Source: Trueperaceae bacterium
GTDB taxonomy: Bacteria > Deinococcota > Deinococci > Deinococcales > Trueperaceae
DNA length: 64,000 bases
Assembly (NCBI GenBank): GCA_965213705.1
Contig: OZ243913.1
Coordinates: 3,584,001 to 3,648,000, forward strand
Direction: 5' to 3'
How positions within the stretch are numbered: the first letter of the stretch is position 1; each line of letters opens with the position of its first letter. Both the position numbers and the translations under genes were made by a program. Shown here piece by piece: positions 1 to 64,000 of this stretch. The notes under the pieces are model-generated. The model was not told the origin of the DNA. It saw only the letters and a list, made by a program, of their open reading frames with translations, and made no database searches.

Positions 1-356
1 TACTTGGTGAGCAAAAACGGTGCGGTGAGCATGAGAGAGAGCATCGTGTCCCAAGTGTCCTCCGGAAACTCGGGCAGCGGGTCCAGGTGCTGAAAGCCGG
101 CATTGTTGACGAGGATGTCGAGGCCGCCGAAGGCTTCAACCGTCGCCTCGACCGCTTTTTTACACTCTTCACGTTTCGTCAGGTCGGCTTTGACGAAGTT
201 TCCGCCGATGGCAGTGGCAACCTCTTCACCTGTCTCGCTCACGTCGGCAATCACGACCCGGCAACCCTTGGCGGCCAAAGCCTCGGCGCAGGCCCGGCCG
301 ATGCCGCTCGAGCCGCCGGTCACGAGCGCGACACGTTTTTCGGTTTCGCTACTCAC
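1..356 (-). CDS. SDR family oxidoreductase, probably 3-hydroxybutyrate dehydrogenase (runs off the left edge)
   Basis: Not in the ORF track. Manual translation from GTG at 356 with GGAGG RBS gives [20 protein letters not shown]...[40 protein letters not shown]: TGxxxGIG and NNAG motifs, and the NNAGFQH..P..EFP segment typical of BDH. Confidence 0.8.
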
Positions 357-453
357 GTCTTCCTCCTACTTCAAAAAACACGGTTTGGCGCTACTATACC
401 GAGTTGGATTACCCGAGTTGACTGTAAGCTACCCTGAACGAAACGGAGCTTTT

Positions 454-1530
454 ATGAACCCGACGCAATCTCCCGAACCTCGAGCCACGCCCGCCGAACT
501 GGGCTTCGCCTTTCCCGCCGAGTGGACGCCGCACGCGGCCACCCTGATGGGTTGGCCCTTCGACCCCGACTATTGGGAAGGCCACCTGGACGCGGCGCGC
601 GAAGACTTTACCCGGCTCGTTGCGACGATTGCGCGCTTTGAAAAAGTGCTGCTCGCCGTGGTCGACGACGAGGCCGAGGCGGACGCGAAACGCCGCCTCG
701 GGGCAACGCCGGGCGGGTTGGACAACATCGAGTTCTACCGGCTCGACCTGAACGACGTGTGGTTCCGGGACATTGCGCCGCTGTTCGTCAATAACAGTGC
801 AGGCAAGCTTGCCGCGACCGACTGGCGCTTCAACGGCTGGGGCGGCAAGTACCGCTGGCGCAAGGACGACGAAGTGCCGGAAATCGTGGCCGACCGGCTC
901 GAGATGCGCCGCTTCGAAGTGCCGATTGTGATGGAAGGCGGGGCGCTCGAGTTCAACTCGAACGGCACCCTCCTCACCACGCGGCAGTGTTTGCTGAACC
1001 CAAACCGCAACCCGAACTTGAGCGAGCAAGAGCTGGAAAACTACCTGAAAACCTACCTCGGCGCCAAACATGTTTTGTGGTTGAACGAAGGGCTCGAGGG
1101 CGACAAGACCGACGGGCACGTCGACACGATTACCCGCTTTACGAATGACGACACGATTGTCACCTCGGTCTGTGAAGACGTGACCAACACAAACCATGCG
1201 CCCATGCAAGAAAACCTCACGCTTTTGAAAGCTGCGCGGCAGCCGAACGGCGAGCCCTACAAAATTGTGGAGTTGCCGCTACCGAAAAAGCGGCTCGAGC
1301 TTGGCGGCAAACGCCTGCCGCTGACCTACGCGAACTTTTACGTCGGCAACGGTTTCGTGGTGGTGCCTGTCTACGACGACGCGAACGACGAACGGGCGCT
1401 CGACATTTTGCGCCCCCTGTTTCCAGGGCGCGAGGTCATCGGGTTGCCGTCGCTCGGGCTCATCACGGGCGGCGGCTCGTTTCACTGCGTCACCCAGCAA
1501 GTTCCCGAAGGAGACCCTTACCGTGGCTAA
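454..1530 (+). CDS. aguA: Agmatine deiminase
   Basis: FPAEWTPH, DVWFRD, FNGWGGKY, MEGGALE, DKTDGHVD and GGGSFHCVTQQ motifs. Start moved to ATG 454 after GGAG. Confidence 0.93.
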   Translation: MNPTQSPEPRATPAELGFAFPAEWTPHAATLMGWPFDPDYWEGHLDAAREDFTRLVATIARFEKVLLAVVDDEAEADAKRRLGATPGGLDNIEFYRLDLNDVWFRDIAPLFVNNSAGKLAATDWRFNGWGGKYRWRKDDEVPEIVADRLEMRRFEVPIVMEGGALEFNSNGTLLTTRQCLLNPNRNPNLSEQELENYLKTYLGAKHVLWLNEGLEGDKTDGHVDTITRFTNDDTIVTSVCEDVTNTNHAPMQENLTLLKAARQPNGEPYKIVELPLPKKRLELGGKRLPLTYANFYVGNGFVVVPVYDDANDERALDILRPLFPGREVIGLPSLGLITGGGSFHCVTQQVPEGDPYRG

Positions 1531-2443
1531 CCTACCCGAGCGCGACACCCTGCCCAAACTCGAGAACAAAAACACCGTCAAGCTCGCCGTGGTGCAGATG
1601 AGTTGTACCGACGAACTCGAGCCCAACGTCGAAAAAGCCGTCCAGAAAGTGCGCGAGGCCGCCGCGAATGGCGCGAACATCGTGCTGCTGCAAGAGCTGT
1701 TCGAAAACCTGTACTTTCCGCAGCTCGAGATAGACCCTTACTTTTCGTTGGCCCACCCGGTCGAAGGACATCCGTTTTTGGGCAGGTTTCAAGACCTCGC
1801 GCGTGAACTCAATATCGTGTTGCCCATCTCGTTTTTCGAACACGCCGGCCAAGCCTACTTCAACAGCCTCATGATGATAGACGCGGACGGCGCGCCCTTG
1901 GGCGTGTACCGCAAAAGCCACATTCCCGACGGACCCGGCTACGAAGAGAAATTTTACTTCAACCCCGGCGACACGGGTTTCAAGACTTGGCGGACGAAGT
2001 TTGGCAACATCGGCGTGGGCGTGTGTTGGGACCAGTGGTTTCCGGAGTGCGCGCGGGCGATGGCGCTGCAAGGGGCCGACTTGCTGCTCTACCCCACCGC
2101 CATCGGCTCGGAACCGTTCGACTCGAGCGTGGCCGACGTCGACACCAAAGACATGTGGCAGCGCGCCATGCTCGGGCACGCAGTCTCGAACCTGTGCTAC
2201 TTGGCCGCCGCCAACCGCGTCGGCACCGAGGCCGACACCGTCTTTTACGGCAGCTCGTTCATCAGCGACTACAAAGGCGAAAAGCTCACCGAGGCCGACC
2301 GAGAGAGCGAGACGATTCTCTACGCCGACTTAGACTTCGCTAAGGCCAAAAGTTTCCGGGCGGGCTGGGGTTTTTTCAGGGACCGCAGGCCCGAGCTGTA
2401 CGACGTGTTGCTGACGCTGGACGGGCAGGTTAAGACAGGCTAG
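1523..2443 (+). CDS. aguB: N-carbamoylputrescine amidase (carbon-nitrogen hydrolase)
   Basis: LQELF, YRKSHIPDGPGYEEKFYFNPGDTG and VCWDQWFPE catalytic motifs; overlaps aguA. Confidence 0.92.
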   Translation: MANLPERDTLPKLENKNTVKLAVVQMSCTDELEPNVEKAVQKVREAAANGANIVLLQELFENLYFPQLEIDPYFSLAHPVEGHPFLGRFQDLARELNIVLPISFFEHAGQAYFNSLMMIDADGAPLGVYRKSHIPDGPGYEEKFYFNPGDTGFKTWRTKFGNIGVGVCWDQWFPECARAMALQGADLLLYPTAIGSEPFDSSVADVDTKDMWQRAMLGHAVSNLCYLAAANRVGTEADTVFYGSSFISDYKGEKLTEADRESETILYADLDFAKAKSFRAGWGFFRDRRPELYDVLLTLDGQVKTG

Positions 2444-3168
2444 CGGCTTGAAGGTGCCTCGGATAAGGTAAAATGCGCACCCTCAACCTCGGAGGAGCGA
2501 ATCTCTTGTGACCTCTCGAGCATCCGCTTGTCTGCAGAGTAGGCTCTGACGCTGACCCAATACTCCACATTTGGAACAAGCTCGACATCAGCCTCAAACG
2601 TATACGTTGTTGCCGTCGTAGCAAACACGCTGCCACCCTCACCGACGCGCCACAGCACAGCTTCGTAAAGTTCGGCTTCCGGCACTGAGTTCCAAACAAT
2701 GCTGACGGCTGCCGTCGTAGCGCTTTGCACGGTCAAGCCAGTTACAAAGTCCAAGTATTTGCTTCCATCAATCGTAACGGTTTCCGTGTAAGTCCGGCCT
2801 AAAAGCTCGAGGGTGGCGGTGTATTGCCCGGAGGCGACGCCACCACCAGTACTGGCGCTCGCTCCCTCTGCGTAAAGTGGCGTGTTTTCTGGCGTAAAAG
2901 TTACCCTATCCGTTTCGAGCACCTGTTTATTGGGGGCAATCAAGCTAAGAGAACCGTCAGCAGGCTGCTGTAAACCCGTTACCTCGCCTTCAACTTTGTA
3001 CCAGTAGCCCTGCAACACACCCAGCTCATCGCTCGATTGATAAGTGCCAAAGCCCGTAGCAAAGTTGACGTTGAAAGTGGAAGGGTCACTACAGGCCGCC
3101 AACACCAAAAACAAAGCTCCTATGAAAATGCACTTTACAACGCTGGCGGCACGGCTCGGCAAGTTCAT
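2440..3168 (-). CDS. Hypothetical lipoprotein with Ig/FN3-like beta-sandwich domains
   Basis: ATG 3168 after AGGAGG; lipobox LAAC; C-terminal VTGLTV..AVSIVWNSVPEAELYE...YWVSVRAY resembles fibronectin type III. Confidence 0.6.
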   Translation of the reverse strand: MNLPSRAASVVKCIFIGALFLVLAACSDPSTFNVNFATGFGTYQSSDELGVLQGYWYKVEGEVTGLQQPADGSLSLIAPNKQVLETDRVTFTPENTPLYAEGASASTGGGVASGQYTATLELLGRTYTETVTIDGSKYLDFVTGLTVQSATTAAVSIVWNSVPEAELYEAVLWRVGEGGSVFATTATTYTFEADVELVPNVEYWVSVRAYSADKRMLERSQEIRSSEVEGAHFTLSEAPSSR

Positions 3169-3262
3169 AAACTCCTCCTGGACTGTCTGGTTTCCAGAAA
3201 GCATATCACCGTAGATTGGAGCACTACTAGGTGCTATTCCTTCAAAACCTCGAGCCCGAACC

Positions 3263-5941
3263 TTAAAACACCGGCCCCACCCGGAAACTGAACACGCCGC
3301 CCGGATGGCGTTCGCTGAAACCGTAGTCGAAGCGTAACGGGAAAAAGCCGAGGGCCGTAAAGCCCAGGTTAATCTGAACGCCGACGCCCGCGCCTGCAAA
3401 GACGGGCGCGCTGTAGTCGTTGAAGCCGGGTACCGAAGACGCGTAGCCGACGTCCACAAACACGATGCCGATAAGGGTCTGGGTAGCGACCGTGCTCAGC
3501 CCGAAGTCATAGCGGTATTCCACGCTGCCGACGGCGTAGGCTTGCGCGGGGTTGAAATCCTCTTTGCCGTAGCCCCGAATGAGCGTACCCTCGCTCAGGG
3601 TTTGACCGACCCGGAAATACTTGTCGACCGGATAGTCGCCGCCGAACTGGTAACCCACATTGAGCTTGGCGGCGAACACGTGGTTGGTGTCGGTGACGGC
3701 CGGAACCAGGTCGGACAGGGCGAGGTAGCTTTTCACGCCGAACTCCAAAGGAAAGTAGGTGTAGCCCTGCTGTTGGTTCGTGTCGGGGTTGCGGTAGTCG
3801 TTGCCGAACCCTATGCCGACGCTCCCGCTGGCCGCCACGCCGCGCCTGGGAAAGTCAAAGTTGTCGCGGTTGTCGAACACGATGGTCGCGTCCACCGCGG
3901 CCGACAAACCGCTTTGCGGCAGATTTATCCGGGCTTGGTCGACGGGCAAGGTGCAGCTAGGGGGCAGCTCACCCTCCTCGGTCAGGGTGCAGTCCCCGGC
4001 CGGCTCGAGCAAGTACGCCGAATAAGTCCCGCGCGCCGCGACGCGCAACGTGGTGTCGGGGAATATCCGCCGCCCGACACCGAAGCCCAAACCGCTGTCG
4101 CGCCGCGTGTACTCGCCGACAAACACCCGCTCGCTCGGGTCGCAACTGTTGTCCGCGCGCTGGACCGGGTCCAGACACACTTGTATCTGGCCGTCCGCGG
4201 TGAGCGACTTGTTCGTCTCGACGGTGCTGAACAGCGAGCCCGACAAGGACGTGGGCACTTCTTTGAAGTCCAACAGGTCGATGTAAAGCCAGGGAACCGA
4301 GTAACTCACGCTGGCCCCGACCTGAAAGCCCACGTCCGAGGTTTGCGCGGTCGCTTCGGCGTTGAAGGTGTGGGCGCGGCCTAAAAAGTTGGTGTCGCCG
4401 AAACTCACCGCGGCCGAAAAGCCCTTCAAGGTGTCGTACTGCAACCCCGGCTGAAAGTTGCCGGTACGCAGTTCGCGTACAACGACGTTGACGATGACCT
4501 CGTCGGGTTGGTCGGCGGGCTCGAGCGGCCGGCCCAGGGGTTGTAGGGCGCCGGCGCGCGCCACGTTGCGCAGACCGTTGTCGATGTCGTTGAAGTTCAC
4601 GACGCTGCCTATGACGGGTAAGTTGCGCGTGACGACGAAGTCCTTAGTGCGGTGACTTTCGTTTTCGAACGTCACTTTGTACCCGGCTATCTTGAGTTCG
4701 GTCACGCGCTGGACGTAAACCCCGTCGAGGTAGTTGAAGTTCGGATTCGTCGCGACGGCGTAACCCCGGTCGACGTACAGCTGCACGATGTTGGCGAAGT
4801 CCTCTGCAGCCAGCGTCGAGGTGAAGGTGTCCCCTTCTCGAAGCTTTAAAACCTCCAGCAAGTCCTCGGTCGGCACGACGGTGTTTCCCTCAATTTGCAC
4901 CGCGTCGACGGGTCCGGCGGTCTCGGGCGGGCCGGTGCGGAAGGTGATGCGCACGTCGCCCGAACTCAAAATGAGCGGCGGCTGTTGAATAGCGATGTCG
5001 GTGGTGCGGCCCTGCGCCAAACGGCGGACGTCTTCGAGAAGCGTGTCGTAGTTGTAAAGGTCGCCGGCCTGAAGCGTAAACTGCCCTGGGTCGACCCCGA
5101 TGGCGGTCGTGTCGTAGCTGCCGACACGCAGTTCGCGAACATCCACGCTCAAGGTGCCGTCGTTCAGCCGGGTCGCGTCCGTGTTCACCCGGCTGTCCCG
5201 GTAACCCAAGTCGTTGTAGCGTTGGTCGACCTCTTGGACGGCTGTCAAATAACTTTGGATGTTGAAAACCCTGGCCCGCTCGAGCGGTCTGAAAATTCCC
5301 TCCAGCGTGTCTTCGTCCAGCACGGTGTTGCCCGTAAACACGACGTCCGTGAGCGGCGCGTCTTCGGTGACGGTGTAGGTTATTTTGACCGGCGGCTCTT
5401 CGCCCGCCGCCCGCGCCTCGGGCGTGGCGGCGTCCGGCAGCGGCGCAACGTCCAGCGTGACCGGCACGTCGAAAGGAAACCCGTTCTGCCGGTAGACGCG
5501 CTGCAGGGTCGCCACGGCGTCTTGCGCCTGGTCGGTGTTGAACAAGTTGCCGGGCGTAAGGAGGTGGGCCTCGGTGATAATCTGCTTGAGCCGCTCGGGG
5601 TCGGCGATGTTGACGCCCTCTAACTCGACCTCGCCGATGCGCGGGTTCTCGACCACGGTGACGAACAGGATGGGGCCGCTGCCCCGGTCTTCCAAACTCA
5701 CCGTCACGGACGCGTAACTGCCTATCGAATAGACCAAGTTGCGCTCCGTTTCTAGGTTGATTTGTTCGGCCGGGACGCCGGGCCGGGCGACCAAAAAGGT
5801 GCGAATCAAGTCCTGGTTGCTGGTCGCCCCGACGATGCGAATTTCTTGCAAAGGCCCCGAAACGGTCGGTGCCTGGGCGAAAACGGCGGACACAAAAAGG
5901 GGACAAAACAGCCAAAGAAGTAAAAATCGTCTTGAAAACAT
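3263..5941 (-). CDS. bamA: Outer membrane protein assembly factor BamA/Omp85 (POTRA repeats plus barrel)
   Basis: Signal peptide, repeated POTRA signatures (FTGNTVL, IEGNTVV), IRGY motif, C-terminal FSFRVGPVF. Confidence 0.85.
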   Translation of the reverse strand: MFSRRFLLLWLFCPLFVSAVFAQAPTVSGPLQEIRIVGATSNQDLIRTFLVARPGVPAEQINLETERNLVYSIGSYASVTVSLEDRGSGPILFVTVVENPRIGEVELEGVNIADPERLKQIITEAHLLTPGNLFNTDQAQDAVATLQRVYRQNGFPFDVPVTLDVAPLPDAATPEARAAGEEPPVKITYTVTEDAPLTDVVFTGNTVLDEDTLEGIFRPLERARVFNIQSYLTAVQEVDQRYNDLGYRDSRVNTDATRLNDGTLSVDVRELRVGSYDTTAIGVDPGQFTLQAGDLYNYDTLLEDVRRLAQGRTTDIAIQQPPLILSSGDVRITFRTGPPETAGPVDAVQIEGNTVVPTEDLLEVLKLREGDTFTSTLAAEDFANIVQLYVDRGYAVATNPNFNYLDGVYVQRVTELKIAGYKVTFENESHRTKDFVVTRNLPVIGSVVNFNDIDNGLRNVARAGALQPLGRPLEPADQPDEVIVNVVVRELRTGNFQPGLQYDTLKGFSAAVSFGDTNFLGRAHTFNAEATAQTSDVGFQVGASVSYSVPWLYIDLLDFKEVPTSLSGSLFSTVETNKSLTADGQIQVCLDPVQRADNSCDPSERVFVGEYTRRDSGLGFGVGRRIFPDTTLRVAARGTYSAYLLEPAGDCTLTEEGELPPSCTLPVDQARINLPQSGLSAAVDATIVFDNRDNFDFPRRGVAASGSVGIGFGNDYRNPDTNQQQGYTYFPLEFGVKSYLALSDLVPAVTDTNHVFAAKLNVGYQFGGDYPVDKYFRVGQTLSEGTLIRGYGKEDFNPAQAYAVGSVEYRYDFGLSTVATQTLIGIVFVDVGYASSVPGFNDYSAPVFAGAGVGVQINLGFTALGFFPLRFDYGFSERHPGGVFSFRVGPVF

Positions 5942-6251
5942 AGGGCAGTTTACCTAACGCGAGGTGAGAACGGGCGAAGAGAAAGCTCGAGCAACATGAA
6001 GGAGCGTTTAGACTTTTGTCACCCCGCGCGTCACGCCCCTCGGCTGGGCGCAGTACGCACCGAGTCGAAAACAAGGGCGCTTTTACTCGGCTTTAGTCTT
6101 TAACTTTCTGTAATACGGGTTCCGGTTACTACAGCTCCCCTTGGAGAGTTGTTCACTTCCTTGTCGCCGGTCCGTATTTTTTCTCGCTCTGCTCGTGTTT
6201 AATTCCCTCGGAATGAAACGGAAGGGGTATAAGCCCTGTTATCATGGCGTC

Positions 6252-7079
6252 ATGACTACCGTCTCCCCCGCTTCCGCAGGCCTCGAAAAAGCGCTCGACG
6301 TTTTAAAACAAGCAACGCCTTTTCGTCCCGAGGTCGCCGTTATTTTGGGCTCGGGCTTGGGGCCGTTGGCCGACGAAATAGAGCAAGTAGCGTCTCTGTC
6401 TTTCAAAGACATTCCCGGCTTTACAGCCAGCAGCGCGCCCGGTCACGCCGGCCGGATGGTGTTCGGGACGCTCGCAGGCAAAAACGTCGTCGCCCTGCAA
6501 GGGCGCGTGCACTACTACGAGGGTGTCAGCGCGGCCCAAAACGTTTTTCCGGTACAGACTATGCACGCCCTCGGCGCGCAGAGTTTGCTGGTGAGCAACG
6601 CCTGCGGCGGGCTCAACCCGGCCTGGCAAGCGGGCGACGTTATGCTGCAGCTCGACTTTATAAACTTTACGGGCGACAACCCGCTTATCGGCGAGAACGA
6701 CCCCGCGGGCGAGCGCTTTCCGGTCATGTTCGACTGTTACGACCCAGGCTACCAAGAAGGGGCTCGAGCGGTCGCCAGGGCCCTGGACATCCCCCTAAAA
6801 GAGGGCGTCTACTTAGCCATCAGCGGCCCGAGCTACGCCACGCGCGCCGAGCTGCGCATGTTCCGCGCCTGGGGCGCGGACGCTATCGGCATGTCGACCG
6901 TGTTCGAGGTCATCAAGGCGCGGCACTTAGGGATGCGCGTGTTGGGCTTGTCGGTCGTGACCGACATGGCGATAGCCGACCGCAACGAGCACGCCACAGG
7001 CGACGAGGTCGTAAAAATGGCCGAAAAGTCCGGCGCGACTTTTCGGAAACTCGTCAAGGGCGTCCTGGAAAATATTTGA
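6252..7079 (+). CDS. punA: Purine-nucleoside phosphorylase (PNP I type)
   Basis: ILGSGLG, QGRVHYYEG, NACGGLN, GPSYAT.AE and DAIGMSTV motifs. Confidence 0.9.
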   Translation: MTTVSPASAGLEKALDVLKQATPFRPEVAVILGSGLGPLADEIEQVASLSFKDIPGFTASSAPGHAGRMVFGTLAGKNVVALQGRVHYYEGVSAAQNVFPVQTMHALGAQSLLVSNACGGLNPAWQAGDVMLQLDFINFTGDNPLIGENDPAGERFPVMFDCYDPGYQEGARAVARALDIPLKEGVYLAISGPSYATRAELRMFRAWGADAIGMSTVFEVIKARHLGMRVLGLSVVTDMAIADRNEHATGDEVVKMAEKSGATFRKLVKGVLENI

Positions 7080-7089
7080 AGGTGTCTCG

Positions 7090-7527
7090 GTGAGCGAAAA
7101 GTTCAAAGTTTGCGTCAACGTACACGTTTTTTTCTTTAAAGAAAACGAGGTTTTGCTGCTGCGCCGCGCCAACACCGGTTACGAAGACGGCAACTACAGT
7201 GTGGTGGCGGGGCGCTTAGACGGCGACGAAACCGTTTGGGAAGCCGCCGCCCGCGAAGCGCTCGAGGAAGCCGGAGTCACGCCGACCAACCTACGCATCG
7301 CCAGCGTCATGCACCGTAAGGCGAACGACGAACGCATCGACTTTCTCGCAACGGCGACCTCGTGGTCGGGCGAAATCGTCAACGCAGAGCCCGACAAGTG
7401 CGACGACTTGAGCTGGTTTCCTCTCGCGGAGCTGCTAAACAACACCATTCCTTACGTTAAACAAGCGCTTCAAAATGTCCTGACAGAATGCCCCTTCGAC
7501 AGTTGCGGCTGGGACACTTGTGTTTGA
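7090..7527 (+). CDS. NUDIX hydrolase
   Basis: Nudix box GRLDGDETVWEAAAREALEEAG; EPDKCDDL.WF. Confidence 0.88.
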   Translation: MSEKFKVCVNVHVFFFKENEVLLLRRANTGYEDGNYSVVAGRLDGDETVWEAAAREALEEAGVTPTNLRIASVMHRKANDERIDFLATATSWSGEIVNAEPDKCDDLSWFPLAELLNNTIPYVKQALQNVLTECPFDSCGWDTCV

Positions 7528-8155
7528 GGAAGTTCAGGAGCGCATCGAAAGGGCCTGCGCTCGAGCCGGGCGCGACCCTGCCGAGGTTAAACTCGTCGCC
7601 GTCACCAAAGGGCACACGCCCGAGGAAATCCGTGAACACGTGCTGCGCCACGGCCACCGGGTGTTGGGCGAAAACCGCGTGCAGGAGTGGCAGGACAAGG
7701 CGGACGCGTTGGAAAACGCCGAGTGGCACTTTATCGGCAACTTGCAGCGTAACAAGGTCAAGTACTGCGAGGGCTTCGCCCTGATTCATTCGCTCAACTC
7801 ACAGCGCCTCGCCGACGAGTTACAAAAGCAAGGTAAAAAGCTCGAGCACACGTTTCGCGCGCTCGTCGAGGTCAACGTCGCGGGCGAGGAGAGCAAACAA
7901 GGTATCGAAGTAGCAGCGGCCGAAGACCTCGTTCACTACGCCTCTTCCCTCAGCTTTGTAAAGGTCGAAGGGCTCATGACCATCGCGCCTTACGGCGACC
8001 CGCCCGAGCAAACTCGGAAATATTTTATAAAGCTTCGTGAGTTGCGTGATAAACTGGGTCTCACGGCGTTGTCGATGGGCATGAGCGGCGACTTCGAAGT
8101 CGCCGTCGAAGAAGGCGCGACGCTCCTCCGCATCGGCTCGGCACTGTTTACATGA
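7520..8155 (+). CDS. yggS: YggS family PLP-binding protein
   Basis: LVAVTK, GENRVQE, WHFIGNLQRNK and LSMGMSGDFEVAVEEGAT.LRIGS motifs. Confidence 0.93.
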   Translation: MFEEVQERIERACARAGRDPAEVKLVAVTKGHTPEEIREHVLRHGHRVLGENRVQEWQDKADALENAEWHFIGNLQRNKVKYCEGFALIHSLNSQRLADELQKQGKKLEHTFRALVEVNVAGEESKQGIEVAAAEDLVHYASSLSFVKVEGLMTIAPYGDPPEQTRKYFIKLRELRDKLGLTALSMGMSGDFEVAVEEGATLLRIGSALFT

Positions 8156-8217
8156 CTCGGTTTACATGACTCGGCTTACATAATTCGGTTCAGATGATTC
8201 GGCTTACGTGACGGGAT
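8148..8217. repeat. Degenerate 14-bp tandem repeat, 5 units, between yggS and divIVA
   Basis: TTACATGACTCGGT / TTACATGACTCGGC / TTACATAATTCGGT / TCAGATGATTCGGC / TTACGTGACGGGAT. Confidence 0.8.
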
Positions 8218-8277
8218 TCGCAGACTGACGCTCCGAAGCACTTCCTCAGCACCTCAACAAGAAACGCGAGGCCAGGC

Positions 8278-8769
8278 ATGAAATTCAGTCCGCTCGACAT
8301 CCAGCACATGGAATTCGGCAACGCCCTGAACGGGTACACCAAAAATCAGGTGCGAGATTTTTTGGAAAAGTTAGCCGAACAGACCGAGGACCTGCTCCGC
8401 GAGCAGCAACGCCTGCACGACGAACTTTCCAAGCGCGAACGCCGCATCGAAGAGTTGCAGAGCGCCGAACTGGAACTCAAGCGCGCGGTCATCGCCGCCG
8501 AGCGAATAGGCAACGAGATGAAGCAAAACGCCAAACGTGAAGCGCAACTTCTCCTCAAGGACGCCGAAAACAGCCGCGACGACATGGTGCGCGAGGCCCA
8601 AGCGCGCGTCAAGGAACTGAACAACGACTTAAACCGCTTGGAAAGGGAGCGCGACTTGTTCCGCGAGCAGTTCCGCGGCATGTTGCAAGCGTTCGAGCGC
8701 AGCCTCGACATCGCCCCCAAACCGGCTCGCAGCGACCGCCCCCAACGCCCCCAGGTAGAAACGACGTAA
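8278..8769 (+). CDS. divIVA: DivIVA domain protein
   Basis: N-terminal SPLDIQHMEF..ALNGY...QVRDFL followed by coiled coil; downstream of yggS. Confidence 0.88.
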   Translation: MKFSPLDIQHMEFGNALNGYTKNQVRDFLEKLAEQTEDLLREQQRLHDELSKRERRIEELQSAELELKRAVIAAERIGNEMKQNAKREAQLLLKDAENSRDDMVREAQARVKELNNDLNRLERERDLFREQFRGMLQAFERSLDIAPKPARSDRPQRPQVETT

Positions 8770-8813
8770 AGGGAAAAAGTACCGAGTACCGAGTGCAAAG
8801 AGGTTTTGATTGG

Positions 8814-8856
8814 TCCTCCCCTTTTAGGGAAGGTGGCCCTGTGGGCCGGAGGGGTC
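8814..8856. repeat. REP-like palindromic element overlapping the sufU stop
   Basis: CCTCCCCTTTTAGGGAAGG-TGGCCCTGTGGGCCGGAGGGGTC: nested hairpins resembling the widespread CCTCCCCnnnnGGGGAGG.GGCCnnnGGCCGGAGGGG repeat. Confidence 0.5.
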
Positions 8857-9273
8857 GGCTCGAGCCAGCGCCTCTTCCAGCGTCGCCCAGGGCAGCGCCG
8901 CGCACTTTACGCGGGCGTGCAGTTTGGAAATCCCCTGCAGCGTTTTGAGGTCGCCGAGCGTGTCGGCCACGCCGTCGCCGTGCAGCATCGCTTTGAAGTC
9001 CTGCGACAAGGCAAACGCTTCCGTGACCGTTTTACCCTTGACCGCTTCGGTCATCATCGAGGTGCTCGCCTGGCTGATGGCGCAACCCTCGCCGACAAAT
9101 TTGACGTCCGCGACGACGCCGTCTTTAAGCACCAAGAACAGCTCCAACTCGTCCCCGCAAGACGGGTTGACGCCGGCGCGCGACACGGTCGCTCCGGCAA
9201 GCTGACCTCGGTTGCGCGGGCGTTTGTAGTGCTCGAGAATGATTTCTTTGTAGAGGTTGTCCAGAAAAGACAT
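8824..9273 (-). CDS. sufU: SUF system Fe-S cluster assembly protein SufU (NifU-like)
   Basis: LYKEIILEHYKRPRNRG, NPSCGD, GCAISQASTS and RVKCA cysteine motifs. Confidence 0.92.
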   Translation of the reverse strand: MSFLDNLYKEIILEHYKRPRNRGQLAGATVSRAGVNPSCGDELELFLVLKDGVVADVKFVGEGCAISQASTSMMTEAVKGKTVTEAFALSQDFKAMLHGDGVADTLGDLKTLQGISKLHARVKCAALPWATLEEALARADPSGPQGHLP

Positions 9274-9297
9274 GACAACAGCTTAAACGAACACCGC

Positions 9298-9915
9298 CTA
9301 AAACTGCGGTTTGCGGAGCACGAGCGACTGAAAATGAAACCCCACCCCGCGCTCGGTTTGAACTTGCCGAAAGTAGACTGTTTCGAAAGCTCGGCCGACG
9401 CGTTTCAGCAAGTCCCGGTCCGTGTAGTAGGCAAAAAAGCGTTTGGGCTCGAGTGGGTCGTCCGGCCACACGCCTTCGAAGTCATGGCCGCCGTAGACGC
9501 CCAGGTAGAAAAGCCCGCCCGGTTTCAATACGCGGCGAACACCTTTCAAAACGTCCGGCAAGTCTTTTTTGGGCGTGTGCAGTAAAGAGTTCAGGGCGAA
9601 CACGGCGTCGAAAGAAGCCTCTGGAAAGTCCAGGGCCATAAAGTCCATAACCTGCGCCCTGAGTCCTTTCGCCCTGCACAGCCGCACCATCTCGGGTGAG
9701 AGGTCGGTCACGGTAACTTCCAAACCGTTGCGCTTGAAAAACAGGGCGTCCCGGCCGGGGCCTGCACCGAGTTCGAGCAGCGTCTTTTTCTTCGCAGCTT
9801 GCAACATGTCTAAAAAACGCCTGCGCTCCTCGACTTTCCAGGCCGAAGCTTTTACGGCGTCGCGGTCCTGGGCGGTTTTGTCGTAAGTGCTGCGCAGTTT
9901 GGTCGGGTCGTACAT
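9298..9915 (-). CDS. Class I SAM-dependent methyltransferase
   Basis: LLELGAGPG motif I, FDAVFA, VLKPGG. Confidence 0.88.
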   Translation of the reverse strand: MYDPTKLRSTYDKTAQDRDAVKASAWKVEERRRFLDMLQAAKKKTLLELGAGPGRDALFFKRNGLEVTVTDLSPEMVRLCRAKGLRAQVMDFMALDFPEASFDAVFALNSLLHTPKKDLPDVLKGVRRVLKPGGLFYLGVYGGHDFEGVWPDDPLEPKRFFAYYTDRDLLKRVGRAFETVYFRQVQTERGVGFHFQSLVLRKPQF

Positions 9916-9946
9916 TTGGCCTTAAAGCTCTTTTACAGACTCGGCG

Positions 9947-10204
9947 TCAAGTCAGGGCGACGCGAACACGCTCGGTAAATGTCTGCCTGCCAGCATCCGG
10001 CTCGGGCAACGCCAAGCCGTCGGCCCGGAGAGTCTCGAGGTAAAGTTGAATCATCTCTTTGACCATCACGCGAGCCTCCTCTAAAGTTTCGCCGTAAGTC
10101 GAACTGTAGTCCAGCGCAGGCACCGTGGCCGTGTAAGCGTTCCCTTCTTTTTCGAAGATGACGGTGTAGCCGTATTCGTGGTTGTCAACCATGTTGTCGG
10201 CCAT
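9947..10204 (-). CDS. hicB: HicB family antitoxin (no adjacent hicA)
   Basis: YTVIFEKE..AYTATVPALD..STYGETLEEAR.MVKEMI.LYLE..DG.ALPEP pattern; AGGAGG RBS. Confidence 0.8.
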   Translation of the reverse strand: MADNMVDNHEYGYTVIFEKEGNAYTATVPALDYSSTYGETLEEARVMVKEMIQLYLETLRADGLALPEPDAGRQTFTERVRVALT

Positions 10205-10281
10205 GCGAACCTCCTGACGGGCTGCGGTTTACTCTAGCATTCTTACGCAAATCCCGTTCCCGAAGTTCTTTGTTCTTTTTT

Positions 10282-10374
10282 GTCCTTGCGAGAAGCGGCC
10301 CAAGAGCGACGAGGCAACTTGGGTTTGCGTGAGGCGCGTACTTTGGGAAATTGCTTCGCTGCGCTCGCAAGGAC
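10282..10374. repeat. Palindromic miniature repeat element (BoxC/RPE-like)
   Basis: 11-bp terminal inverted repeat GTCCTTGCGAG...CTCGCAAGGAC with internal GAGGCAAC/ATTGCTTCGCTGCGCTCGC, matching the TGTCATTGCGAG..GCAATC/GATTGCTTCG..CTCGCAATGAC repeat class. Confidence 0.65.
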
Positions 10375-10463
10375 GGTAGCGCGTAAGGTGAATGGCATCG
10401 TCTTCTTTTCGTTCCGTTTCTTTTCTTACTCCCCTTCTCACACCGGCCTCGGTATACTGCGCT

Positions 10464-11534
10464 GTGCTCGGACCCAAGCTCGCGCGTTACGTTGTTCGTG
10501 AAACGTTTTGGCTGTACCTGCTGGGCTTGGCGGCCTTTTGGTTGCTGCTGTCCATCGACACGCTCGTGACCTACTCGAACTTTTTGATTTACTACAGCGC
10601 TTCCCTGGGACAGGTCGGACAACTCATGCTTTACAAACTGCCCTACATCCTGCACATCGCGCTGCCGGTGGCGCTCGTCTTTGCGGTGCTCTTGGCGACC
10701 GGGCGCTTGGCGAAAGACTCCGAACTCAAGGCGACCTACGCCGCCGGGGTACCGCCGCTAAGATTGCTCACGCCGCTGATTTTGTTCGGTTTGGTGGTGA
10801 GCCTCGTCGCGGTTTTGAACAACGGTTTTTTAGAACCTTTAGGGGTCGAGGCCGAGGACGCACTCGTCAACAGTTTTTACTACGACCGGCCCCCCGCCGA
10901 GTTGCAGACCAACGTGGCTTACCGCGTGCCCGACCTGGGCGTGTTTTACGCGGGCCGTGTTCAAGCCGACGAAAACGACCCCAACCGCGCTTCGCTAAGC
11001 GGCGTGCTCGTCATCCAAAACGACGGGACCACCGTGACCGCGCCGGAGGGTGTGTGGAACAGCGAGCGGGGCGAGCAAACCTGGACGCTGCAAGACGCGC
11101 AAGTTACCGAGCTGGAGGGCGCGCCCGCGCTCAGCCCCGAACTCACCCTGCCTTTCAGCAGCGACGCCGCGGCGAGCGAAAGCTTGACCAGCAGCGACCA
11201 GCTCACTTTAGCCGAACTCGCGCGGCGTTTGGGCGCGGCGCGCGCTTCGGGTGGCGAGACGCGCGACCTCACTTTTACGCTACACCGCCGTTTGGCGGAC
11301 GCCTTCGGCGCGGTGATTTTTGCGCTCATCGCGGGCGCGCTCGGGCTGACGCTGCACGGCCGCTCGGCGGGCTTTGGCTGGACGATTGTGCTTATCGTCG
11401 TGTTTTACGTGCTGTGGACCCTGTCCGGCAACTTTTTCGAGCAGCGCGTGCTGCCGCCCGTCATCGCCGCGTGGCTCACGAGCGCGGTGGTGGGCGTGCT
11501 GGGCATGGTCGTCGCTTGGCGCAGGCTTCGGTAA
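10464..11534 (+). CDS. LptF/LptG family permease
   Basis: LARYVVRE, LP..L.IALPVAL, RLAKDSELKA..AAG motifs; 3+3 TM layout. GTG start follows a TATACT -10. Confidence 0.85.
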   Translation: MLGPKLARYVVRETFWLYLLGLAAFWLLLSIDTLVTYSNFLIYYSASLGQVGQLMLYKLPYILHIALPVALVFAVLLATGRLAKDSELKATYAAGVPPLRLLTPLILFGLVVSLVAVLNNGFLEPLGVEAEDALVNSFYYDRPPAELQTNVAYRVPDLGVFYAGRVQADENDPNRASLSGVLVIQNDGTTVTAPEGVWNSERGEQTWTLQDAQVTELEGAPALSPELTLPFSSDAAASESLTSSDQLTLAELARRLGAARASGGETRDLTFTLHRRLADAFGAVIFALIAGALGLTLHGRSAGFGWTIVLIVVFYVLWTLSGNFFEQRVLPPVIAAWLTSAVVGVLGMVVAWRRLR

Positions 11535-11550
11535 GCGTGTCGAGGCAACC

Positions 11551-12621
11551 ATGACAAAGCGTTTCAGCCTCTACCTTTTTCGCGAAATCCTGCCGCTCTA
11601 CGGTGCCGGGCTTGTCGCGCTGCTGCTGCTCCTGCTGGGGCTGTTTTTTGTGACCTTTTTGGCCGACATCATCGCTCGAGGGGCGCCGCCCGCGTTGGTC
11701 GCGCAGTTTTTGCTCTACAAACTGCCGGGCGCGGCCGGGCGCGGTATCCCGCTAGCGCTGCTGTTCGCGGCGCTCCTGGGACTGACCCGGCTGGTTCAGG
11801 ACAGCGAGGTCAAGGCGGCCTTGCTGTTGGGCCTGAGCCCGCGCCAGTTCACGGTGCCGCTGCTCTTGTTGGGCTTGTCGGTGAGCGCGGTGAGTTTCAT
11901 CGTCAACGAGTCGGTGATTCCCTGGAGCGAGGCGCGGGCCGCCGAGGTGCAAAAAGACATCCTCATTCGCAGCCCGGAAAGCTTTTTGGAAGAGGGCAGC
12001 TTTTTTACCGACTCGCTCGGCCGGAGCGTGTTTATCGAGGCGCTGGCCCCCGGCGGGCGCTTTCGCAACGTCACGGTGATTCAGTCGGGCGGCGCGCAAG
12101 GCCCGCGCGAGGTCGTGCAGGCGCAGGGCGGCACCCTAGACGAGGCGGCCGGAGTGTGGGACTTGGAGGGCATTGAGTTTACGACCTACCGCAACAGCCG
12201 CGTGGTCCTGGACGCGACCGCCGAACGCGCGACGCTGCCGGTGCGCGAACTCGCCGCCGGGACGAACGCCACGCCCGAACTTGTCTACTTGCCGCTACGC
12301 ACCCTGCTGTCGCGGTTGCGCGACCCGGCGGGCGAAAAAAATGCCGAGTGGACCGCGTTTCACCGCAAGTTTGCCGAGCCGCTGGCGGCTACCGCGTTCG
12401 CGCTGTTCGCGCTCGCCATCGGCTTGGTGAGCTTTCGCCGCAACGCCTCGCTCGGACTCGTGGCGGTGCTGTTTTTGACGTTTGTTTACTACGCGACCTG
12501 GGCCGTCGCCAACTCACTCGGCGCGCAAGGGACGGTTCCGGCTTGGGTGGCGGGCTGGCTGCCGGTATTTTTGTACGCCGCCGCGGGGGTGGGTCTGCTC
12601 GCCGTCTCGTGGAGACGCTGA
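11551..12621 (+). CDS. LptF/LptG family permease
   Basis: KRFSLYLFRE, RLVQDSEVKA, FHRKFAEPLA and AGWLP motifs. Confidence 0.85.
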   Translation: MTKRFSLYLFREILPLYGAGLVALLLLLLGLFFVTFLADIIARGAPPALVAQFLLYKLPGAAGRGIPLALLFAALLGLTRLVQDSEVKAALLLGLSPRQFTVPLLLLGLSVSAVSFIVNESVIPWSEARAAEVQKDILIRSPESFLEEGSFFTDSLGRSVFIEALAPGGRFRNVTVIQSGGAQGPREVVQAQGGTLDEAAGVWDLEGIEFTTYRNSRVVLDATAERATLPVRELAAGTNATPELVYLPLRTLLSRLRDPAGEKNAEWTAFHRKFAEPLAATAFALFALAIGLVSFRRNASLGLVAVLFLTFVYYATWAVANSLGAQGTVPAWVAGWLPVFLYAAAGVGLLAVSWRR

Positions 12622-15618
12622 GTGAGGACGCTTGGCATATGGCTCGTCTTGCTACTGAGCGGTCTGGCCTTCGGCGAAAAAATCACCATCTCGACTGAGA
12701 AAGGTGACGCGGCAAGCCAGTTGGAGGTCCGTAACCTCACCCTGCCGGACGGCCAAGAGGTGGAATACTACGTGGTCAAGGGCTCGCCCGTGACCGTGAC
12801 CATCGACGACCAGCAGCTGATTGCCGACGAGGTCGAAATCGACTTTACCAACAAGCTCGTGCGGGTGGTGGGCTTCGGGACGTTTAAGTCCGCGGACGAG
12901 ACCATCGCCGGGAACGACCTCGTCGTCGAATTGGAGGACCAGACCTTCAACGGCAAGGACGTGCTCATCGTCACCGAGGCCATCGACGTGCTCGGGGTCG
13001 ACGCGTCGCGGGTGCCGGGACAAATCGACGTGCTGAGCGGGCGCTTCAGCCCCTGCAGCCGCTGCAACCAAAAAGTGCAGGACTACGGCTTTCGGGCTGC
13101 GCGGCTCGAGCTGTACCCCGGCGACCGTCTCGTGGCTTTCGAAGTCACAGTGGTCATTCGCGAGGTGCCCGTGCTGCTGCTGCCGCTCCTCGTTATTCCC
13201 CTGGCCCCGCCCGACCGGCAGCCGCGGCTCAGCATTACGCAAGGTTCGGCGACGGCGCGCGCCAACGTCTTCGTCGACCTGCCCTACGTGGCCGGGCCGA
13301 ACGCCCTTGGCACCTTTTCGGTGCGCTACTACGCTGATATTTTGCCGGGCGAGGGCAACTTGTTTACCAACGGTTTGTTGGGCGGGCGCACGACCACGAG
13401 CTACTTAGGCGGCGGCGTCAACCACCGCTTTTACACCGAGACCGGTCAGGGCCGCGTGGACTTTTTTTACGTGCCCTCTTTCGTCCTTTACGACGCGGAC
13501 CGCGTGCCCGTCGGCAAGACGCGCGACGAGGTGACCTTTCGGGTGCGCTACGACACCGCCGACGAACTTTTCGACGAGCCCGGCGTCGTCTCGGTCGCGG
13601 CCTTTGCCGAACGCGACGACGAGCGCCGCCAGCGTTTGGTCGAGTACGGCGCGGCGGCGAGCACGAGCGTCGCCGGTTTCGGCGTGACGCTCAGTACGAC
13701 CGGCTTTTTCGACCTCGACCGCGACGACGACGTCGCCGAACCCGCTTACGACGGCAGCGACGTGCCGCTGCGCACCTACGGGCGCGTCGAACTCGAATCC
13801 GAAACGGACCAGTTCAGCGTGGGGCCGTTTCGGCTCAGCGCGTCCAGACTGGACTTCGGCGTGTTCGAAGACCAGAGCAACCCGACGAACCGCAGCGCCG
13901 CGGCCACGCCCCGCGTCAGCGGCGGGCGGCTGCTCGCGGGCTACACGCTCAGCTTAGAGCCGCTTACGCCCTGGACGGGCTTTAGCGTGTCGGCGCGCAG
14001 CGACTTTAGCGGCCGGTACTACACGACGCGAAACCCGGGCGGCGGCGGTGAGCGCTTGCTCGACTGGTACACGCAGTTCGACGTCAACCAAAACCTGAGC
14101 TTCGGCAACTTCGGCGTCAGTTTCGTGCGCGACATCAACGAGGGCGAAACACCGTTTTTGTTCGACAGCCTGTACAACCTGGGCAACGTGGTACGCCTCG
14201 ACGCCGACCTGCAACTCGACCCCGCTCCGTGGCTCAGCTTTTCGTCGCGCGGCGGCTACGTGTTCGTGTTCGAAAATCGTCCGGACGCGACCGGCTTGGA
14301 ACCCCTTATCACCGACCTCACCTTGTTCGGCAACACAAGCTGGTTCAGCGTCACCTTTCAAAACACCTTCGATTTTCGTGAACAAGACCCCGGCACGCTG
14401 CTGACCCGCGTCGCGCTACGCTCGCCCGAACCAAGCCTGGCCGCTTCGCTTACCGTAACGTACGTCGCCGACTTCGACCCGCTGGACGTCCGCGGCGAGC
14501 GCGACAACGAAAGTGAACTCGTGTTCGAAATAGACTACGGTTTGCCGCCTTTTTTCGCCCTGGACTTTTTGGGCGGTTACACCTTCGAGCCGCCGCTGCC
14601 TTTAGAGGACGAACGACCCGCCTACTACCAGCCGTTCGTGCTCGGCCTCACCCTGGGCACGCTCGACTTGGGCGACGCGGTGCCGGGTTTGCGCTTCAGC
14701 TACGCGCGCGACTTAAACGACCGCGAAACCGAGCGCGTGGGGTTCGAATTCGGCGCGACCGTCGAACCCTTCGAGGTCACCTTGGTCCAGCGCTTCGACT
14801 TTCAGCGGGCCAGGGACGGTCTAACCAGCGACGTGCCGAGTTCGCCCTGGCAAGACAGCAGCTTGCGCGTAAGGTGGCGCGGCGTGGCGGCGCTGGAACT
14901 TACCGGCTATCCCCTCATCCCGCCCGAACTCCTCGGCCTGGAGTATAACCCCGACACGCGTGAGACCTACGGCGTGGCCTTTACCGACGACCTGACCGAC
15001 CAGGAGATAGACTGGCGACTGAGCTACGGCACCACGCGCAACCCGACGTTGAATGAGAACGCGGGCGGGTTTGAAAACTCAGGGCTCGAGCTGCGCGGCT
15101 CGGTGCAGAACGTGGCGACGCCCGCCTTTCAGTTCGGCGTCGAGCTGCTAGCCAACGTAGCGTTGGCCGACGACGCGCAGCCGGAGGCTTACTTGCGCAA
15201 CCTCAACTTGAGTCTGGCGACGAGCCTGTTCGGCGTCGTCGGGGTGCAGGGCGCGCTCCGCTATGACGGGGTTTACAACCGGACGCTCGGTGAGCTGAGC
15301 ACGAGCCGGCTCACCATCGGCGACGTGGCGTTTTCGGTCAAGTTTTTCGACCAGCTTTATGTAGGCGCACTGTTCAACGACGTATGGGACTTTACCAACA
15401 CCGACCCCGCCCAGAGCCCTTACACGTTTCAACCTGAGTTGCGCGTCGTTTGGGACCGCTGCTGCTGGGCACTCTACGCGAGCCTGGACACAAAGACGGG
15501 CGCGGTCTCGTTTACCCTGACGACGCCCGGCGCGGACCGCGGCTTCAGCCAGGGTTTCGACAGCGGCTTTACTTTTCCTCGAGCCCTGCTCGACACCCCA
15601 CTAGGAGGCATCCCGTGA
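12622..15618 (+). CDS. lptD: LptD/OstA-like outer-membrane protein, 998 aa
   Basis: Signal peptide, N-terminal jellyroll-like region (LIADEVEID..LVRVVG), FSPCSRC, VPVLLLP, C-terminal RCCWA; follows two lptF/G genes. Confidence 0.65.
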   Translation: MRTLGIWLVLLLSGLAFGEKITISTEKGDAASQLEVRNLTLPDGQEVEYYVVKGSPVTVTIDDQQLIADEVEIDFTNKLVRVVGFGTFKSADETIAGNDLVVELEDQTFNGKDVLIVTEAIDVLGVDASRVPGQIDVLSGRFSPCSRCNQKVQDYGFRAARLELYPGDRLVAFEVTVVIREVPVLLLPLLVIPLAPPDRQPRLSITQGSATARANVFVDLPYVAGPNALGTFSVRYYADILPGEGNLFTNGLLGGRTTTSYLGGGVNHRFYTETGQGRVDFFYVPSFVLYDADRVPVGKTRDEVTFRVRYDTADELFDEPGVVSVAAFAERDDERRQRLVEYGAAASTSVAGFGVTLSTTGFFDLDRDDDVAEPAYDGSDVPLRTYGRVELESETDQFSVGPFRLSASRLDFGVFEDQSNPTNRSAAATPRVSGGRLLAGYTLSLEPLTPWTGFSVSARSDFSGRYYTTRNPGGGGERLLDWYTQFDVNQNLSFGNFGVSFVRDINEGETPFLFDSLYNLGNVVRLDADLQLDPAPWLSFSSRGGYVFVFENRPDATGLEPLITDLTLFGNTSWFSVTFQNTFDFREQDPGTLLTRVALRSPEPSLAASLTVTYVADFDPLDVRGERDNESELVFEIDYGLPPFFALDFLGGYTFEPPLPLEDERPAYYQPFVLGLTLGTLDLGDAVPGLRFSYARDLNDRETERVGFEFGATVEPFEVTLVQRFDFQRARDGLTSDVPSSPWQDSSLRVRWRGVAALELTGYPLIPPELLGLEYNPDTRETYGVAFTDDLTDQEIDWRLSYGTTRNPTLNENAGGFENSGLELRGSVQNVATPAFQFGVELLANVALADDAQPEAYLRNLNLSLATSLFGVVGVQGALRYDGVYNRTLGELSTSRLTIGDVAFSVKFFDQLYVGALFNDVWDFTNTDPAQSPYTFQPELRVVWDRCCWALYASLDTKTGAVSFTLTTPGADRGFSQGFDSGFTFPRALLDTPLGGIP

Positions 15619-16787
15619 AAAAGCTGTCCACCTGTCTCGCCCTGTGCGCCTCGGTCTTTTTGAGCGCCTGCACGGGCACTTCGGAAGAACGTTTGCCGAC
15701 CCTGCTCGCGGTTTCTTTGGGCGGCTCGGCGCAGCCCCAAGTCGCGCTGGTGCGCACCACCCTGACGACGAGCGAAGAGGCCCAGGGGGGCTTCGCCGTG
15801 CTCGAGAACAGCCGCCGCGCCCTGGCTGCGCCCGCCGTCGACTTTGCCGTGACCGAGCGCAACGGGTCGCGGAGCGAACTCGTCGTGCTGAGCAGCGCCG
15901 GCGGCGCGACGCCCAACACCGAGGTGGACGGCAGCGCGGTCTACCTCAACTTTTTCAGTTTGCAAGGCGTCGACGCGGCTTCGCCGGACGCTTTTGCGCC
16001 CACTCGAGCGCAGCGCACGCTGGGCAGTTTTACGAGCGCACCGGCGAGCTTTTGCCCGGAAGCCGTGCAAACGAGCCGCACCGGGCGTTACGTGGTCGTT
16101 TTCAACGCTTCACGGTGTGGGAGCGCCGCCTCTCTCGACCTTTTCGACACACAGACCAACCGGGCGCTGCCGCGTCTGACCGGCGGCACCTTCGGTCTGG
16201 TAGACGCGCCGCCCTACCTAGACCAACAGGCCGACACGCTTTACTACTTGCAGCAAAAAGTCAGCACCGCCGACCTCATCGCCGTGCGGCTTACCGACAT
16301 AGGCAACGGCGCGGACGTCGACTTTCCGGCCACGACCCTCGCGACCTTGCCCGACCGCGACCAGAGAGGGTTGACGCAGGTCGGCACCACCCTTTTAGCG
16401 CTGTACCCGAGCAGCTTTTTGAGCGTGCCCATAGCGACGCCCACCCAAAACGTCCTGGTCGACACGCTGTCCGACAGTCGGCGTTTTATCGACAACTTAT
16501 CGCCGTTCGAAACGTCGGTCCTTATCCTGGGCGACAACCGTTTGACCGTCCACAGGTTGCTCGACGACGCGGACGAGCAAAGCACGCCAGTTACCGTGAC
16601 GAGCGCGACGTACGACCCCTTGGAGCGGTTCGTCTATCTAGTGGGCGACCGGCAAATCACCCGCTTCGACCTGCTGCGTTACGACGGCGACTTTTCAGGG
16701 TTGTTGCGGACCTTTGAAGTGGTTGACCTCGTGCAGCCCGGTCCGGTCACCTGGTTCAAGGGGGTGGTGCCGGTGAGTGCGCCTTGA
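15615..16787 (+). CDS. Hypothetical lipoprotein, possibly beta-propeller
   Basis: GTG 15615 after AGGAGG, overlapping the lptD stop; lipobox LSAC; beta-rich repeats. Confidence 0.7.
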   Translation: MKKLSTCLALCASVFLSACTGTSEERLPTLLAVSLGGSAQPQVALVRTTLTTSEEAQGGFAVLENSRRALAAPAVDFAVTERNGSRSELVVLSSAGGATPNTEVDGSAVYLNFFSLQGVDAASPDAFAPTRAQRTLGSFTSAPASFCPEAVQTSRTGRYVVVFNASRCGSAASLDLFDTQTNRALPRLTGGTFGLVDAPPYLDQQADTLYYLQQKVSTADLIAVRLTDIGNGADVDFPATTLATLPDRDQRGLTQVGTTLLALYPSSFLSVPIATPTQNVLVDTLSDSRRFIDNLSPFETSVLILGDNRLTVHRLLDDADEQSTPVTVTSATYDPLERFVYLVGDRQITRFDLLRYDGDFSGLLRTFEVVDLVQPGPVTWFKGVVPVSAP

Positions 16788-16832
16788 ATCCGGTCGGCTG
16801 CGCTTGCCTCGCCACAAGCGGGCGTCCCCGTA

Positions 16833-17834
16833 TCAGGGCGCGGGCGCAGGCTCGAGCCGTTCCAAACCCGCCGCGATTTTGCCGACCAGGTCGGTCTGAA
16901 CCGCTTTTGAAGCGTTCCGCAGCGCGTTCTGCACCGCGCGCGCGTCCGAACTGCCGTGGCCGATAAACGCGTAACCGTTTACCCCCAACAGCGGCTGCGC
17001 CCCGACCTCGCCGGGGTCCATCTTGGCGGCGATGCCGCGCAAAATCGGTTTGACGAGGCCCGCCCCGAGCTTGACGAGCGGGCCGCTCGCTTGGACCGCC
17101 TCTTTGATCCAGCGAAACAGCTCGCGCGCTTCGCCCTCGGCGAGTTTGAGGACGACGTTGCCGGTAAAGCCGTCGGTGACGACCACATGCGTCGTCGCCC
17201 TGAACAGGTCGCGCCCTTCGACGTTGCCGTAAAAGTTGATGCCGGGAGTCGTCTTGAGCAGCGCGTAGGCTTCGCGGGTGAGGTCGTTGCCTTTGCCCTC
17301 TTCTTCACCGATGGACATCAAACCCACGGTGGGCTGCTCGGCAGCGTAGAAGGCTTTTGCATACACGCTGCCCATAATCGCGAACTGCTGCAGGTGCACG
17401 GGGCGGCAGTCGGCGTTCGCGCCCGCGTCTATCAAAGCGACGTAGCCGTTTTGCACCGGCATGTTGGCGAGAATCGCCGGCCGTTCAACTCCTTTGAGAC
17501 GGCCCAACACCAGCAGCGCCGCCGCCATCGTCGCGCCCGAGTGGCCCATCGACACGGCTGCCGAAGCCTCGCCCGACTTGACTAAGTTCATCGCCACCAT
17601 GATGCTGCTCGCCTTGCGCCGCCGCACGTCCGTGGCGGGCTCGTTCATGCCGATGACGTCCGCGGCGTGAACGACTCCCACCGCGCCGCCGGCCTTGCTC
17701 AGTTCGGCTTGCAAAACGGCCTCGTCGCCGACCAAGATGACAGCGATACCCTCACGCGCTGCGGCGAGCGCCCCCGCCACGGCGGCCTGCGGCATGTGGT
17801 CGCCGCCGGCTGCGTCCAGAGCTATCGGTTTCAT
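16833..17834 (-). CDS. plsX: Phosphate acyltransferase PlsX
   Basis: IALDAAGGDH.P, GVERPAI, DAGAN, IGEEEGKG, GNVEGRD, VVTDGFTGNVVLK, GHGSS. Confidence 0.95.
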   Translation of the reverse strand: MKPIALDAAGGDHMPQAAVAGALAAAREGIAVILVGDEAVLQAELSKAGGAVGVVHAADVIGMNEPATDVRRRKASSIMVAMNLVKSGEASAAVSMGHSGATMAAALLVLGRLKGVERPAILANMPVQNGYVALIDAGANADCRPVHLQQFAIMGSVYAKAFYAAEQPTVGLMSIGEEEGKGNDLTREAYALLKTTPGINFYGNVEGRDLFRATTHVVVTDGFTGNVVLKLAEGEARELFRWIKEAVQASGPLVKLGAGLVKPILRGIAAKMDPGEVGAQPLLGVNGYAFIGHGSSDARAVQNALRNASKAVQTDLVGKIAAGLERLEPAPAP

Positions 17835-18072
17835 GAACGCCAGTATATAAGGTGCAGCAGCCCTCGACCCGCGACGCGACCGGGGGCTGACCTCACGCCT
17901 CGGCTACACCGCGGTTTTAGGGTTCGCAGAAAGGCAAGTCCGGCGTGATGGTCGGCTTCGACAAGTGCGGCACGGTGTTCGTGTTGCTGAGCCCGGTCTT
18001 CGAACGCAAGAAAAAATCGACGCGCAACTGTTCGAGATTGCGAAGGTGTTGGCAATATAAAAGGTTAGACGC

Positions 18073-18645
18073 TCATTTTGGTGAATTCGTTCCGTTGTCT
18101 TTTCCAGTAGCTTTTTCGAGCAAGTGCCAAGATGCTAACTCCCTGAGACTTGGAAACTCGAGCAGGCTGACACGGGTGCCTCGAGCGAAGACAGGTAAAC
18201 GCAAACCCCCTAAAACTCTGAAAGCTTCGACAATTTCTGCAGGCGTCAAACGCATCGTCAAGGTGGCGTGAGGAAACCAGCGGTTTGTTTCGGAGTAACC
18301 GTTCGTCGAGCTGGCATGTTGAAGCATGAATTCCTGAACCCGGCTATGCAGTTCCAAAAGTTCGGCGGTGACGACCGGAGCAACAAAGACGACGCCGTTT
18401 TCGTTGGCAAACGTCGCCAAAGAGGCGAACGTCAGGTCCACCGAAGACGTGTCTCTCAACGCCCGTGACAGCGCTTCGACAAGGCCGTCTACGTTCACGT
18501 CGTTGCCGAAAGACAAGGTTATGTGCGGCGTTGCCGGCTTGTCCAACATGGGATTGGGTAGACCTGCGTCTTTTAGTTTGTGCCAGAGCGAACGAAAAAG
18601 GGTATCTGTTGCGTTGTCAAAAAACAGTTGAAGGACGGCTTGCAT
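18073..18645 (-). CDS. 2H-phosphoesterase (2'-5' RNA ligase family)
   Basis: Two HxT motifs: PHITL and PHATL. Confidence 0.85.
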   Translation of the reverse strand: MQAVLQLFFDNATDTLFRSLWHKLKDAGLPNPMLDKPATPHITLSFGNDVNVDGLVEALSRALRDTSSVDLTFASLATFANENGVVFVAPVVTAELLELHSRVQEFMLQHASSTNGYSETNRWFPHATLTMRLTPAEIVEAFRVLGGLRLPVFARGTRVSLLEFPSLRELASWHLLEKATGKDNGTNSPK

Positions 18646-18693
18646 AAAAGCATCCTAACAGCAGGCACTTTCGTTTTGACTCAGACTAGCTTT

Positions 18694-19884
18694 TTAACCC
18701 CTTTGCGCTACCCACTCCCGAATCACCCCCGGCGTCACCGGCTCTTGCAACAGCCGACCGAACCAAGTGTCGGCGTCCTCTCGCGAAAGCAGCGGCTCGA
18801 GCAACTCGTACCCCGCCGTGTAGGTGAAAACGTAAGAGCGAAAGGTAGGATTTTTCAAAAACTCCAAACTTTTGCGCGCCTCTTCGGGTTTGCGGAGGGC
18901 GTAGCGTTCGATGTACTCGAGCACCTCCGCCTCACTCCGTTTTTCCTCGTAGAGCAGCAGCGCCGCGTTGCCGCTGACGCCGCGCAGGTCTTTTTTGGCG
19001 CGACCGACCGCCAGCATCCGCCGCACCTCTTCTCCGGCGATGCCGAGGGGCGGCGCGAGGTCGTCGGCCAGCCAGCCGGCCAGTTCGCCTTCGGCCATGA
19101 CGGTCTCGAGCGCCCAGGTCGCAACGCCCTCACTCACCACGCATTCGGGCGCGTTGATGAGGAGGATTGCGTGCTCGAGGTGTCCGGCCTCGTCCAAAAG
19201 ATGCCGCTCTTTGAGCGCGTGTTCGGTGTGGTGGCCCGGATAAACCTCGTGGGCGATGAGGTTGGGTAGGTTTGGGAGATACGTCGGCAGGTCGGTGTTG
19301 ACGTCGACCCTCGAGCGGTAGTCGCCCAAGTACCAGTTGTAGCCACCCCAAGGCTTGTCCGTGACGAGGTGCAGTTCGAAGCTTTCGTCCTCGGGCAAGG
19401 GAAAACGCGCTAGCGTGCGTTTTTTAAGTTCTGCGACGATGAGGCTCGAGACCGCTTCAATCTTGCCTTTCGGCACGACGAGCCCCGCGCGTAAGGTTTG
19501 TTCACGCGCAGCGATGTCGCCCGAGCCTGCCAGCAAATCATCAAGTTTGGCAATCGCCTCTTCGAAAACCGTTTCCGGCACACGCTCGGCGTCCACGTCG
19601 TAAAGCCCACGCACCTCCTCGGTATAGGGAACGTCGCGGCCTTGTAAGAGCGAGATAGAGGTCTGCATCGCCCGCACCTGCGCGCTGAGAAAGGCGCGGC
19701 GGGAGGCGTCCTCGAGCCCCGCCACTCTTTCAGCTAGAATTTCAGCGGACTGCTCGAGGTCTCCCAAAGACCGTTTCTCCGTGCGCTGCCATTCTTCCGG
19801 CCCGAAGTAGCCGTCGATGTAACCGGGCAGGTGCTGCTCTATGCCGAAGGCGAGTTCGACGTAGGTTTGCGCGACGTCGGGCAT
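18694..19884 (-). CDS. Conserved hypothetical protein, DUF885-like putative zinc metallopeptidase
   Basis: AHEVYPGHH and VSEG motifs plus YVFTYTAG. Confidence 0.6.
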   Translation of the reverse strand: MPDVAQTYVELAFGIEQHLPGYIDGYFGPEEWQRTEKRSLGDLEQSAEILAERVAGLEDASRRAFLSAQVRAMQTSISLLQGRDVPYTEEVRGLYDVDAERVPETVFEEAIAKLDDLLAGSGDIAAREQTLRAGLVVPKGKIEAVSSLIVAELKKRTLARFPLPEDESFELHLVTDKPWGGYNWYLGDYRSRVDVNTDLPTYLPNLPNLIAHEVYPGHHTEHALKERHLLDEAGHLEHAILLINAPECVVSEGVATWALETVMAEGELAGWLADDLAPPLGIAGEEVRRMLAVGRAKKDLRGVSGNAALLLYEEKRSEAEVLEYIERYALRKPEEARKSLEFLKNPTFRSYVFTYTAGYELLEPLLSREDADTWFGRLLQEPVTPGVIREWVAQRG

Positions 19885-19885
19885 C

Positions 19886-21097
<1,212 letters not shown>

Positions 21098-21321
21098 TCA
21101 CCTCATAAAGTCGAGTTCTCGAGCCAATATCAGACTCAACTTTAGCAGTTGCCATAGCTTACCGCCCTGAGGACGCAACGCCACCTTCACAAAAGCAGTC
21201 CCAAACTATGAGGTACGCCACAAAACACGCACCTGTAAATCCCGAATGCGCTAGCATATTACCTTGGCGTGAACCATCCCCGTTTGAAAGACGCTTGCGT
21301 GAAAAACAACTGTGTGACACC

Positions 21322-23355
21322 GTGACCAAAACCCGCTTGGCCCGGCGCGGCAAAATTCTGGTCGAGAAGCTGGTGCGCCAGAGCCGCTACCGGGAATCTT
21401 CGGAGACGTTCTCGCTCGTACTCAGCGCGCTTGTCGTCGGGCTGTTGGCCGGGCTCGGCGCGGTCGTGTTCGACCGGGTGGTTCATTACATGGGTCTCGG
21501 CTTCGCGCTGCTCCGCGGCGAGGCGGGCGGCTTTTGGGGTTCGGTCATCGGCGTGCTCATCCCGGTGCTGGGCGGGCTGCTGGTGACGCCGGTGGTGCTG
21601 CGCTGGTCGCCCGACGTGCGCGGCTCGGGCATCCCCGGCGTGATGTTTTCGGTGAGCAACTTAGGCGCGCGTTTGCCCAAGCGAATTATCTTTTGGCGGC
21701 CCATCGCCTCGGGGATTTCGATAGGGACGGGCGCGTCTTTGGGCAGCGAGGGGCCGGTGGTGCAACTCTCGGCGGCGATAGCGTCCAGCCTCGGCGACTT
21801 ACTCAAGCTCGACGACGAGCGGCGGCGCAGTTTGGCGGCGGTCGCCACGGCGGGCGGCATCGCGGCGACCTTCAACGCGCCCATCGCGGGGGTGTTGTTC
21901 GCGCTCGAGGTGGTGCTGGGCAAGTTCACCAACAAGTACTTCACGGCGGTCGTCATCGGCTCGGTCGCGGCCTCGGTGTTGTCGCGGAGCATCCTCGGGC
22001 CGGACCCGGCGTTTGCGGTACCGAACTACGCTCTCGACAGCCCTTTGGAACTGCCGCTTTACTTTTTATTGGGTCTAGCGTCCGCGTTCGTGGCCGTCGG
22101 GCTCATTCGCACCATGATAGGCGTCGAGAACGGGTTCAACCGCTTGGCCGTTTCGCCCTGGCTGCGGCCGGCGCTGGGCGGCCTCGTCATCGGCCTGGTC
22201 GGCCTCTTGTTTCCCAGCGTCCTCGGGCGTGGCTACATGCAAACCGGCGCGATGCTCGGGGGTGACCCGTTCGGGATAGGCTTTTTGCTCGCGTTGACCG
22301 TGGCTAAGATGTTCGCCATGAGCGTGTCGCTCGCCGCCTGGCAGTCGGGCGGGATTTTCGGGCCGATTTTGTTCGTCGGCGCGGCCTTCGGTCTCGCGTT
22401 CGGGCAAGTTGCCGCCGCGCTGTTCCCAGCCTTGAACGTCACGCCGGGCGCGTTCGCGCTGGTCGGCATGGCGGCCGTTTTCGCCGGGGCCGAGCGCGCG
22501 CCCATGAGCACCATCGTCATGGTCTTCGAGATGTCGGGCGACTACCAGCTCATCTTGCCGCTGCTGCTGGCGGCGGTCGTCGCCACGCTCGTCGCCGACG
22601 TGTTTCACCCCGAGTCGATTTACCACGTCATCTTGTCGCGCAAGGGCCAGAGTTTGCTGCGGCTGCGCGAGTCCGACCTGCTCCAGACCGTCACGGTTGC
22701 AGAGGTGATGGACGCGTCGGTGCCCCGCCTTTACGCCGACGATTCGCTGCAGACTTTCGCCGAAACCCTGGCGAGTTCGCACCACCACGGCTTTGTCGTG
22801 GCGAGCCGCGACGAGCCCGAGCACGTTTTAGGCATCGTCACGCTGAGCGACATGGAGCAGGCCCGCCGCGAAGGTAAGCCGTTCGAGACGAGTCTGCGCG
22901 AGGTTTGCCACAAGACGGTTCACTGCGCGCTGCCCTTTGAGCCCATCAGCGACGTGCTCGAGCGCATGGCTCGCTATGAAATCGGCCGGATGCCCGTCGT
23001 CGACCCCAAAGACCGGCGCAGGGCGGTCGGCTTCGTGCGCCAGTCGGACTTGGCGCGCGCTTACTACCGCGCGGTGCAACGCCACCGGCAGGTTGAGGAG
23101 CAAGAAGAAGCGCGCCGTTTGCGCGACCTGACCGGCCAAGAAATCATCGAGGTCAAGGTGCGCCCCGGTTGCCCGCTGGTGGGTAAAACGTTGCGCGAAG
23201 CGAAGTTGCCCCAAGAGAGCATCGTGGTCGCCATCCGGCGCGGCGGCAAGACCGTGTTTCCCCACGGCGACACGACGTTGGAGGCCGGGGACACCGTCGT
23301 CGCCAACATCGCGCCCGGCTTCGGGCCGTCGTTCAGGAGTTTTTTTACGGCTTAG
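21322..23355 (+). CDS. ClC chloride channel/transporter with CBS pair and TrkA-C domain
   Basis: GSGIP, GSEGP, FNAPIAGVLFALE and GGIFGP motifs; CBS repeats; C-terminal LVGKTLRE.KLP..IVVAIRRGG..FPHGDT.LEAGD. Start codon uncertain. Confidence 0.88.
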   Translation: MTKTRLARRGKILVEKLVRQSRYRESSETFSLVLSALVVGLLAGLGAVVFDRVVHYMGLGFALLRGEAGGFWGSVIGVLIPVLGGLLVTPVVLRWSPDVRGSGIPGVMFSVSNLGARLPKRIIFWRPIASGISIGTGASLGSEGPVVQLSAAIASSLGDLLKLDDERRRSLAAVATAGGIAATFNAPIAGVLFALEVVLGKFTNKYFTAVVIGSVAASVLSRSILGPDPAFAVPNYALDSPLELPLYFLLGLASAFVAVGLIRTMIGVENGFNRLAVSPWLRPALGGLVIGLVGLLFPSVLGRGYMQTGAMLGGDPFGIGFLLALTVAKMFAMSVSLAAWQSGGIFGPILFVGAAFGLAFGQVAAALFPALNVTPGAFALVGMAAVFAGAERAPMSTIVMVFEMSGDYQLILPLLLAAVVATLVADVFHPESIYHVILSRKGQSLLRLRESDLLQTVTVAEVMDASVPRLYADDSLQTFAETLASSHHHGFVVASRDEPEHVLGIVTLSDMEQARREGKPFETSLREVCHKTVHCALPFEPISDVLERMARYEIGRMPVVDPKDRRRAVGFVRQSDLARAYYRAVQRHRQVEEQEEARRLRDLTGQEIIEVKVRPGCPLVGKTLREAKLPQESIVVAIRRGGKTVFPHGDTTLEAGDTVVANIAPGFGPSFRSFFTA

Positions 23356-23445
23356 GCTCGAGAAAAGTTCCCGACCGCCGCTGCAGGCTTGAAATCTCGA
23401 GGTCGCACCGCCCTTTACGCGCTCAGCGGGCTTGTGCTAGAGTAA

Positions 23446-23523
23446 CGTTTGGTCTCGCGCTGGGCGTCCCCGACCCCGTCCACGTGCGCTCTCAACACTC
23501 GCAAGTGAATCCGGAACCAAACG
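23446..23523 (+). promoter_or_regulatory. Putative structured leader of rplM-rpsI (L13-leader-like)
   Basis: CGTTTGGT pairs with ACCAAACG, enclosing a CCCCGACCCCG segment, just upstream of the rplM start. Confidence 0.4.
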
Positions 23524-23533
23524 CAAAAAGGAC

Positions 23534-23968
23534 GTGACGAAGGTGAAAACCCATTTTCCCAAAGAAACGCAAAACGACTGGCTTGTCGTCGACGCGACCG
23601 GTCAAACGGTCGGCCGACTCGCTACCCAAATCGCCCACGTGCTCCGCGGCAAACACAAGCCCAACTTCACCCCCAACCAGGCCGGCGGCGACTTCGTCGT
23701 CGTGGTGAACGCCGACAAAGTTGTCTTTACCGGCAGCAAGATGGAGAACAAAACCTACACGCGCTACACGGGTTACCAGGGTGGTTTGAAAATCACCACT
23801 GCCGAAGAAATGCTCGCCAAGCACCCCGAACGCATCGTCGAGCACGCCGTGTGGGGCATGTTGCCCAAGGGCACCCTGGGCCGCAAGATGTACACGCGCC
23901 TGAAAGTCTACCCGGGCGCGACGCACCCACACGCCGCGCAACAACCCAAAGAGATGGAGCTACGCTGA
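23534..23968 (+). CDS. rplM: 50S ribosomal protein L13
   Basis: WLVVDA...[23 protein letters not shown]. Confidence 0.98.
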
Positions 23969-24354
23969 TGGAAGAGTATTACGGCACCGGCCGCCGCAAA
24001 GCCTCGGTCGCCCGCGTGTTTTTGCGCCCCGGCCAGGGCCGCATCGTTGTCAACGGCAAAGATTTCCAGACCTACTTCCGCGGGATTTTCAAGGGCGTTC
24101 AAGCCTTGGAACCCCTCAAAGTGACCGGCACCGCCGGACGCTACGACGCGCTTATCACCGTGCAGGGCGGCGGCCCCACGGGCCAAGCGGACGCGATTAA
24201 ACTCGGCGTCGCCCGCGCGCTCCTCAAGGTCGACCCGAACTTTCGCCCCGCCCTCAAAGACGCGGGCCACCTGACCCGCGACGCCCGCGTGGTCGAGCGC
24301 AAAAAGTACGGTCTGCGCAAGGCCCGCCGCGCGCCGCAGTACAGCAAGCGCTAA
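23968..24354 (+). CDS. rpsI: 30S ribosomal protein S9
   Basis: YYGTGRRK...GGG.TGQA.AI...[24 protein letters not shown] coupling with rplM. Confidence 0.98.
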
Positions 24355-24369
24355 GCTCGTTTTCAAACC

Positions 24370-24402
24370 AAAAGGCGGAGGTGTTCGACACTTCCGTCTT
24401 TT
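24370..24402 (+). terminator. Rho-independent terminator after rpsI
   Basis: AAAAGGCGGAGGTGT-TCG-ACACTTCCGTCTTTT hairpin. Confidence 0.75.
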
Positions 24403-24469
24403 GTTGGCTCGAGGTTGCCTCAAGCGCTTTTCACACCCTCTCGAACCCACCTGAGATAAGCTCTCCCCT

Positions 24470-25270
24470 ATGTCCATCTTTCAAGCCACCGTCCTCGGCA
24501 TCGTCCAGGGGCTCACCGAGTTTTTGCCGGTCTCGAGTTCGGGTCATCTCGTCCTAGCCAACTACTACTTCGGCTGGGGCGAACGTCTCCCCTTTTACGT
24601 CGACCTAGCGACGAACGCCGGGACCTTTTTGGCCGTCATCCTGGCGCTTTACAAAGACGTGTGGGCGGCGCTGTCGGGCTTTTTTCGCGGCCTCGTGTCA
24701 CGAGAGGCGCGGCGGGAGGACGGCTGGCGCATGGCGCTCCTCGTTATTGCCGGCTCGGTGCCGACGGCCGTTATCGGTTTGGGGCTGAAACCCTATTTCG
24801 AGGCGCTCAACCAGCCGCTTTACGTTTCGTTCGCTTTGATAGTCACCGGCGCTATTTTGTGGTTTACACCCCGCTCCGGCCCGAAAGACGAGGTCGCCGA
24901 ACTGACCTTTGTAGACGCCGTCGTCGGCGGGTTGGCGCAGGGTTTGGCGGTCGTGCCCGGCATCTCCCGCTCAGGCACGACGATTTCGACGATGATGTGG
25001 CGCGGCGCGACCGCGGCAGCGGCGGCCCGGTTCTCGTTTTTGATGTACCTCGTCGCCTCGCTCGGCGCGACGCTCATCGGGGTGGGCGAGGTGCGTGAGG
25101 CGGCCGTCGAGACGGGTCCGCTCGTCGCCATGATTGCCGCCTCATTCGTGACGGGCTACGCGGCGATTTTGGGCTTGTTCGCCATTCTGCGGCGCGGCCG
25201 GTTCAGGCTGTTCGCCCCCTATTTGTGGGCCGTCGCCGCGCTGACCTTGCTCACGCTCTGGCTGCGCTGA
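24470..25270 (+). CDS. uppP: Undecaprenyl-diphosphate phosphatase
   Basis: GIVQGLTEFLPVSSSGH and PGISRSGTT motifs. Confidence 0.95.
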   Translation: MSIFQATVLGIVQGLTEFLPVSSSGHLVLANYYFGWGERLPFYVDLATNAGTFLAVILALYKDVWAALSGFFRGLVSREARREDGWRMALLVIAGSVPTAVIGLGLKPYFEALNQPLYVSFALIVTGAILWFTPRSGPKDEVAELTFVDAVVGGLAQGLAVVPGISRSGTTISTMMWRGATAAAAARFSFLMYLVASLGATLIGVGEVREAAVETGPLVAMIAASFVTGYAAILGLFAILRRGRFRLFAPYLWAVAALTLLTLWLR

Positions 25271-25306
25271 GTCAGTTGCTCGGGCTGACTCTGGAGCCTG
25301 ATTTTC

Positions 25307-25384
25307 TGCCATGCTGAACAAAGCGGAGCGTAATGAAGAAGATGTTTAGGTTCACGCCTCGAGAGATTCTTCGCGTTCCTGAAC
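25307..25384. repeat. Degenerate palindromic repeat element
   Basis: TGCCATGCTGAACAAAGCGGAGCGTAATGAAG...GAGATTCTTCGCGTTCCTGA resembles the GTCATGCTGAGCG..GAAGCATCT/AGATTCTTCG repeat class, but is degraded. Confidence 0.4.
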
Positions 25385-25515
25385 AACCGTACAAACCCCT
25401 CGCTCCAAGCTGCCGGCGTAACTTAAAACCTTAACCAAACTCCCACCCCGACCGGGGCAACAGTTCGGGGGTGGGGTTCTGAGCTACACTGTGTGGGATT
25501 TTGGGAGGAAGCCCC

Positions 25516-27081
25516 ATGCCTACAAACACCACGAAAAACACACCAAAACCTGACAAAAGACGCGTCGTGACCCGCATTGCCCCCTCGCCGACCGGCGACC
25601 CGCACGTGGGCACGGCCTACATGAGCTTGTTCGACTACGTTTACGCCAAGCAGCAGGGCGGCACCTTTATTTTGCGCGTCGAAGACACCGACCAAAAACG
25701 CTACAACGAAACGTCCGAAGCTCGAGTTCTGGAGGCTCTCGAGTGGCTCGGCCTGGGTCCCGACGAAAGCCCCAGCAAGGGCGGCCCCCACGCCCCCTAC
25801 CGCCAGACCGAGCGCAAAGAGCTGTACCAAAAATATGCCGACGAACTTCTTGCCGCCGGGCACGCCTACCGCGCGTTTGAAACACAAGAAGAGCTGGACG
25901 CCATCCGCCAGGACCTGCAGCGCCGCGGCCTGAGCCACGGCTATGACGGGCGGGGCCGTTCGGTGAGCGAAGAAGAGTCCGAGCGCCGCGCCGCCGCGGG
26001 TGAAGACTTCGTCGTCCGCCTCGTCACGCCGGACGAGGGCGAAACGGTCGTCAACGACGCCCTGCGCGGTACGGTGCGCATCCCCAACCGCGAAGTCATG
26101 GACGCTGTTCTTTTAAAAAGCGACGGACTGCCGACCTATCACCTGGCCGTCGTGGTCGACGACCACCTCATGGGGGTGACCCACGCGGTCCGCGGCGAAG
26201 AGTGGCTGCCGAGCGCGCCGATTCACGTGCTGCTTTACAAAGCTTTCGGCTGGCAAGAGCCCGTTTGGATTCACATGCCGCTGCTCCGCAACGCCGAGGG
26301 CAAAAAGCTCAGCAAGCGTAAAGACGACGTCAGCCTGGACTCGTACCGCCTTCAAGGCGTCGTGCCCGAGGCGCTGCTCAACTACCTCGGCACGATGGGC
26401 TGGAGTATGCCCGACGGACGCGAGTTTTTCAGTGTACAGGACATGATTGAACACTTCTCGTTCGACCGCGTCTCGGCGGGCGCGCCCGTGTTCGACCTGA
26501 AGCGCCTGCGGTTTTACAACGCCAAATACCTGCGCGAGGTGATGCCCCTCGAGACCGTCGCCGAACGCGCCGCGCCGTTCCTAAAGGCGGCGGGCTACAG
26601 CTGGGACGACGAAGACTACCTCCTCGACGTTTTAGAAGTCATGCTCCCCCGGGTCGAAACGTTGCAGGAGTTGGTCGAGCAGGGCGACTATTTTTTCAAA
26701 GACGACTTCACTTACACCGAGGACGCCAAGCGGCGGCTCGAGGCCGGGCAGAAATATTTGGAGAGCTTGGAGCGCGAGCTGTCCCTGCTCGACTTTTTCG
26801 ACCACGACGACGTTGAGGACGCGGTGCGCGACTACGTCCAGTCGCAGTCGGTGAAGATGGGCGAGGTCATGCAACCTTTGCGCGCCGCACTCACCGGAAC
26901 CGTCCAAGCGCCCGGCGTCATCGAACTCTGCACTATTTTGGGCAAGCGCAAGGTGTTAGAGCGCATCGGGCGGGCCATCGATTTTTTGGAGGCGGGTCTG
27001 CCGGACGATAAACCGCAAAAACCGGCTGAGGCTAAAAAAGAGGGCGCTAAAAAAGAAGAAGCCAAGAAAGCGGCCGCTTAA
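25516..27081 (+). CDS. gltX: Glutamate--tRNA ligase
   Basis: TRIAPSPTGDPHVG, RVEDTD, PYRQTER, VRGEEWL and KLSKR motifs; GGAGG RBS; Lys/Ala/Glu-rich tail. Confidence 0.97.
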   Translation: MPTNTTKNTPKPDKRRVVTRIAPSPTGDPHVGTAYMSLFDYVYAKQQGGTFILRVEDTDQKRYNETSEARVLEALEWLGLGPDESPSKGGPHAPYRQTERKELYQKYADELLAAGHAYRAFETQEELDAIRQDLQRRGLSHGYDGRGRSVSEEESERRAAAGEDFVVRLVTPDEGETVVNDALRGTVRIPNREVMDAVLLKSDGLPTYHLAVVVDDHLMGVTHAVRGEEWLPSAPIHVLLYKAFGWQEPVWIHMPLLRNAEGKKLSKRKDDVSLDSYRLQGVVPEALLNYLGTMGWSMPDGREFFSVQDMIEHFSFDRVSAGAPVFDLKRLRFYNAKYLREVMPLETVAERAAPFLKAAGYSWDDEDYLLDVLEVMLPRVETLQELVEQGDYFFKDDFTYTEDAKRRLEAGQKYLESLERELSLLDFFDHDDVEDAVRDYVQSQSVKMGEVMQPLRAALTGTVQAPGVIELCTILGKRKVLERIGRAIDFLEAGLPDDKPQKPAEAKKEGAKKEEAKKAAA

Positions 27082-28023
27082 GTGGCCTGGTTCGACCGCC
27101 TACGCCAAGGGTTGGGCAAGACCCGCGACATGCTCACCACCGACGTCCGCGACTTGGGCAGAACCTGGGAGATGGACTGGGACGACCTCGAATTCGCCCT
27201 CATCGGGGCGGACGTGGGCGCGAGAATCGCCGCCGAGGTCGTCGAGGAGACGAAAAAGGGGCGCGAACGCGGCTCCACCTTCAAAGAATCTTTGGAAGTC
27301 GCCATGATGCGGCAGCTCGAGCCCGACCGCACCCGGCAGATTTTACGCAACGTCGGTTTCAAGCTCGACGTGGGCCGCAACGAGGTGCCGGTCAAAGGCC
27401 ACGTGGTGATGGTCGTCGGCGTGAACGGCGTGGGCAAAACGACCACCATCGCCAAGCTCGGGGCGTACTACAAGGGTCACGGCAAACGGGTGATGTACGC
27501 AGCCGGCGACACCTTCCGCGCGGCGGCGACGGCGCAGTTGGAAGTCTGGGGCGACCGCCTCAACATCCCCACCGTCACCGGGCCGGACGGCTCCGACCCC
27601 GGCGCGGTCGCCTTCGACGCGGCGCAAGCTAGACGCGCGCGCGGCTACGACCTGTTGTTCGTCGACACCGCCGGGCGACTCCACACGAAGCACAACCTCA
27701 TGCAAGAACTCAAAAAAGTCAAGCGGGTGATTGCCAAAGCCGACCCCGGCGAACCGCAGGAAACCTGGCTCGTCTTAGACGCGGTGACCGGGCAGAACGG
27801 GCTCGAGCAAGCGCGCAAATTCAACGAGGCCGTCGAACTCACCGGCGTCATCGTCACCAAGTTGGACGGCACCGCCAAGGGCGGAATTCTGCTGCCGATT
27901 GCGCGCGAACTCAATCTGCCGATTAAGTTCATCGGCGTGGGCGAGGCGGCGGAGGACTTGCAGCCCTACGACGCGGCGGCGTTTGTGAAGGCGCTGCTGG
28001 ACATACCTGCTAAAGCCGCGTAA
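27082..28023 (+). CDS. ftsY: Signal recognition particle receptor FtsY
   Basis: GVNGVGKTTTIAKL, DTFRAAA, DTAGR and TKLDGTAKGG motifs. Confidence 0.97.
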   Translation: MAWFDRLRQGLGKTRDMLTTDVRDLGRTWEMDWDDLEFALIGADVGARIAAEVVEETKKGRERGSTFKESLEVAMMRQLEPDRTRQILRNVGFKLDVGRNEVPVKGHVVMVVGVNGVGKTTTIAKLGAYYKGHGKRVMYAAGDTFRAAATAQLEVWGDRLNIPTVTGPDGSDPGAVAFDAAQARRARGYDLLFVDTAGRLHTKHNLMQELKKVKRVIAKADPGEPQETWLVLDAVTGQNGLEQARKFNEAVELTGVIVTKLDGTAKGGILLPIARELNLPIKFIGVGEAAEDLQPYDAAAFVKALLDIPAKAA

Positions 28024-28034
28024 AGGAGCGCTAA

Positions 28035-28319
28035 ATGACTTTGGAACTCAAATTGCCAACGATTCTCGAGAAAAATCTGTTACAAGAAGCGGAGCGTCAG
28101 GGCGTCTCCGCCCACGACTACACCCTGAAAGTGCTCGAAGAGCACCTGGCAGTCATCAGAAAAGGCAAGGAACTCGCTCAGCTCCTCCAGTCCTGGTTAG
28201 ACGAAGACAACGCTGAAGAACAAAAAGAAACAGGAGACGACCTCATTCGCGCTCTGGACGAAAATCGCTTGTCAGACCGAGAACTGTTCCCGCCCGGACT
28301 TCGCGGTGTGACCTGGTGA
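28035..28319 (+). CDS. Putative antitoxin, partner of the downstream PIN gene
   Basis: 94 aa with RHH-like N-terminus, GTGA overlap with the PIN gene, C-terminal ALDENRLSDRELFP. Confidence 0.65.
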   Translation: MTLELKLPTILEKNLLQEAERQGVSAHDYTLKVLEEHLAVIRKGKELAQLLQSWLDEDNAEEQKETGDDLIRALDENRLSDRELFPPGLRGVTW

Positions 28320-28774
28320 GCCTCGTCGTGCTGCTGGACGCCGGTCCTTTGGGTTTAGTTACAAATCCAAAACGCTCGCAGTAAAGTACCGCTTGTGCTC
28401 AGTGGCTACAGGCTCTCGTGCTGGGCGGCACACAAGTGTTTCTTCCTGAAATTGCCGACTATGAAGTGCGACGCGAACTTTTACGCGCGAATAAGCGGCA
28501 GGGGCTTGCACGTCTGGACGCGCTCGGTAACTCGGTAATCTACTTACCTTTGACAACAGTCGCCATGCGTCAAGCCGCGTTGTTTTGGGCTCGGGCTAGG
28601 CAGCAAGGACAGCCTACTGCAAGCGACAAAGCACTCGACGGAGATGTCATATTAGCGGCGCAGGCGCTAACCCTTGAGCAGCCCGACGTTGTTATCGCAA
28701 CGACAAACGTAGGACATCTATCTCGTTTCGCTCCCGCAGCTTTGTGGCGAGACATCGCAAACGAGACGCCGTGA
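28316..28774 (+). pseudogene. PIN-domain (VapC-like) toxin with a premature stop
   Basis: From GTG 28316: MSLVVLLDAGPLGLVTNPKRSQ*STACAQWLQ...EIADYEVRRELLR...DGDVILAAQA...ATTNVGHL. In-frame TAA at 28382-28384. Confidence 0.8.
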
Positions 28775-28826
28775 TGCAAATTCACAAAGCTACTTTTGAT
28801 GTCAGTGAAGGTATTAGCCCCTCAAC

Positions 28827-29741
28827 ATGAAGCTCGAGCCCTATCAAAACACGGACTTTACAACCTTTGTCGAGTTGCTGAACGCCCTTGCCGCCGAACT
28901 TGGCGGGCAAGCCACCGACGAAGCGGCGCAGCTCGAGTACGAGGGCTGGTTGAACCGCGACCTGAGTCAAAGCCGAGTCGTCGTGCGCGACCCCGCGAAT
29001 CCCACGGTACTTCTGGCTTACGCCGACCTGTTTATAACCAAAAAGGCTGAGGCCAACCTCGCTTTCGGCGTTCACCCCGACAGGCGGGACGGCAGCCTCG
29101 AGCCCAAGCTGCTCGAGTGGCTAACCTCCCGCTCCCGTGCTTTGAACGCGATTGCCCAAAACGTTCTTACGCCTGCCTCGGACGAGCGCACGGTTGCGTT
29201 TTTAGAGAAGAACGGCTTTGCGGTAGCAGGCGCGTACCGAAAAATGACGTTTTCACCCCTGACCTCGGAAGCTCTGGCTAAAGCGCCTCCGCTACCTGCG
29301 GGTTACACGTTGAAAAGCTACGGCGACGCTGGGGACGACCAGCTTTTCATCACAGCCATGAATAAGAGTTTCAGCGACCTGTGGGGTCACGGCGTGGCGA
29401 CGGAGGCTGTGTGGCAGCAGATTCTCGAGCTTTCCGACATTGAACATTTCTTTGTCTTGCTGGCTGAAGATGAGGCGGTTGGTTTTTTGAGCATCAGCGT
29501 AACCGACGATGACGCGGTGGCGGGCCGACTGGATTCACCCGGCCTCGCTCCTGAACACCGCAGCCCGGACCTTTACCGGACGCTCGCGCTCGAGGGGCTG
29601 CAGCGCCTGGCAGCTAAGGGCGTCAAACGGGTGACGCTGGAATGCTGGGGAGAGTCGAGAGAGACAGTTGAGGCGTACGGAGCGTTGGGCTTTGCGTCGG
29701 TAGCGGTAGAACTCGGTTACCGGCGCAGGTTGGATGAGTAA
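28827..29741 (+). CDS. Tandem GNAT acetyltransferase
   Basis: Two GNAT-like halves (GVHPDRR...FLEKNGF; GLAPEHR...YGALGF). Confidence 0.75.
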   Translation: MKLEPYQNTDFTTFVELLNALAAELGGQATDEAAQLEYEGWLNRDLSQSRVVVRDPANPTVLLAYADLFITKKAEANLAFGVHPDRRDGSLEPKLLEWLTSRSRALNAIAQNVLTPASDERTVAFLEKNGFAVAGAYRKMTFSPLTSEALAKAPPLPAGYTLKSYGDAGDDQLFITAMNKSFSDLWGHGVATEAVWQQILELSDIEHFFVLLAEDEAVGFLSISVTDDDAVAGRLDSPGLAPEHRSPDLYRTLALEGLQRLAAKGVKRVTLECWGESRETVEAYGALGFASVAVELGYRRRLDE

Positions 29742-29786
29742 CGCGGCTCTAAAACTCTGCAGGGTCAGGCCGTCGGCTCAGCTGGA

Positions 29787-31565
29787 TTAGCCACGCCGCA
29801 CCAGCAGCGCGCCCTCGCGCCCAAAGCGCACCTCGTTCTCGCCAAAAGCGGGCGGCTCAGGCGCGTCTGTATAAGCCTCAGCCTCGCTGCGCCACAGTTC
29901 GGTGAAGGGGAACCCCAGCGGCAAGCTCACAGCGGGCTCGAGCGCGACAAGCAGCGTGTGCCGCCCGCGCGCCACGACCAGCCCGCCCGGCACCGGGCTT
30001 ACCGCGACGGCGCTACCCTGAAGCGTTCGGCGCAACGCCAGCAGGTCTTTATACAATGCTAGCGTTCGGGCGTGAGCCGGTTCGTCAAGCTCCGCCCACG
30101 CGAGCTTGCTCGCTCTAAAAGTCGTCTCGGCCTGCGGGTCGGGAACTTCGCTGTCAAGTTCGCCACCGAAACCGGGAAAGTCACCGAACTCTTCCTTGCG
30201 GCCTTCTCTCACAAGTGCGCCTAACTTGGGTTCGTGGTCGGTAAAAAACTGGAACGGCGTGCCCGCCGCCCACTCCTGGCCCATGAACAGCAGCGGCAGC
30301 GCGGGGCAAAAGAGCAGCAGCGCGCTCGCCGCGCGGTAGGCGGCGGGCGTGACGACCGCGTTCAGCCGGTCGCCGAGCGGACGGTTGCCTGTTTGGTCGT
30401 GGTTTTGAAGGCAGTAGACGAGTTGGTCGGGCCGGACTTGCTCAGGGCTCGAGCCGCGCGGTACACCGGTGGGCTCGTGCAGCCGTCCGTCGAAGTACCA
30501 GCCGCGCGTGACGGTTTCGGCCAGCGCCGCGCTCTCGCCCGAAAAGGCCGCGAAGTAGGTGTGGCGGTCGCCGGTGAGCGCGCGGCGCAGGTGGTGGTGG
30601 AAGTCGTCGGCCCAGACGCCGTCCAGGCCGTAGCCGCCCTCGGCCTGCGGCAACACGACGAGATTTTCGTTGCGATAGTCCTCGCCTATCAGGATGCGTT
30701 TGGGACCGGGCAGGGCTTCGACCGCGTTCACCAACTCGGCCAGAAAGTGCTGCGGGCCGTCGTCGTAGAGCGCGAAGATGGCGTCGAGCCGAAAGCCGTC
30801 TAAGTGGTATTCGGACAGCCACATGAGGGCGTTCGCGAGAAAAAAGCGCCGCACCGCCGGGCGTTCCAAGTTGACCGCCTTACCCCACGGCGTGCTGTAG
30901 CGGTCGGTGAGCACCTGCTCGTCAAAGGCGACCGGGTAAGCGCCGTCCGGCCCGAAGTGGTTGTAGACGACGTCCAAAAACACCGCCAGGCCCTGCCGGT
31001 GCGCTTCGTCGACAAGTCGGCGCAAACTGTCGGGTCGGCCGTAGGCGCGCGACGGCGCGTAAAACGCCGCCGGGTCGTAGCCCCAGTTGCGCGCGCCGGG
31101 AAAGTCGGCGACGGGCAGCAGTTCCAAAGCTGTCACGCCCAAACTTTTGAGATAGGGCAGCTTGTCGACGACACCGTCGAAGGTGCCCTGTTCGGTGAAC
31201 GTGCCGACGTGAAGTTCGTAAAAGACGAGGTCTTTTTGCGGGACGCCCTGCCAATCGTGGTCGGTCCAGGCAAAGGTGCGCGCGTCTACGACTTCGGACG
31301 GGCCTTGGACCCCCTCGGGCTGAAAGCGTGAGGCCGGGTCGGGGTAAGTGTGAACGCTGTCCAGGCGGTAGCGGTAGCGCGCGCCGGCACTCACGCCCTC
31401 GGCCTCGAGCACAAAGTACCCCTCTTCGGGGGTCATGGACAGGGCTTTGCCCGAGGGCTCGAGCACTAGGTCGACCCGGCCGGCGTGCGGTGCCCAAACT
31501 CGAAAACGGGTACCGCGCCCGGTCGGCACCGCGCCCAACGTCAGGGGATTGTGTGAAAACGCCAT
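29787..31565 (-). CDS. treZ: Malto-oligosyltrehalose trehalohydrolase (GH13)
   Basis: FRVWAP, DPASRFQPEGV, YELHVGTFT, NWGYD, DVVYNH, DGFRLDA, QNHDQ.GNR and FMGQEW motifs. Confidence 0.95.
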   Translation of the reverse strand: MAFSHNPLTLGAVPTGRGTRFRVWAPHAGRVDLVLEPSGKALSMTPEEGYFVLEAEGVSAGARYRYRLDSVHTYPDPASRFQPEGVQGPSEVVDARTFAWTDHDWQGVPQKDLVFYELHVGTFTEQGTFDGVVDKLPYLKSLGVTALELLPVADFPGARNWGYDPAAFYAPSRAYGRPDSLRRLVDEAHRQGLAVFLDVVYNHFGPDGAYPVAFDEQVLTDRYSTPWGKAVNLERPAVRRFFLANALMWLSEYHLDGFRLDAIFALYDDGPQHFLAELVNAVEALPGPKRILIGEDYRNENLVVLPQAEGGYGLDGVWADDFHHHLRRALTGDRHTYFAAFSGESAALAETVTRGWYFDGRLHEPTGVPRGSSPEQVRPDQLVYCLQNHDQTGNRPLGDRLNAVVTPAAYRAASALLLFCPALPLLFMGQEWAAGTPFQFFTDHEPKLGALVREGRKEEFGDFPGFGGELDSEVPDPQAETTFRASKLAWAELDEPAHARTLALYKDLLALRRTLQGSAVAVSPVPGGLVVARGRHTLLVALEPAVSLPLGFPFTELWRSEAEAYTDAPEPPAFGENEVRFGREGALLVRRG

Positions 31566-31609
31566 ACCTCAGCCTAGCAAAACGGTGGGGCGAACGGTAA
31601 GCGCTCGGC

Positions 31610-31646
31610 AAAAAAAGACCAGTTCGCGCTCGGCGAACCGGTCTTT
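31610..31646 (-). terminator. Rho-independent terminator of the LysM gene
   Basis: AAAAAAAGACCAGTTCGC-GCTCG-GCGAACCGGTCTTT hairpin with a U-tract on the minus strand. Confidence 0.7.
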
Positions 31647-31662
31647 GTAAGGGCTCGAGGCT

Positions 31663-33378
31663 TTACGGAATAACCAGCACCATGCCCGTCAGCAGGGTGT
31701 CCGGGTCGTCCAACAAGTAGTCGTTGGCCTCGAACAGGTCGGTCCAGCGCGAACCGTCGCGGTAAAAGGTCGAAGCGATGCTGGACAGCGAGTCCAGCGG
31801 CTGCACGGTGTAGACCCCTTGCGCCCCGACCAGGTTGGCGACGGTGCGTTGGGCGGCCGCCAGTTGCGTCTGCACCTCGGCGACGCGGTCGGCGTCGGGA
31901 CTGTCCATCTGCAACAGGTCTCCGTACTCGGCCACTGTTTCCGCCGCGCGCTCTCGCGCCTGCGGCAAGCGCTCGTCGGCGGGGGCCAGGCGCTCTTCGA
32001 GCGTCAGGGTTTGGTTCTCGAGTTCGTTTTGGCGCGCGACAAGCTCGTCGCGTTGGCGCTCAGTTTCGGTCAAGCTGCTGCTGAGCCGCTCGGCTTCCGC
32101 CTGCTGGGTCGTTAACTGCGCTTGCAAGTCCGCCAGCTCGGCTTGGCGCTGCTCGAGGTCGGCTTGCGCCTGGTCCCGCTCGGCGCTGAGGCTTTGGCTG
32201 GCTTGCGTGGCCGCGTCCAACTCGCTTTGCAAGGCGGTGGCCGACTCGGTCGCTCGGTCGAGGTCTTCTCGGTTCGCGTCCAACTCGGCTTGCAAACTGT
32301 CCCGCTCGCTTTCGGCGGCGCTCAGGTCGGCCTGGGCTTGCTCCAGCGCTTGCGCCGCGCCGGAGGCCTCTTGCTGCGCGGCTTCGGCCTGAGCTTGCAA
32401 GTCGTCACGTTCGGCGGTCACGGCCGCGAGGTCGGCGCCCAATTCCTCGGTTTGAGTCGTAAGTTCTTCGTTTTGCGCGGTGAGGTCGTCGGTTTGCGCG
32501 GTGTTTAGGGCGGCAAGCTCAACGGCCCGCTGAGTCGCCGTTTCCAGCTCGGCTCGCAAGGAAGTCGCCGTTTCGGTTGCCTGCGCTAAGGTGTCTTGGC
32601 TCGTGCTCAATTCGGTTTGCAAAGCGTCGCGCTCGGTTTCCGCCGTGGCGAGGCTCGTTTGCGCCGTCTCGAGCTGGCTTTGCAGGTCGTCGCGCTGTTG
32701 TGTGAGGTTGGCAATCTCTTCGTCTTGCGCCGCGCTCTCCCCGGCCTGGGCTTGCAAGGTTTGGAGCTGTTCGTTGGCGCCGCTCAACTCCACTTGTAGC
32801 CGGGCTTGCTCGTCTTGGAGCCGGGTTTGCTCACCCTGCAGCGTCTCGAGCTGGGTTCGCGCCTCGTCCCTTTGCCCTTGGGCCGCGGTGAGCCCTTCTT
32901 GCAAGTCGGCGTTGCTTTGCGTCAGCTCTTGGTTTTCACTTTCCGCCGCGTTCAGACGCTCGGTCAGCGTGTCCACTTCGGCCTGCAGGTCCGCCGTCGC
33001 TGCAGCTTGTGCGTCGTCTTGTGACTGCTCGTCTTGGGTTTGCACATCCTGAGTTTGCCCGTCTTGTTCGCCTTCTTGTTCGTTTTGGGCTGGGGCGCTC
33101 CGGTTCTCCAAAGTTTGCTGGAGGGTGTCCAGCTGGATGCGCAAAGAGTCGAGTGTTTCCAGCGGTACCGACTCGTCCGACGTCTCCAGGGCGGCGAGCG
33201 CTCGCTGCAACTGAGCCAGAAGAGGCTCGAGCTGCGCTTCTAAGGTCGTCGGCGTCTGCACAATCGCCTGCGGCGCTGGCTGCGGAACTGCCGCCGAGGT
33301 CGACGTGGCTTGGGCCGGTGCCCAAGAGCAAAGTGCCAGGGACACGGCGACGAGGCAGGGCGTAAAGGTTCTTCGCAT
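31663..33378 (-). CDS. Secreted long coiled-coil protein with C-terminal LysM domain
   Basis: Signal peptide, ~400 aa of Q/E/A/L heptads, C-terminal YTVQPLDSLSSIA..FY....W..LFEAN....DPDTL..GMVLVIP. Confidence 0.85.
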   Translation of the reverse strand: MRRTFTPCLVAVSLALCSWAPAQATSTSAAVPQPAPQAIVQTPTTLEAQLEPLLAQLQRALAALETSDESVPLETLDSLRIQLDTLQQTLENRSAPAQNEQEGEQDGQTQDVQTQDEQSQDDAQAAATADLQAEVDTLTERLNAAESENQELTQSNADLQEGLTAAQGQRDEARTQLETLQGEQTRLQDEQARLQVELSGANEQLQTLQAQAGESAAQDEEIANLTQQRDDLQSQLETAQTSLATAETERDALQTELSTSQDTLAQATETATSLRAELETATQRAVELAALNTAQTDDLTAQNEELTTQTEELGADLAAVTAERDDLQAQAEAAQQEASGAAQALEQAQADLSAAESERDSLQAELDANREDLDRATESATALQSELDAATQASQSLSAERDQAQADLEQRQAELADLQAQLTTQQAEAERLSSSLTETERQRDELVARQNELENQTLTLEERLAPADERLPQARERAAETVAEYGDLLQMDSPDADRVAEVQTQLAAAQRTVANLVGAQGVYTVQPLDSLSSIASTFYRDGSRWTDLFEANDYLLDDPDTLLTGMVLVIP

Positions 33379-33535
33379 GGCTTTCAACTCCTAAAGGTGG
33401 TCTGTTCCCATCATAAAGGATGACGCCCGGACGGGTGGCGACAAGGCGGGAAAAACGCTTGGGCCGGCCTGGTCTGCACTCGAGCTTGAAAACTTCGTAA
33501 GTAAAAACTCGAGCTTCGTTTTCGACGTTCTCCGC

Positions 33536-33591
33536 CGACTCGGTACGTTCGACTTAACTCTTTCGACTCGGTACTTTTGACTCGGTACTAG
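33536..33591. repeat. 14-bp tandem repeat, 4 units, ACTCGGT-ACTTT family
   Basis: CGACTCGGTACGTT / CGACTTAACTCTTT / CGACTCGGTACTTT / TGACTCGGTACTAG. Confidence 0.8.
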
Positions 33592-33639
33592 GTCCTTTCA
33601 GCTCAAACTTTGAGAACCCTCTTCACCACGCGCACGCGG

Positions 33640-33651
33640 TAAACTGAAGGT
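33640..33651 (+). promoter_or_regulatory. -10 element for a leaderless polA transcript
   Basis: TAAACT 6 nt upstream of ATG 33652; no SD sequence. Confidence 0.6.
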
Positions 33652-36219
33652 ATGTCAGAGACCGCCCTTTTTGAGCCAGACCCCGCCGCGCCGGACAGCA
33701 ACAGTGAGTCGAACGGCCACAAAATCGTCATCATCGACGGGCACGCGCTCGCCTACCGCAGTTACTTCGCCATCCGCGAGCTGTCGAACAGCCAGGGGCG
33801 CTCGACGAACGCCATCTTCGGCTTTTTACGCTCGCTGCTGCGCATCCTGAAAGAAGAGGGCGAGTTCGACGCGACGATTGTCACCTTCGACGCGCCCGCC
33901 AAGACGTTTCGGCACGAGCAGTACGGCGACTACAAAGCGGGCCGCGCGCCCGCGCCGGACGACCTACCCGAGCAGATTCGCACCATCAAGCGCGTCGTCG
34001 ACTTGCTGGGGCTGTACCGCACCGAGGTACCGGGTTTGGAAGCCGACGACCTGTTCGGCACCATCGCCAAACGCTGCGAAGTGCAAGGGTACTCAGTCGA
34101 AATCGTCACCGGCGACCGCGACGCTTACCAGCTCGTCTCGGAACGCGTCTGCGTGCGCGGGCTCGACAAAAAAGACCGCTTCGGCCCCAAGGAAGTGTTC
34201 GACAAGTACGGCGTGACGGTGGAGCAGTGGGTGGACTACCGCGCGCTGACCGGCGACTCTTCGGACAACATCCCCGGTGCCAAGGGAATAGGGCCGGTGA
34301 GCGCGAAAAAGCTGTTGCAGAACTACGGCAGCCTCGACTATATTTTGGCGCACCTGGACGAGGTCGAGCCGAAAAAATTCGCTGAGAAGGTCGAAGCGTC
34401 GCTAGAGGACGTGAAATTCTCGCGCGAACTCTCGCGCATCGTCACCGACGCCGACATCAACATCGACCCGAAGGACTGGGCGAAGCGGGAGATGGCAAAG
34501 GACGAACTGCGCGAGTTGCTGGCGGAACTCGAGTTCGGCTCCATCGCTCGAGAACTGGATTTGACCGCGGCAGCAACGGCCTCGGGCGAGCACGACTACC
34601 AGCAGATTTCCTCGGCCGACATTTTTTTCGGCGGCGCTTACGGCTACGTGCTGTCCGAGCAAAGCCCGATGCGGGCCGAACTGACCGAACTCGCGGTGGC
34701 CGCGGCGCGAACCGTCGCGCCCGTGGCGGAAGAGTGGCGGGGAAGCGTGCTGAGCAGCGAAGGCGTACTGAACGCCTGCGACGCCAAGGCGCTGACCGTC
34801 TACGCGCGCAAACAAGGGCTCAAGGTCACGCCGGGCGACGACCCGCTGCTGATGGCCTACGTCCTCGACCCAAATACCGCCTCCCCCGAAGCCCTGGCGC
34901 GGCGCTACGGCACGCCCGACTGGGGCGTGAACGCGATAAGCCGCGCGGTGGTGACGGCGGAGTTGCTGAAAACCTTGCCCGAAAAGCTCACGCCCGAGCT
35001 GAAACACATCTACGAAGCGATAGAAAAACCCCTCCAGGACGTACTCGCCGACATGGAATACTGCGGCGTCGAGGTCGATGTGGCGCTGCTCAAGGCGCAG
35101 TCGGACCTGTTCGCCACGCAGTTGGAAACGCTCGAGAACAAAGTCCGCACCATCGCCGACAACCCCGACCTCAACCTGAACTCGCGCGACCAACTCGCCG
35201 ACCTCTTGTTCGACAAGCTCAACTTGCAAGCGGGGCGCAAAACCTCGACCGGCAAGCGCTCGACCTCGGTGCAGGCGCTCGAGCCGCTCCGCGAGGAGCA
35301 CGAAATCATCGCCATGATTCTCGACTACCGCGAACTCTCAAAACTCAAAAACACCTACCTCGACCCGCTGCCCGCGCTTCTAAACCCCGACACCGGACGC
35401 ATCCACACGACCTTCAACCAGACCGTCACCACGACGGGGCGGCTCTCGAGCGCCAACCCCAACCTCCAAAACATCCCCATCCGCACCGAAATCGGGCGCG
35501 AGATTCGTAAGGCGTTCATCGCGGGCAAGGGCGACAAACTGCTCGTCGCGGACTACTCACAAATCGAACTGCGCATTCTGGCGCACGTGACGGGTGAGGA
35601 AGCGCTGCTGGAAACGTTCCGCACCGGCGAGGACATCCACCGCCGCACCGCCGCGCAGATTTTCGACACCGGCATGGGTGCTGTGGACGCCACCATGCGC
35701 CGCGTCGCCAAAATCATTAACTTCGGCGTGCTCTACGGCATGAGCGCCCACCGTTTGACCCGCGAACTCGGCATCGAATACAAGGACGCCGACGCCTTTA
35801 TTACGGCGTACTTCGAGCGCTACCCGAAGGTGCAGGCTTACATCGACGACACGCTGGCTTTTGCCAGCAAACACGGCTACGTCGAGACGCTGCTGGGCCG
35901 CCGCCGCTACATCCCGGACATCAACTCGAAAAACCGCAACGCGCGCGAGTACGCCGAGCGCACCGCCTACAACATGCCGATTCAGGGCACGCAGGCCGAC
36001 ATCATGAAAATTGCAATGGTGGAGCTTGCGCCGCGTCTGCGCGAACGCCACGCCCGAATTACCCTGCAAGTCCACGACGAACTTGTCATTGAAGCGCCCG
36101 CCGAGAGTACGGCAGAGGTTTCGCAACTCGTCAAGGAGACGATGGAGAACGCTTATCAACTGGACGTGCCCATCGTCGCCGAGGTCGGGGTGGGAGAGAA
36201 TTGGCTCGAGGCGAAGTGA
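33652..36219 (+). CDS. polA: DNA polymerase I
   Basis: IDGHALAYRSYFA 5' nuclease, TGRLSS.NPNLQNIP, DYSQIELR, KIINFGVLYG and QVHDEL motifs. Confidence 0.98.
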   Translation: MSETALFEPDPAAPDSNSESNGHKIVIIDGHALAYRSYFAIRELSNSQGRSTNAIFGFLRSLLRILKEEGEFDATIVTFDAPAKTFRHEQYGDYKAGRAPAPDDLPEQIRTIKRVVDLLGLYRTEVPGLEADDLFGTIAKRCEVQGYSVEIVTGDRDAYQLVSERVCVRGLDKKDRFGPKEVFDKYGVTVEQWVDYRALTGDSSDNIPGAKGIGPVSAKKLLQNYGSLDYILAHLDEVEPKKFAEKVEASLEDVKFSRELSRIVTDADINIDPKDWAKREMAKDELRELLAELEFGSIARELDLTAAATASGEHDYQQISSADIFFGGAYGYVLSEQSPMRAELTELAVAAARTVAPVAEEWRGSVLSSEGVLNACDAKALTVYARKQGLKVTPGDDPLLMAYVLDPNTASPEALARRYGTPDWGVNAISRAVVTAELLKTLPEKLTPELKHIYEAIEKPLQDVLADMEYCGVEVDVALLKAQSDLFATQLETLENKVRTIADNPDLNLNSRDQLADLLFDKLNLQAGRKTSTGKRSTSVQALEPLREEHEIIAMILDYRELSKLKNTYLDPLPALLNPDTGRIHTTFNQTVTTTGRLSSANPNLQNIPIRTEIGREIRKAFIAGKGDKLLVADYSQIELRILAHVTGEEALLETFRTGEDIHRRTAAQIFDTGMGAVDATMRRVAKIINFGVLYGMSAHRLTRELGIEYKDADAFITAYFERYPKVQAYIDDTLAFASKHGYVETLLGRRRYIPDINSKNRNAREYAERTAYNMPIQGTQADIMKIAMVELAPRLRERHARITLQVHDELVIEAPAESTAEVSQLVKETMENAYQLDVPIVAEVGVGENWLEAK

Positions 36220-36244
36220 GATAGTTGTCTGAGAGATGGTTTGG

Positions 36245-36292
36245 CTCGAGCCCAACAAGATAGAGCTGGCGCGAGAGGTGTTTGGGCCCGAG
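36245..36292 (+). repeat. TA-array repeat R1
   Basis: CTCGAGCCCAACAAGATAGAGCTGGCGCGAGAGGTGTTTGGGCCCGAG; imperfect hairpin; right-hand site is the variant CCCGAG. Confidence 0.7.
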
Positions 36293-36353
36293 TAAGCTTT
36301 CAAACGCACGATTTTCAAATACATCCGGGCGTCACACCTGCTAAACTGTAAGC

Positions 36354-36620
36354 ATGAAGGGCGTAAGTTACCTGGTAGATGATAGCGGCAAAAAGACTCA
36401 CGTCGTCCTTGACCTCACCGTATGGCAGGCGACTTGGCAGGCGCTGGTAGAACAACAAGCTGTGCGTCAATCCCGCAAACTGGGAAGTCTGAAAAAAGCT
36501 TTTGAAACGGCAGGTTTCGAAGTCGGGCAGGTAGGCGACACTCTTTTAGAGCCTATGAGCGAAGAGGAACTCGCGCTGTGGTACGACGGCCCTATCTTCC
36601 CCGATGAAGCTCCTTCTTGA
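36354..36620 (+). CDS. Antitoxin (chimeric: N-terminus shared with 39557..39772, VapB-like C-terminus)
   Basis: MKGVSYLVDDSGKKTHVVLDL...RKLGSLK...LLEPMSEEELALW; overlaps the PIN gene; TGnTAAACT -10 upstream. Confidence 0.75.
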   Translation: MKGVSYLVDDSGKKTHVVLDLTVWQATWQALVEQQAVRQSRKLGSLKKAFETAGFEVGQVGDTLLEPMSEEELALWYDGPIFPDEAPS

Positions 36621-36990
36621 CGCGCACACTTTGCTGTGGTGGCTAGCGGGTAATCCTAAACTTTCCATAAAAGCCGCCCAAACCATCGCCGACCCGGACA
36701 ATCAAGCTTTCGTCAGTGTGGCTTCCCTGTGGGAAATGAGCATCAAACACGCGGCTGGAAAATTGCCCGAGTACATCGTTTTAGGCAAAGATGCCGAACT
36801 TACCTTACAACAGCAAGGTTTTATCCTCATCCCTGTCTTGTATGCACATGCCTACGCCGCTGCGAACCTACCTATGCACCACCGCGATCCGTTCGACCGT
36901 CTTCTTTTAGGCACCTCTCAGGTAGAAGGCATGACCCTTGTTAGCAAGGACGAGATTTTCAAAAGTTACCCAGTCCAACTTGTTTGGTAG
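36604..36990 (+). CDS. vapC: VapC/PIN toxin
   Basis: LLLDAHTLLW, SVASLWEM.IK, HHRDPFDRLL and LVSKD motifs. Confidence 0.92.
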   Translation: MKLLLDAHTLLWWLAGNPKLSIKAAQTIADPDNQAFVSVASLWEMSIKHAAGKLPEYIVLGKDAELTLQQQGFILIPVLYAHAYAAANLPMHHRDPFDRLLLGTSQVEGMTLVSKDEIFKSYPVQLVW

Positions 36991-37056
36991 CTCGAGTTCA
37001 ATGATTAAAGTTGATTCAAGAGGGTTTGCAAGAGGTGTTTGAGGTTTCGGCTCGAG
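36991..37056 (+). repeat. TA-array repeat R2 (remnant of the mazF 3' end)
   Basis: CTCGAGTTCAATGATTAAAGTTGATTCAAGAGGGTTTGCAAGAGGTGTTTGAGGTTTCGGCTCGAG aligns to 40057-40123. Confidence 0.85.
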
Positions 37057-37087
37057 CCGTCAACACCCAAGCGCGCTATAATCTGGT

Positions 37088-37312
37088 ATGGAAGAACGCG
37101 TTGTCGTCGATCCCGAGATTTGCAACGGTCGCCCGGTCATTAAAGGTACGCGCGTTACGGTGCAAACCGTCCTTGAGTTTCTGGGTGCAGGCGACAGCGT
37201 CGAGGACGTTTTGAGCGAATACCCTAGCCTCACACATGAAGATATTTTGGCGAGTCTGCGCTACTCTTCGCGCCTGATGGCAAATCACTTCACCCTCGAA
37301 CAGGTCGCGTGA
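37088..37312 (+). CDS. DUF433 family antitoxin
   Basis: DPEICNGRPVIKGTRVTV..VLE.L..G.SVEDVLSEYPSLT.EDI.A.L.Y; TATAAT 5 nt upstream of the ATG. Confidence 0.92.
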   Translation: MEERVVVDPEICNGRPVIKGTRVTVQTVLEFLGAGDSVEDVLSEYPSLTHEDILASLRYSSRLMANHFTLEQVA

Positions 37313-37649
37313 CAGGGTTATTGTTCGATGAAATTTACCGTACAAGCTTCGCTTTACGCCGTCACTTCCTGTTATTCATGCCAAAGATTTAGGCAAGAGT
37401 CCAAGCGACGCAGACTTGTGAAGTCACGCCCGGACAAATGACTTAGCGGTTGTCATTAAAGACGCGGATTTTTCTGACCGCATCCTCATTGCCGACCCTC
37501 CACCTAGAGTCGTACATTTGCGGTTTGGCAACTTGCGTCTGGTAGCCTTTCATGCACATTTAGCGCAAGTTTGGCCTCGAGTTGAAGTGCTTTTAGAAAC
37601 CAACAAACTTGTGAATATTTATTTGGACCGTTTGGAGGCGGTGGCGTAA
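37309..37649 (+). pseudogene. DUF5615 family PIN-like toxin, inactivated
   Basis: Reconstructed MTGLLFDE(N)LP...SPSDADL*SHARTNDLAVVIKDADFSDRIL..DPPPRVVHLRFGNLR. 1-nt deletion at ~37331-37333 and TGA at 37419-37421. Confidence 0.82.
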
Positions 37650-37652
37650 AGC

Positions 37653-37708
37653 CTCGAGCCGAGCAAGTTGGAGCGGGCTTGCAAGAGGTGTTTGGGGTTT
37701 AGGCTGAG
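37653..37708 (+). repeat. TA-array repeat R3
   Basis: First 48 bp identical to R4: CTCGAGCCGAGCAAGTTGGAGCGGGCTTGCAAGAGGTGTTTGGGGTTT; right-hand site degenerate (CTGAG). Confidence 0.92.
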
Positions 37709-37777
37709 CCGTTCCACTTTGCCCTGCTCGTTGATGATGTTTACCATGCGCGTGAGGAGAGTCTAGCATTTGTGGGT
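37704..37777 (-). pseudogene. Degraded remnant of the antitoxin 5' end and promoter (copy of 39365-39441)
   Basis: GTTCCACTTTGCCCTGCTCGTTGATGATG...TAGCATTTGTGGG aligns with the intact antitoxin start. Confidence 0.75.
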
Positions 37778-37797
37778 GACGAGGGAGTTTAAAGGTT

Positions 37798-38466
37798 CTA
37801 AATACCGGTACTTCTTTCCAAAGCACGAAAAGCCGCCTCGACACGCTCCAGAAAATAAGTATTCAGCTGCTCGGGATAACCCGCATCAGCCTTTCCCAAA
37901 CTCTCGTAGTAGGCATCCTCTTCCGCACTCGTGGGAAAATACTCGAGTATAGGGGAGGTTTCCAGCGAAACTCCGGCCAGACCAAAGGTTACCCAAAGAA
38001 AATAGTGGTCCAACACCCGACCCGTGCGCCCGTTCGTGTCCGGGAAGGGGTGAACGTACTGAAAATCGTGGTGCCCCTGAGCGATAATCTTCACGACTTG
38101 TTCCAAGGTCGGTTCGCTCGGTAAGCTTTGCATCTCGTTTACTCGCGCCGCCAGGTTATCAAAGCGTTGTTTCAGTTCCAGGCGTACCTGATGCCACTCT
38201 ACATGTACCAGACCTCCCGGCCCTCGGTTGTCGTTGCGGGGTTGTCCTGCCCACTCGTAGACAGGGTCGAACATTACCTTGTGCAGGGCGTAAATATCGG
38301 AGTCGCTTGGCGAGTGGCCGACCTTGTCCACCCGTGACGCCCGTTTAAAAGTCCAGATACGCCCACAAAGCTCGGCCTCGATAAGAAGAGGCTCGACTTC
38401 CTCATAGCTTGTCAAGAGCCCCAAGCGCGTAGCTTGGGGTAAGGTGATTCGGTTCTGTCTCGCCAT
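37798..38466 (-). CDS. Fic family toxin (class I FicT-like)
   Basis: Fic motif variant HPFPDTNGRTGR; IYALHKVMF..VYEWAGQ.R; YYESL.KAD.G. Start uncertain (38466 or 38526). Confidence 0.88.
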   Translation of the reverse strand: MARQNRITLPQATRLGLLTSYEEVEPLLIEAELCGRIWTFKRASRVDKVGHSPSDSDIYALHKVMFDPVYEWAGQPRNDNRGPGGLVHVEWHQVRLELKQRFDNLAARVNEMQSLPSEPTLEQVVKIIAQGHHDFQYVHPFPDTNGRTGRVLDHYFLWVTFGLAGVSLETSPILEYFPTSAEEDAYYESLGKADAGYPEQLNTYFLERVEAAFRALERSTGI

Positions 38467-38482
38467 GCGGCTCAGGACTGCG

Positions 38483-38677
38483 CTAAGGTGTCGCCGCTTC
38501 TGTCTCGAAGTGTTTTGCAACCTCACGAATGCGCGTTATCGGAATGTCGTAGCCTTCGGCCTTCAAGGACTGGCGGACACTCTCGAGCAGCCTTTCGGGC
38601 AGTTTCGTTTCAGCAGTGGCCGGGTACCGGCGTTGAATAGCGCGCATACGTTCGCTCAAACTTCGCTGGTTTGTCAT
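38483..38677 (-). CDS. FicA/VbhA-like antitoxin
   Basis: 64 aa directly upstream of the Fic gene, carrying the inhibitory (S/T)xxxE(G/N) motif SLKAEG. Confidence 0.78.
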   Translation of the reverse strand: MTNQRSLSERMRAIQRRYPATAETKLPERLLESVRQSLKAEGYDIPITRIREVAKHFETEAATP

Positions 38678-38729
38678 AAAGCACCTCTAACCTTACCGAA
38701 ATAATACCACGAGAAGAATTGTGTTGGGG

Positions 38730-38786
38730 CTCGAGCCGAGCAAGTTGGAGCGGGCTTGCAAGAGGTGTTTGGGGTTTGGGCTCGAG
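38730..38786 (+). repeat. TA-array repeat R4
   Basis: CTCGAGCCGAGCAAGTTGGAGCGGGCTTGCAAGAGGTGTTTGGGGTTTGGGCTCGAG. Confidence 0.92.
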
Positions 38787-38819
38787 TTGCCACCTGCAGG
38801 TTGGAAGAAAGGTTAACCG

Positions 38820-39203
38820 TCATAACGTGTTTACCGAGTACCTTTGCATGATGCTGTCGACTGTCGCCAAAACGAGGTCATGTGCTACCGCTTGGCAGAC
38901 CAGCAAACGGTCGAAGGGGTCACGGTGGTGAGGTGGCAATTTGACAAGCTCCGTTACCGTTACCTCGTCAACGTTCAAGCTGTAGATGTGGTGTCGTTTT
39001 CGCTGCAGAGGTAAGTATGTATCCGGGGACGAGGGTAAGGGCAGTTTGCCCAACTGATACTTGATGATAGCTTCCCAAACCGATACGACGCTCAAATAGA
39101 CTTCGTTGTCCGGGTCGCGCACGGCGTTCAAAATGGGTTCCGGTAAACGTTTATCCCCGTTGATGTACCACAGAAAAACGTGGGTATCCAAAAGGACCTT
39201 CAT
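38820..39203 (-). CDS. vapC: VapC/PIN toxin
   Basis: VLLDTHVFLW, SVVSVWEAIIKYQLGKL, HHRDPFDRLLVCQA and LATVD motifs. Confidence 0.92.
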   Translation of the reverse strand: MKVLLDTHVFLWYINGDKRLPEPILNAVRDPDNEVYLSVVSVWEAIIKYQLGKLPLPSSPDTYLPLQRKRHHIYSLNVDEVTVTELVKLPPHHRDPFDRLLVCQAVAHDLVLATVDSIMQRYSVNTL

Positions 39204-39418
39204 GCACGCTCGAAGTCATCCAAAATATCGCCTGGCAAAGGTGCGTCGAAGTCGTCCGGCACGCTGAACTCGCCTTTGCAAAGCCCGAAAGGGCGAAGTT
39301 TTTCGGTAGGCTCGTCCTCGAGAATCGTCACCAACGCCTGGCGTTTGTCACCCAAGGCGACAGGCTCGAGCAGTTCCACTTTACCTTGCTCGTCGATAAT
39401 GGCTTTCACCGTGCGCAT
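39200..39418 (-). CDS. VapB-like antitoxin (DUF2281-like C-terminus)
   Basis: MRTVKAIIDEQGKVELLEP...RPFGLCKGEFSVPDDFDAPLPGDILDDFE; ATGA overlap with vapC. Confidence 0.85.
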   Translation of the reverse strand: MRTVKAIIDEQGKVELLEPVALGDKRQALVTILEDEPTEKLRPFGLCKGEFSVPDDFDAPLPGDILDDFERA

Positions 39419-39448
39419 GAAAGCAGTTTAGCATTTGTGGGCTGGAGA

Positions 39449-39495
39449 CTCGAGCCGAGCGAGTTGGCGAGAGGTGCCTGGGATTTGGGCTCGAG
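39449..39495 (+). repeat. TA-array repeat R5
   Basis: CTCGAGCCGAGCGAGTTGGCGAGAGGTGCCTGGGATTTGGGCTCGAG. Confidence 0.8.
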
Positions 39496-39556
39496 TAAGC
39501 TTTCAAACGCACGATTTTCAAATACATCCGTACGCCACACCTGCTAAACTGTAGGC

Positions 39557-39772
39557 ATGAAGGGCGTAAGTTACTTGATAGATGACAGCGGCAAAAAAAC
39601 ACATGTCGTTCTCGACCTGGACTTGTGGAGCGAGTGGCGGCAATTTTTTCGGGACGAAGAAGTTTTGCTGTCTCGTAGCGTCGACGACCTGCAAAACCAG
39701 TTGAACGACCTCGAGCAAGACCTTCCCCCCTCCGAACTCGGTGAGTGGCTGGCAGCCTTTAACAACGCGTGA
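39557..39772 (+). CDS. Antitoxin, partner of MazF
   Basis: MKGVSYLIDDSGKKTHVVLDL plus acidic C-terminus; GTGA overlap with mazF. Confidence 0.75.
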   Translation: MKGVSYLIDDSGKKTHVVLDLDLWSEWRQFFRDEEVLLSRSVDDLQNQLNDLEQDLPPSELGEWLAAFNNA

Positions 39773-40116
39773 GCTACGGCTTAGGCGACATCGTCCTTGT
39801 CGATTTGGACCCCACGGTGGGGAGCGAGCAGGGCTTTAAGCGGCCCTGTGTCGTCGTTTCCGAGCTGGCGACCGTCACCGCCTCGCGCTCGAGACCACTC
39901 TACTTAATCGTTCCCCTGACCCGCTCCGAGAAATTGGTGGGAAAGCTTGCGCCGCGTCTCAAAGCGAAACAAGGCGGTTTGCCTGCCGATTCCACGGCGC
40001 TCGTCATGCACTTGCGTAGCATCGACCCGAGGCGAATCATTCGCAGTGTGGGCAAGCTCGAGTCGAGCGAGTTAAAGCTGATTCAAGAGGGGTTGCGAGA
40101 GGTGTTTGGGCTTTAG
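39769..40116 (+). CDS. mazF: MazF/PemK endoribonuclease toxin
   Basis: GDIVLVDLDPTVGSEQ..KRPCVVVS, IVPLT, LRSID.RRI...VG.L. Confidence 0.92.
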   Translation: MSYGLGDIVLVDLDPTVGSEQGFKRPCVVVSELATVTASRSRPLYLIVPLTRSEKLVGKLAPRLKAKQGGLPADSTALVMHLRSIDPRRIIRSVGKLESSELKLIQEGLREVFGL

Positions 40117-40123
40117 GCTCGAG
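40057..40123 (+). repeat. TA-array repeat R6 (coding 3' end of mazF)
   Basis: CTCGAGTCGAGCGAGTTAAAGCTGATTCAAGAGGGGTTGCGAGAGGTGTTTGGGCTTTAGGCTCGAG encodes LESSELKLIQEGLREVFGL*. Confidence 0.85.
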
Positions 40124-40195
40124 CAGTTCCACTTTGTCTTGCTCGTTGATAATGGCTATCACCGTGCGCATGGGGACAGTTAGGCATTTGTGGGT
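40118..40195 (-). pseudogene. Remnant of the antitoxin 5' end and promoter (copy of 39365-39441)
   Basis: Reads MRTVIAIINEQDKVELLEP on the minus strand, then switches into repeat R6 at CTCGAG. Confidence 0.82.
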
Positions 40196-40259
40196 GAGGG
40201 CTCAAGGGCAGCAGCTGAACCGACAGCTCACGCAAGTCAGGTTGCAAATTTGTGAACAA

Positions 40260-41062
40260 CTATACTGGTCTCAATAATATTTTTTCTTCGACTTCCTTAG
40301 CGCCTAAAGGGGAGAGAAAAACTATTTCAGACTCTCGATCATATTCAATCTTCTTGTCTTCGTGGAGAGGAACTAAAACTCTTCCCTTAAATTTGTAGAC
40401 GTCACTGTACTCCGTCCAGTCGAATAGGTCTTCGACCAATACTCCCTTCTCTACGTCAGAATAAGTGAGAAGTAAAACCTTTTGTTTATGGTCGAGATCT
40501 GTCCGAAGGATGCGCTTTTTGCCCCCAATTTCCCATATTTCCGGCAGATTGCGTGTTGAAAGAACATCAACAATTGCTTGTGCTTCTTCTAAGGAGAGGC
40601 TGTGATAAATTCGAATTAGCTCACACATTATCCAATCGGCAAGTCTAACGATTGTTGCAGAATCAATACCGTTGGCCTCTACATCGCCACCGACGTGACC
40701 TATCCCCGTTTTCCACGAATTGTATACATGAAAATCAAAGCTCTTGGAATAATAACGCGCAGCGATTCTGGTCCAGCAGTAGAAGGTGTTTGAATTAACT
40801 TCCTCGCTTCTTCAGAAAAGTTCTTAATATGTGTACCAAACTTAGTATAAGTTCCTGTTAATTCATGTTGAAGGAACCTTAGAATATTTTCTGCAAACTT
40901 TCCAGAGCTAAGTCCAGCTGAATCATATGAGGAATCGAAAAGAGCTTCGCTATAGCGCTTTTTGATTTCAAGATATGAGGAAATAATTCTTGGTCGAAAC
41001 CTTTGTGGAATATTTCCTAATGCTGCTTCTAAGGTGGGAGAATTATGGGGCTGTGTACTCAT
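40260..41062 (-). pseudogene. HEPN-like protein with C-terminal wHTH-like domain, split by a 1-nt frameshift
   Basis: ORFs 40700..41071 and 40260..40628 join if one G is added to the G4 run (CCCC at 40704-40707 on +): ...MYTIRGKRG-IGHVGGDVEANGIDSATIVRLADWIMCELIRIYH..., giving an Rx6H motif. Confidence 0.7.
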
Positions 41063-42209
41063 ACTGACCATCGCTATTTTTCTCGCGTTTTAGTTTCTCG
41101 TCACGCACAAATCTTATTAAGGCTCCTGAAAAATCACTCGCCTTGTAATTACAAGCTAAACTAGCCTCGCAGTGAGTAACAATTTCGCCAATAGTTCGAG
41201 GGATATGAAAAAAGCTTTCGCTGACTAACTTATCTAACATTTCGCTGGGGCCAGGGCGTTTGTTGGAAGAAACTGCTCTAGCTTTTTCGGTTTTTCGCTC
41301 GCTATCGTTTTTTAGCAGACCATCAAACTTGTTGGGTTTGGCGGAAGTCGAAGAGTTGTTCTGCTTCTTTCGAGAACGTTTTTTTGTCGAATAGTAGGGA
41401 ACATCTGAGTTAAGAATTTCTTTAAGCGCTTTCCTTGCGTACTCTTTTCCTGGTTCGCTTAATCCAATGCCGTCATTATAAACAATGGTATCTATATTTT
41501 CACTACTCCAGCGCCGTAGTTCCCGCCTTCTCGTTTCATCTTTTGCGTTATCTCTCAAAACAGTTTGTAATTCTTCGGAGTTAATTTGTTTGTGTCCAAG
41601 CACTTCTTTAGCATACAGAAACAGACAAGCTAATCTTCGAATGAAATCAAAGTTGCTTGATTCTTTGAGACGTTGATCTCCAAGTATGAGGGTACTTCCA
41701 TCTTGGCGAAATATTTTGGATAAAGAGGAAAAATTGGCTTCGCTTTCTTCAGACATGGGTTCTACATCTATGGTTTTATCTTCGAGATCTTGGTCTGGAA
41801 TGAGGTCGGCTTTCCCTTGCCCTAGTTGTTTGTATTCATCTAAAACTTGAGCAGGAGGAAAATTCTGTTTCCACACCTGTTTTGAGCCTAGTCGGTTTCC
41901 TAATATGAAATTTAGAGTGTCTGTCAACTCACCGCCCACATTGTCGGTGAAGGCACTTCGAAAAGTCCGCTTCGATTTGGTTTCTTTGTATTCAATAATG
42001 TTAACGGCAGTATTCTTTTCTTGCTCACTCCGACCTTCGCTACCCAACTCACCTTCACCAACCAATGTGCCACATGAGACGCAGGCACGCCAACCTTCCT
42101 CCAGTATGTCGCGACAATTCTTGCATTTTGCCTGGCTAGCACAGTTCGGGCAAAAAATAGCGCGTTCCGGTAAGACAAAAGAACACGAAGGACAAGAAAT
42201 TTGTGACAT
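41043..42209 (-). CDS. Double zinc-ribbon protein with C-terminal winged-helix-like domain
   Basis: N-terminal CPSC/CPNC/CKNC/CVSC, basic linker, C-terminal FFHIPRTIGEI...LKREKNSDGQYEY; AT-rich DNA. Confidence 0.7.
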   Translation of the reverse strand: MSQISCPSCSFVLPERAIFCPNCASQAKCKNCRDILEEGWRACVSCGTLVGEGELGSEGRSEQEKNTAVNIIEYKETKSKRTFRSAFTDNVGGELTDTLNFILGNRLGSKQVWKQNFPPAQVLDEYKQLGQGKADLIPDQDLEDKTIDVEPMSEESEANFSSLSKIFRQDGSTLILGDQRLKESSNFDFIRRLACLFLYAKEVLGHKQINSEELQTVLRDNAKDETRRRELRRWSSENIDTIVYNDGIGLSEPGKEYARKALKEILNSDVPYYSTKKRSRKKQNNSSTSAKPNKFDGLLKNDSERKTEKARAVSSNKRPGPSEMLDKLVSESFFHIPRTIGEIVTHCEASLACNYKASDFSGALIRFVRDEKLKREKNSDGQYEYTAP

Positions 42210-42470
42210 ATGAGAACTTTACCAATTTTTAGAGCCCATGCCAATGCTTAAGTTAGGAAGTTCACCAAGAAGCTGTTCAACCCCAAGGTAAAAAGTAGGA
42301 TTCTCAGGCTTTGATGCAAAAATTGCACCTTCATGGCGGATAGTGAATATCCAACTTAGCCACTAGCCGTCAGCGCTCACTGCAATTTGACAGCCCGAGC
42401 CCTTTCACCTTATAAGTCGTACAATTCCCCAAACTTCTCCGTCAGATACTCTAAATAAGCCCCCAAACCC

Positions 42471-43247
42471 CTACCGCCCCCCATCCACCGACAACGTCTG
42501 CCCCGTCACCCACCCCGCCATGTCGCTGGCGAAAAACAGCACCCCGTTGGCAATGTCCTCAGGCGTGCCAAGCCGTCTCAGGGCGATATTCTGCAGCAGC
42601 TGTTCCTGGCCCTCTTGCCCGTAAGCCTGCCACTGCCGCTCGGTCGTCGGGTTCGAGCGCACGAAGCCGGGCGCGATACAGTTCACCGTCACGCCCCAGG
42701 GCCCGAGTTCATGGGCGAGCTGCCGCGTCAAGCCGATGAGCCCCGCCTTCGCCGCCGCGTAAGCTTGAATCCCGGTGAGGCTCACCCCGAGACCCGCCCC
42801 GCTCGAGATGTTCACAATCCGCCCACCCGCTTGTTTACCACCCGCCTTTTTGAGATGCGGCGCGGCGGCCTGGCTCGTCCAGAAAGCACCATCCAAGTTC
42901 ACGCCGAAAATTGCGTGCCAGTCTTGTTCGGGGACGTGCTCGAGCGGTCGCCCGGTTTGCCCCAACACGCCGCCCGCGTTGTTGACGAGCACATCTATTC
43001 GGCCCATGTCCGTGACCGCTCTTTCGACGAACCTACCCACCGCATTACGGTCGGTCACGTCGAGGGTGAGGGTCAAGAGGTTGCCTATTTCCCGCCCTAG
43101 GCGTTCGGTTTCTTGCAGTGCGTCCTCGAGCACGTCGCCGCCGTAGACGTTCGCACCCAAACGCGCGAAAGCGAGGGCGATGGCCCGCCCGAAACCGTGC
43201 GCGGCCCCGGTGACGAGGACGGTTTTATCGTCAAAGCGAAGTTGCAC
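42471..43247 (-). CDS. SDR family oxidoreductase
   Basis: VTGAAHGFG, NNAGG, YAAAK and NCIAPG motifs. Confidence 0.92.
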   Translation of the reverse strand: MQLRFDDKTVLVTGAAHGFGRAIALAFARLGANVYGGDVLEDALQETERLGREIGNLLTLTLDVTDRNAVGRFVERAVTDMGRIDVLVNNAGGVLGQTGRPLEHVPEQDWHAIFGVNLDGAFWTSQAAAPHLKKAGGKQAGGRIVNISSGAGLGVSLTGIQAYAAAKAGLIGLTRQLAHELGPWGVTVNCIAPGFVRSNPTTERQWQAYGQEGQEQLLQNIALRRLGTPEDIANGVLFFASDMAGWVTGQTLSVDGGR

Positions 43248-44259
43248 GAGTCTCCTTTTGCAGCTCGAGCAGGTTCGACCAGGCTCGAGGCCGTTCGCCC
43301 CGTTCAACCTCGCTCATGAGTTGGGCGAGCGTTTTCAAGGTCGGCACTGGAAGAGAGTGCTTCTCGGCGAGGTTCAAAATGGGGCCGTACTGCGCCTCAA
43401 ACTCGGTCTTGCGTTTGTGGACAGCGAGGTCGCGCCACACGCCGCTGTGGGTTTTGGCCGAGCGCTTGTTAAAGGCGACCATCTCGTCAAAGGATTTCTC
43501 GACGGCGGTTTCGTCGGCCCCGAGGAACGCTTCGGGGTCGAAACCGTTGAAACCCAGCGGCGTGATGCCTTCGGTGGTGGCGACGCTCAAGACCTCTCGA
43601 GCCAAACGGGTGAGACCGGGCTGCACTTCAGGCGACGCCAGCACCTCGGCGATGCTCGCGTCGGTCAGCGCGCTGGCAAAAAGCGTCGCGCCGTAACCCA
43701 TCTTGCCCCACAGGTAACCCCAGATGTTGTCGGTGGTGACGGCGTCGGGTTCAAAATGTTGCAGAAGTTTGTGCAGCTCATTTAAACGTTTGCCGTTAAC
43801 GCCGTCCAACTCGCCCACCACCACCGCGCCGCGCCCGCCGTAGTGAATCACACCCGGCGCGAGCACGTCCGCGCCGAAGTTCACAAACGCGCCGACGGTG
43901 CGCTCCTGTCCCACGGCTCGAGCGATTGAGTGTTCGTTGAGGCCGTTTTGCAGCGAGACGACGTAGCCGTTTGCGCTCAAGTAGGGGCGCAGTTCGTTCA
44001 CGGCCGCTTCGGTGTGGAGGGCTTTGACACAGAGAAAAACCGTGTCCCACTCGCCTTCGACCTCGCTGGTGTGGAGAGCGTTCACGGGGAGGGTAAAGGC
44101 GTCGATAGGACCCTGCAGCTCGAGCCCCTTTTCCTTCATAGCTTTGACATGAGCGCGGTTAGTGTCAACGAAGGTCACATCAATCCCGGAACGCGCCAAA
44201 TACGCCCCGACCGTCCCGCCGATGGCCCCCGCGCCCCAAACCAGAATCCTCACCGCCAC
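43231..44259 (-). CDS. Ketopantoate reductase (ApbA/PanE) family protein
   Basis: GAGAIGG, LCVK, SLQNG, WGK and SGVWRDL...RKTE motifs. Confidence 0.85.
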   Translation of the reverse strand: MAVRILVWGAGAIGGTVGAYLARSGIDVTFVDTNRAHVKAMKEKGLELQGPIDAFTLPVNALHTSEVEGEWDTVFLCVKALHTEAAVNELRPYLSANGYVVSLQNGLNEHSIARAVGQERTVGAFVNFGADVLAPGVIHYGGRGAVVVGELDGVNGKRLNELHKLLQHFEPDAVTTDNIWGYLWGKMGYGATLFASALTDASIAEVLASPEVQPGLTRLAREVLSVATTEGITPLGFNGFDPEAFLGADETAVEKSFDEMVAFNKRSAKTHSGVWRDLAVHKRKTEFEAQYGPILNLAEKHSLPVPTLKTLAQLMSEVERGERPRAWSNLLELQKETRATSL

Positions 44260-44948
44260 GGTCCTTCCAGGGCTTCCCTAACCTCCTCGACGCCGACACG
44301 CCAAACCTCGTTCGTGTCCTCGTCGGGGCGCTCGTAACGCCCGCCGAACGAGCCGTCACCCAGCAGCTCGCGCACGCCCGCCGACGACAAAAGACGCATG
44401 AGTTCGGTGTCCACCAGCGGTTTTTGAGTGTCGGGTAAGCTAACGCCCTCGAGCCGCGTCCACGCGAACGCCTCCATCCACGAAGCGTGGGAGGCGTTCG
44501 CGTCTATCTCGCGCACTTTTGAAAGCGTTTTGGGCGCGTTCCACCAGTTGTGCCACTTCACCTGTACGTTTTCGTTTTCGTTCAGCCATTCTTGCAACAC
44601 GGCGCTCGCCGGGCTGTTGCCGCCGTGCCCGTTGACGAATAAAACGCGCTTGAAGCCGGTTGCGGCCAGGCTGTCTAAGATGTCCGTGAGTATGCGGGTG
44701 TAGGTCTCGAGCCTCAAACTCACCGTGCCGGGATAGGCGAGAAAGTAGGGCGTCAGGCCGTAGTTGAGCACCGGGAAGACCGGCACACCCACGGGCTCGG
44801 CGGCCTCCCGCGCGACGCGCTCGGCCAAGATGTTGTCGACGCAGAGGCTTAGAAAAGCGTGCTGTTCGGTCGAGCCTAAGGGGACCACGGCGCGGTCGTC
44901 GCGCTGCAAGTAGCGTTCGACCTGCTGCCAGTTCATGCCGTCTATCAC
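44250..44948 (-). CDS. Creatininase family amidohydrolase
   Basis: PLGSTEQH, YPGTVSL, VNGHGGN and HASWME motifs; GAAGGAG RBS before GTG. Confidence 0.9.
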   Translation of the reverse strand: MIDGMNWQQVERYLQRDDRAVVPLGSTEQHAFLSLCVDNILAERVAREAAEPVGVPVFPVLNYGLTPYFLAYPGTVSLRLETYTRILTDILDSLAATGFKRVLFVNGHGGNSPASAVLQEWLNENENVQVKWHNWWNAPKTLSKVREIDANASHASWMEAFAWTRLEGVSLPDTQKPLVDTELMRLLSSAGVRELLGDGSFGGRYERPDEDTNEVWRVGVEEVREALEGPWR

Positions 44949-45085
44949 AGTAACTCCTTCGTTTTGTAAAACTAGGTTGACAAAGCCGTAACGGACGCTC
45001 GCCTCTGCCAAAAGTGGGGTGCGCTGCGGGTTGGCAGGTTTTAGCATTCAAAACACATGCGGGAGAAAACACAGCCGGGAGGCGT

Positions 45086-45712
45086 TCAAAAGTCAGCCAC
45101 CAAGCCGAGGTGTTCGTAAAGACGCTCGAGCTTAATTCGCAAGTCCTCGACCTCGGCGTGGAGTTGTTCCAGCTCGCTCAACGTGCTGGCGGCGGGCCGG
45201 GCGCGCGGCCGGAGTTTTTCCTCGTCCGTGCCGAGCGTGTGGGCCCAGCGGTCCTGGCTTTGGCCGGGGCCGCGGCCGTGGTTTTGGGCCAGCGGCGGAC
45301 TGTATTCGGCGAGTTTTTGCAGCGTCGCCTCGACGTCGGCCAAGTCTTTGAACGCCACGTAACGCTCGGTCCGGGTGCGCAGTTCGCCAGGCGTTTGCTG
45401 ACCGCGCAGCATGAGGACGGCGAGCACGGCGAAGCCTTTAGGGCTCAGTTGGAAGGTGTCCGCCAACTTGTGCCTGTGTTTGTAAACGCGCTCGTTGTCG
45501 GCCCTGGCTGTGCCGACCAAGCCTTTGTCGCGCAGCGTCTGCAGGGTTTCCTCGACCTCACGCTCCGTGAAGTCTGTGACCGGGTCGCGGTTGGTTTTTT
45601 GGTTGCAGGCGAGCACAAGCGAATTTGTCGTCAGCGGGTAGACCTCGGGGGTGGTGCGCTCTTTCTCGAGCAAACTGCCTAAAACACGAATTTCGCTGCC
45701 ACGCATTCCCAT
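45086..45712 (-). CDS. YceH/DUF480 family protein
   Basis: EIRVLGSLLEKE.TTPE.YPLT.NSL..ACNQKTNRDPV, LRGQQTPGELR. Confidence 0.9.
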   Translation of the reverse strand: MGMRGSEIRVLGSLLEKERTTPEVYPLTTNSLVLACNQKTNRDPVTDFTEREVEETLQTLRDKGLVGTARADNERVYKHRHKLADTFQLSPKGFAVLAVLMLRGQQTPGELRTRTERYVAFKDLADVEATLQKLAEYSPPLAQNHGRGPGQSQDRWAHTLGTDEEKLRPRARPAASTLSELEQLHAEVEDLRIKLERLYEHLGLVADF

Positions 45713-45733
45713 CGGTTGCCAGTATAGCAACAG

Positions 45734-45770
45734 AACAGGGCCGAGGTCGCAAAAATCCCTCGGCCCTGTT
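45734..45770 (-). terminator. Hairpin/terminator after the sugar ABC ATPase gene
   Basis: AACAGGGCCGAGG...CCTCGGCCCTGTT 13-bp inverted repeat. Confidence 0.7.
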
Positions 45771-45786
45771 GTTCTGAAACAACCGT

Positions 45787-46884
45787 CTAGGTGTAGCGGA
45801 TGTTCGTCTCGCTGTCGAGGTCGAAAGCTTGCACCTTGGCGGGGTCGGCGACGAGGTCGATTTTGTCGCCGATTTGCGGGTTGACGTGGGCGTCCAAACG
45901 GGCGACTAAGTTTTGGTCGCCGTCGACCGAGGCGATGACGATGGTCTCCGCGCCGAGCGGTTCGACGACCTCGACGGTCGCGTTGATAGTGTGGCCCTCG
46001 GCGGGAATGTCCGTCATGCCCTTGATGTGCAGGGCTTCGGGGCGGATGCCCATGTAGACTTTTTTGCCGTTGTAGTTGAGCAGTTTTTGGGACAACTCGC
46101 TGTCCGGCTTGACGCTGAACGAGGTGCCTTTAATGGAGCCGTCCTGCAGCGTACCGACCAGAAAGTTCATGGCGGGCGAGCCCATAAAGCCGCCGACGAA
46201 CTTGTTGACCGGCTTGTCGTACAGGTTGATGGGCGTGTCGACCTGCTGGATGAGGCCGTCTTTCATCACCACGATGCGGCTGCCCATCGTCATCGCCTCG
46301 ACCTGGTCGTGGGTGACGTAGATGGTGGTGACGCCCAAACGCCGGTGCAGCTTGGTAATCGAAGCGCGCATCTCAACGCGGAGTTTGGCGTCTAAGTTGG
46401 ACAGCGGCTCGTCCATCAAGAACACTTTCGGCTCGCGGACAATCGCGCGGCCCAGGGCGACCCGCTGCCGCTGCCCGCCCGAGAGTTCGCGTGGGCGGCG
46501 CTCTAAAAGGTGCTCAATCTGCAAAATCTGCGCGGCCTCGCGGACGCGCGTGTCGATTTCGTTTTTGGGCGTTTTGCGCAGGCGCAAGCCAAACGACATG
46601 TTCTGGTACACGTTCATGTGCGGGTACAGCGCGTAGTTTTGGAACACCATCGCGATGTCGCGGTCTTTGGGCGGCACGTCGTTGACCACGCGGTCGCCAA
46701 TTTTCAGCGTGCCGTCGGAGATTTCTTCCAGCCCCGCAATCATGCGCAGCGTCGTCGTTTTGCCGCAGCCCGACGGCCCGACGAAGACCATAAACTCCTC
46801 GTCCTTGATGTGCAGGTTGAAATCTTTGACAGCAGTAACGTTGCCAAAGCGCTTGTATATGTGCTCCAAAATAACCTCTGCCAC
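45787..46884 (-). CDS. Sugar ABC transporter ATP-binding protein (MalK/MsmX family, standalone)
   Basis: GPSGCGKTT, VFQNYALYPH, LSGGQRQR, DEPLSNLDAKLR, C-terminal TOBE (VVEPLGAET). Confidence 0.95.
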   Translation of the reverse strand: MAEVILEHIYKRFGNVTAVKDFNLHIKDEEFMVFVGPSGCGKTTTLRMIAGLEEISDGTLKIGDRVVNDVPPKDRDIAMVFQNYALYPHMNVYQNMSFGLRLRKTPKNEIDTRVREAAQILQIEHLLERRPRELSGGQRQRVALGRAIVREPKVFLMDEPLSNLDAKLRVEMRASITKLHRRLGVTTIYVTHDQVEAMTMGSRIVVMKDGLIQQVDTPINLYDKPVNKFVGGFMGSPAMNFLVGTLQDGSIKGTSFSVKPDSELSQKLLNYNGKKVYMGIRPEALHIKGMTDIPAEGHTINATVEVVEPLGAETIVIASVDGDQNLVARLDAHVNPQIGDKIDLVADPAKVQAFDLDSETNIRYT

Positions 46885-47090
46885 AGCGTCCTCCCAGAAA
46901 ATTGATTTTAACAAGGCGAGTTTAGCACGGTGCCCGCGCAAAGGCAAAGGGGCGCGGCGGGCTGAAATTTGCGAGGGGATAGCTACGACCTCGGTTTGTC
47001 TGCCTCACTCGTCCGACTTATGAACCTGATTGGGCTTTCGGCGTGTTCGTCGCCTCTTGTTGCGACGGGAGAATAGAGGGGTTCGGAGCT

Positions 47091-47290
47091 TCAGCCGTCC
47101 TGACGTTCGTTCTTGATTTCAGCGGTCAACTCAGCCAGCGTCCGATGTTCGTAAAGCTTACGCCGTTCTTCTGTGTAGTTGCCATAGCCCGTCGTGTACT
47201 GTCTGATAAACCTGAGCGTATCCATTTGCGCCCAATTCTCGGCAGAGCAAGACGATGGCTTCGTGGTTGATTTCGGCGAGGGGTTTAACT
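47091..47290 (-). pseudogene. Frameshifted small antitoxin-like gene remnant
   Basis: KPLAEINHEAIVLLCRELGA / MDTLRFIRQYTTGYGNYTEERRKL...LTAEIK lie in two frames (shift near 47225) with no start codon; resembles small partners of PIN toxins. Confidence 0.55.
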
Positions 47291-47503
47291 TTAACCCTCT
47301 TCCTCTGCCCACTTTTTCGCCGCTTCTTCAGCGTCCTCGAGGGCCGCGTCGAGCGTGGGATAACTGTTCTTGCCTTCCCAAACCGTGCTGCCCTCGTCCA
47401 GCAAGCGGATGAACAAATCCGTCCCGTCGCTATAGCCGACTTCCAACCAGCCGTCCAAAACCCAGGCGGCCAGGTTGGGGTAGTGTTTTTCAATCGTCGG
47501 CAT
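47291..47503 (-). CDS. Conserved-looking small hypothetical protein
   Basis: YPNLAAWVLDGWLEVG...IRLLDEGSTVWEG..SYPTLDAALEDAE; host-like codon usage. Confidence 0.6.
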   Translation of the reverse strand: MPTIEKHYPNLAAWVLDGWLEVGYSDGTDLFIRLLDEGSTVWEGKNSYPTLDAALEDAEEAAKKWAEEEG

Positions 47504-47697
47504 GATGATTTCGGTCAGTTCTCCGCTCACTTCGGTAGAGTATAGCGCGCCTCGAGAACCTCTCAAATACGCCTTCGTTTGTCCATGCGGTAGAGTAGGA
47601 CATCCAGACGGTGGACACGGTTTCGGGCGTCGAGTAGGTGCGCCTCGAGACGCTCCGTCTTGATACGGCTCACCTACGGAACCGACAAGGAGAAACT

Positions 47698-47991
47698 ATG
47701 GCGAACATCAGGGCTGTCGCCCACATCAGGGCGCGCGCCGACAAGGTTGAAGAGATGCGCGCCGTGCTGACGGCTTTGCTCGAGCCGACCCGCCGCGAAG
47801 ACGGCTGCGTCAGCTACATCCTTACCCAGAACTTAGACGACCCGACCGACTTTACCTTTATCGAGGAGTGGAAAAGCCGCGAGGCTATCCAGGCTCACTT
47901 AGGTTCTGAACACGTCGCCGAAGCGCTGTCGCACCTGCCGGAAGTCGGTGCCGCCGACCCCGATATTCGCTCTTATGAGGTTTTGGCTTAG
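47698..47991 (+). CDS. Antibiotic biosynthesis monooxygenase (ABM) family protein
   Basis: TRREDGCVSY.L, F.FIEEWKS.EAIQAH; AAGGAG RBS. Confidence 0.88.
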   Translation: MANIRAVAHIRARADKVEEMRAVLTALLEPTRREDGCVSYILTQNLDDPTDFTFIEEWKSREAIQAHLGSEHVAEALSHLPEVGAADPDIRSYEVLA

Positions 47992-48056
47992 CAGGCAAGG
48001 GTTAAGCTTGAAATGACAGCTTAGCCTCGAGCCGTTTACTGATGGCTTCGGTCTGT

Positions 48057-48278
48057 TCAACTCGCGGTCTGGTAAATTACAGGTCTGTACTTCGGCCTGG
48101 GAATGGTTTTGCCCGTTTCTCTCGTGACCTCGAGTCAGGCTTTCTTGGCAAGCTCGAGTTCGGCGAGTGCCTCGGCAGGCGTTTCTCCAAAAGCCGAGCG
48201 GTATTTCAGATCGGGAATATCGGCGATGTAGCCGCCGTCTTCCTTGCTGAAGAACAGGTTGATTTCGTAGTTGTCTAT
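48057..48278 (-). pseudogene. hicB: HicB family antitoxin pseudogene
   Basis: IDNYEINLFFSKEDGGYIADIPDL..RSAFGETPAEALAELELAKKA*LEVTRETGKTIPRPKYRP. TGA at 48135-48137 replaces the expected Trp; start is ATA. Confidence 0.75.
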
Positions 48279-48288
48279 CAGGCGTACA

Positions 48289-48492
48289 TCAACCTTTCGG
48301 CTCGGGGATGGCGCGACCCAATTCTTTTGCGGTCTCGAGCCACTTCCCAACAACGACTTCGGCGTTCGCGACCGCTTCGGCGTAGGTTTTGCCGTCCGCC
48401 AGACAGCCGGGCAGTTCCGGCACTTCGGCGATAAAGGCGTCGTCCTCAAAGCTCCAATGGAGAATGACCTCATATTTGGGGTGTTCAGTCAT
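48289..48492 (-). CDS. hicB: HicB family antitoxin (no adjacent hicA)
   Basis: KYEVILHWS.EDDAFIAEVPELPGC.ADGKTY.EAV.NAEVV...WLETAKELGRAIPEPKG. Confidence 0.85.
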   Translation of the reverse strand: MTEHPKYEVILHWSFEDDAFIAEVPELPGCLADGKTYAEAVANAEVVVGKWLETAKELGRAIPEPKG

Positions 48493-48545
48493 TGGTATCG
48501 CCTCCGAGGTCTCTTGCAGGACTTTGACAAGGTTCTCGAGCCTCC

Positions 48546-50237
48546 CTAATCCGTCACCGCCCCTTTCGACGCGCTGCCCACCAACTTCGCGTACTTCGCC
48601 AGCACGCCGCGCTCGTACTTGATAGGCGGCGCGTTCCAAGCCGCGCGGCGTTCGTCTAACTCTTCGTCGCTGAGGTCGACTTGCAGCAGGTTCTTTTCGG
48701 CGTCGATGGTGACGCTGTCACCCTCTTCGAGCAGCGCGAGCGGCCCGCCCACTTGCGCCTCGGGCGCGACGTGCCCGACGACGAGGCCGTAGGTGCCGCC
48801 CGAAAAACGCCCGTCGGTAATTAGCGCGACCGAGTCGCCCAAGCCCTTGCCGATGACGGCCGAGGTCGGGGACAGCATTTCACGCATGCCGGGGCCGCCC
48901 TTGGGGCCTTCGTAGCGGATGACGATGACGTCGCCCGCTTGAACGACGTCGTTCATAATGGCGGTCATCGCGGCCTCTTCGCTCTCGAAGATGCGTGCGG
49001 GGCCGGTGATGCTGCTGTTTTTGAGGCCGCTCGTCTTGGCAACGGCACCTTCGGGGGCAAGGTTGCCGCTCAAAATGGCGAGGTGGCCCTGTTTGTACTT
49101 GGGTTTGTCGAGCGGCAAGATGACGTCCTGGTCGGGTGAGGGCGTACCGGACACCTCGGACAGGTTTTCCGCGACGGTTTTGCCGGTCACGGTCAGGCAG
49201 TCGCCGTTTATCAGACCCGCCTCGAGCAGCATCTTCATCACCAGCGGCACGCCGCCTGCCGCGTGAAAGTCGGTGGCGACGTATTTTCCGGAAGGTTTGA
49301 GGTCGGCGACGTGCGGTACTTTGCGGCGGACGCGCTCGAAGTCTTCCAGACTCAAGTCAATCTCGGCGGCGTGGGCGATGGCGAGGTAGTGCAGCACCGC
49401 GTTCGTGCTGCCGCCGATTGCCATGACCACGGCGAGGGCGTTTTCGATGGATGCTTTTGTGATGATGTCTCGAGCGGTGACGCCCTGCTCAATCATCCCC
49501 AACAACGCCTGCCCGCTCGCGGCGGCGCTTTCATACTTTTCGTGCTCGACCGCCGACATAGTTGAAGAATAGGGAAGGCTCATACCCATCGCTTCGAACG
49601 CCGACGACATGGTGTTGGCGGTGTACATGCCGCCGCACGAGCCCGCGCCGGGAATGGCGCGGCGTTCGATGTCGCGAAAAGTGTCCAACTCAATCCGCCC
49701 CGCCGAATACTCGCCTACCGCCTCGAACACGCTGACGATGGTGAGGTCATCGCCGTCATGCTGCCCCGGCAGAATAGTGCCGCCGTAGACGAAAATGCTC
49801 GGCACGTCCAGCCGCGCCATCGCTATCATCGCGCCGGGCATGTTTTTGTCGCAACCGCCCACGGCGATAACCCCGTCCATGCTCTGCCCGCGCACCACGG
49901 TTTCTATCGAGTCGGCGATGACCTCGCGGCTCACCAGGCTGCACTTCATCCCTTCGGTGCCCATCGAAATGCCGTCCGAAACGGTGATGGTGCCGAACAG
50001 TTGCGGCATCCCGCCCGCCGCTTTAATCGCTTCTTCGGCGGCTCGAGACAGGTCACCCAGCCCGGCGTTGCACGGCGTGATGGTCGAAAAGCCGTTCGCC
50101 ACCCCGATGATGGGCTTGGTAAAGTCGTCGTCACCGAAGCCGACCGCCCGCATCATCGAGCGGTTAGGGGCTCGCTCGACGCCTTCGGTGACAGTTGAAC
50201 TGCGGCGGTTGAGTTTTTTTGGGGTTGCGCTGCTCAT
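48546..50237 (-). CDS. ilvD: Dihydroxy-acid dehydratase
   Basis: [42 protein letters not shown] and TDGRFSG motifs. Confidence 0.97.
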
Positions 50238-50306
50238 GATGTCCTCCAAGATTCGCTGAGTAGCTAGAAGTGTACCTTGGAGAACCCGCAGTTCGCTATT
50301 CTCGCC

Positions 50307-51101
50307 TCAAACCTTGCGTGCCCGCAGCGCTAGAAACAAGGGGATGTCCTGGTTGTCCTGCTCGCCTTTGTTCATGGGTTGGTCGGGCAGCTCGAGCAGC
50401 GCGTCGACAAACAACCCCGCGTTGCTCAGGGCCGTAACGTAGTCCTGAAGCGGCCGGTGAAAACTCCGCGTCGTGCCTTGCCCTTTAACGTGCTCTTTCA
50501 TCGGCACGTCCAGCGGGCGCAAGTAGCTATCCACCCGGCGATAGGTGAGCTTGCGGCCCGCGTCAAAACCCCAGCCGCTCTGCCGCGGCACCCGAAAACA
50601 AGGGTGCAGCATAAAGATAACGATGCGCCCGCCCTTTTTGAGCGCCCAACCGGCCGCGTTTACAACCTCGTCCAGCGGGTCCATGTCCTGAAGGCTGAGG
50701 AGGAACACAGCCCCGTCGAAGCTTTTTTCTTTGACATTGGGAAGCCGCTGCAAGTTCCGAACGTCTGCGCAGATGAATTCGCCCACCTTGCCGTGGTGCT
50801 GCTTGGCTGAACGCACGAGCGAAGAACTCAGCTCCACCCCGACGTAACTCGCGCCCGCGCGCGCGACGTGCGGCGCGAGGACGCTCGAGCCCGCCCCGAG
50901 GTCAAGAATCTTTTCGCCGGGGCGGGGCTCGAGCAACTCAAGCGTCGTCGGCAGCGCGACTTTCCGGTGATAGTGGCTGCCCTTTTTGCCGACCCAACCG
51001 TCGTACCAACCCGCCACGTTTTCCCAACTCGTAGCTTTGGGTTTGGTGACTTTGGTGGGTTTTGAAGAGTTGAGTTTTGTAAATTTAGGCTTCACCGGCA
51101 T
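50307..51101 (-). CDS. Class I SAM-dependent methyltransferase
   Basis: TSW..VA.WYD, ILDLGAG, HPCFRVPRQSGW and FHRPL motifs. Confidence 0.88.
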   Translation of the reverse strand: MPVKPKFTKLNSSKPTKVTKPKATSWENVAGWYDGWVGKKGSHYHRKVALPTTLELLEPRPGEKILDLGAGSSVLAPHVARAGASYVGVELSSSLVRSAKQHHGKVGEFICADVRNLQRLPNVKEKSFDGAVFLLSLQDMDPLDEVVNAAGWALKKGGRIVIFMLHPCFRVPRQSGWGFDAGRKLTYRRVDSYLRPLDVPMKEHVKGQGTTRSFHRPLQDYVTALSNAGLFVDALLELPDQPMNKGEQDNQDIPLFLALRARKV

Positions 51102-51150
51102 ATATCTTGTTTCACAAAACTTGTCTCCAAACACAGCTACAATATACTTC

Positions 51151-51561
51151 GTGGCTTCCGACGAGAACGGGCGGTCAAACGAAAAAGCTCCAACCCAAAG
51201 CTTTCTGAAGTACCCTCGAGGGCTCGTCCTTTTTCACCGCTTCTACCGAGGTTTTATCCTAACACCTGTCGTCATTCTCATCATTATGCTACCCCTGAAC
51301 GCTTTTCTCGGTATTTCCCCTCCGCGCATCCTCCACCCGGTTTTTGACGAGTGGCTGTTCGGTTACGCTGCGATTGTGTTGCCGACGTCGCTTCTACTCG
51401 CATATCTACTCTACCTTTTGACCAGTCGAGCCAAGTTCAAGTCGACAGACGAAGAAATAGGTAAAAGAATTAGAAAAAACCTTAAACGTGACGGTTTGTA
51501 CCTGGTAGGTCACTTCGTTTTTATGCTCGCCCTGCCGTTACTTTCGCTGTACCTGAGTTAA
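51151..51561 (+). CDS. Hypothetical membrane protein (~3 TM segments)
   Basis: Three hydrophobic stretches; AT-richer codon usage; start uncertain. Confidence 0.55.
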   Translation: MASDENGRSNEKAPTQSFLKYPRGLVLFHRFYRGFILTPVVILIIMLPLNAFLGISPPRILHPVFDEWLFGYAAIVLPTSLLLAYLLYLLTSRAKFKSTDEEIGKRIRKNLKRDGLYLVGHFVFMLALPLLSLYLS

Positions 51562-51664
51562 GACACCAAAGAATGTCTCTCGGTTGGTTGAAACCCGGTT
51601 CGGATTTTCGTTGAGGCCTGTCTGATGAGGTCTACTGACGAAGCTGCACCAAGACGTGACCCCT

Positions 51665-52480
51665 TTACCCTTCTACAAACTCGAGCAACACACGGTTGAA
51701 CTGCCCTGGGTTGTCCCAGTTGAGCATGTGTCCGGCATCGTTGATAAAAACCAGCCTGGATTTCGGGATACGCTGCGCCATCATACGCGCTTGTCTGTGG
51801 GTTTGCTTGTTGAGACCCCCCACCATGACAAGCGTTGGACAGCCGATGTACTCTAAGCGTTTATAACCGTCGAACTGAGTAACCGCTTTCCACACTTCGC
51901 GGTAATTTGTGAGGTCGGCAGCGTGCTTGCCGATTTCGGCCTGGACGTAACGCTTTGCACCGGCGCTGCGTTTCCCGATTTGACCGGCAAACAGCTTCGT
52001 TTGCCAAGCTACCGGCGCAAGGTTGAACATAGGCAGCGTAATATCCGTCAAAAAAGCTTCCAAGCGCGTCGAGCGAACCCCGTAAGAGGTATCGACCAGG
52101 ACGAGTTTGGTCACGAGGTTTGGACGCTGCACCGCTAGCTGCTGAGCGACCATGCCACCCAAAGAGTGACCACAAAGAGTAGCCGGCTCGAGTTCCAAAT
52201 GTTCTAGGAGTTGCCCAACATCATCTGCAAACTTGGCGACGCTGTACGGGTAGCCTTTTCGTTCGGATTGCCCGTGGCCTCTCAGGTCAACCAACAGGTA
52301 AGACTTGCCGGTGAGTGCCTCGAGCTGAGGCTGCCATTCGCTCGAGGCGATGTAAGCACCGTGGATGAAAACGAGGGTAGGCTCCCCGTTGTCTGCGTGT
52401 TGAAAAGCAATTTTTGTGGCGTCGTCGGTTTGGAAATGAGCTGTGTTTGCAGGGGTGGCGTTTGCGAACTCAGGTTTCAT
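51665..52480 (-). CDS. Alpha/beta hydrolase
   Basis: FIHG, DLRGHGQS, GHSLGG nucleophile elbow, AGH. Confidence 0.92.
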   Translation of the reverse strand: MKPEFANATPANTAHFQTDDATKIAFQHADNGEPTLVFIHGAYIASSEWQPQLEALTGKSYLLVDLRGHGQSERKGYPYSVAKFADDVGQLLEHLELEPATLCGHSLGGMVAQQLAVQRPNLVTKLVLVDTSYGVRSTRLEAFLTDITLPMFNLAPVAWQTKLFAGQIGKRSAGAKRYVQAEIGKHAADLTNYREVWKAVTQFDGYKRLEYIGCPTLVMVGGLNKQTHRQARMMAQRIPKSRLVFINDAGHMLNWDNPGQFNRVLLEFVEG

Positions 52481-53219
52481 ACCTACCAGCCACAAAACAG
52501 AAGTCCATCTCTACCTCTTTGCTTTCGTCCGGCTCTCCCCAAACAGACGAAACCTGACGGTAAGCCTCTTCGAAAAAACTTTCTCCAAGCGCGGCCATAC
52601 ATCTTCGGGTTGATGACCAAGTGCGAAGGTAAGCAAAAAACCTGTTCAAGTCCCAGCATGTTTTCATTGGAAAAACCGGGGCCTCGATGATTTCAAAAGG
52701 TATATCTAGGTCTCGGTAGTGATTCCATAAAAGCTTGTTTTGTTCTGCCCAATAAGGTTTTACAACGTCCAAAAAGGACTTCTCAACGACTTTGTCAACC
52801 TCACTGTTTATGTTGGGCCAGCAGTACCCCCACGCCGAGAAGATGCCCCCCGGCTTCAACACTCTTTTGACCTCGCAAAAAAACTGGTCGTGTTTCATCC
52901 AGTGCAGCGCTTGGGCTACACAAACCAAGTCGAAAGAGGCTTTTGGAAAAGGTGTAGCCTCGGAGGGGCAGACGGAATAGTTTATTTTTGGATGGTCAAA
53001 GGCGTTTTTGATTTGGTTGGGGCTTACGTCCGTTGCTTGCACCTCGTCGAAATGACCAGCGAGGCTGACGGCGGCTTGTCCGTTGCCGCAGGCGCAATCC
53101 CACGCGCTTTTGGTTTTCATACACTGGCTGACGAGAAATTCAAACAGTTCTGGTGGGTAACCGAGTCGTGCTGAAGCGTAACTGTCGGACTTGTCGTTGA
53201 ACAGTTCGGTGTAGTTCAT
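52470..53219 (-). CDS. Class I SAM-dependent methyltransferase
   Basis: YASAR..YP.ELF, AWDCACGNGQ, AQALHW and TWS motifs; lower GC. Confidence 0.9.
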   Translation of the reverse strand: MNYTELFNDKSDSYASARLGYPPELFEFLVSQCMKTKSAWDCACGNGQAAVSLAGHFDEVQATDVSPNQIKNAFDHPKINYSVCPSEATPFPKASFDLVCVAQALHWMKHDQFFCEVKRVLKPGGIFSAWGYCWPNINSEVDKVVEKSFLDVVKPYWAEQNKLLWNHYRDLDIPFEIIEAPVFPMKTCWDLNRFFAYLRTWSSTRRCMAALGESFFEEAYRQVSSVWGEPDESKEVEMDFCFVAGRYET

Positions 53220-53274
53220 GGTGAGGGGAACAGTGAGATACGGCTACCAACTGACTTTCCAAAGCCTACCTTTT

Positions 53275-54255
53275 TCACCCGCCAATAGCGACCATCGTCC
53301 GCGGCCGCTCGACGGGCGTGGTGATGCCCGACTTGACCTTGCGGTGTGCGGCGACCAAGAACATCTCTTGGATAGCCCCCACCGGGTCGGCGGCGTTCAA
53401 GGCCTCGCGGATGTCGATTTCACGGTCGGTCATGAGGCAGGGGCGCAAACGGCCGTCGCTCGTCAAGCGCATCCGGCTACACGCGCCGCAAAACGGCTCG
53501 GAAACGGGGTTGATGAAGCCGATAGCGCCTTGCCAACCGGGCACCTTGAACAACCTGGCCGGGGCCGAGGGGTCGGTCTGGACGGGCTCGAGCGCCCCGA
53601 ACGCCGCCTCGACCGTCTCTTTAATCTCTTTACCCGACACGAAGTTTTCAAAATACGCCCCCGGCTCGGCGTTGTTGAGGTGCATGTACTCGATGTAGCG
53701 CGTGTGGATGGGCCGGTCCCGCGTCAGCTCGGCGAGTTTGACGATTTGGTGCTCGTTGATGCCCCGAATCACCACCGCGTTCAGTTTGACCGGGTGCAGG
53801 CCGGCTTCCAATACGGCCTCGATGCCCGCCCACACCTGTTTGATGTCGCCGCCCTTGGTCGCCTCACGGAACACCTCCGGGTCGACGGCGTCGAGCGAGA
53901 TGTTCACGCGGTCGAGCCCGGCGTCGAGCAGCGCGGGCAGGCGGCGTTTGAGGAGGCTCGCGTTCGTCGTCACGGCCACGTCGGGGATGCCGACAATTTG
54001 TTTGGCGTGGTGAATCATTTCCGGGAGTTCTTTGCGCAGCAGCGGCTCGCCGCCGGTAAAGCGCACCGCGTCCATGCCCATCCCGGCGGCGGCGAGGACC
54101 ACGTTCGCCACGTCCTGCACCGTGACCGTCCCGAGCGGGTCGCCGTGGCCCAAACCGAGTGGGTCGCAGTAAAAGCACTTGTAGTTGCAGCGCGGCGTCA
54201 CGCTGATGCGCAAGTCTCTGACGACGCGGCCGTGCTGGTCGATGAGCGAGTTCAA
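53275..54255 (-). CDS. moaA: GTP 3',8-cyclase MoaA (radical SAM)
   Basis: LRISVT.RCNYKCFYC, TGGEPLLR, FCGACSRMRLT.DG.L.PCL, C-terminal M.AIGG. Confidence 0.95.
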   Translation of the reverse strand: MNSLIDQHGRVVRDLRISVTPRCNYKCFYCDPLGLGHGDPLGTVTVQDVANVVLAAAGMGMDAVRFTGGEPLLRKELPEMIHHAKQIVGIPDVAVTTNASLLKRRLPALLDAGLDRVNISLDAVDPEVFREATKGGDIKQVWAGIEAVLEAGLHPVKLNAVVIRGINEHQIVKLAELTRDRPIHTRYIEYMHLNNAEPGAYFENFVSGKEIKETVEAAFGALEPVQTDPSAPARLFKVPGWQGAIGFINPVSEPFCGACSRMRLTSDGRLRPCLMTDREIDIREALNAADPVGAIQEMFLVAAHRKVKSGITTPVERPRTMVAIGG

Positions 54256-54345
54256 GGTAAGACGAGTGTAGCGTAAAAACGAGGTGTTGTGTGGCTTGGG
54301 GCTGAGCGCCGGGGCTCGAGCCTCAACGCCGTTAAGATTGAGGCT

Positions 54346-55281
54346 ATGAACAGTTACCTCGTCCTGACCGACGCCGACGTTGCCGAACACCTCACCATGC
54401 CCGTGGCGGTCGAAAAGATGGAGGACGCTTTCCGAGAACTTGCGGCGGGTACGCTGGTCGCGCCACCGCGCTTTCGCGTCGAAGCGCCCAAGGGTGCCCT
54501 GGTATTCACCGCGGGGGCGGCGACGGGCGTTGAGCAAGCCATCGGTTTTCGCGTTTACGACACCTTTCCGAGTACCACATCCACCGACCAAACCCAGCTC
54601 GTCGCCGTTTTCGACTCAGAAACAGGGCGGTTCAGGGGGGTCGTCATCGGCGGGGCCATCGGCGCTGTGCGCACGGGTGCCATCGGCGGTGTGGCGGTCA
54701 AGTACATGGCGCGGCCCGGCGCGCGGGTGCTCGCCGTCGGCGCAGGTTTCCAAGCGCGAACGCAGCTTCGCGCGGCTATGGCAGTCAGGACATTCGAACA
54801 GGTTTTTATTACCAGCCGGACCCGCTTGAGCGCGAAAACTTTCCGCGATGAAGTCGTCGCCGAGTTCACCGTCCCCTGTGAGGTGACCGACGCGCAAACG
54901 GCTGTTCGAGCCGCAGACGTGGTGCTGTGCGCGACTACCAGCCGAACCCCGGTTCTCGAGACGGCTTGGCTCAAGGCAGGCGCGCACGTCAACCAGGTCG
55001 GCCCCAAAGGTCTCGGTCATTCGGAGCTTCCCGCGGACGTTGTCGACGTTGCTGCCGTCATCGCCACGGACTCGTTAGCGCAAACCAGGGCCTACCCGGA
55101 ACCTCACTTCGTTACGGACGAACGTCGTTTTGTCGGTTTGGAAAACATCGTCGTGGGGGATGAGCCGGGACGCCGGAGCGATGACGACGTTACCCTGTTT
55201 TGCTCGGTAGGTTTGGCGGGTACGGAAGTCGTGCTGGCGAATCATCTCCTGAAGCTGAAAACTGACGAAGCTAAAAAGTGA
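54346..55281 (+). CDS. Ornithine cyclodeaminase/mu-crystallin family protein
   Basis: AVRTGA, GAGFQA, CATTS..PV, GRRSDDDVTLFCSVG. Confidence 0.88.
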   Translation: MNSYLVLTDADVAEHLTMPVAVEKMEDAFRELAAGTLVAPPRFRVEAPKGALVFTAGAATGVEQAIGFRVYDTFPSTTSTDQTQLVAVFDSETGRFRGVVIGGAIGAVRTGAIGGVAVKYMARPGARVLAVGAGFQARTQLRAAMAVRTFEQVFITSRTRLSAKTFRDEVVAEFTVPCEVTDAQTAVRAADVVLCATTSRTPVLETAWLKAGAHVNQVGPKGLGHSELPADVVDVAAVIATDSLAQTRAYPEPHFVTDERRFVGLENIVVGDEPGRRSDDDVTLFCSVGLAGTEVVLANHLLKLKTDEAKK

Positions 55282-55359
55282 TTTTGTCGTACAAGTCTTT
55301 TGGCGTTACCGCGCAGGGAACGGTCGCGAGGGTTACCGTGGCCTCTTCACCCTCGAGAC

Positions 55360-55389
55360 TTGACAAATATGGGCAAATGCCTATACGTT
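55360..55389 (+). promoter_or_regulatory. Sigma70 promoter with palindromic operator for the TA operon
   Basis: TTGACA at 55360 followed by TATGGGCA-AA-TGCCTATA (1-mismatch inverted repeat) overlapping the -10 region. Confidence 0.65.
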
Positions 55390-55408
55390 GTTCCTAGAGG
55401 GTAACGCT

Positions 55409-55768
55409 GTGGCAATCGAAAAGCCGGTTATTTGGGTTCGCTCTTCACTGGAGGATTTGAAGGCTTTACCCCAAAAGCCCAGACGCGACATAGGGTTTGC
55501 CCTGTCTGAAGTGCAAGAAGGTGGGTATCCAGACAATGCCAAGCCGCTGCAAGGATTCAGTGGCGTCTACGAAATTCGCACCGATTTCGGTAGCAGTACC
55601 TACCGAGCGGCTTACGTCGTGAATCTTGGCGAGAACATCTACGTGCTTCATGTCTTTCAGAAAAAGTCAAAACGCGGTGCGGAGACGCCGAAGGTCGATA
55701 TAGAGAAAATACGCAAGCGCCTAAAGCGCGCTCAGGAACTTGCAAAGGAGTTGGAAAATGACGACTAA
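55409..55768 (+). CDS. RelE/HigB-like (Gp49/DUF891) toxin
   Basis: W..SS.EDL.ALP, L.EVQ.G, GVYEIR, YRAAY, IYVLHVFQKKSK.G.ETPK. Confidence 0.9.
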   Translation: MAIEKPVIWVRSSLEDLKALPQKPRRDIGFALSEVQEGGYPDNAKPLQGFSGVYEIRTDFGSSTYRAAYVVNLGENIYVLHVFQKKSKRGAETPKVDIEKIRKRLKRAQELAKELENDD

Positions 55769-56093
55769 AAAAGACTTCACCCTCGGCAGCGGCAACGTGT
55801 TTGCCGACCTCGACTTGCCCGACCCCGAGGAATTGCAACTCAAAACAAAGCTCACTTTGCTGATTAAACGCATTATTCAGCAGCGTGGCTGGACCCAACA
55901 ACAAGTTGCCGACGCCTTGGGCATCAAGCAACCCGACGTGTCTGAACTCAGCCGAGGCCGGCGTCTCGAGCATTATTCGGTAGAGCGGCTGATGAATTTT
56001 TTAAGTAAGCTCGAGCAGAAAGTGACGATTACCGTCAGCAGCGATGAACTGCCGCTGGAAGAGATTGTCCTTGCTGCTCAGGCAACAAGATGA
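55758..56093 (+). CDS. XRE-family HTH antitoxin (HigA-like)
   Basis: GSGNVFADL.LPD.EEL..K, TQQQVA..LGI.QP.VS.L.RG, SVERL..FL..L. Confidence 0.9.
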   Translation: MTTKKDFTLGSGNVFADLDLPDPEELQLKTKLTLLIKRIIQQRGWTQQQVADALGIKQPDVSELSRGRRLEHYSVERLMNFLSKLEQKVTITVSSDELPLEEIVLAAQATR

Positions 56094-56108
56094 GTTTGCA
56101 TTGAACCG

Positions 56109-56374
56109 TCACGGCTTCGGCCCTTGCCCAGCGTGCCAGCCCCCCGCCCGCCCCCCGCGCCAAAAACGTTCGCCGCTGGAAGAATGAGTGTTGGGGTAAG
56201 TCCGCAGCGCTCCGACGACCTCTTCTAAAGGAATCCGGTAAGCGAAGCGGGTTTCAAGTACCACAGCTCGAGGCCAGTGTGCAGTGCCTCGGCGTCCTCC
56301 AACGCCACCCCGAGCCGCAGCGCGTAAGTCAGCGCCCGGTTTATGGCGAGGTCGAAAAGGGCGTCTCGAGGCAT
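56109..56374 (-). pseudogene. Small hypothetical gene with a 1-nt frameshift
   Basis: MPRDALFDLAINRALTYALRLG...LELWYLK / TRFAYRIPLEEVVGALRTYP...FWRGGRAGGW; restored by one extra A at the TTT run 56252-56254. Confidence 0.5.
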
Positions 56375-56421
56375 TTCAGGTTAAAGGTAGGCCGAGAGTA
56401 GACGAACGCAGTTGAGATTTG

Positions 56422-56449
56422 AAACTCGGTACTTTCCGCTCGGTACTTT
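56422..56449. repeat. 14-bp direct repeat, ACTCGGT-ACTTT family
   Basis: AAACTCGGTACTTT / CCGCTCGGTACTTT just downstream of tyrA. Confidence 0.7.
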
Positions 56450-56452
56450 TTC

Positions 56453-57541
56453 TCAATTCCTTGTCATAACCTCATAGCCGATATTGGTCAACACCTGAAC
56501 CGCCCGCTTGAGTTGCGACTCGCTATCAAAGGCGAGCCGCACCGCGCCGCCGGTTTCACGGATGCCCAACACTTCGATGTCGTTGATGTTGATGTCCGCG
56601 CCGCCGAGCGCGCCGGTCATCTTGGCGAGTTCGCCGGGTTTGTCCGGCACGCCGACGACGATTTCATAGCGGGCGGGCAGCAAACTGCGCTTGACGATGG
56701 GGAAGCTGTCGCGGGTGCGCTTGGCGGCCTCGGCGCTCTCGAGCAGCTTTTCGGGGTCGTCAAGCGTTTCGGTGAGGTGCCCTAACTGCCGTTTCAGCGC
56801 TTCAAGCGCCTCGTGAATCGCCTCACGGTTGCCGAGCACCATGTCGCGGCTCATCGTCGGATTGCCCGAGGCGATGCGGGTGAGGTCGCGGTAGCCGCCT
56901 GCGGCGAGGAGCATCATCAGCTCTTTGTCCTCGTCCTCGGCAATCATTTGAGTGAGGGCGACGGCGGCGAGGTAGGGCACGTGGCTCACCGCGGCGACGA
57001 GCCGGTCGTGCTGCTCGGGGCGCACCTTGAGGGGTTTCGCGCCCAGGTGCGTGACGAACTCGCGTACCAATGCAAGCGCGGCGGGGTCGGTATTCTCACC
57101 CGGCGTCAGGGCCCAAACGGCGTTTTCCAGCAGCGCCGCCGAAGCGTTCTGCACGCCGCTCTTCTCGCTCCCCGCCATCGGGTGGCCGCCGACGAACCGC
57201 AAGTGGGACAGCGCGCGCACCACTTCGCCCTTGACGCTGCCCACGTCGGTCACAACCGTGTGACGGCCCAAAAAGGGCTCGAGGCTTTGCGCCAACGGCA
57301 CAATCGCCTTGGCGGGCGTTGCCAGGATGACGAGGTCGGCCGTTTGCAGCCACTCGCCCGGCGACAGCTTGGCCTCGTCGATGACGCCCATGCCCTGTGC
57401 GGCCTCGAGGGCTGCGGGATTCTGGTCCAGCCCGACGACGCGCTCGGCCAAAAAGCGCTGGCGCACGCCCAAGCCGACCGAGCCGCCGATGAGTCCGACG
57501 CCCGCGATGACGACGGTACTGAGCAACGGCGCGGGGTGCAT
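56453..57541 (-). CDS. tyrA: Prephenate dehydrogenase with ACT domain
   Basis: GVGLIGGS, DVGSVK, GGHPMAGSE, HDRLVA.VSH.P, RDLTRIA; ACT domain DKPGELA. Confidence 0.93.
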   Translation of the reverse strand: MHPAPLLSTVVIAGVGLIGGSVGLGVRQRFLAERVVGLDQNPAALEAAQGMGVIDEAKLSPGEWLQTADLVILATPAKAIVPLAQSLEPFLGRHTVVTDVGSVKGEVVRALSHLRFVGGHPMAGSEKSGVQNASAALLENAVWALTPGENTDPAALALVREFVTHLGAKPLKVRPEQHDRLVAAVSHVPYLAAVALTQMIAEDEDKELMMLLAAGGYRDLTRIASGNPTMSRDMVLGNREAIHEALEALKRQLGHLTETLDDPEKLLESAEAAKRTRDSFPIVKRSLLPARYEIVVGVPDKPGELAKMTGALGGADININDIEVLGIRETGGAVRLAFDSESQLKRAVQVLTNIGYEVMTRN

Positions 57542-57637
57542 AGGGACAAGTTGTATCACATCTGGAGTTTTTCGTTTTTGGTTACTCGTACTTCGTTTTT
57601 ACGAACTGCGAAGCGCGAGTAACGAACGACCTTTCCT

Positions 57638-58393
57638 TCAAACGTGGACGGGCTCGAGCCCCCGCACCTTCCCCTTCACCGCGTCCATAAACACCCTGAA
57701 CGGCGCGATTTGCTCGTCATAGCGGGCGAAACTCATTTCCGGGTGCCACTGGACGGCCAGGACGAAGGTCCGGCCCGTGCCTTCCGCGGCCTCGACGATG
57801 CCGTCTTGCGCCCAACCGGTCGCCCGCAACCCGTCGCCGAGGGCGTCAATCGCTTGGTGATGGTACGAGTTGGTGCGAATCGTCGTTGCGCCGTAGCTTT
57901 GCTCGAGCAGCGAGCCGGGCTCGAGCCTCACCTCGTGAAACAAGGTGCCGTCGATGTTGCGCTGGCCGTGCTGCACGGTGTCCGGCAGGGCGGGCAGGTG
58001 CTGGTGCAGCGTGCCGCCCTCGGCGACGTTGACGAGTTGGATGCCGCGGCAGATGCCCAAAACGGGGACGCCCTTGCGCTTCGCCGCCTTGTAAAGCGCC
58101 AGCTCGAACAGGTCACGCGCTTCGTCGACAATGCCCAAACTCTGCTGCGGCGTCTGCCCGAAAAAGTGCGGACTCACGTCCTCGCCGCCGCTCAGCAGCA
58201 AACCGTCTACGCTTTCGACAAAGTCGTCGGCAAGCTCGGGCGCGAGGTTGGTGGTAAACAGCGGCAGGCCGCCGCACTGCACGACGGCCTCGGCATAGTT
58301 GACGCCGCCTACCGCGTCCAAACGCCGCAAACCCTCGAGCCGCATCCGGGTCGCCGTGGTGATGAGAATACGCGGTTTGAAGGATGATTTCAT
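57638..58393 (-). CDS. Gamma-glutamyl-gamma-aminobutyrate hydrolase (PuuD/peptidase C26) family
   Basis: DGLLLSGG.DV.P, LGICRG.Q, NSYHHQA and VQWHPE motifs. Confidence 0.9.
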   Translation of the reverse strand: MKSSFKPRILITTATRMRLEGLRRLDAVGGVNYAEAVVQCGGLPLFTTNLAPELADDFVESVDGLLLSGGEDVSPHFFGQTPQQSLGIVDEARDLFELALYKAAKRKGVPVLGICRGIQLVNVAEGGTLHQHLPALPDTVQHGQRNIDGTLFHEVRLEPGSLLEQSYGATTIRTNSYHHQAIDALGDGLRATGWAQDGIVEAAEGTGRTFVLAVQWHPEMSFARYDEQIAPFRVFMDAVKGKVRGLEPVHV

Positions 58394-58455
58394 GCGGCTG
58401 AGCATAGCAGAAAAGCGCCGAGCCTTAGGGTCAGATTTGACGCAGTCCAGCTCTT

Positions 58456-58488
58456 CTACTCGGTACTTTCCACTCGGTCCTCGGTACT
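58456..58488. repeat. ACTCGGT heptamer cluster
   Basis: CTACTCGGTACTTTCCACTCGGTCCTCGGTACT just downstream of the Rrf2 gene. Confidence 0.65.
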
Positions 58489-58492
58489 GCCC

Positions 58493-58960
58493 TCAAGCGT
58501 TCGGCCCGAGCAGGTGCTCCAAGCAGGGTTCGTAGGTGACGCCCTGCCGAAAATCTTCAGCCAGGTCTGCCACGGTGACTTCGGCTAGGACCTCGAGCAG
58601 GGCGTCGCGCACCCGCAGCCAGACGCTGTTGCGGGCGTGGCAGCGCCGCTCGACGACACAAGCTTTATGCCAGTTGAGGCTCACGCACGACAGCGGCGCG
58701 ACGGGGCCGTCGATGGCCCGCATCACGTCGCGCAAGCTGATTTCGTGCGCGGGCCGCGCCAGCGCGTAACCGCCGCCGGTGCCTTTTTTGGAAATGACGA
58801 TGTCGCTTGCGCACAGCGTCGCTAAAATCCGCACGAGGTAGGGCCGCGCCACGTTCACGGCCTCGCTGATGGCGTCGCTGCCGGTCCAGCGGTTGATGGG
58901 CACGGTGCCCAGGTAGCCGAGCGCCTGGAACGCGTAAATATCCGTCGCTGAAAGCCGCAT
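58493..58960 (-). CDS. Rrf2 family transcriptional regulator with three Cys (IscR-like Fe-S ligands)
   Basis: YL.RIL..L...IV.SKKG.GGGY.LAR, IDGP..PLSC, C.....C. Confidence 0.92.
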
Positions 58961-59135
58961 AGGAAAGTATACCAAGCCCAAGACCGAGGCTCGAGCCTGA
59001 ACTTTGGAGGGCGCGAACTCTCACGCCTCGCCGTATTCAAACCCCTACTTTCCACTTTTAACTCGGTACTTTCGGTTCTGACCGAATCTTGCCGACGTCT
59101 GCGCATCCTGAATCGTCGAGTGTCGTCCTGAGTCG

Positions 59136-59738
59136 TTAAGTATCGTCCCACTCGTATTCCATACGCCGCGCCGTCCACTCGGCCGTGTTTTGTCCGTGCA
59201 GCTTGGCGACGACGTGGAGCGCCATGTCGATGCCCGCCGAAACCCCCGCCGAGGTGACGATGCGCCCTTCGTCTACAAAACGGGTGTTCTCGAGCATCGC
59301 TACTTGTGGATACGTTTCGCGCATGAAGTCGATGCTGCCCCAATGCGTGGCGGCGCGTTTACCGTCCAGCAAACCCTTTTCAGCAAGTAAAAACGCACCC
59401 GTGCAAACGCTCAAGGTAAGTTCGGTGTGGGCGTCCTGCGCCTCAATCCAGGCCAACAGCGTTTGGTTGTGCCGCTCACGCCGTGTACCGCGACCGCCGG
59501 GCACGACGATGACGTCGAACTGCGGCGCGTTTTCAAACGTGTAGTGGGGTTTGACGAGCAACCCGCCGCGACAGGCAACCGTTTCGTCCTGTTCCGCCAC
59601 CGTGAAAACTTGAAAAAGCCGCGCCGTGTCGTCGTCCGTACCTTCCGGTCGGGCGACCGAAAAGACTTCGAAGGGGCCGCAGAAGTCGAGGACTTCGACT
59701 TCGTCAAAAATAAGAATGCCGACGCTGCGCGGGGTCAT
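59136..59738 (-). CDS. DJ-1/PfpI family protein
   Basis: EVLDFCGPFEVF, VPGG, SVCTGA, ATHW and TSAGVSAGIDMAL motifs. Confidence 0.92.
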   Translation of the reverse strand: MTPRSVGILIFDEVEVLDFCGPFEVFSVARPEGTDDDTARLFQVFTVAEQDETVACRGGLLVKPHYTFENAPQFDVIVVPGGRGTRRERHNQTLLAWIEAQDAHTELTLSVCTGAFLLAEKGLLDGKRAATHWGSIDFMRETYPQVAMLENTRFVDEGRIVTSAGVSAGIDMALHVVAKLHGQNTAEWTARRMEYEWDDT

Positions 59739-59797
59739 AGCGGCAGTATAACTGTTGGTAGCGAACTGCTGACAGCCTGGTTTTCACAACACCACGC

Positions 59798-60124
59798 TTA
59801 AAGAAATGCAGCGGCAAAAGCGGCCAGGACGAGTACCACGGCCCAATACTCCATTTTGACCCAGAAGAGCGCGTGGTGAGGCCGCACGACGAACTCTTCG
59901 CCGGTCGCCTTGTCGACCAACCTGCGACCCGGTTTGCCGTTGAGGTAGCGGCCCAAAAACCAAACCACCGCGGCCGCGCTCAGGAGGGCGGCGGCTTGCA
60001 GTGACGAGTGCGCCGTGTAAAAACCCTCTACCCCCGTCACGGCGTCGGCGACGGCCTGGGTAAGCAGAAGAATTGCAAAAGCGATGACGGGGACTAAAAT
60101 GCCCAAGCCGTTCCAGACGATCAT
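59798..60124 (-). CDS. Hypothetical membrane protein
   Basis: IVW.G.GILV, DKATGEE, HALFWVKMEYW; GGAGG RBS. Confidence 0.75.
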   Translation of the reverse strand: MIVWNGLGILVPVIAFAILLLTQAVADAVTGVEGFYTAHSSLQAAALLSAAAVVWFLGRYLNGKPGRRLVDKATGEEFVVRPHHALFWVKMEYWAVVLVLAAFAAAFL

Positions 60125-60162
60125 GACAGTCCTCCAGGTTTAACTACCTTACGCACAGCCGC

Positions 60163-60366
60163 TCAGTTCAGCAGGCGTTCAGGCGTCAGGTTGAGCGGCG
60201 CTTCCTCGTCGGTTTCCAAGTAGAGGTAGTCGTCGATGGCCTCGAGCAACTCGCGCAGCCGCGGGTCGTCGACGAGGGCGTCGCAAAGTGCGAGTTGTTC
60301 CGCCGCCGTGAGCGCGGCCAGTTCGTCGATAAGGTCTTTTAGAGTAAGCCGCTTCGGCACAGTCAA
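60163..60366 (-). CDS. Small acidic hypothetical protein
   Basis: Host-like codon usage, helical and acidic; no family recognised. Confidence 0.55.
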   Translation of the reverse strand: MTVPKRLTLKDLIDELAALTAAEQLALCDALVDDPRLRELLEAIDDYLYLETDEEAPLNLTPERLLN

Positions 60367-60470
60367 GTGTACTCGTTTTGGGTGCAGGTGCCGGCGTTTT
60401 CTAGCAAACCTCGAGTGCGGCTCCTCGGAGGATGTGTCATACTTAGCCCCGACGTTCTAGGGAGGTCGCT

Positions 60471-61694
60471 ATGCCGGGCATCGCCATCATCGGCGCGCAG
60501 TGGGGAGACGAGGGCAAGGGAAAAGTGGTCGACGCGCTCGCGGGTGAGGCGGACCTTGTAGTGCGCTACTCGGGCGGGGCCAACGCGGGCCACACGGTCG
60601 TCGCCGGGGAAGAGGTATTCAAACTCCACCATTTACCTTGTGGCGTGCTGCACGAGCGCGCCGTCTCAGTCTTGGGCGGCGGCATGGTGGTGGACCCGTG
60701 GACGTTTCGAGACGAGTACACCGGCATGGCGGCCCGCCGCGACGTGGGCGAGGTGTATATTTCCCACGAGGCGCACGTGGTGTTGCCACATCACAAGAAA
60801 AACGACGAGGGCGGCGGTTTCGTCGGCACCACCGGGCGCGGAATAGGCCCGTGTTACTCGGACAAGGCGCGGCGCATCGGCTTGCGCTACGGTGACTTTT
60901 TAGACGAGGCGGTGCTGCGTGAACGGTTGGAGCGGTTGCTCGAGGCCAAACCGAACTCGACCGCGCGCGTCGGCTGGACGGACGTAGACACGGCTTTTGA
61001 AGCTTTGGCGGAGGTGCGCGACTTCGTCCTCCCCTTCGTCTGCGATACCGGCGAACTGGTCAGGAACGCCATCCAGCACAATAAAAAAGTGCTATTCGAG
61101 GGCGGGCAGGGCACGATGCTCGACCTCAGCTACGGCACCTACCCGTTCGTGACGAGTTCGCACCCGACCGTCGGCGGCATTTTGGTGGGCGCGGGCGTGA
61201 GCCACAAGGCGCTCGGCGGCGTCTACGGCGTGGTTAAAGCGTTCACCAGCCGGGTGGGCCACGGCCCCTTCGTAACCGAACTGGACGGCGACATGGCGCT
61301 GCGCTTGCGCGGCACGGGCGACAAAATCGGCGACGAGTACGGCACCACCACCGGGCGACCGCGCCGGGTGGGTTGGCTCGACTTGGTTCAACTCAAGTAC
61401 GCCTGCGACATAAACGGTTTCGACGGCCTCGTAGTGACCAAGCTCGACATTTTGGCCGGTCTGGACGAGGTCAAGGTTTGCGTCGCCTATGAGGACGGAC
61501 CGGTGTACGAGTCGCTGCTCGGTTGGGGCAACCTGGCCGGACTGGGCCACCGTAAGGCCCTGCCGAAAGAAGTCATCGCTTATTTGGAACTCATCGAAGC
61601 CTTTACCGGCGTACCGGTGAGCATGTTTTCCACTAGTCCCCACCGTACCGATACCTACGGTGAGGTCGCCTGGAGCCAAGCTGTAGCGGTATGA
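60471..61694 (+). CDS. purA: Adenylosuccinate synthetase
   Basis: GAQWGDEGKGK, GGANAGHT, GTTGRGIGP, GTYPFVTSS and TTGRPRRVGWLD motifs. Confidence 0.97.
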   Translation: MPGIAIIGAQWGDEGKGKVVDALAGEADLVVRYSGGANAGHTVVAGEEVFKLHHLPCGVLHERAVSVLGGGMVVDPWTFRDEYTGMAARRDVGEVYISHEAHVVLPHHKKNDEGGGFVGTTGRGIGPCYSDKARRIGLRYGDFLDEAVLRERLERLLEAKPNSTARVGWTDVDTAFEALAEVRDFVLPFVCDTGELVRNAIQHNKKVLFEGGQGTMLDLSYGTYPFVTSSHPTVGGILVGAGVSHKALGGVYGVVKAFTSRVGHGPFVTELDGDMALRLRGTGDKIGDEYGTTTGRPRRVGWLDLVQLKYACDINGFDGLVVTKLDILAGLDEVKVCVAYEDGPVYESLLGWGNLAGLGHRKALPKEVIAYLELIEAFTGVPVSMFSTSPHRTDTYGEVAWSQAVAV

Positions 61695-61704
61695 GCGTTT
61701 CCCC

Positions 61705-62253
61705 GTGAGTCTACCGGCGTCGCGCCGCAAGTACGCCGACCGCACGAGGTGGGTGCGTGTTCTCGAGCGCTCCTTTGCGGTGAGGCGGCTCGAGGCCTCA
61801 AATTTCAGTGGCTACGTGACGCGCCTCGACATCGTCAAGGTGCTCGAGCCGCTCTACAAAACTTCGGTCGGGCGGCGCTTGTGCCTCGCCGACGCGGGTT
61901 ACACCTGGCTGCAGCACTTTCCCGATAGCGAACGCTACTGCATGACGACCGTGCTGAATCCGGTGGGCGAAGTGGTCCACTTTTACATCGACGTGGCCGA
62001 CACAACGGGCGTGAGCGAGGAAAACGTGCCCTGGTGGGACGACCTTTACTTAGACGTTCTCGTCGTGCGGGGTGTAGGCTCGGAAATCGTGGACGAGGAC
62101 GATTTAGAACAAGGTTTGGCCGAAGGTGTGGTTACCGAAGGGGATGCGGAGAGGGCTCGAGCCGAAGCGAAGCGCCTCAGAGGCCTCATCGACGCCGACG
62201 ATTTCCCACTCTTAAAGCTCGCTCCACACCATGCTGGTTTGTTCGAGGATTAA
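61705..62253 (+). CDS. DUF402 domain protein
   Basis: FYIDV, DDLYLDV, DEDDL..GL.EG acidic motifs. Confidence 0.75.
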   Translation: MSLPASRRKYADRTRWVRVLERSFAVRRLEASNFSGYVTRLDIVKVLEPLYKTSVGRRLCLADAGYTWLQHFPDSERYCMTTVLNPVGEVVHFYIDVADTTGVSEENVPWWDDLYLDVLVVRGVGSEIVDEDDLEQGLAEGVVTEGDAERARAEAKRLRGLIDADDFPLLKLAPHHAGLFED

Positions 62254-62305
62254 ACTCGAGTGACCCGTGTTTTTAAATTTCTACAAGCCACTCGCTACAA
62301 GCCTC

Positions 62306-63448
62306 TTACCGCTCTTCAACCGGCGTAAACGTTTTCCCCATCGGTCCTTCGTAAACCAAGCGCGGGCGCATAATGCGGTTGTCGGCGTACTGCTCGAACA
62401 AATGTGCCATCCAGCCGCTGATTCGCGCCACGGCGAAAATCGGCGTGTACAGGTCGGGCGGAAAGCCGAGCATCCGGTAAACGCTGGCCGAGAAAAAGTC
62501 CACGTTCGGCTTGACCTGCGAGCCCTTTTTGTCCATCTCGCGCGCCATGACGCGCTCCATCTCTAAGCTCATGTCGAACCACTTGCTGTCGCCGGACTCT
62601 TCGGCGAGGTCGTGCGAGACCTCTTTGAGGATGATGGCGCGCGGGTCGAGCACGCGGTAAACGCGGTGGCCGAAACCCATCACGCGGCCTTTGGGTTTGG
62701 CAAGCGTGTCCATGACGTACTGCTCGACGCCCTCGACGCTGCCGATTTTCTCTAAGGCATTCATCACCGCCGAGTTCGCGCCGCCGTGGAGCGGACCCTT
62801 GAGCGAGGCGACCGCCGCCGTGACGGCGCTGTACGTGTCGGTGAGGGTCGAGGCGGTGGCGCGGGCCGTAAACGTGCTCGCGTTCGAGCCGTGTTCGGCG
62901 TGGAGCACCAGCGCCACGTCCATCACGCGGGTCGCCGCTTCGCTCGGTTTTTCGCCGTTCAACATGTACAAAAAGTTGCCGGCAATGCTCAGTTCGGGGT
63001 CAGGCTGCACGGTTTCTTTGCCGTCGCGGATGCGCGCGTAGGCGGCGACGACCGTCGGGAACTGGGCTAGCAGCCGAAACCCGATGCGGCGGACGTTGTC
63101 CAGGTCCACGCCGTCGGCCTCGGGGTCGAAACTCGCCAGCATCGCCACAGCGGTTAAGACCGCGTGCATCGGATGGATGCCTTCGGGCAGGCTCGAGAGC
63201 ATGTCGCACACTGGATCGGGAATCCCGAAGTTCGGTTTGATTTGGTCTTTAAACGCACTCAGTTCTTGCTCGGTCGGTAAATCGTCGTTCCAGAGCAGGT
63301 AGGTCGTTTCTTCGAAGCTCACCCTATCGGCGAGTTCGCGGATGTCGTAGCCGCGGTAGACGAGTTCGCCTTTCAGCCCGTCGATGCTCGAGATGCTGCT
63401 CGCGTCGATGTTGACGCCGTCCAAGCCGCGGTGAATCGTGTCTGACAT
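62306..63448 (-). CDS. gltA: Citrate synthase (possibly 2-methylcitrate synthase)
   Basis: HAEH..NASTF, GPLHGGAN, MGFGHRVY..DPRA, PNVDF and FAVAR.SGW motifs; GGAGG RBS. Confidence 0.93.
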   Translation of the reverse strand: MSDTIHRGLDGVNIDASSISSIDGLKGELVYRGYDIRELADRVSFEETTYLLWNDDLPTEQELSAFKDQIKPNFGIPDPVCDMLSSLPEGIHPMHAVLTAVAMLASFDPEADGVDLDNVRRIGFRLLAQFPTVVAAYARIRDGKETVQPDPELSIAGNFLYMLNGEKPSEAATRVMDVALVLHAEHGSNASTFTARATASTLTDTYSAVTAAVASLKGPLHGGANSAVMNALEKIGSVEGVEQYVMDTLAKPKGRVMGFGHRVYRVLDPRAIILKEVSHDLAEESGDSKWFDMSLEMERVMAREMDKKGSQVKPNVDFFSASVYRMLGFPPDLYTPIFAVARISGWMAHLFEQYADNRIMRPRLVYEGPMGKTFTPVEER

Positions 63449-63770
63449 TCGTCCTCCAGGAAAATAGTAGGCACCTCGCTCGAGGCGCGCTTGCAAAGTG
63501 GTGCCGGCCCTTACTTGCACACTTTAGACCCCGCAGTCTACCAATATTCTGTAAGTGAGGATGTAGGTGGGAAAGAAGCCGGTCCCAACCCCAAACGAAC
63601 GCGCCCTCGTCGACTTGACCGAGGGTGCGTCAGGACGGTTTGGAACGACAGTGTCAGGCGGAGCGAACCGGCGCCAAAATCGCCTCGCCTTACTTACGTT
63701 CTAACTCGTCAGGCACCAGCGACTTCAAACCTGTAGAACCTGCACCGGACAGTCGGAAAAACTTGCAGGT

Positions 63771-64000
63771 CTAACCCCGGCTACGCTCGAGCAAGGTCAT
63801 CATAATTAAGGACATGACAATCAGCAGGTCGTCCTCGTTTTCCCCGTACCGCTCAACGGAAAACTTGCGACCGAAAAACGAGGGCTGCTTGCGCAGGGTG
63901 TAGCGGCGGGTGCCCGAACCGTCCACGACGTCGTAGTGCGGGTTCAGCAGGTAGCCCGTGAACATGCCGACAATCGGAACCTCGCTCACGAGTTCGTCCA
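63771..64000 (-). CDS. C-terminal part of a hypothetical (LURP-one/scramblase-like) protein; gene starts beyond the right edge
   Basis: GMFTGYLLNPHY.V...LRKQPSFFGRKFSV...MMTLLERSRG*. Confidence 0.55.
   Translation of the reverse strand, partial: DELVSEVPIVGMFTGYLLNPHYDVVDGSGTRRYTLRKQPSFFGRKFSVERYGENEDDLLIVMSLIMMTLLERSRG

Follow-up and report, generated by a model that had tools for sequence, protein, structure and literature searches.

The locus analyzed here lies within a 64,000-nt window (the whole stretch of DNA that was examined) from a Trueperaceae bacterium (assembly GCA_965213705.1, contig OZ243913.1, positions 3,584,001-3,648,000 of the forward strand; this genome is referred to as G000 and its sister species as G001). 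Positions 36245-40195 of the window, designated Array 1, contain a row of toxin-antitoxin (TA) cassettes placed between short direct repeats, R1 to R6, each ended by CTCGAG. The features, in order, are as follows.

33652-36219, plus strand: polA (Pfam DNA_pol_A), the left flank, with a CTCGAG in its last codons; not the neighbor of the array in G001
36202-36254, no strand: 53-nt stretch from the end of polA to the left CTCGAG of R1; a 94% copy in inverted orientation lies 66.7 kb away, next to chaB; probably a rearrangement end
36245-36292, plus strand: R1, its left part matching Ra of G001
36293-36990, plus strand: cassette 1, with promoter A, antitoxin A1 and vapC
36354-36620, plus strand: antitoxin A1, without a family match, its N terminus common to A2
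36604-36990, plus strand: vapC of cassette 1 (Pfam PIN)
36991-37056, plus strand: R2, a nearly full-length copy of the mazF end, 56/66 nt identical to R6
37057-37652, plus strand: cassette 2, with a DUF433 gene (37088-37312) and a broken DUF5615 gene (37309-37649)
37653-37708, plus strand: R3, 55/56 nt identical to R4
37701-37776, minus strand: remnant B, the 5' end and promoter of vapB
37798-38677, minus strand: cassette 3, with a Fic gene (37798-38526) and an unnamed upstream gene for a 64-aa partner (38483-38677)
38730-38786, plus strand: R4, from the repeat alignment
38820-39418, minus strand: cassette 4, with vapC (38820-39203) and a vapB-like gene (39200-39418), the source of remnant B (39362-39441)
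39449-39495, plus strand: R5, from the repeat alignment
39496-40116, plus strand: cassette 5, with promoter A, antitoxin A2 (39557-39772) and mazF (39769-40116)
40057-40123, plus strand: R6, made up of the 3' end of the mazF coding sequence plus the CTCGAG past the stop; the C terminus aligns with homologues
40115-40194, minus strand: second remnant B, a copy of the vapB 5' end and promoter
40260-42209, minus strand: low-GC (41%) cargo, with two out-of-frame ORFs and a gene for a 388-aa zinc-ribbon protein

The Pfam matches in the order of the array (PIN, DUF433, DUF5615, Fic, PIN, and PemK) identify its cargo as type II TA, not restriction-modification, genes. The original prediction, made from the DNA letters, counted five TA cassettes; four of the pairs have open frames, and the DUF5615 gene of the remaining one is broken by a frameshift and an internal stop. 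Its Fic+FicA pair is supported by Pfam as far as Fic is concerned; the name FicA is unproven, as the 64-aa partner had no match in Pfam, NCBIfam, or PADLOC. The vapB-like product matches NCBIfam TA_VapB at 27.6 bits, under the cut-off of 60, and two orphan proteins had only matches of <0.9 in the ESM Atlas. The supposed two-gene module after R6 turned out to comprise three ORFs: two abutting out-of-frame pieces, which are probably one broken gene, and then the zinc-ribbon gene; in G001, this position is taken by a PADLOC PDC-S39 gene. None of the 14 ORFs compared with Pfam encodes an integrase or transposase, and a profile search for tyrosine recombinases found none in the window (as predicted) or at 11 array loci. 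IntI was not found in the genome (best TIGR02249 match, 34 bits versus a cut-off of 265), which has seven tyrosine recombinase matches elsewhere.

The repeat alignment confirmed six CTCGAG-bounded repeats, all in one orientation, 47 to 67 nt long and 77 to 98% identical over aligned columns, with the right-hand CTCGAG changed in R1 and R3. Between their two CTCGAG sites, the repeats reproduce the 3' end of the mazF coding sequence; the earlier proposal that R was co-opted from mazF is supported. The reverse scenario, a noncoding element absorbed by mazF, is ruled out, since mazF homologues retain the C terminus. A six-repeat profile recovered from the 4.25-Mb genome R1 to R6 alone (E ≤2e-10; next match, E 0.61); with only six copies, all within the array, R is therefore not a REP or other dispersed repeat. 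Rfam gave no match, and the exact R pattern occurred 0 times in metagenome contigs, where mazF relatives at 80 loci were ≤60% identical. What R2 and R6 have in common is precisely the sequence that their two CTCGAG sites delimit; their flanks are unrelated. R1 looks like a hybrid produced by a crossover within the repeat: its left part agrees with Ra of G001 (23/26 nt), and its right flank is a promoter also found after R5. Two further pieces are repeated in Array 1, namely, a 135-nt promoter/antitoxin start (36281-36415 and 39484-39618) and the vapB 5' end with its promoter, which begins at the internal CTCGAG of vapB (39362-39441; copies at 37701-37776 and 40115-40194). The pieces at 39362-39441 and 40115-40194 form a direct repeat around the mazF cassette, likewise in G055.

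The core boxes of integron attC sites have the consensus GTTRRRY and RYYYAAC; GTTRRRY is found in or near none of the six repeats, in agreement with the original prediction, and RYYYAAC in one. The foldability noted for R1 and R4 was upheld in part: relative to shuffled sequences, folding is stronger for R4 and R5, with z from -2.8 to -3.6, and for R1 on its minus strand, but not for R2, R3, and R6. These three of six repeats, all folding on the minus strand, have no structure in common; the fold arises from the two terminal palindromes, and its resemblance to attC is weak. The Acinetobacter dif modules use 28-bp XerC/XerD sites, which fit neither the length nor the coding origin of R1 to R6.

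Misassembly of Array 1 is unlikely: contigs of two runs (possibly of the source sample; no listed contig spans the array) agree with the assembly with 0 differences and even depth, and G001 independently has the repeat-Fic-repeat-VapBC segment, 1787 nt at 94% identity. As anticipated, cassette content varies among relatives, and the junctions lie in or at the repeats. Array 1 of G001 contains HicA-like and HigBA pieces, two repeats, different end cargo, and no mazF; the cassettes common to both species stand in unchanged order, and the G001 locus is a rearranged, not an empty, allele. Homology between the two stops at CTCGAG (36996, 37051, and 39454). In a third strain, represented by contigs from an independent sample, 748 nt replace 68 nt around R2 (X3 record 17 and X4 record 25). 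A hotspot downstream of polA had been proposed, but in G001 the array follows chaB, and polA is followed by another gene and asd; 7 of the 11 other relatives examined have polA with one common, different neighbor. Thus, polA is ruled out as a fixed platform. Among the joints in the read sets there was no clear circle or clean cassette deletion. The X3/X4 joints 39441->37806 and 37036->40117, considered as circles, are explained by mapping of a G001-like allele onto paralogous pieces; the remaining joints, with 30-nt sides, were excluded.

The same architecture recurs with other repeat units at other loci and in other genera. G000 carries two more TA arrays, each with a different CTCGAG-ended repeat, and arrays with further units are found in three more genera. 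All three multicopy repeat families of G000 that are non-CRISPR and mostly noncoding are CTCGAG-ended TA arrays; the palindrome is missing from one repeat with three copies, near 3948681. In Array 2 (C1:683187-687600), the order is c1 c2 c3 c4 c5 c6 in G000 and c6 c1 c4 c2 in G001, with the same orientation and with the joints within the repeat. Similarly, Array 3 has blocks common to G000 and G004 in a different order, with orientation kept and joints in repeats. Variable content (Array 1) and order (Arrays 2 and 3), with joints at the repeat, are traits shared with integrons. The arrays contain many remnants and broken genes. The P repeat pattern was found in one stretch of the genome contigs, from Trueperaceae. 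Unlike the 28-bp Xer sites of dif modules, the array repeats are 40 to 110 nt, variable in length, and unrelated from locus to locus. As a site motif common to all arrays, only a weak candidate was found, a loose G/T-rich run.

TA genes are very numerous in the genome (57 PIN, 16 DUF433, 13 PemK, and 9 ParE matches), and its single TA modules are often bounded by a duplicated gene end: PIN, ParE, and DUF433 matches are flanked by a direct repeat in 16 of 82 cases and by an inverted one in 0 of 82, compared to 5/300 and 1/300, respectively, for control genes. Copies of gene 3' ends lie downstream in 10 cases and upstream in 2, and those of 5' ends upstream in 9 and downstream in 0. The inserts of Array 1 are <20 kb and lie between direct repeats of >30 bp; empty alleles with one repeat copy were seen at three other sites in G001, which are at best candidate TA insertion sites. 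ComEC is present. DdrB-type annealing was rejected, as DdrB was not found in 4/4 genomes.

Array 1 probably, albeit far from certainly, grew and was reshuffled through host recombination between CTCGAG-cut copies of the mazF 3' end. The best reading, held with similar reserve, is insertion with long target duplication, iterated, combined with repeat-by-repeat crossover that shuffles the cassettes. Content and order differ between species, with no integron enzyme detected in G000, likely because the repeats are landing pads for ordinary recombination. Capture would join a TA module, in either orientation, to the locus at a CTCGAG site or beside one, leaving a short gene end in duplicate. A repeat-plus-cassette unit could then loop out through a crossover between two repeats; one further crossover would return it at a different repeat copy, whether in the cell of origin or in a relative that had taken it up, so that all repeats would stay direct and cassettes would keep their orientation. 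The repeats would also allow deletion of cassettes, and therefore addictive TA pairs would be what remains. Repeats of 47 to 67 nt at 77 to 98% identity are poor substrates for RecA.

CTCGAG is the second most common hexamer of the genome, with 8868 copies (6.4 times the expectation from base composition; 2.1 per kb in coding and 2.2 per kb in noncoding DNA), and is 1.5- to 2-fold denser near stop codons. Its proposed part as the exchange site is clear inside the arrays but does not extend genome-wide: CTCGAG is not enriched at indel ends between G000 and G001 (7/64 within 15 nt; null, 7%), and of 28 flanking direct repeats outside the arrays, 8 have it ≤9 nt from an end (null, 15%; p 0.053). 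Without clear enrichment at ordinary indel ends or single duplications, CTCGAG is unsupported as a general insertion site, and its role beyond marking array ends is therefore unproven. It is conceivable, if unlikely, that a host enzyme acting in trans recognizes paired CTCGAG, whether by its methylation, a nick, or a stem formed in the single strand, and both excises and inserts CTCGAG-bounded fragments, the repeat interior being passive. That would agree with the unrelated repeat units of four genera, all CTCGAG-ended and mostly with pairs ~40 to 65 nt apart, and with the location of 13 of the 116 close intergenic CTCGAG pairs inside arrays, which make up 0.7% of noncoding DNA. Units R, P, and Q have the loose G/T-rich run ahead of the right site, and a connection between HIP1 and site-specific recombination has been reported (PMC4390886). 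However, a palindromic site alone would not hold every repeat direct, the apparent crossover in R1 lies within the repeat, the 8868 genomic sites are not general insertion points, and 64 of the 69 G/T-rich motif matches (all except 5) are outside the arrays. A crude motif scan for a CTCGAG methyltransferase yielded one candidate, type I in appearance.

The richness in TA genes, the density of CTCGAG near stop codons, the many remnants and broken genes, and a duplicated HNH cassette in G058 would also suit an ordinary TA hotspot. There, sequence would have been duplicated and deleted locally, with gene ends left behind as neutral scars in which a process that forms palindromes wrote CTCGAG or preserved it, and cassettes would not move as units. 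This appears improbable, given the changes of order in Arrays 2 and 3 with orientation kept and joints in repeats, and the identical CTCGAG-to-CTCGAG extent of R2 and R6 between unrelated flanks. The view of the locus as a degenerate integron array (CALIN) or as an array of dif modules, with a recombinase acting from elsewhere in the genome, for which the direct repeats between gene pairs, the occurrence of half of CALINs in genomes without IntI (PMC4889954), and the seven tyrosine recombinase matches could be cited, is very improbable in view of the missing core boxes, the inconsistent hairpin, the cassettes in both directions, and repeats that are coding or promoter fragments, different at each locus.

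Beyond iterated insertion and crossover at Array 1, a broader and rather doubtful possibility is that Trueperaceae rich in CTCGAG possess a cassette system that assembles itself without an integrase. A gene end or promoter between two CTCGAG sites could become a new attachment site because a host machine opens the DNA at the palindrome, and TA and defense modules would be captured, stacked, and reordered. If so, the palindrome would be a gene-capture signal, which would give a HIP-type word a first concrete function. Apart from that possibility, the arrays show gene pairs stacked and reordered in an integron-like manner with a locally borrowed spacer, each array having its own, and integron tools would therefore miss such arrays. 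They offer a way for a chromosome to accumulate nearly 100 TA loci. Tying a hyperabundant unexplained palindrome to defined joints makes the function of HIP words testable by experiment. No description of such an architecture was found in the openly accessible literature searched.

Among known systems, HIP1 of cyanobacteria has been reported to be connected with recombination, with transformation, and with the insertion of small repeats (PMC4390886, PMC5861425, 10.1101/2024.09.10.611283, and PMC13756078). Like HIP1, CTCGAG is a hyperabundant palindrome in strong excess in coding and noncoding DNA; unlike HIP1, it is another word in another phylum, and arrays of gene cassettes bounded by HIP words were not encountered in the accessible text of these papers or in literature searches. 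With the Acinetobacter dif modules, the arrays share small shuffled modules, often TA, and no recombinase within the array (PMC13141974). With sedentary integrons and CALINs, as covered by Cury et al. 2016 (PMC4889954), they share the lining up of small cassettes with direct spacers in between, the variability of content and order, and the presence of TA cassettes; unlike those, they have no IntI and no attC boxes or fold, each array has as its spacer a different fragment of a local gene or promoter, and their cassettes are gene pairs in both orientations. Closest to the preferred reading is the insertion of restriction-modification genes with long target duplication, described by Furuta et al. 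2010 (PMC2853133) in Thermus thermophilus, among others, mostly naturally competent species; single insertions are described there, and the word "tandem" is absent from the main text. Both place an addiction module between direct repeats of >30 bp; other mobile elements are lacking there, and no integrase or transposase was seen among the ORFs scanned here. Unlike that system as described in PMC2853133, the arrays carry type II TA cargo, use one repeat up to six times in a row, differ in order between species, and have repeats that end at an iterated palindrome.

By a genome-wide search, all copies of the repeat R in the single-contig 4.25-Mb genome (G000; the window is C1:3584001-3648000) are within Array 1. 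The six repeats of the original prediction, R1 to R6, are in place, all direct and 47 to 67 nt long. R6 is indeed the coding end of mazF, a C terminus common to mazF homologues, and R2 is still translatable as the mazF C-terminal peptide. Each cassette starts and stops at a CTCGAG site of a repeat or no more than a few bases from one. Pfam searches upheld the predicted PIN, DUF433, DUF5615, Fic, PIN, and PemK calls in the toxin-antitoxin (TA) cassettes, except that the DUF5615 gene is broken, and gave no match for the Fic partner or for any of the three antitoxin candidates. Also repeated in Array 1 are the vapB 5' end, from the internal CTCGAG of vapB onward (three copies), and a promoter with an antitoxin start (two copies). 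R1 shows a hybrid pattern, sharing its left part with the repeat Ra of the sister species G001 and its right flank with R5. Antitoxins A1 and A2 have only the N terminus in common, and an antitoxin of G055 (L227:1196-1500) matches A2 at the C terminus only; these antitoxins look chimeric. The low-GC module is possibly a defense pair.

36245-40123, R1 to R6 of Array 1
36354-36620, A1, antitoxin of cassette 1
39557-39772, A2, antitoxin of cassette 5
40260-42209, low-GC module: zinc-ribbon protein of 388 aa with a partner that is probably broken, neither matching a family

Array DNA was matched in 6 of 41 genomes and, family-wide, in 13 of 128. Among the matching genomes, only G001 has an array with R, which sits after chaB:

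First part: HigA remnant, HicB-like gene (by eye) and HicA piece, vapC piece, DUF433 gene with a stop, HigBA
Second part: repeat, remnant of the vapB 5' end with promoter piece, Fic pair, repeat, VapBC
End: DUF7380/DUF4209 gene (PADLOC PDC-S39 match), then the same SDR gene as in the window

Array content thus varies between relatives, as anticipated: the gene set of G001 differs, and independent sample contigs carry 748 nt in place of the 68 nt around R2 in the window. Homology between the window and G001 breaks at CTCGAG (36996, 37051, and 39454) and also away from it (36687 and 37322). In G055, a member of another genus, a mazF cassette with 75% identity sits between the two copies of the same vapB 5' duplication, and R is missing there; in G054, this duplication surrounds a different pair. 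The swap between polA and chaB as the neighbor of Array 1, in whichever direction, is ascribed to 53 nt of the polA end (36202-36254) that recur in G000, inverted, beside chaB (C1:3686881-3686933), 66.7 kb away. The polA and chaB gene ends resemble each other over a short stretch.

Self-comparison of G000 revealed Array 2; Array 3 and the TA rows of three relatives from other genera, each with its own CTCGAG-ended repeat, are listed with it. The latter were found among loci chosen for TA similarity.

C1:683187-687600 (L081:5187-9600), Array 2: six TA modules between copies of repeat P
C1:2708782-2711196 (L085:4782-7196; also L125:2500-5850 and L135), Array 3: repeat Q
L263:6360-13730, TA array of G058
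L266:11300-14001, TA array of G057
L271:5960-9870, TA array of G017

The Array 2 modules encode RelB-like, ParE, PIN_3/HicB, and DUF4160/DUF2442 domains (Pfam) and PemK (separate search). P differs from R, contains two or three CTCGAG sites, and covers the start of the last antitoxin gene, from the promoter into the initial codons. G001 has four of the six modules, in the order c6 c1 c4 c2 (G000 numbering) and the same orientation, with joints within P. Q is found upstream of two Array 3 genes. Array 3 has counterparts in G001 and G004 (three genomes in all); blocks common to G000 and G004 differ in order and agree in orientation. Its neighbors, by eye, are purS-like genes in G001 and G004 and tRNA-like genes in G000. 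Since the flanking genes of all three arrays differ between G000 and a relative, these arrays may be rearrangement hotspots. The G058 array also carries XisH/XisI, and an HNH cassette is duplicated in it.

A uniform scan for repeat families with at least three direct copies yielded 14 in G000. Only 4 of these are mostly noncoding: a CRISPR array and the TA arrays, all three of them, with CTCGAG at an end of 6/7, 4/4, and 4/8 segments. Applied to 116 loci from relatives, a nonrandom sample of 1.89 Mb with some overlap, it found 12 families: 5 resemble coding repeats and 7 are in TA arrays, with CTCGAG at an end of 6/7, 3/5, 1/3, 9/9, 4/4, 5/6, and 2/3 segments; copies are not independent within a family. 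CRISPR-like arrays adjoin mazF genes, or have them nearby, in G001 and G008 (L049:2520-3030, L116:4100-6700, and L038:5250-7200).

Single TA modules show a related pattern. G000 has 57 PIN, 9 ParE, 16 DUF433, and 13 PemK matches. A direct repeat within 800 nt flanks 16 of the 82 PIN/ParE/DUF433 matches (4 of them inside arrays) and an inverted one flanks none; among 300 control genes, the numbers are 5 (2 of which look like TA pairs by eye) and 1. The gene-end copies are polar, 10 versus 2 for 3' ends and 9 versus 0 for 5' ends (21 rows, of which 5 are REP-like and 3 within arrays), and are what would remain after one crossover with a circle that carried the gene end. They match the "insertion with long target duplication" described for restriction-modification genes (PMC2853133). 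Comparison with G001 (1.1 Mb of its 4.3-Mb contig) matched 8 of 28 listed sites, 3 with one copy only; TA identity was shown for none of these 3 inserts. G001 also has one copy of the 78-nt direct repeats that in G000 surround a transposase-like gene (434 aa, by eye; C1:258800-260243).

The favored and moderately probable mechanism is capture followed by crossover: cassettes would be captured at palindrome joints and then pass from repeat to repeat, with the repeat plus cassette as the mobile unit. The uniformly direct repeats, with cassettes facing both ways and keeping their orientation between species, fit such a unit. The hybrid look of R1 also speaks for this mechanism. ComEC is present, so DNA uptake between strains is possible. 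No circular cassettes were seen among joints in the read sets.

CTCGAG occurs 8868 times in G000, 6.4 times the base-composition expectation, spread evenly across coding and noncoding DNA; 36201-40200 holds 18 copies versus 8.4 expected. The genome strongly avoids GATC (0.1 times the expected frequency), GAGCTC is nearly missing near genes, and a REP-like dispersed repeat of short AGTACCG units occurs at C1:123792, 459336, 596244, 3881586, and other sites. In a comparison with 800 kb of G001, insertion ends and gene edges do not differ in closeness to CTCGAG (for insertion ends, 7 of 64 within 15 nt; null, 7%), which speaks against a general role of the palindrome. Small gaps alone sit nearer to it (23/138), a nearness that alignment bias can produce. 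A dedicated host enzyme acting at CTCGAG is regarded as unlikely. Outside arrays, CTCGAG ends 8 of 28 duplications (null, 15%; P = 0.053), so that it marks multicopy arrays far more than single events. The chief indication that paired sites favor reuse is this contrast; a process writing CTCGAG into old neutral repeats could also produce it. That the repeats are passive scars is considered rather less likely than an enzyme.

The literature searched yielded no description of palindrome-jointed TA arrays. Their parts (long target duplication, integron-like rows, and iterated palindromes of the HIP type) are known; the combination appears new. A decayed integron, suggested by the cassette rows, is very improbable: the repeats lack attC boxes (by the consensus), as originally stated, the hairpins loosely likened to attC gave no common fold across the six, and a profile search of G000 found no IntI, in line with the lack of an integrase noticed at the start. 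Differing from integrons in these boxes and the integrase, the arrays are not integrons, but they work like integron arrays, as rows of cassettes.
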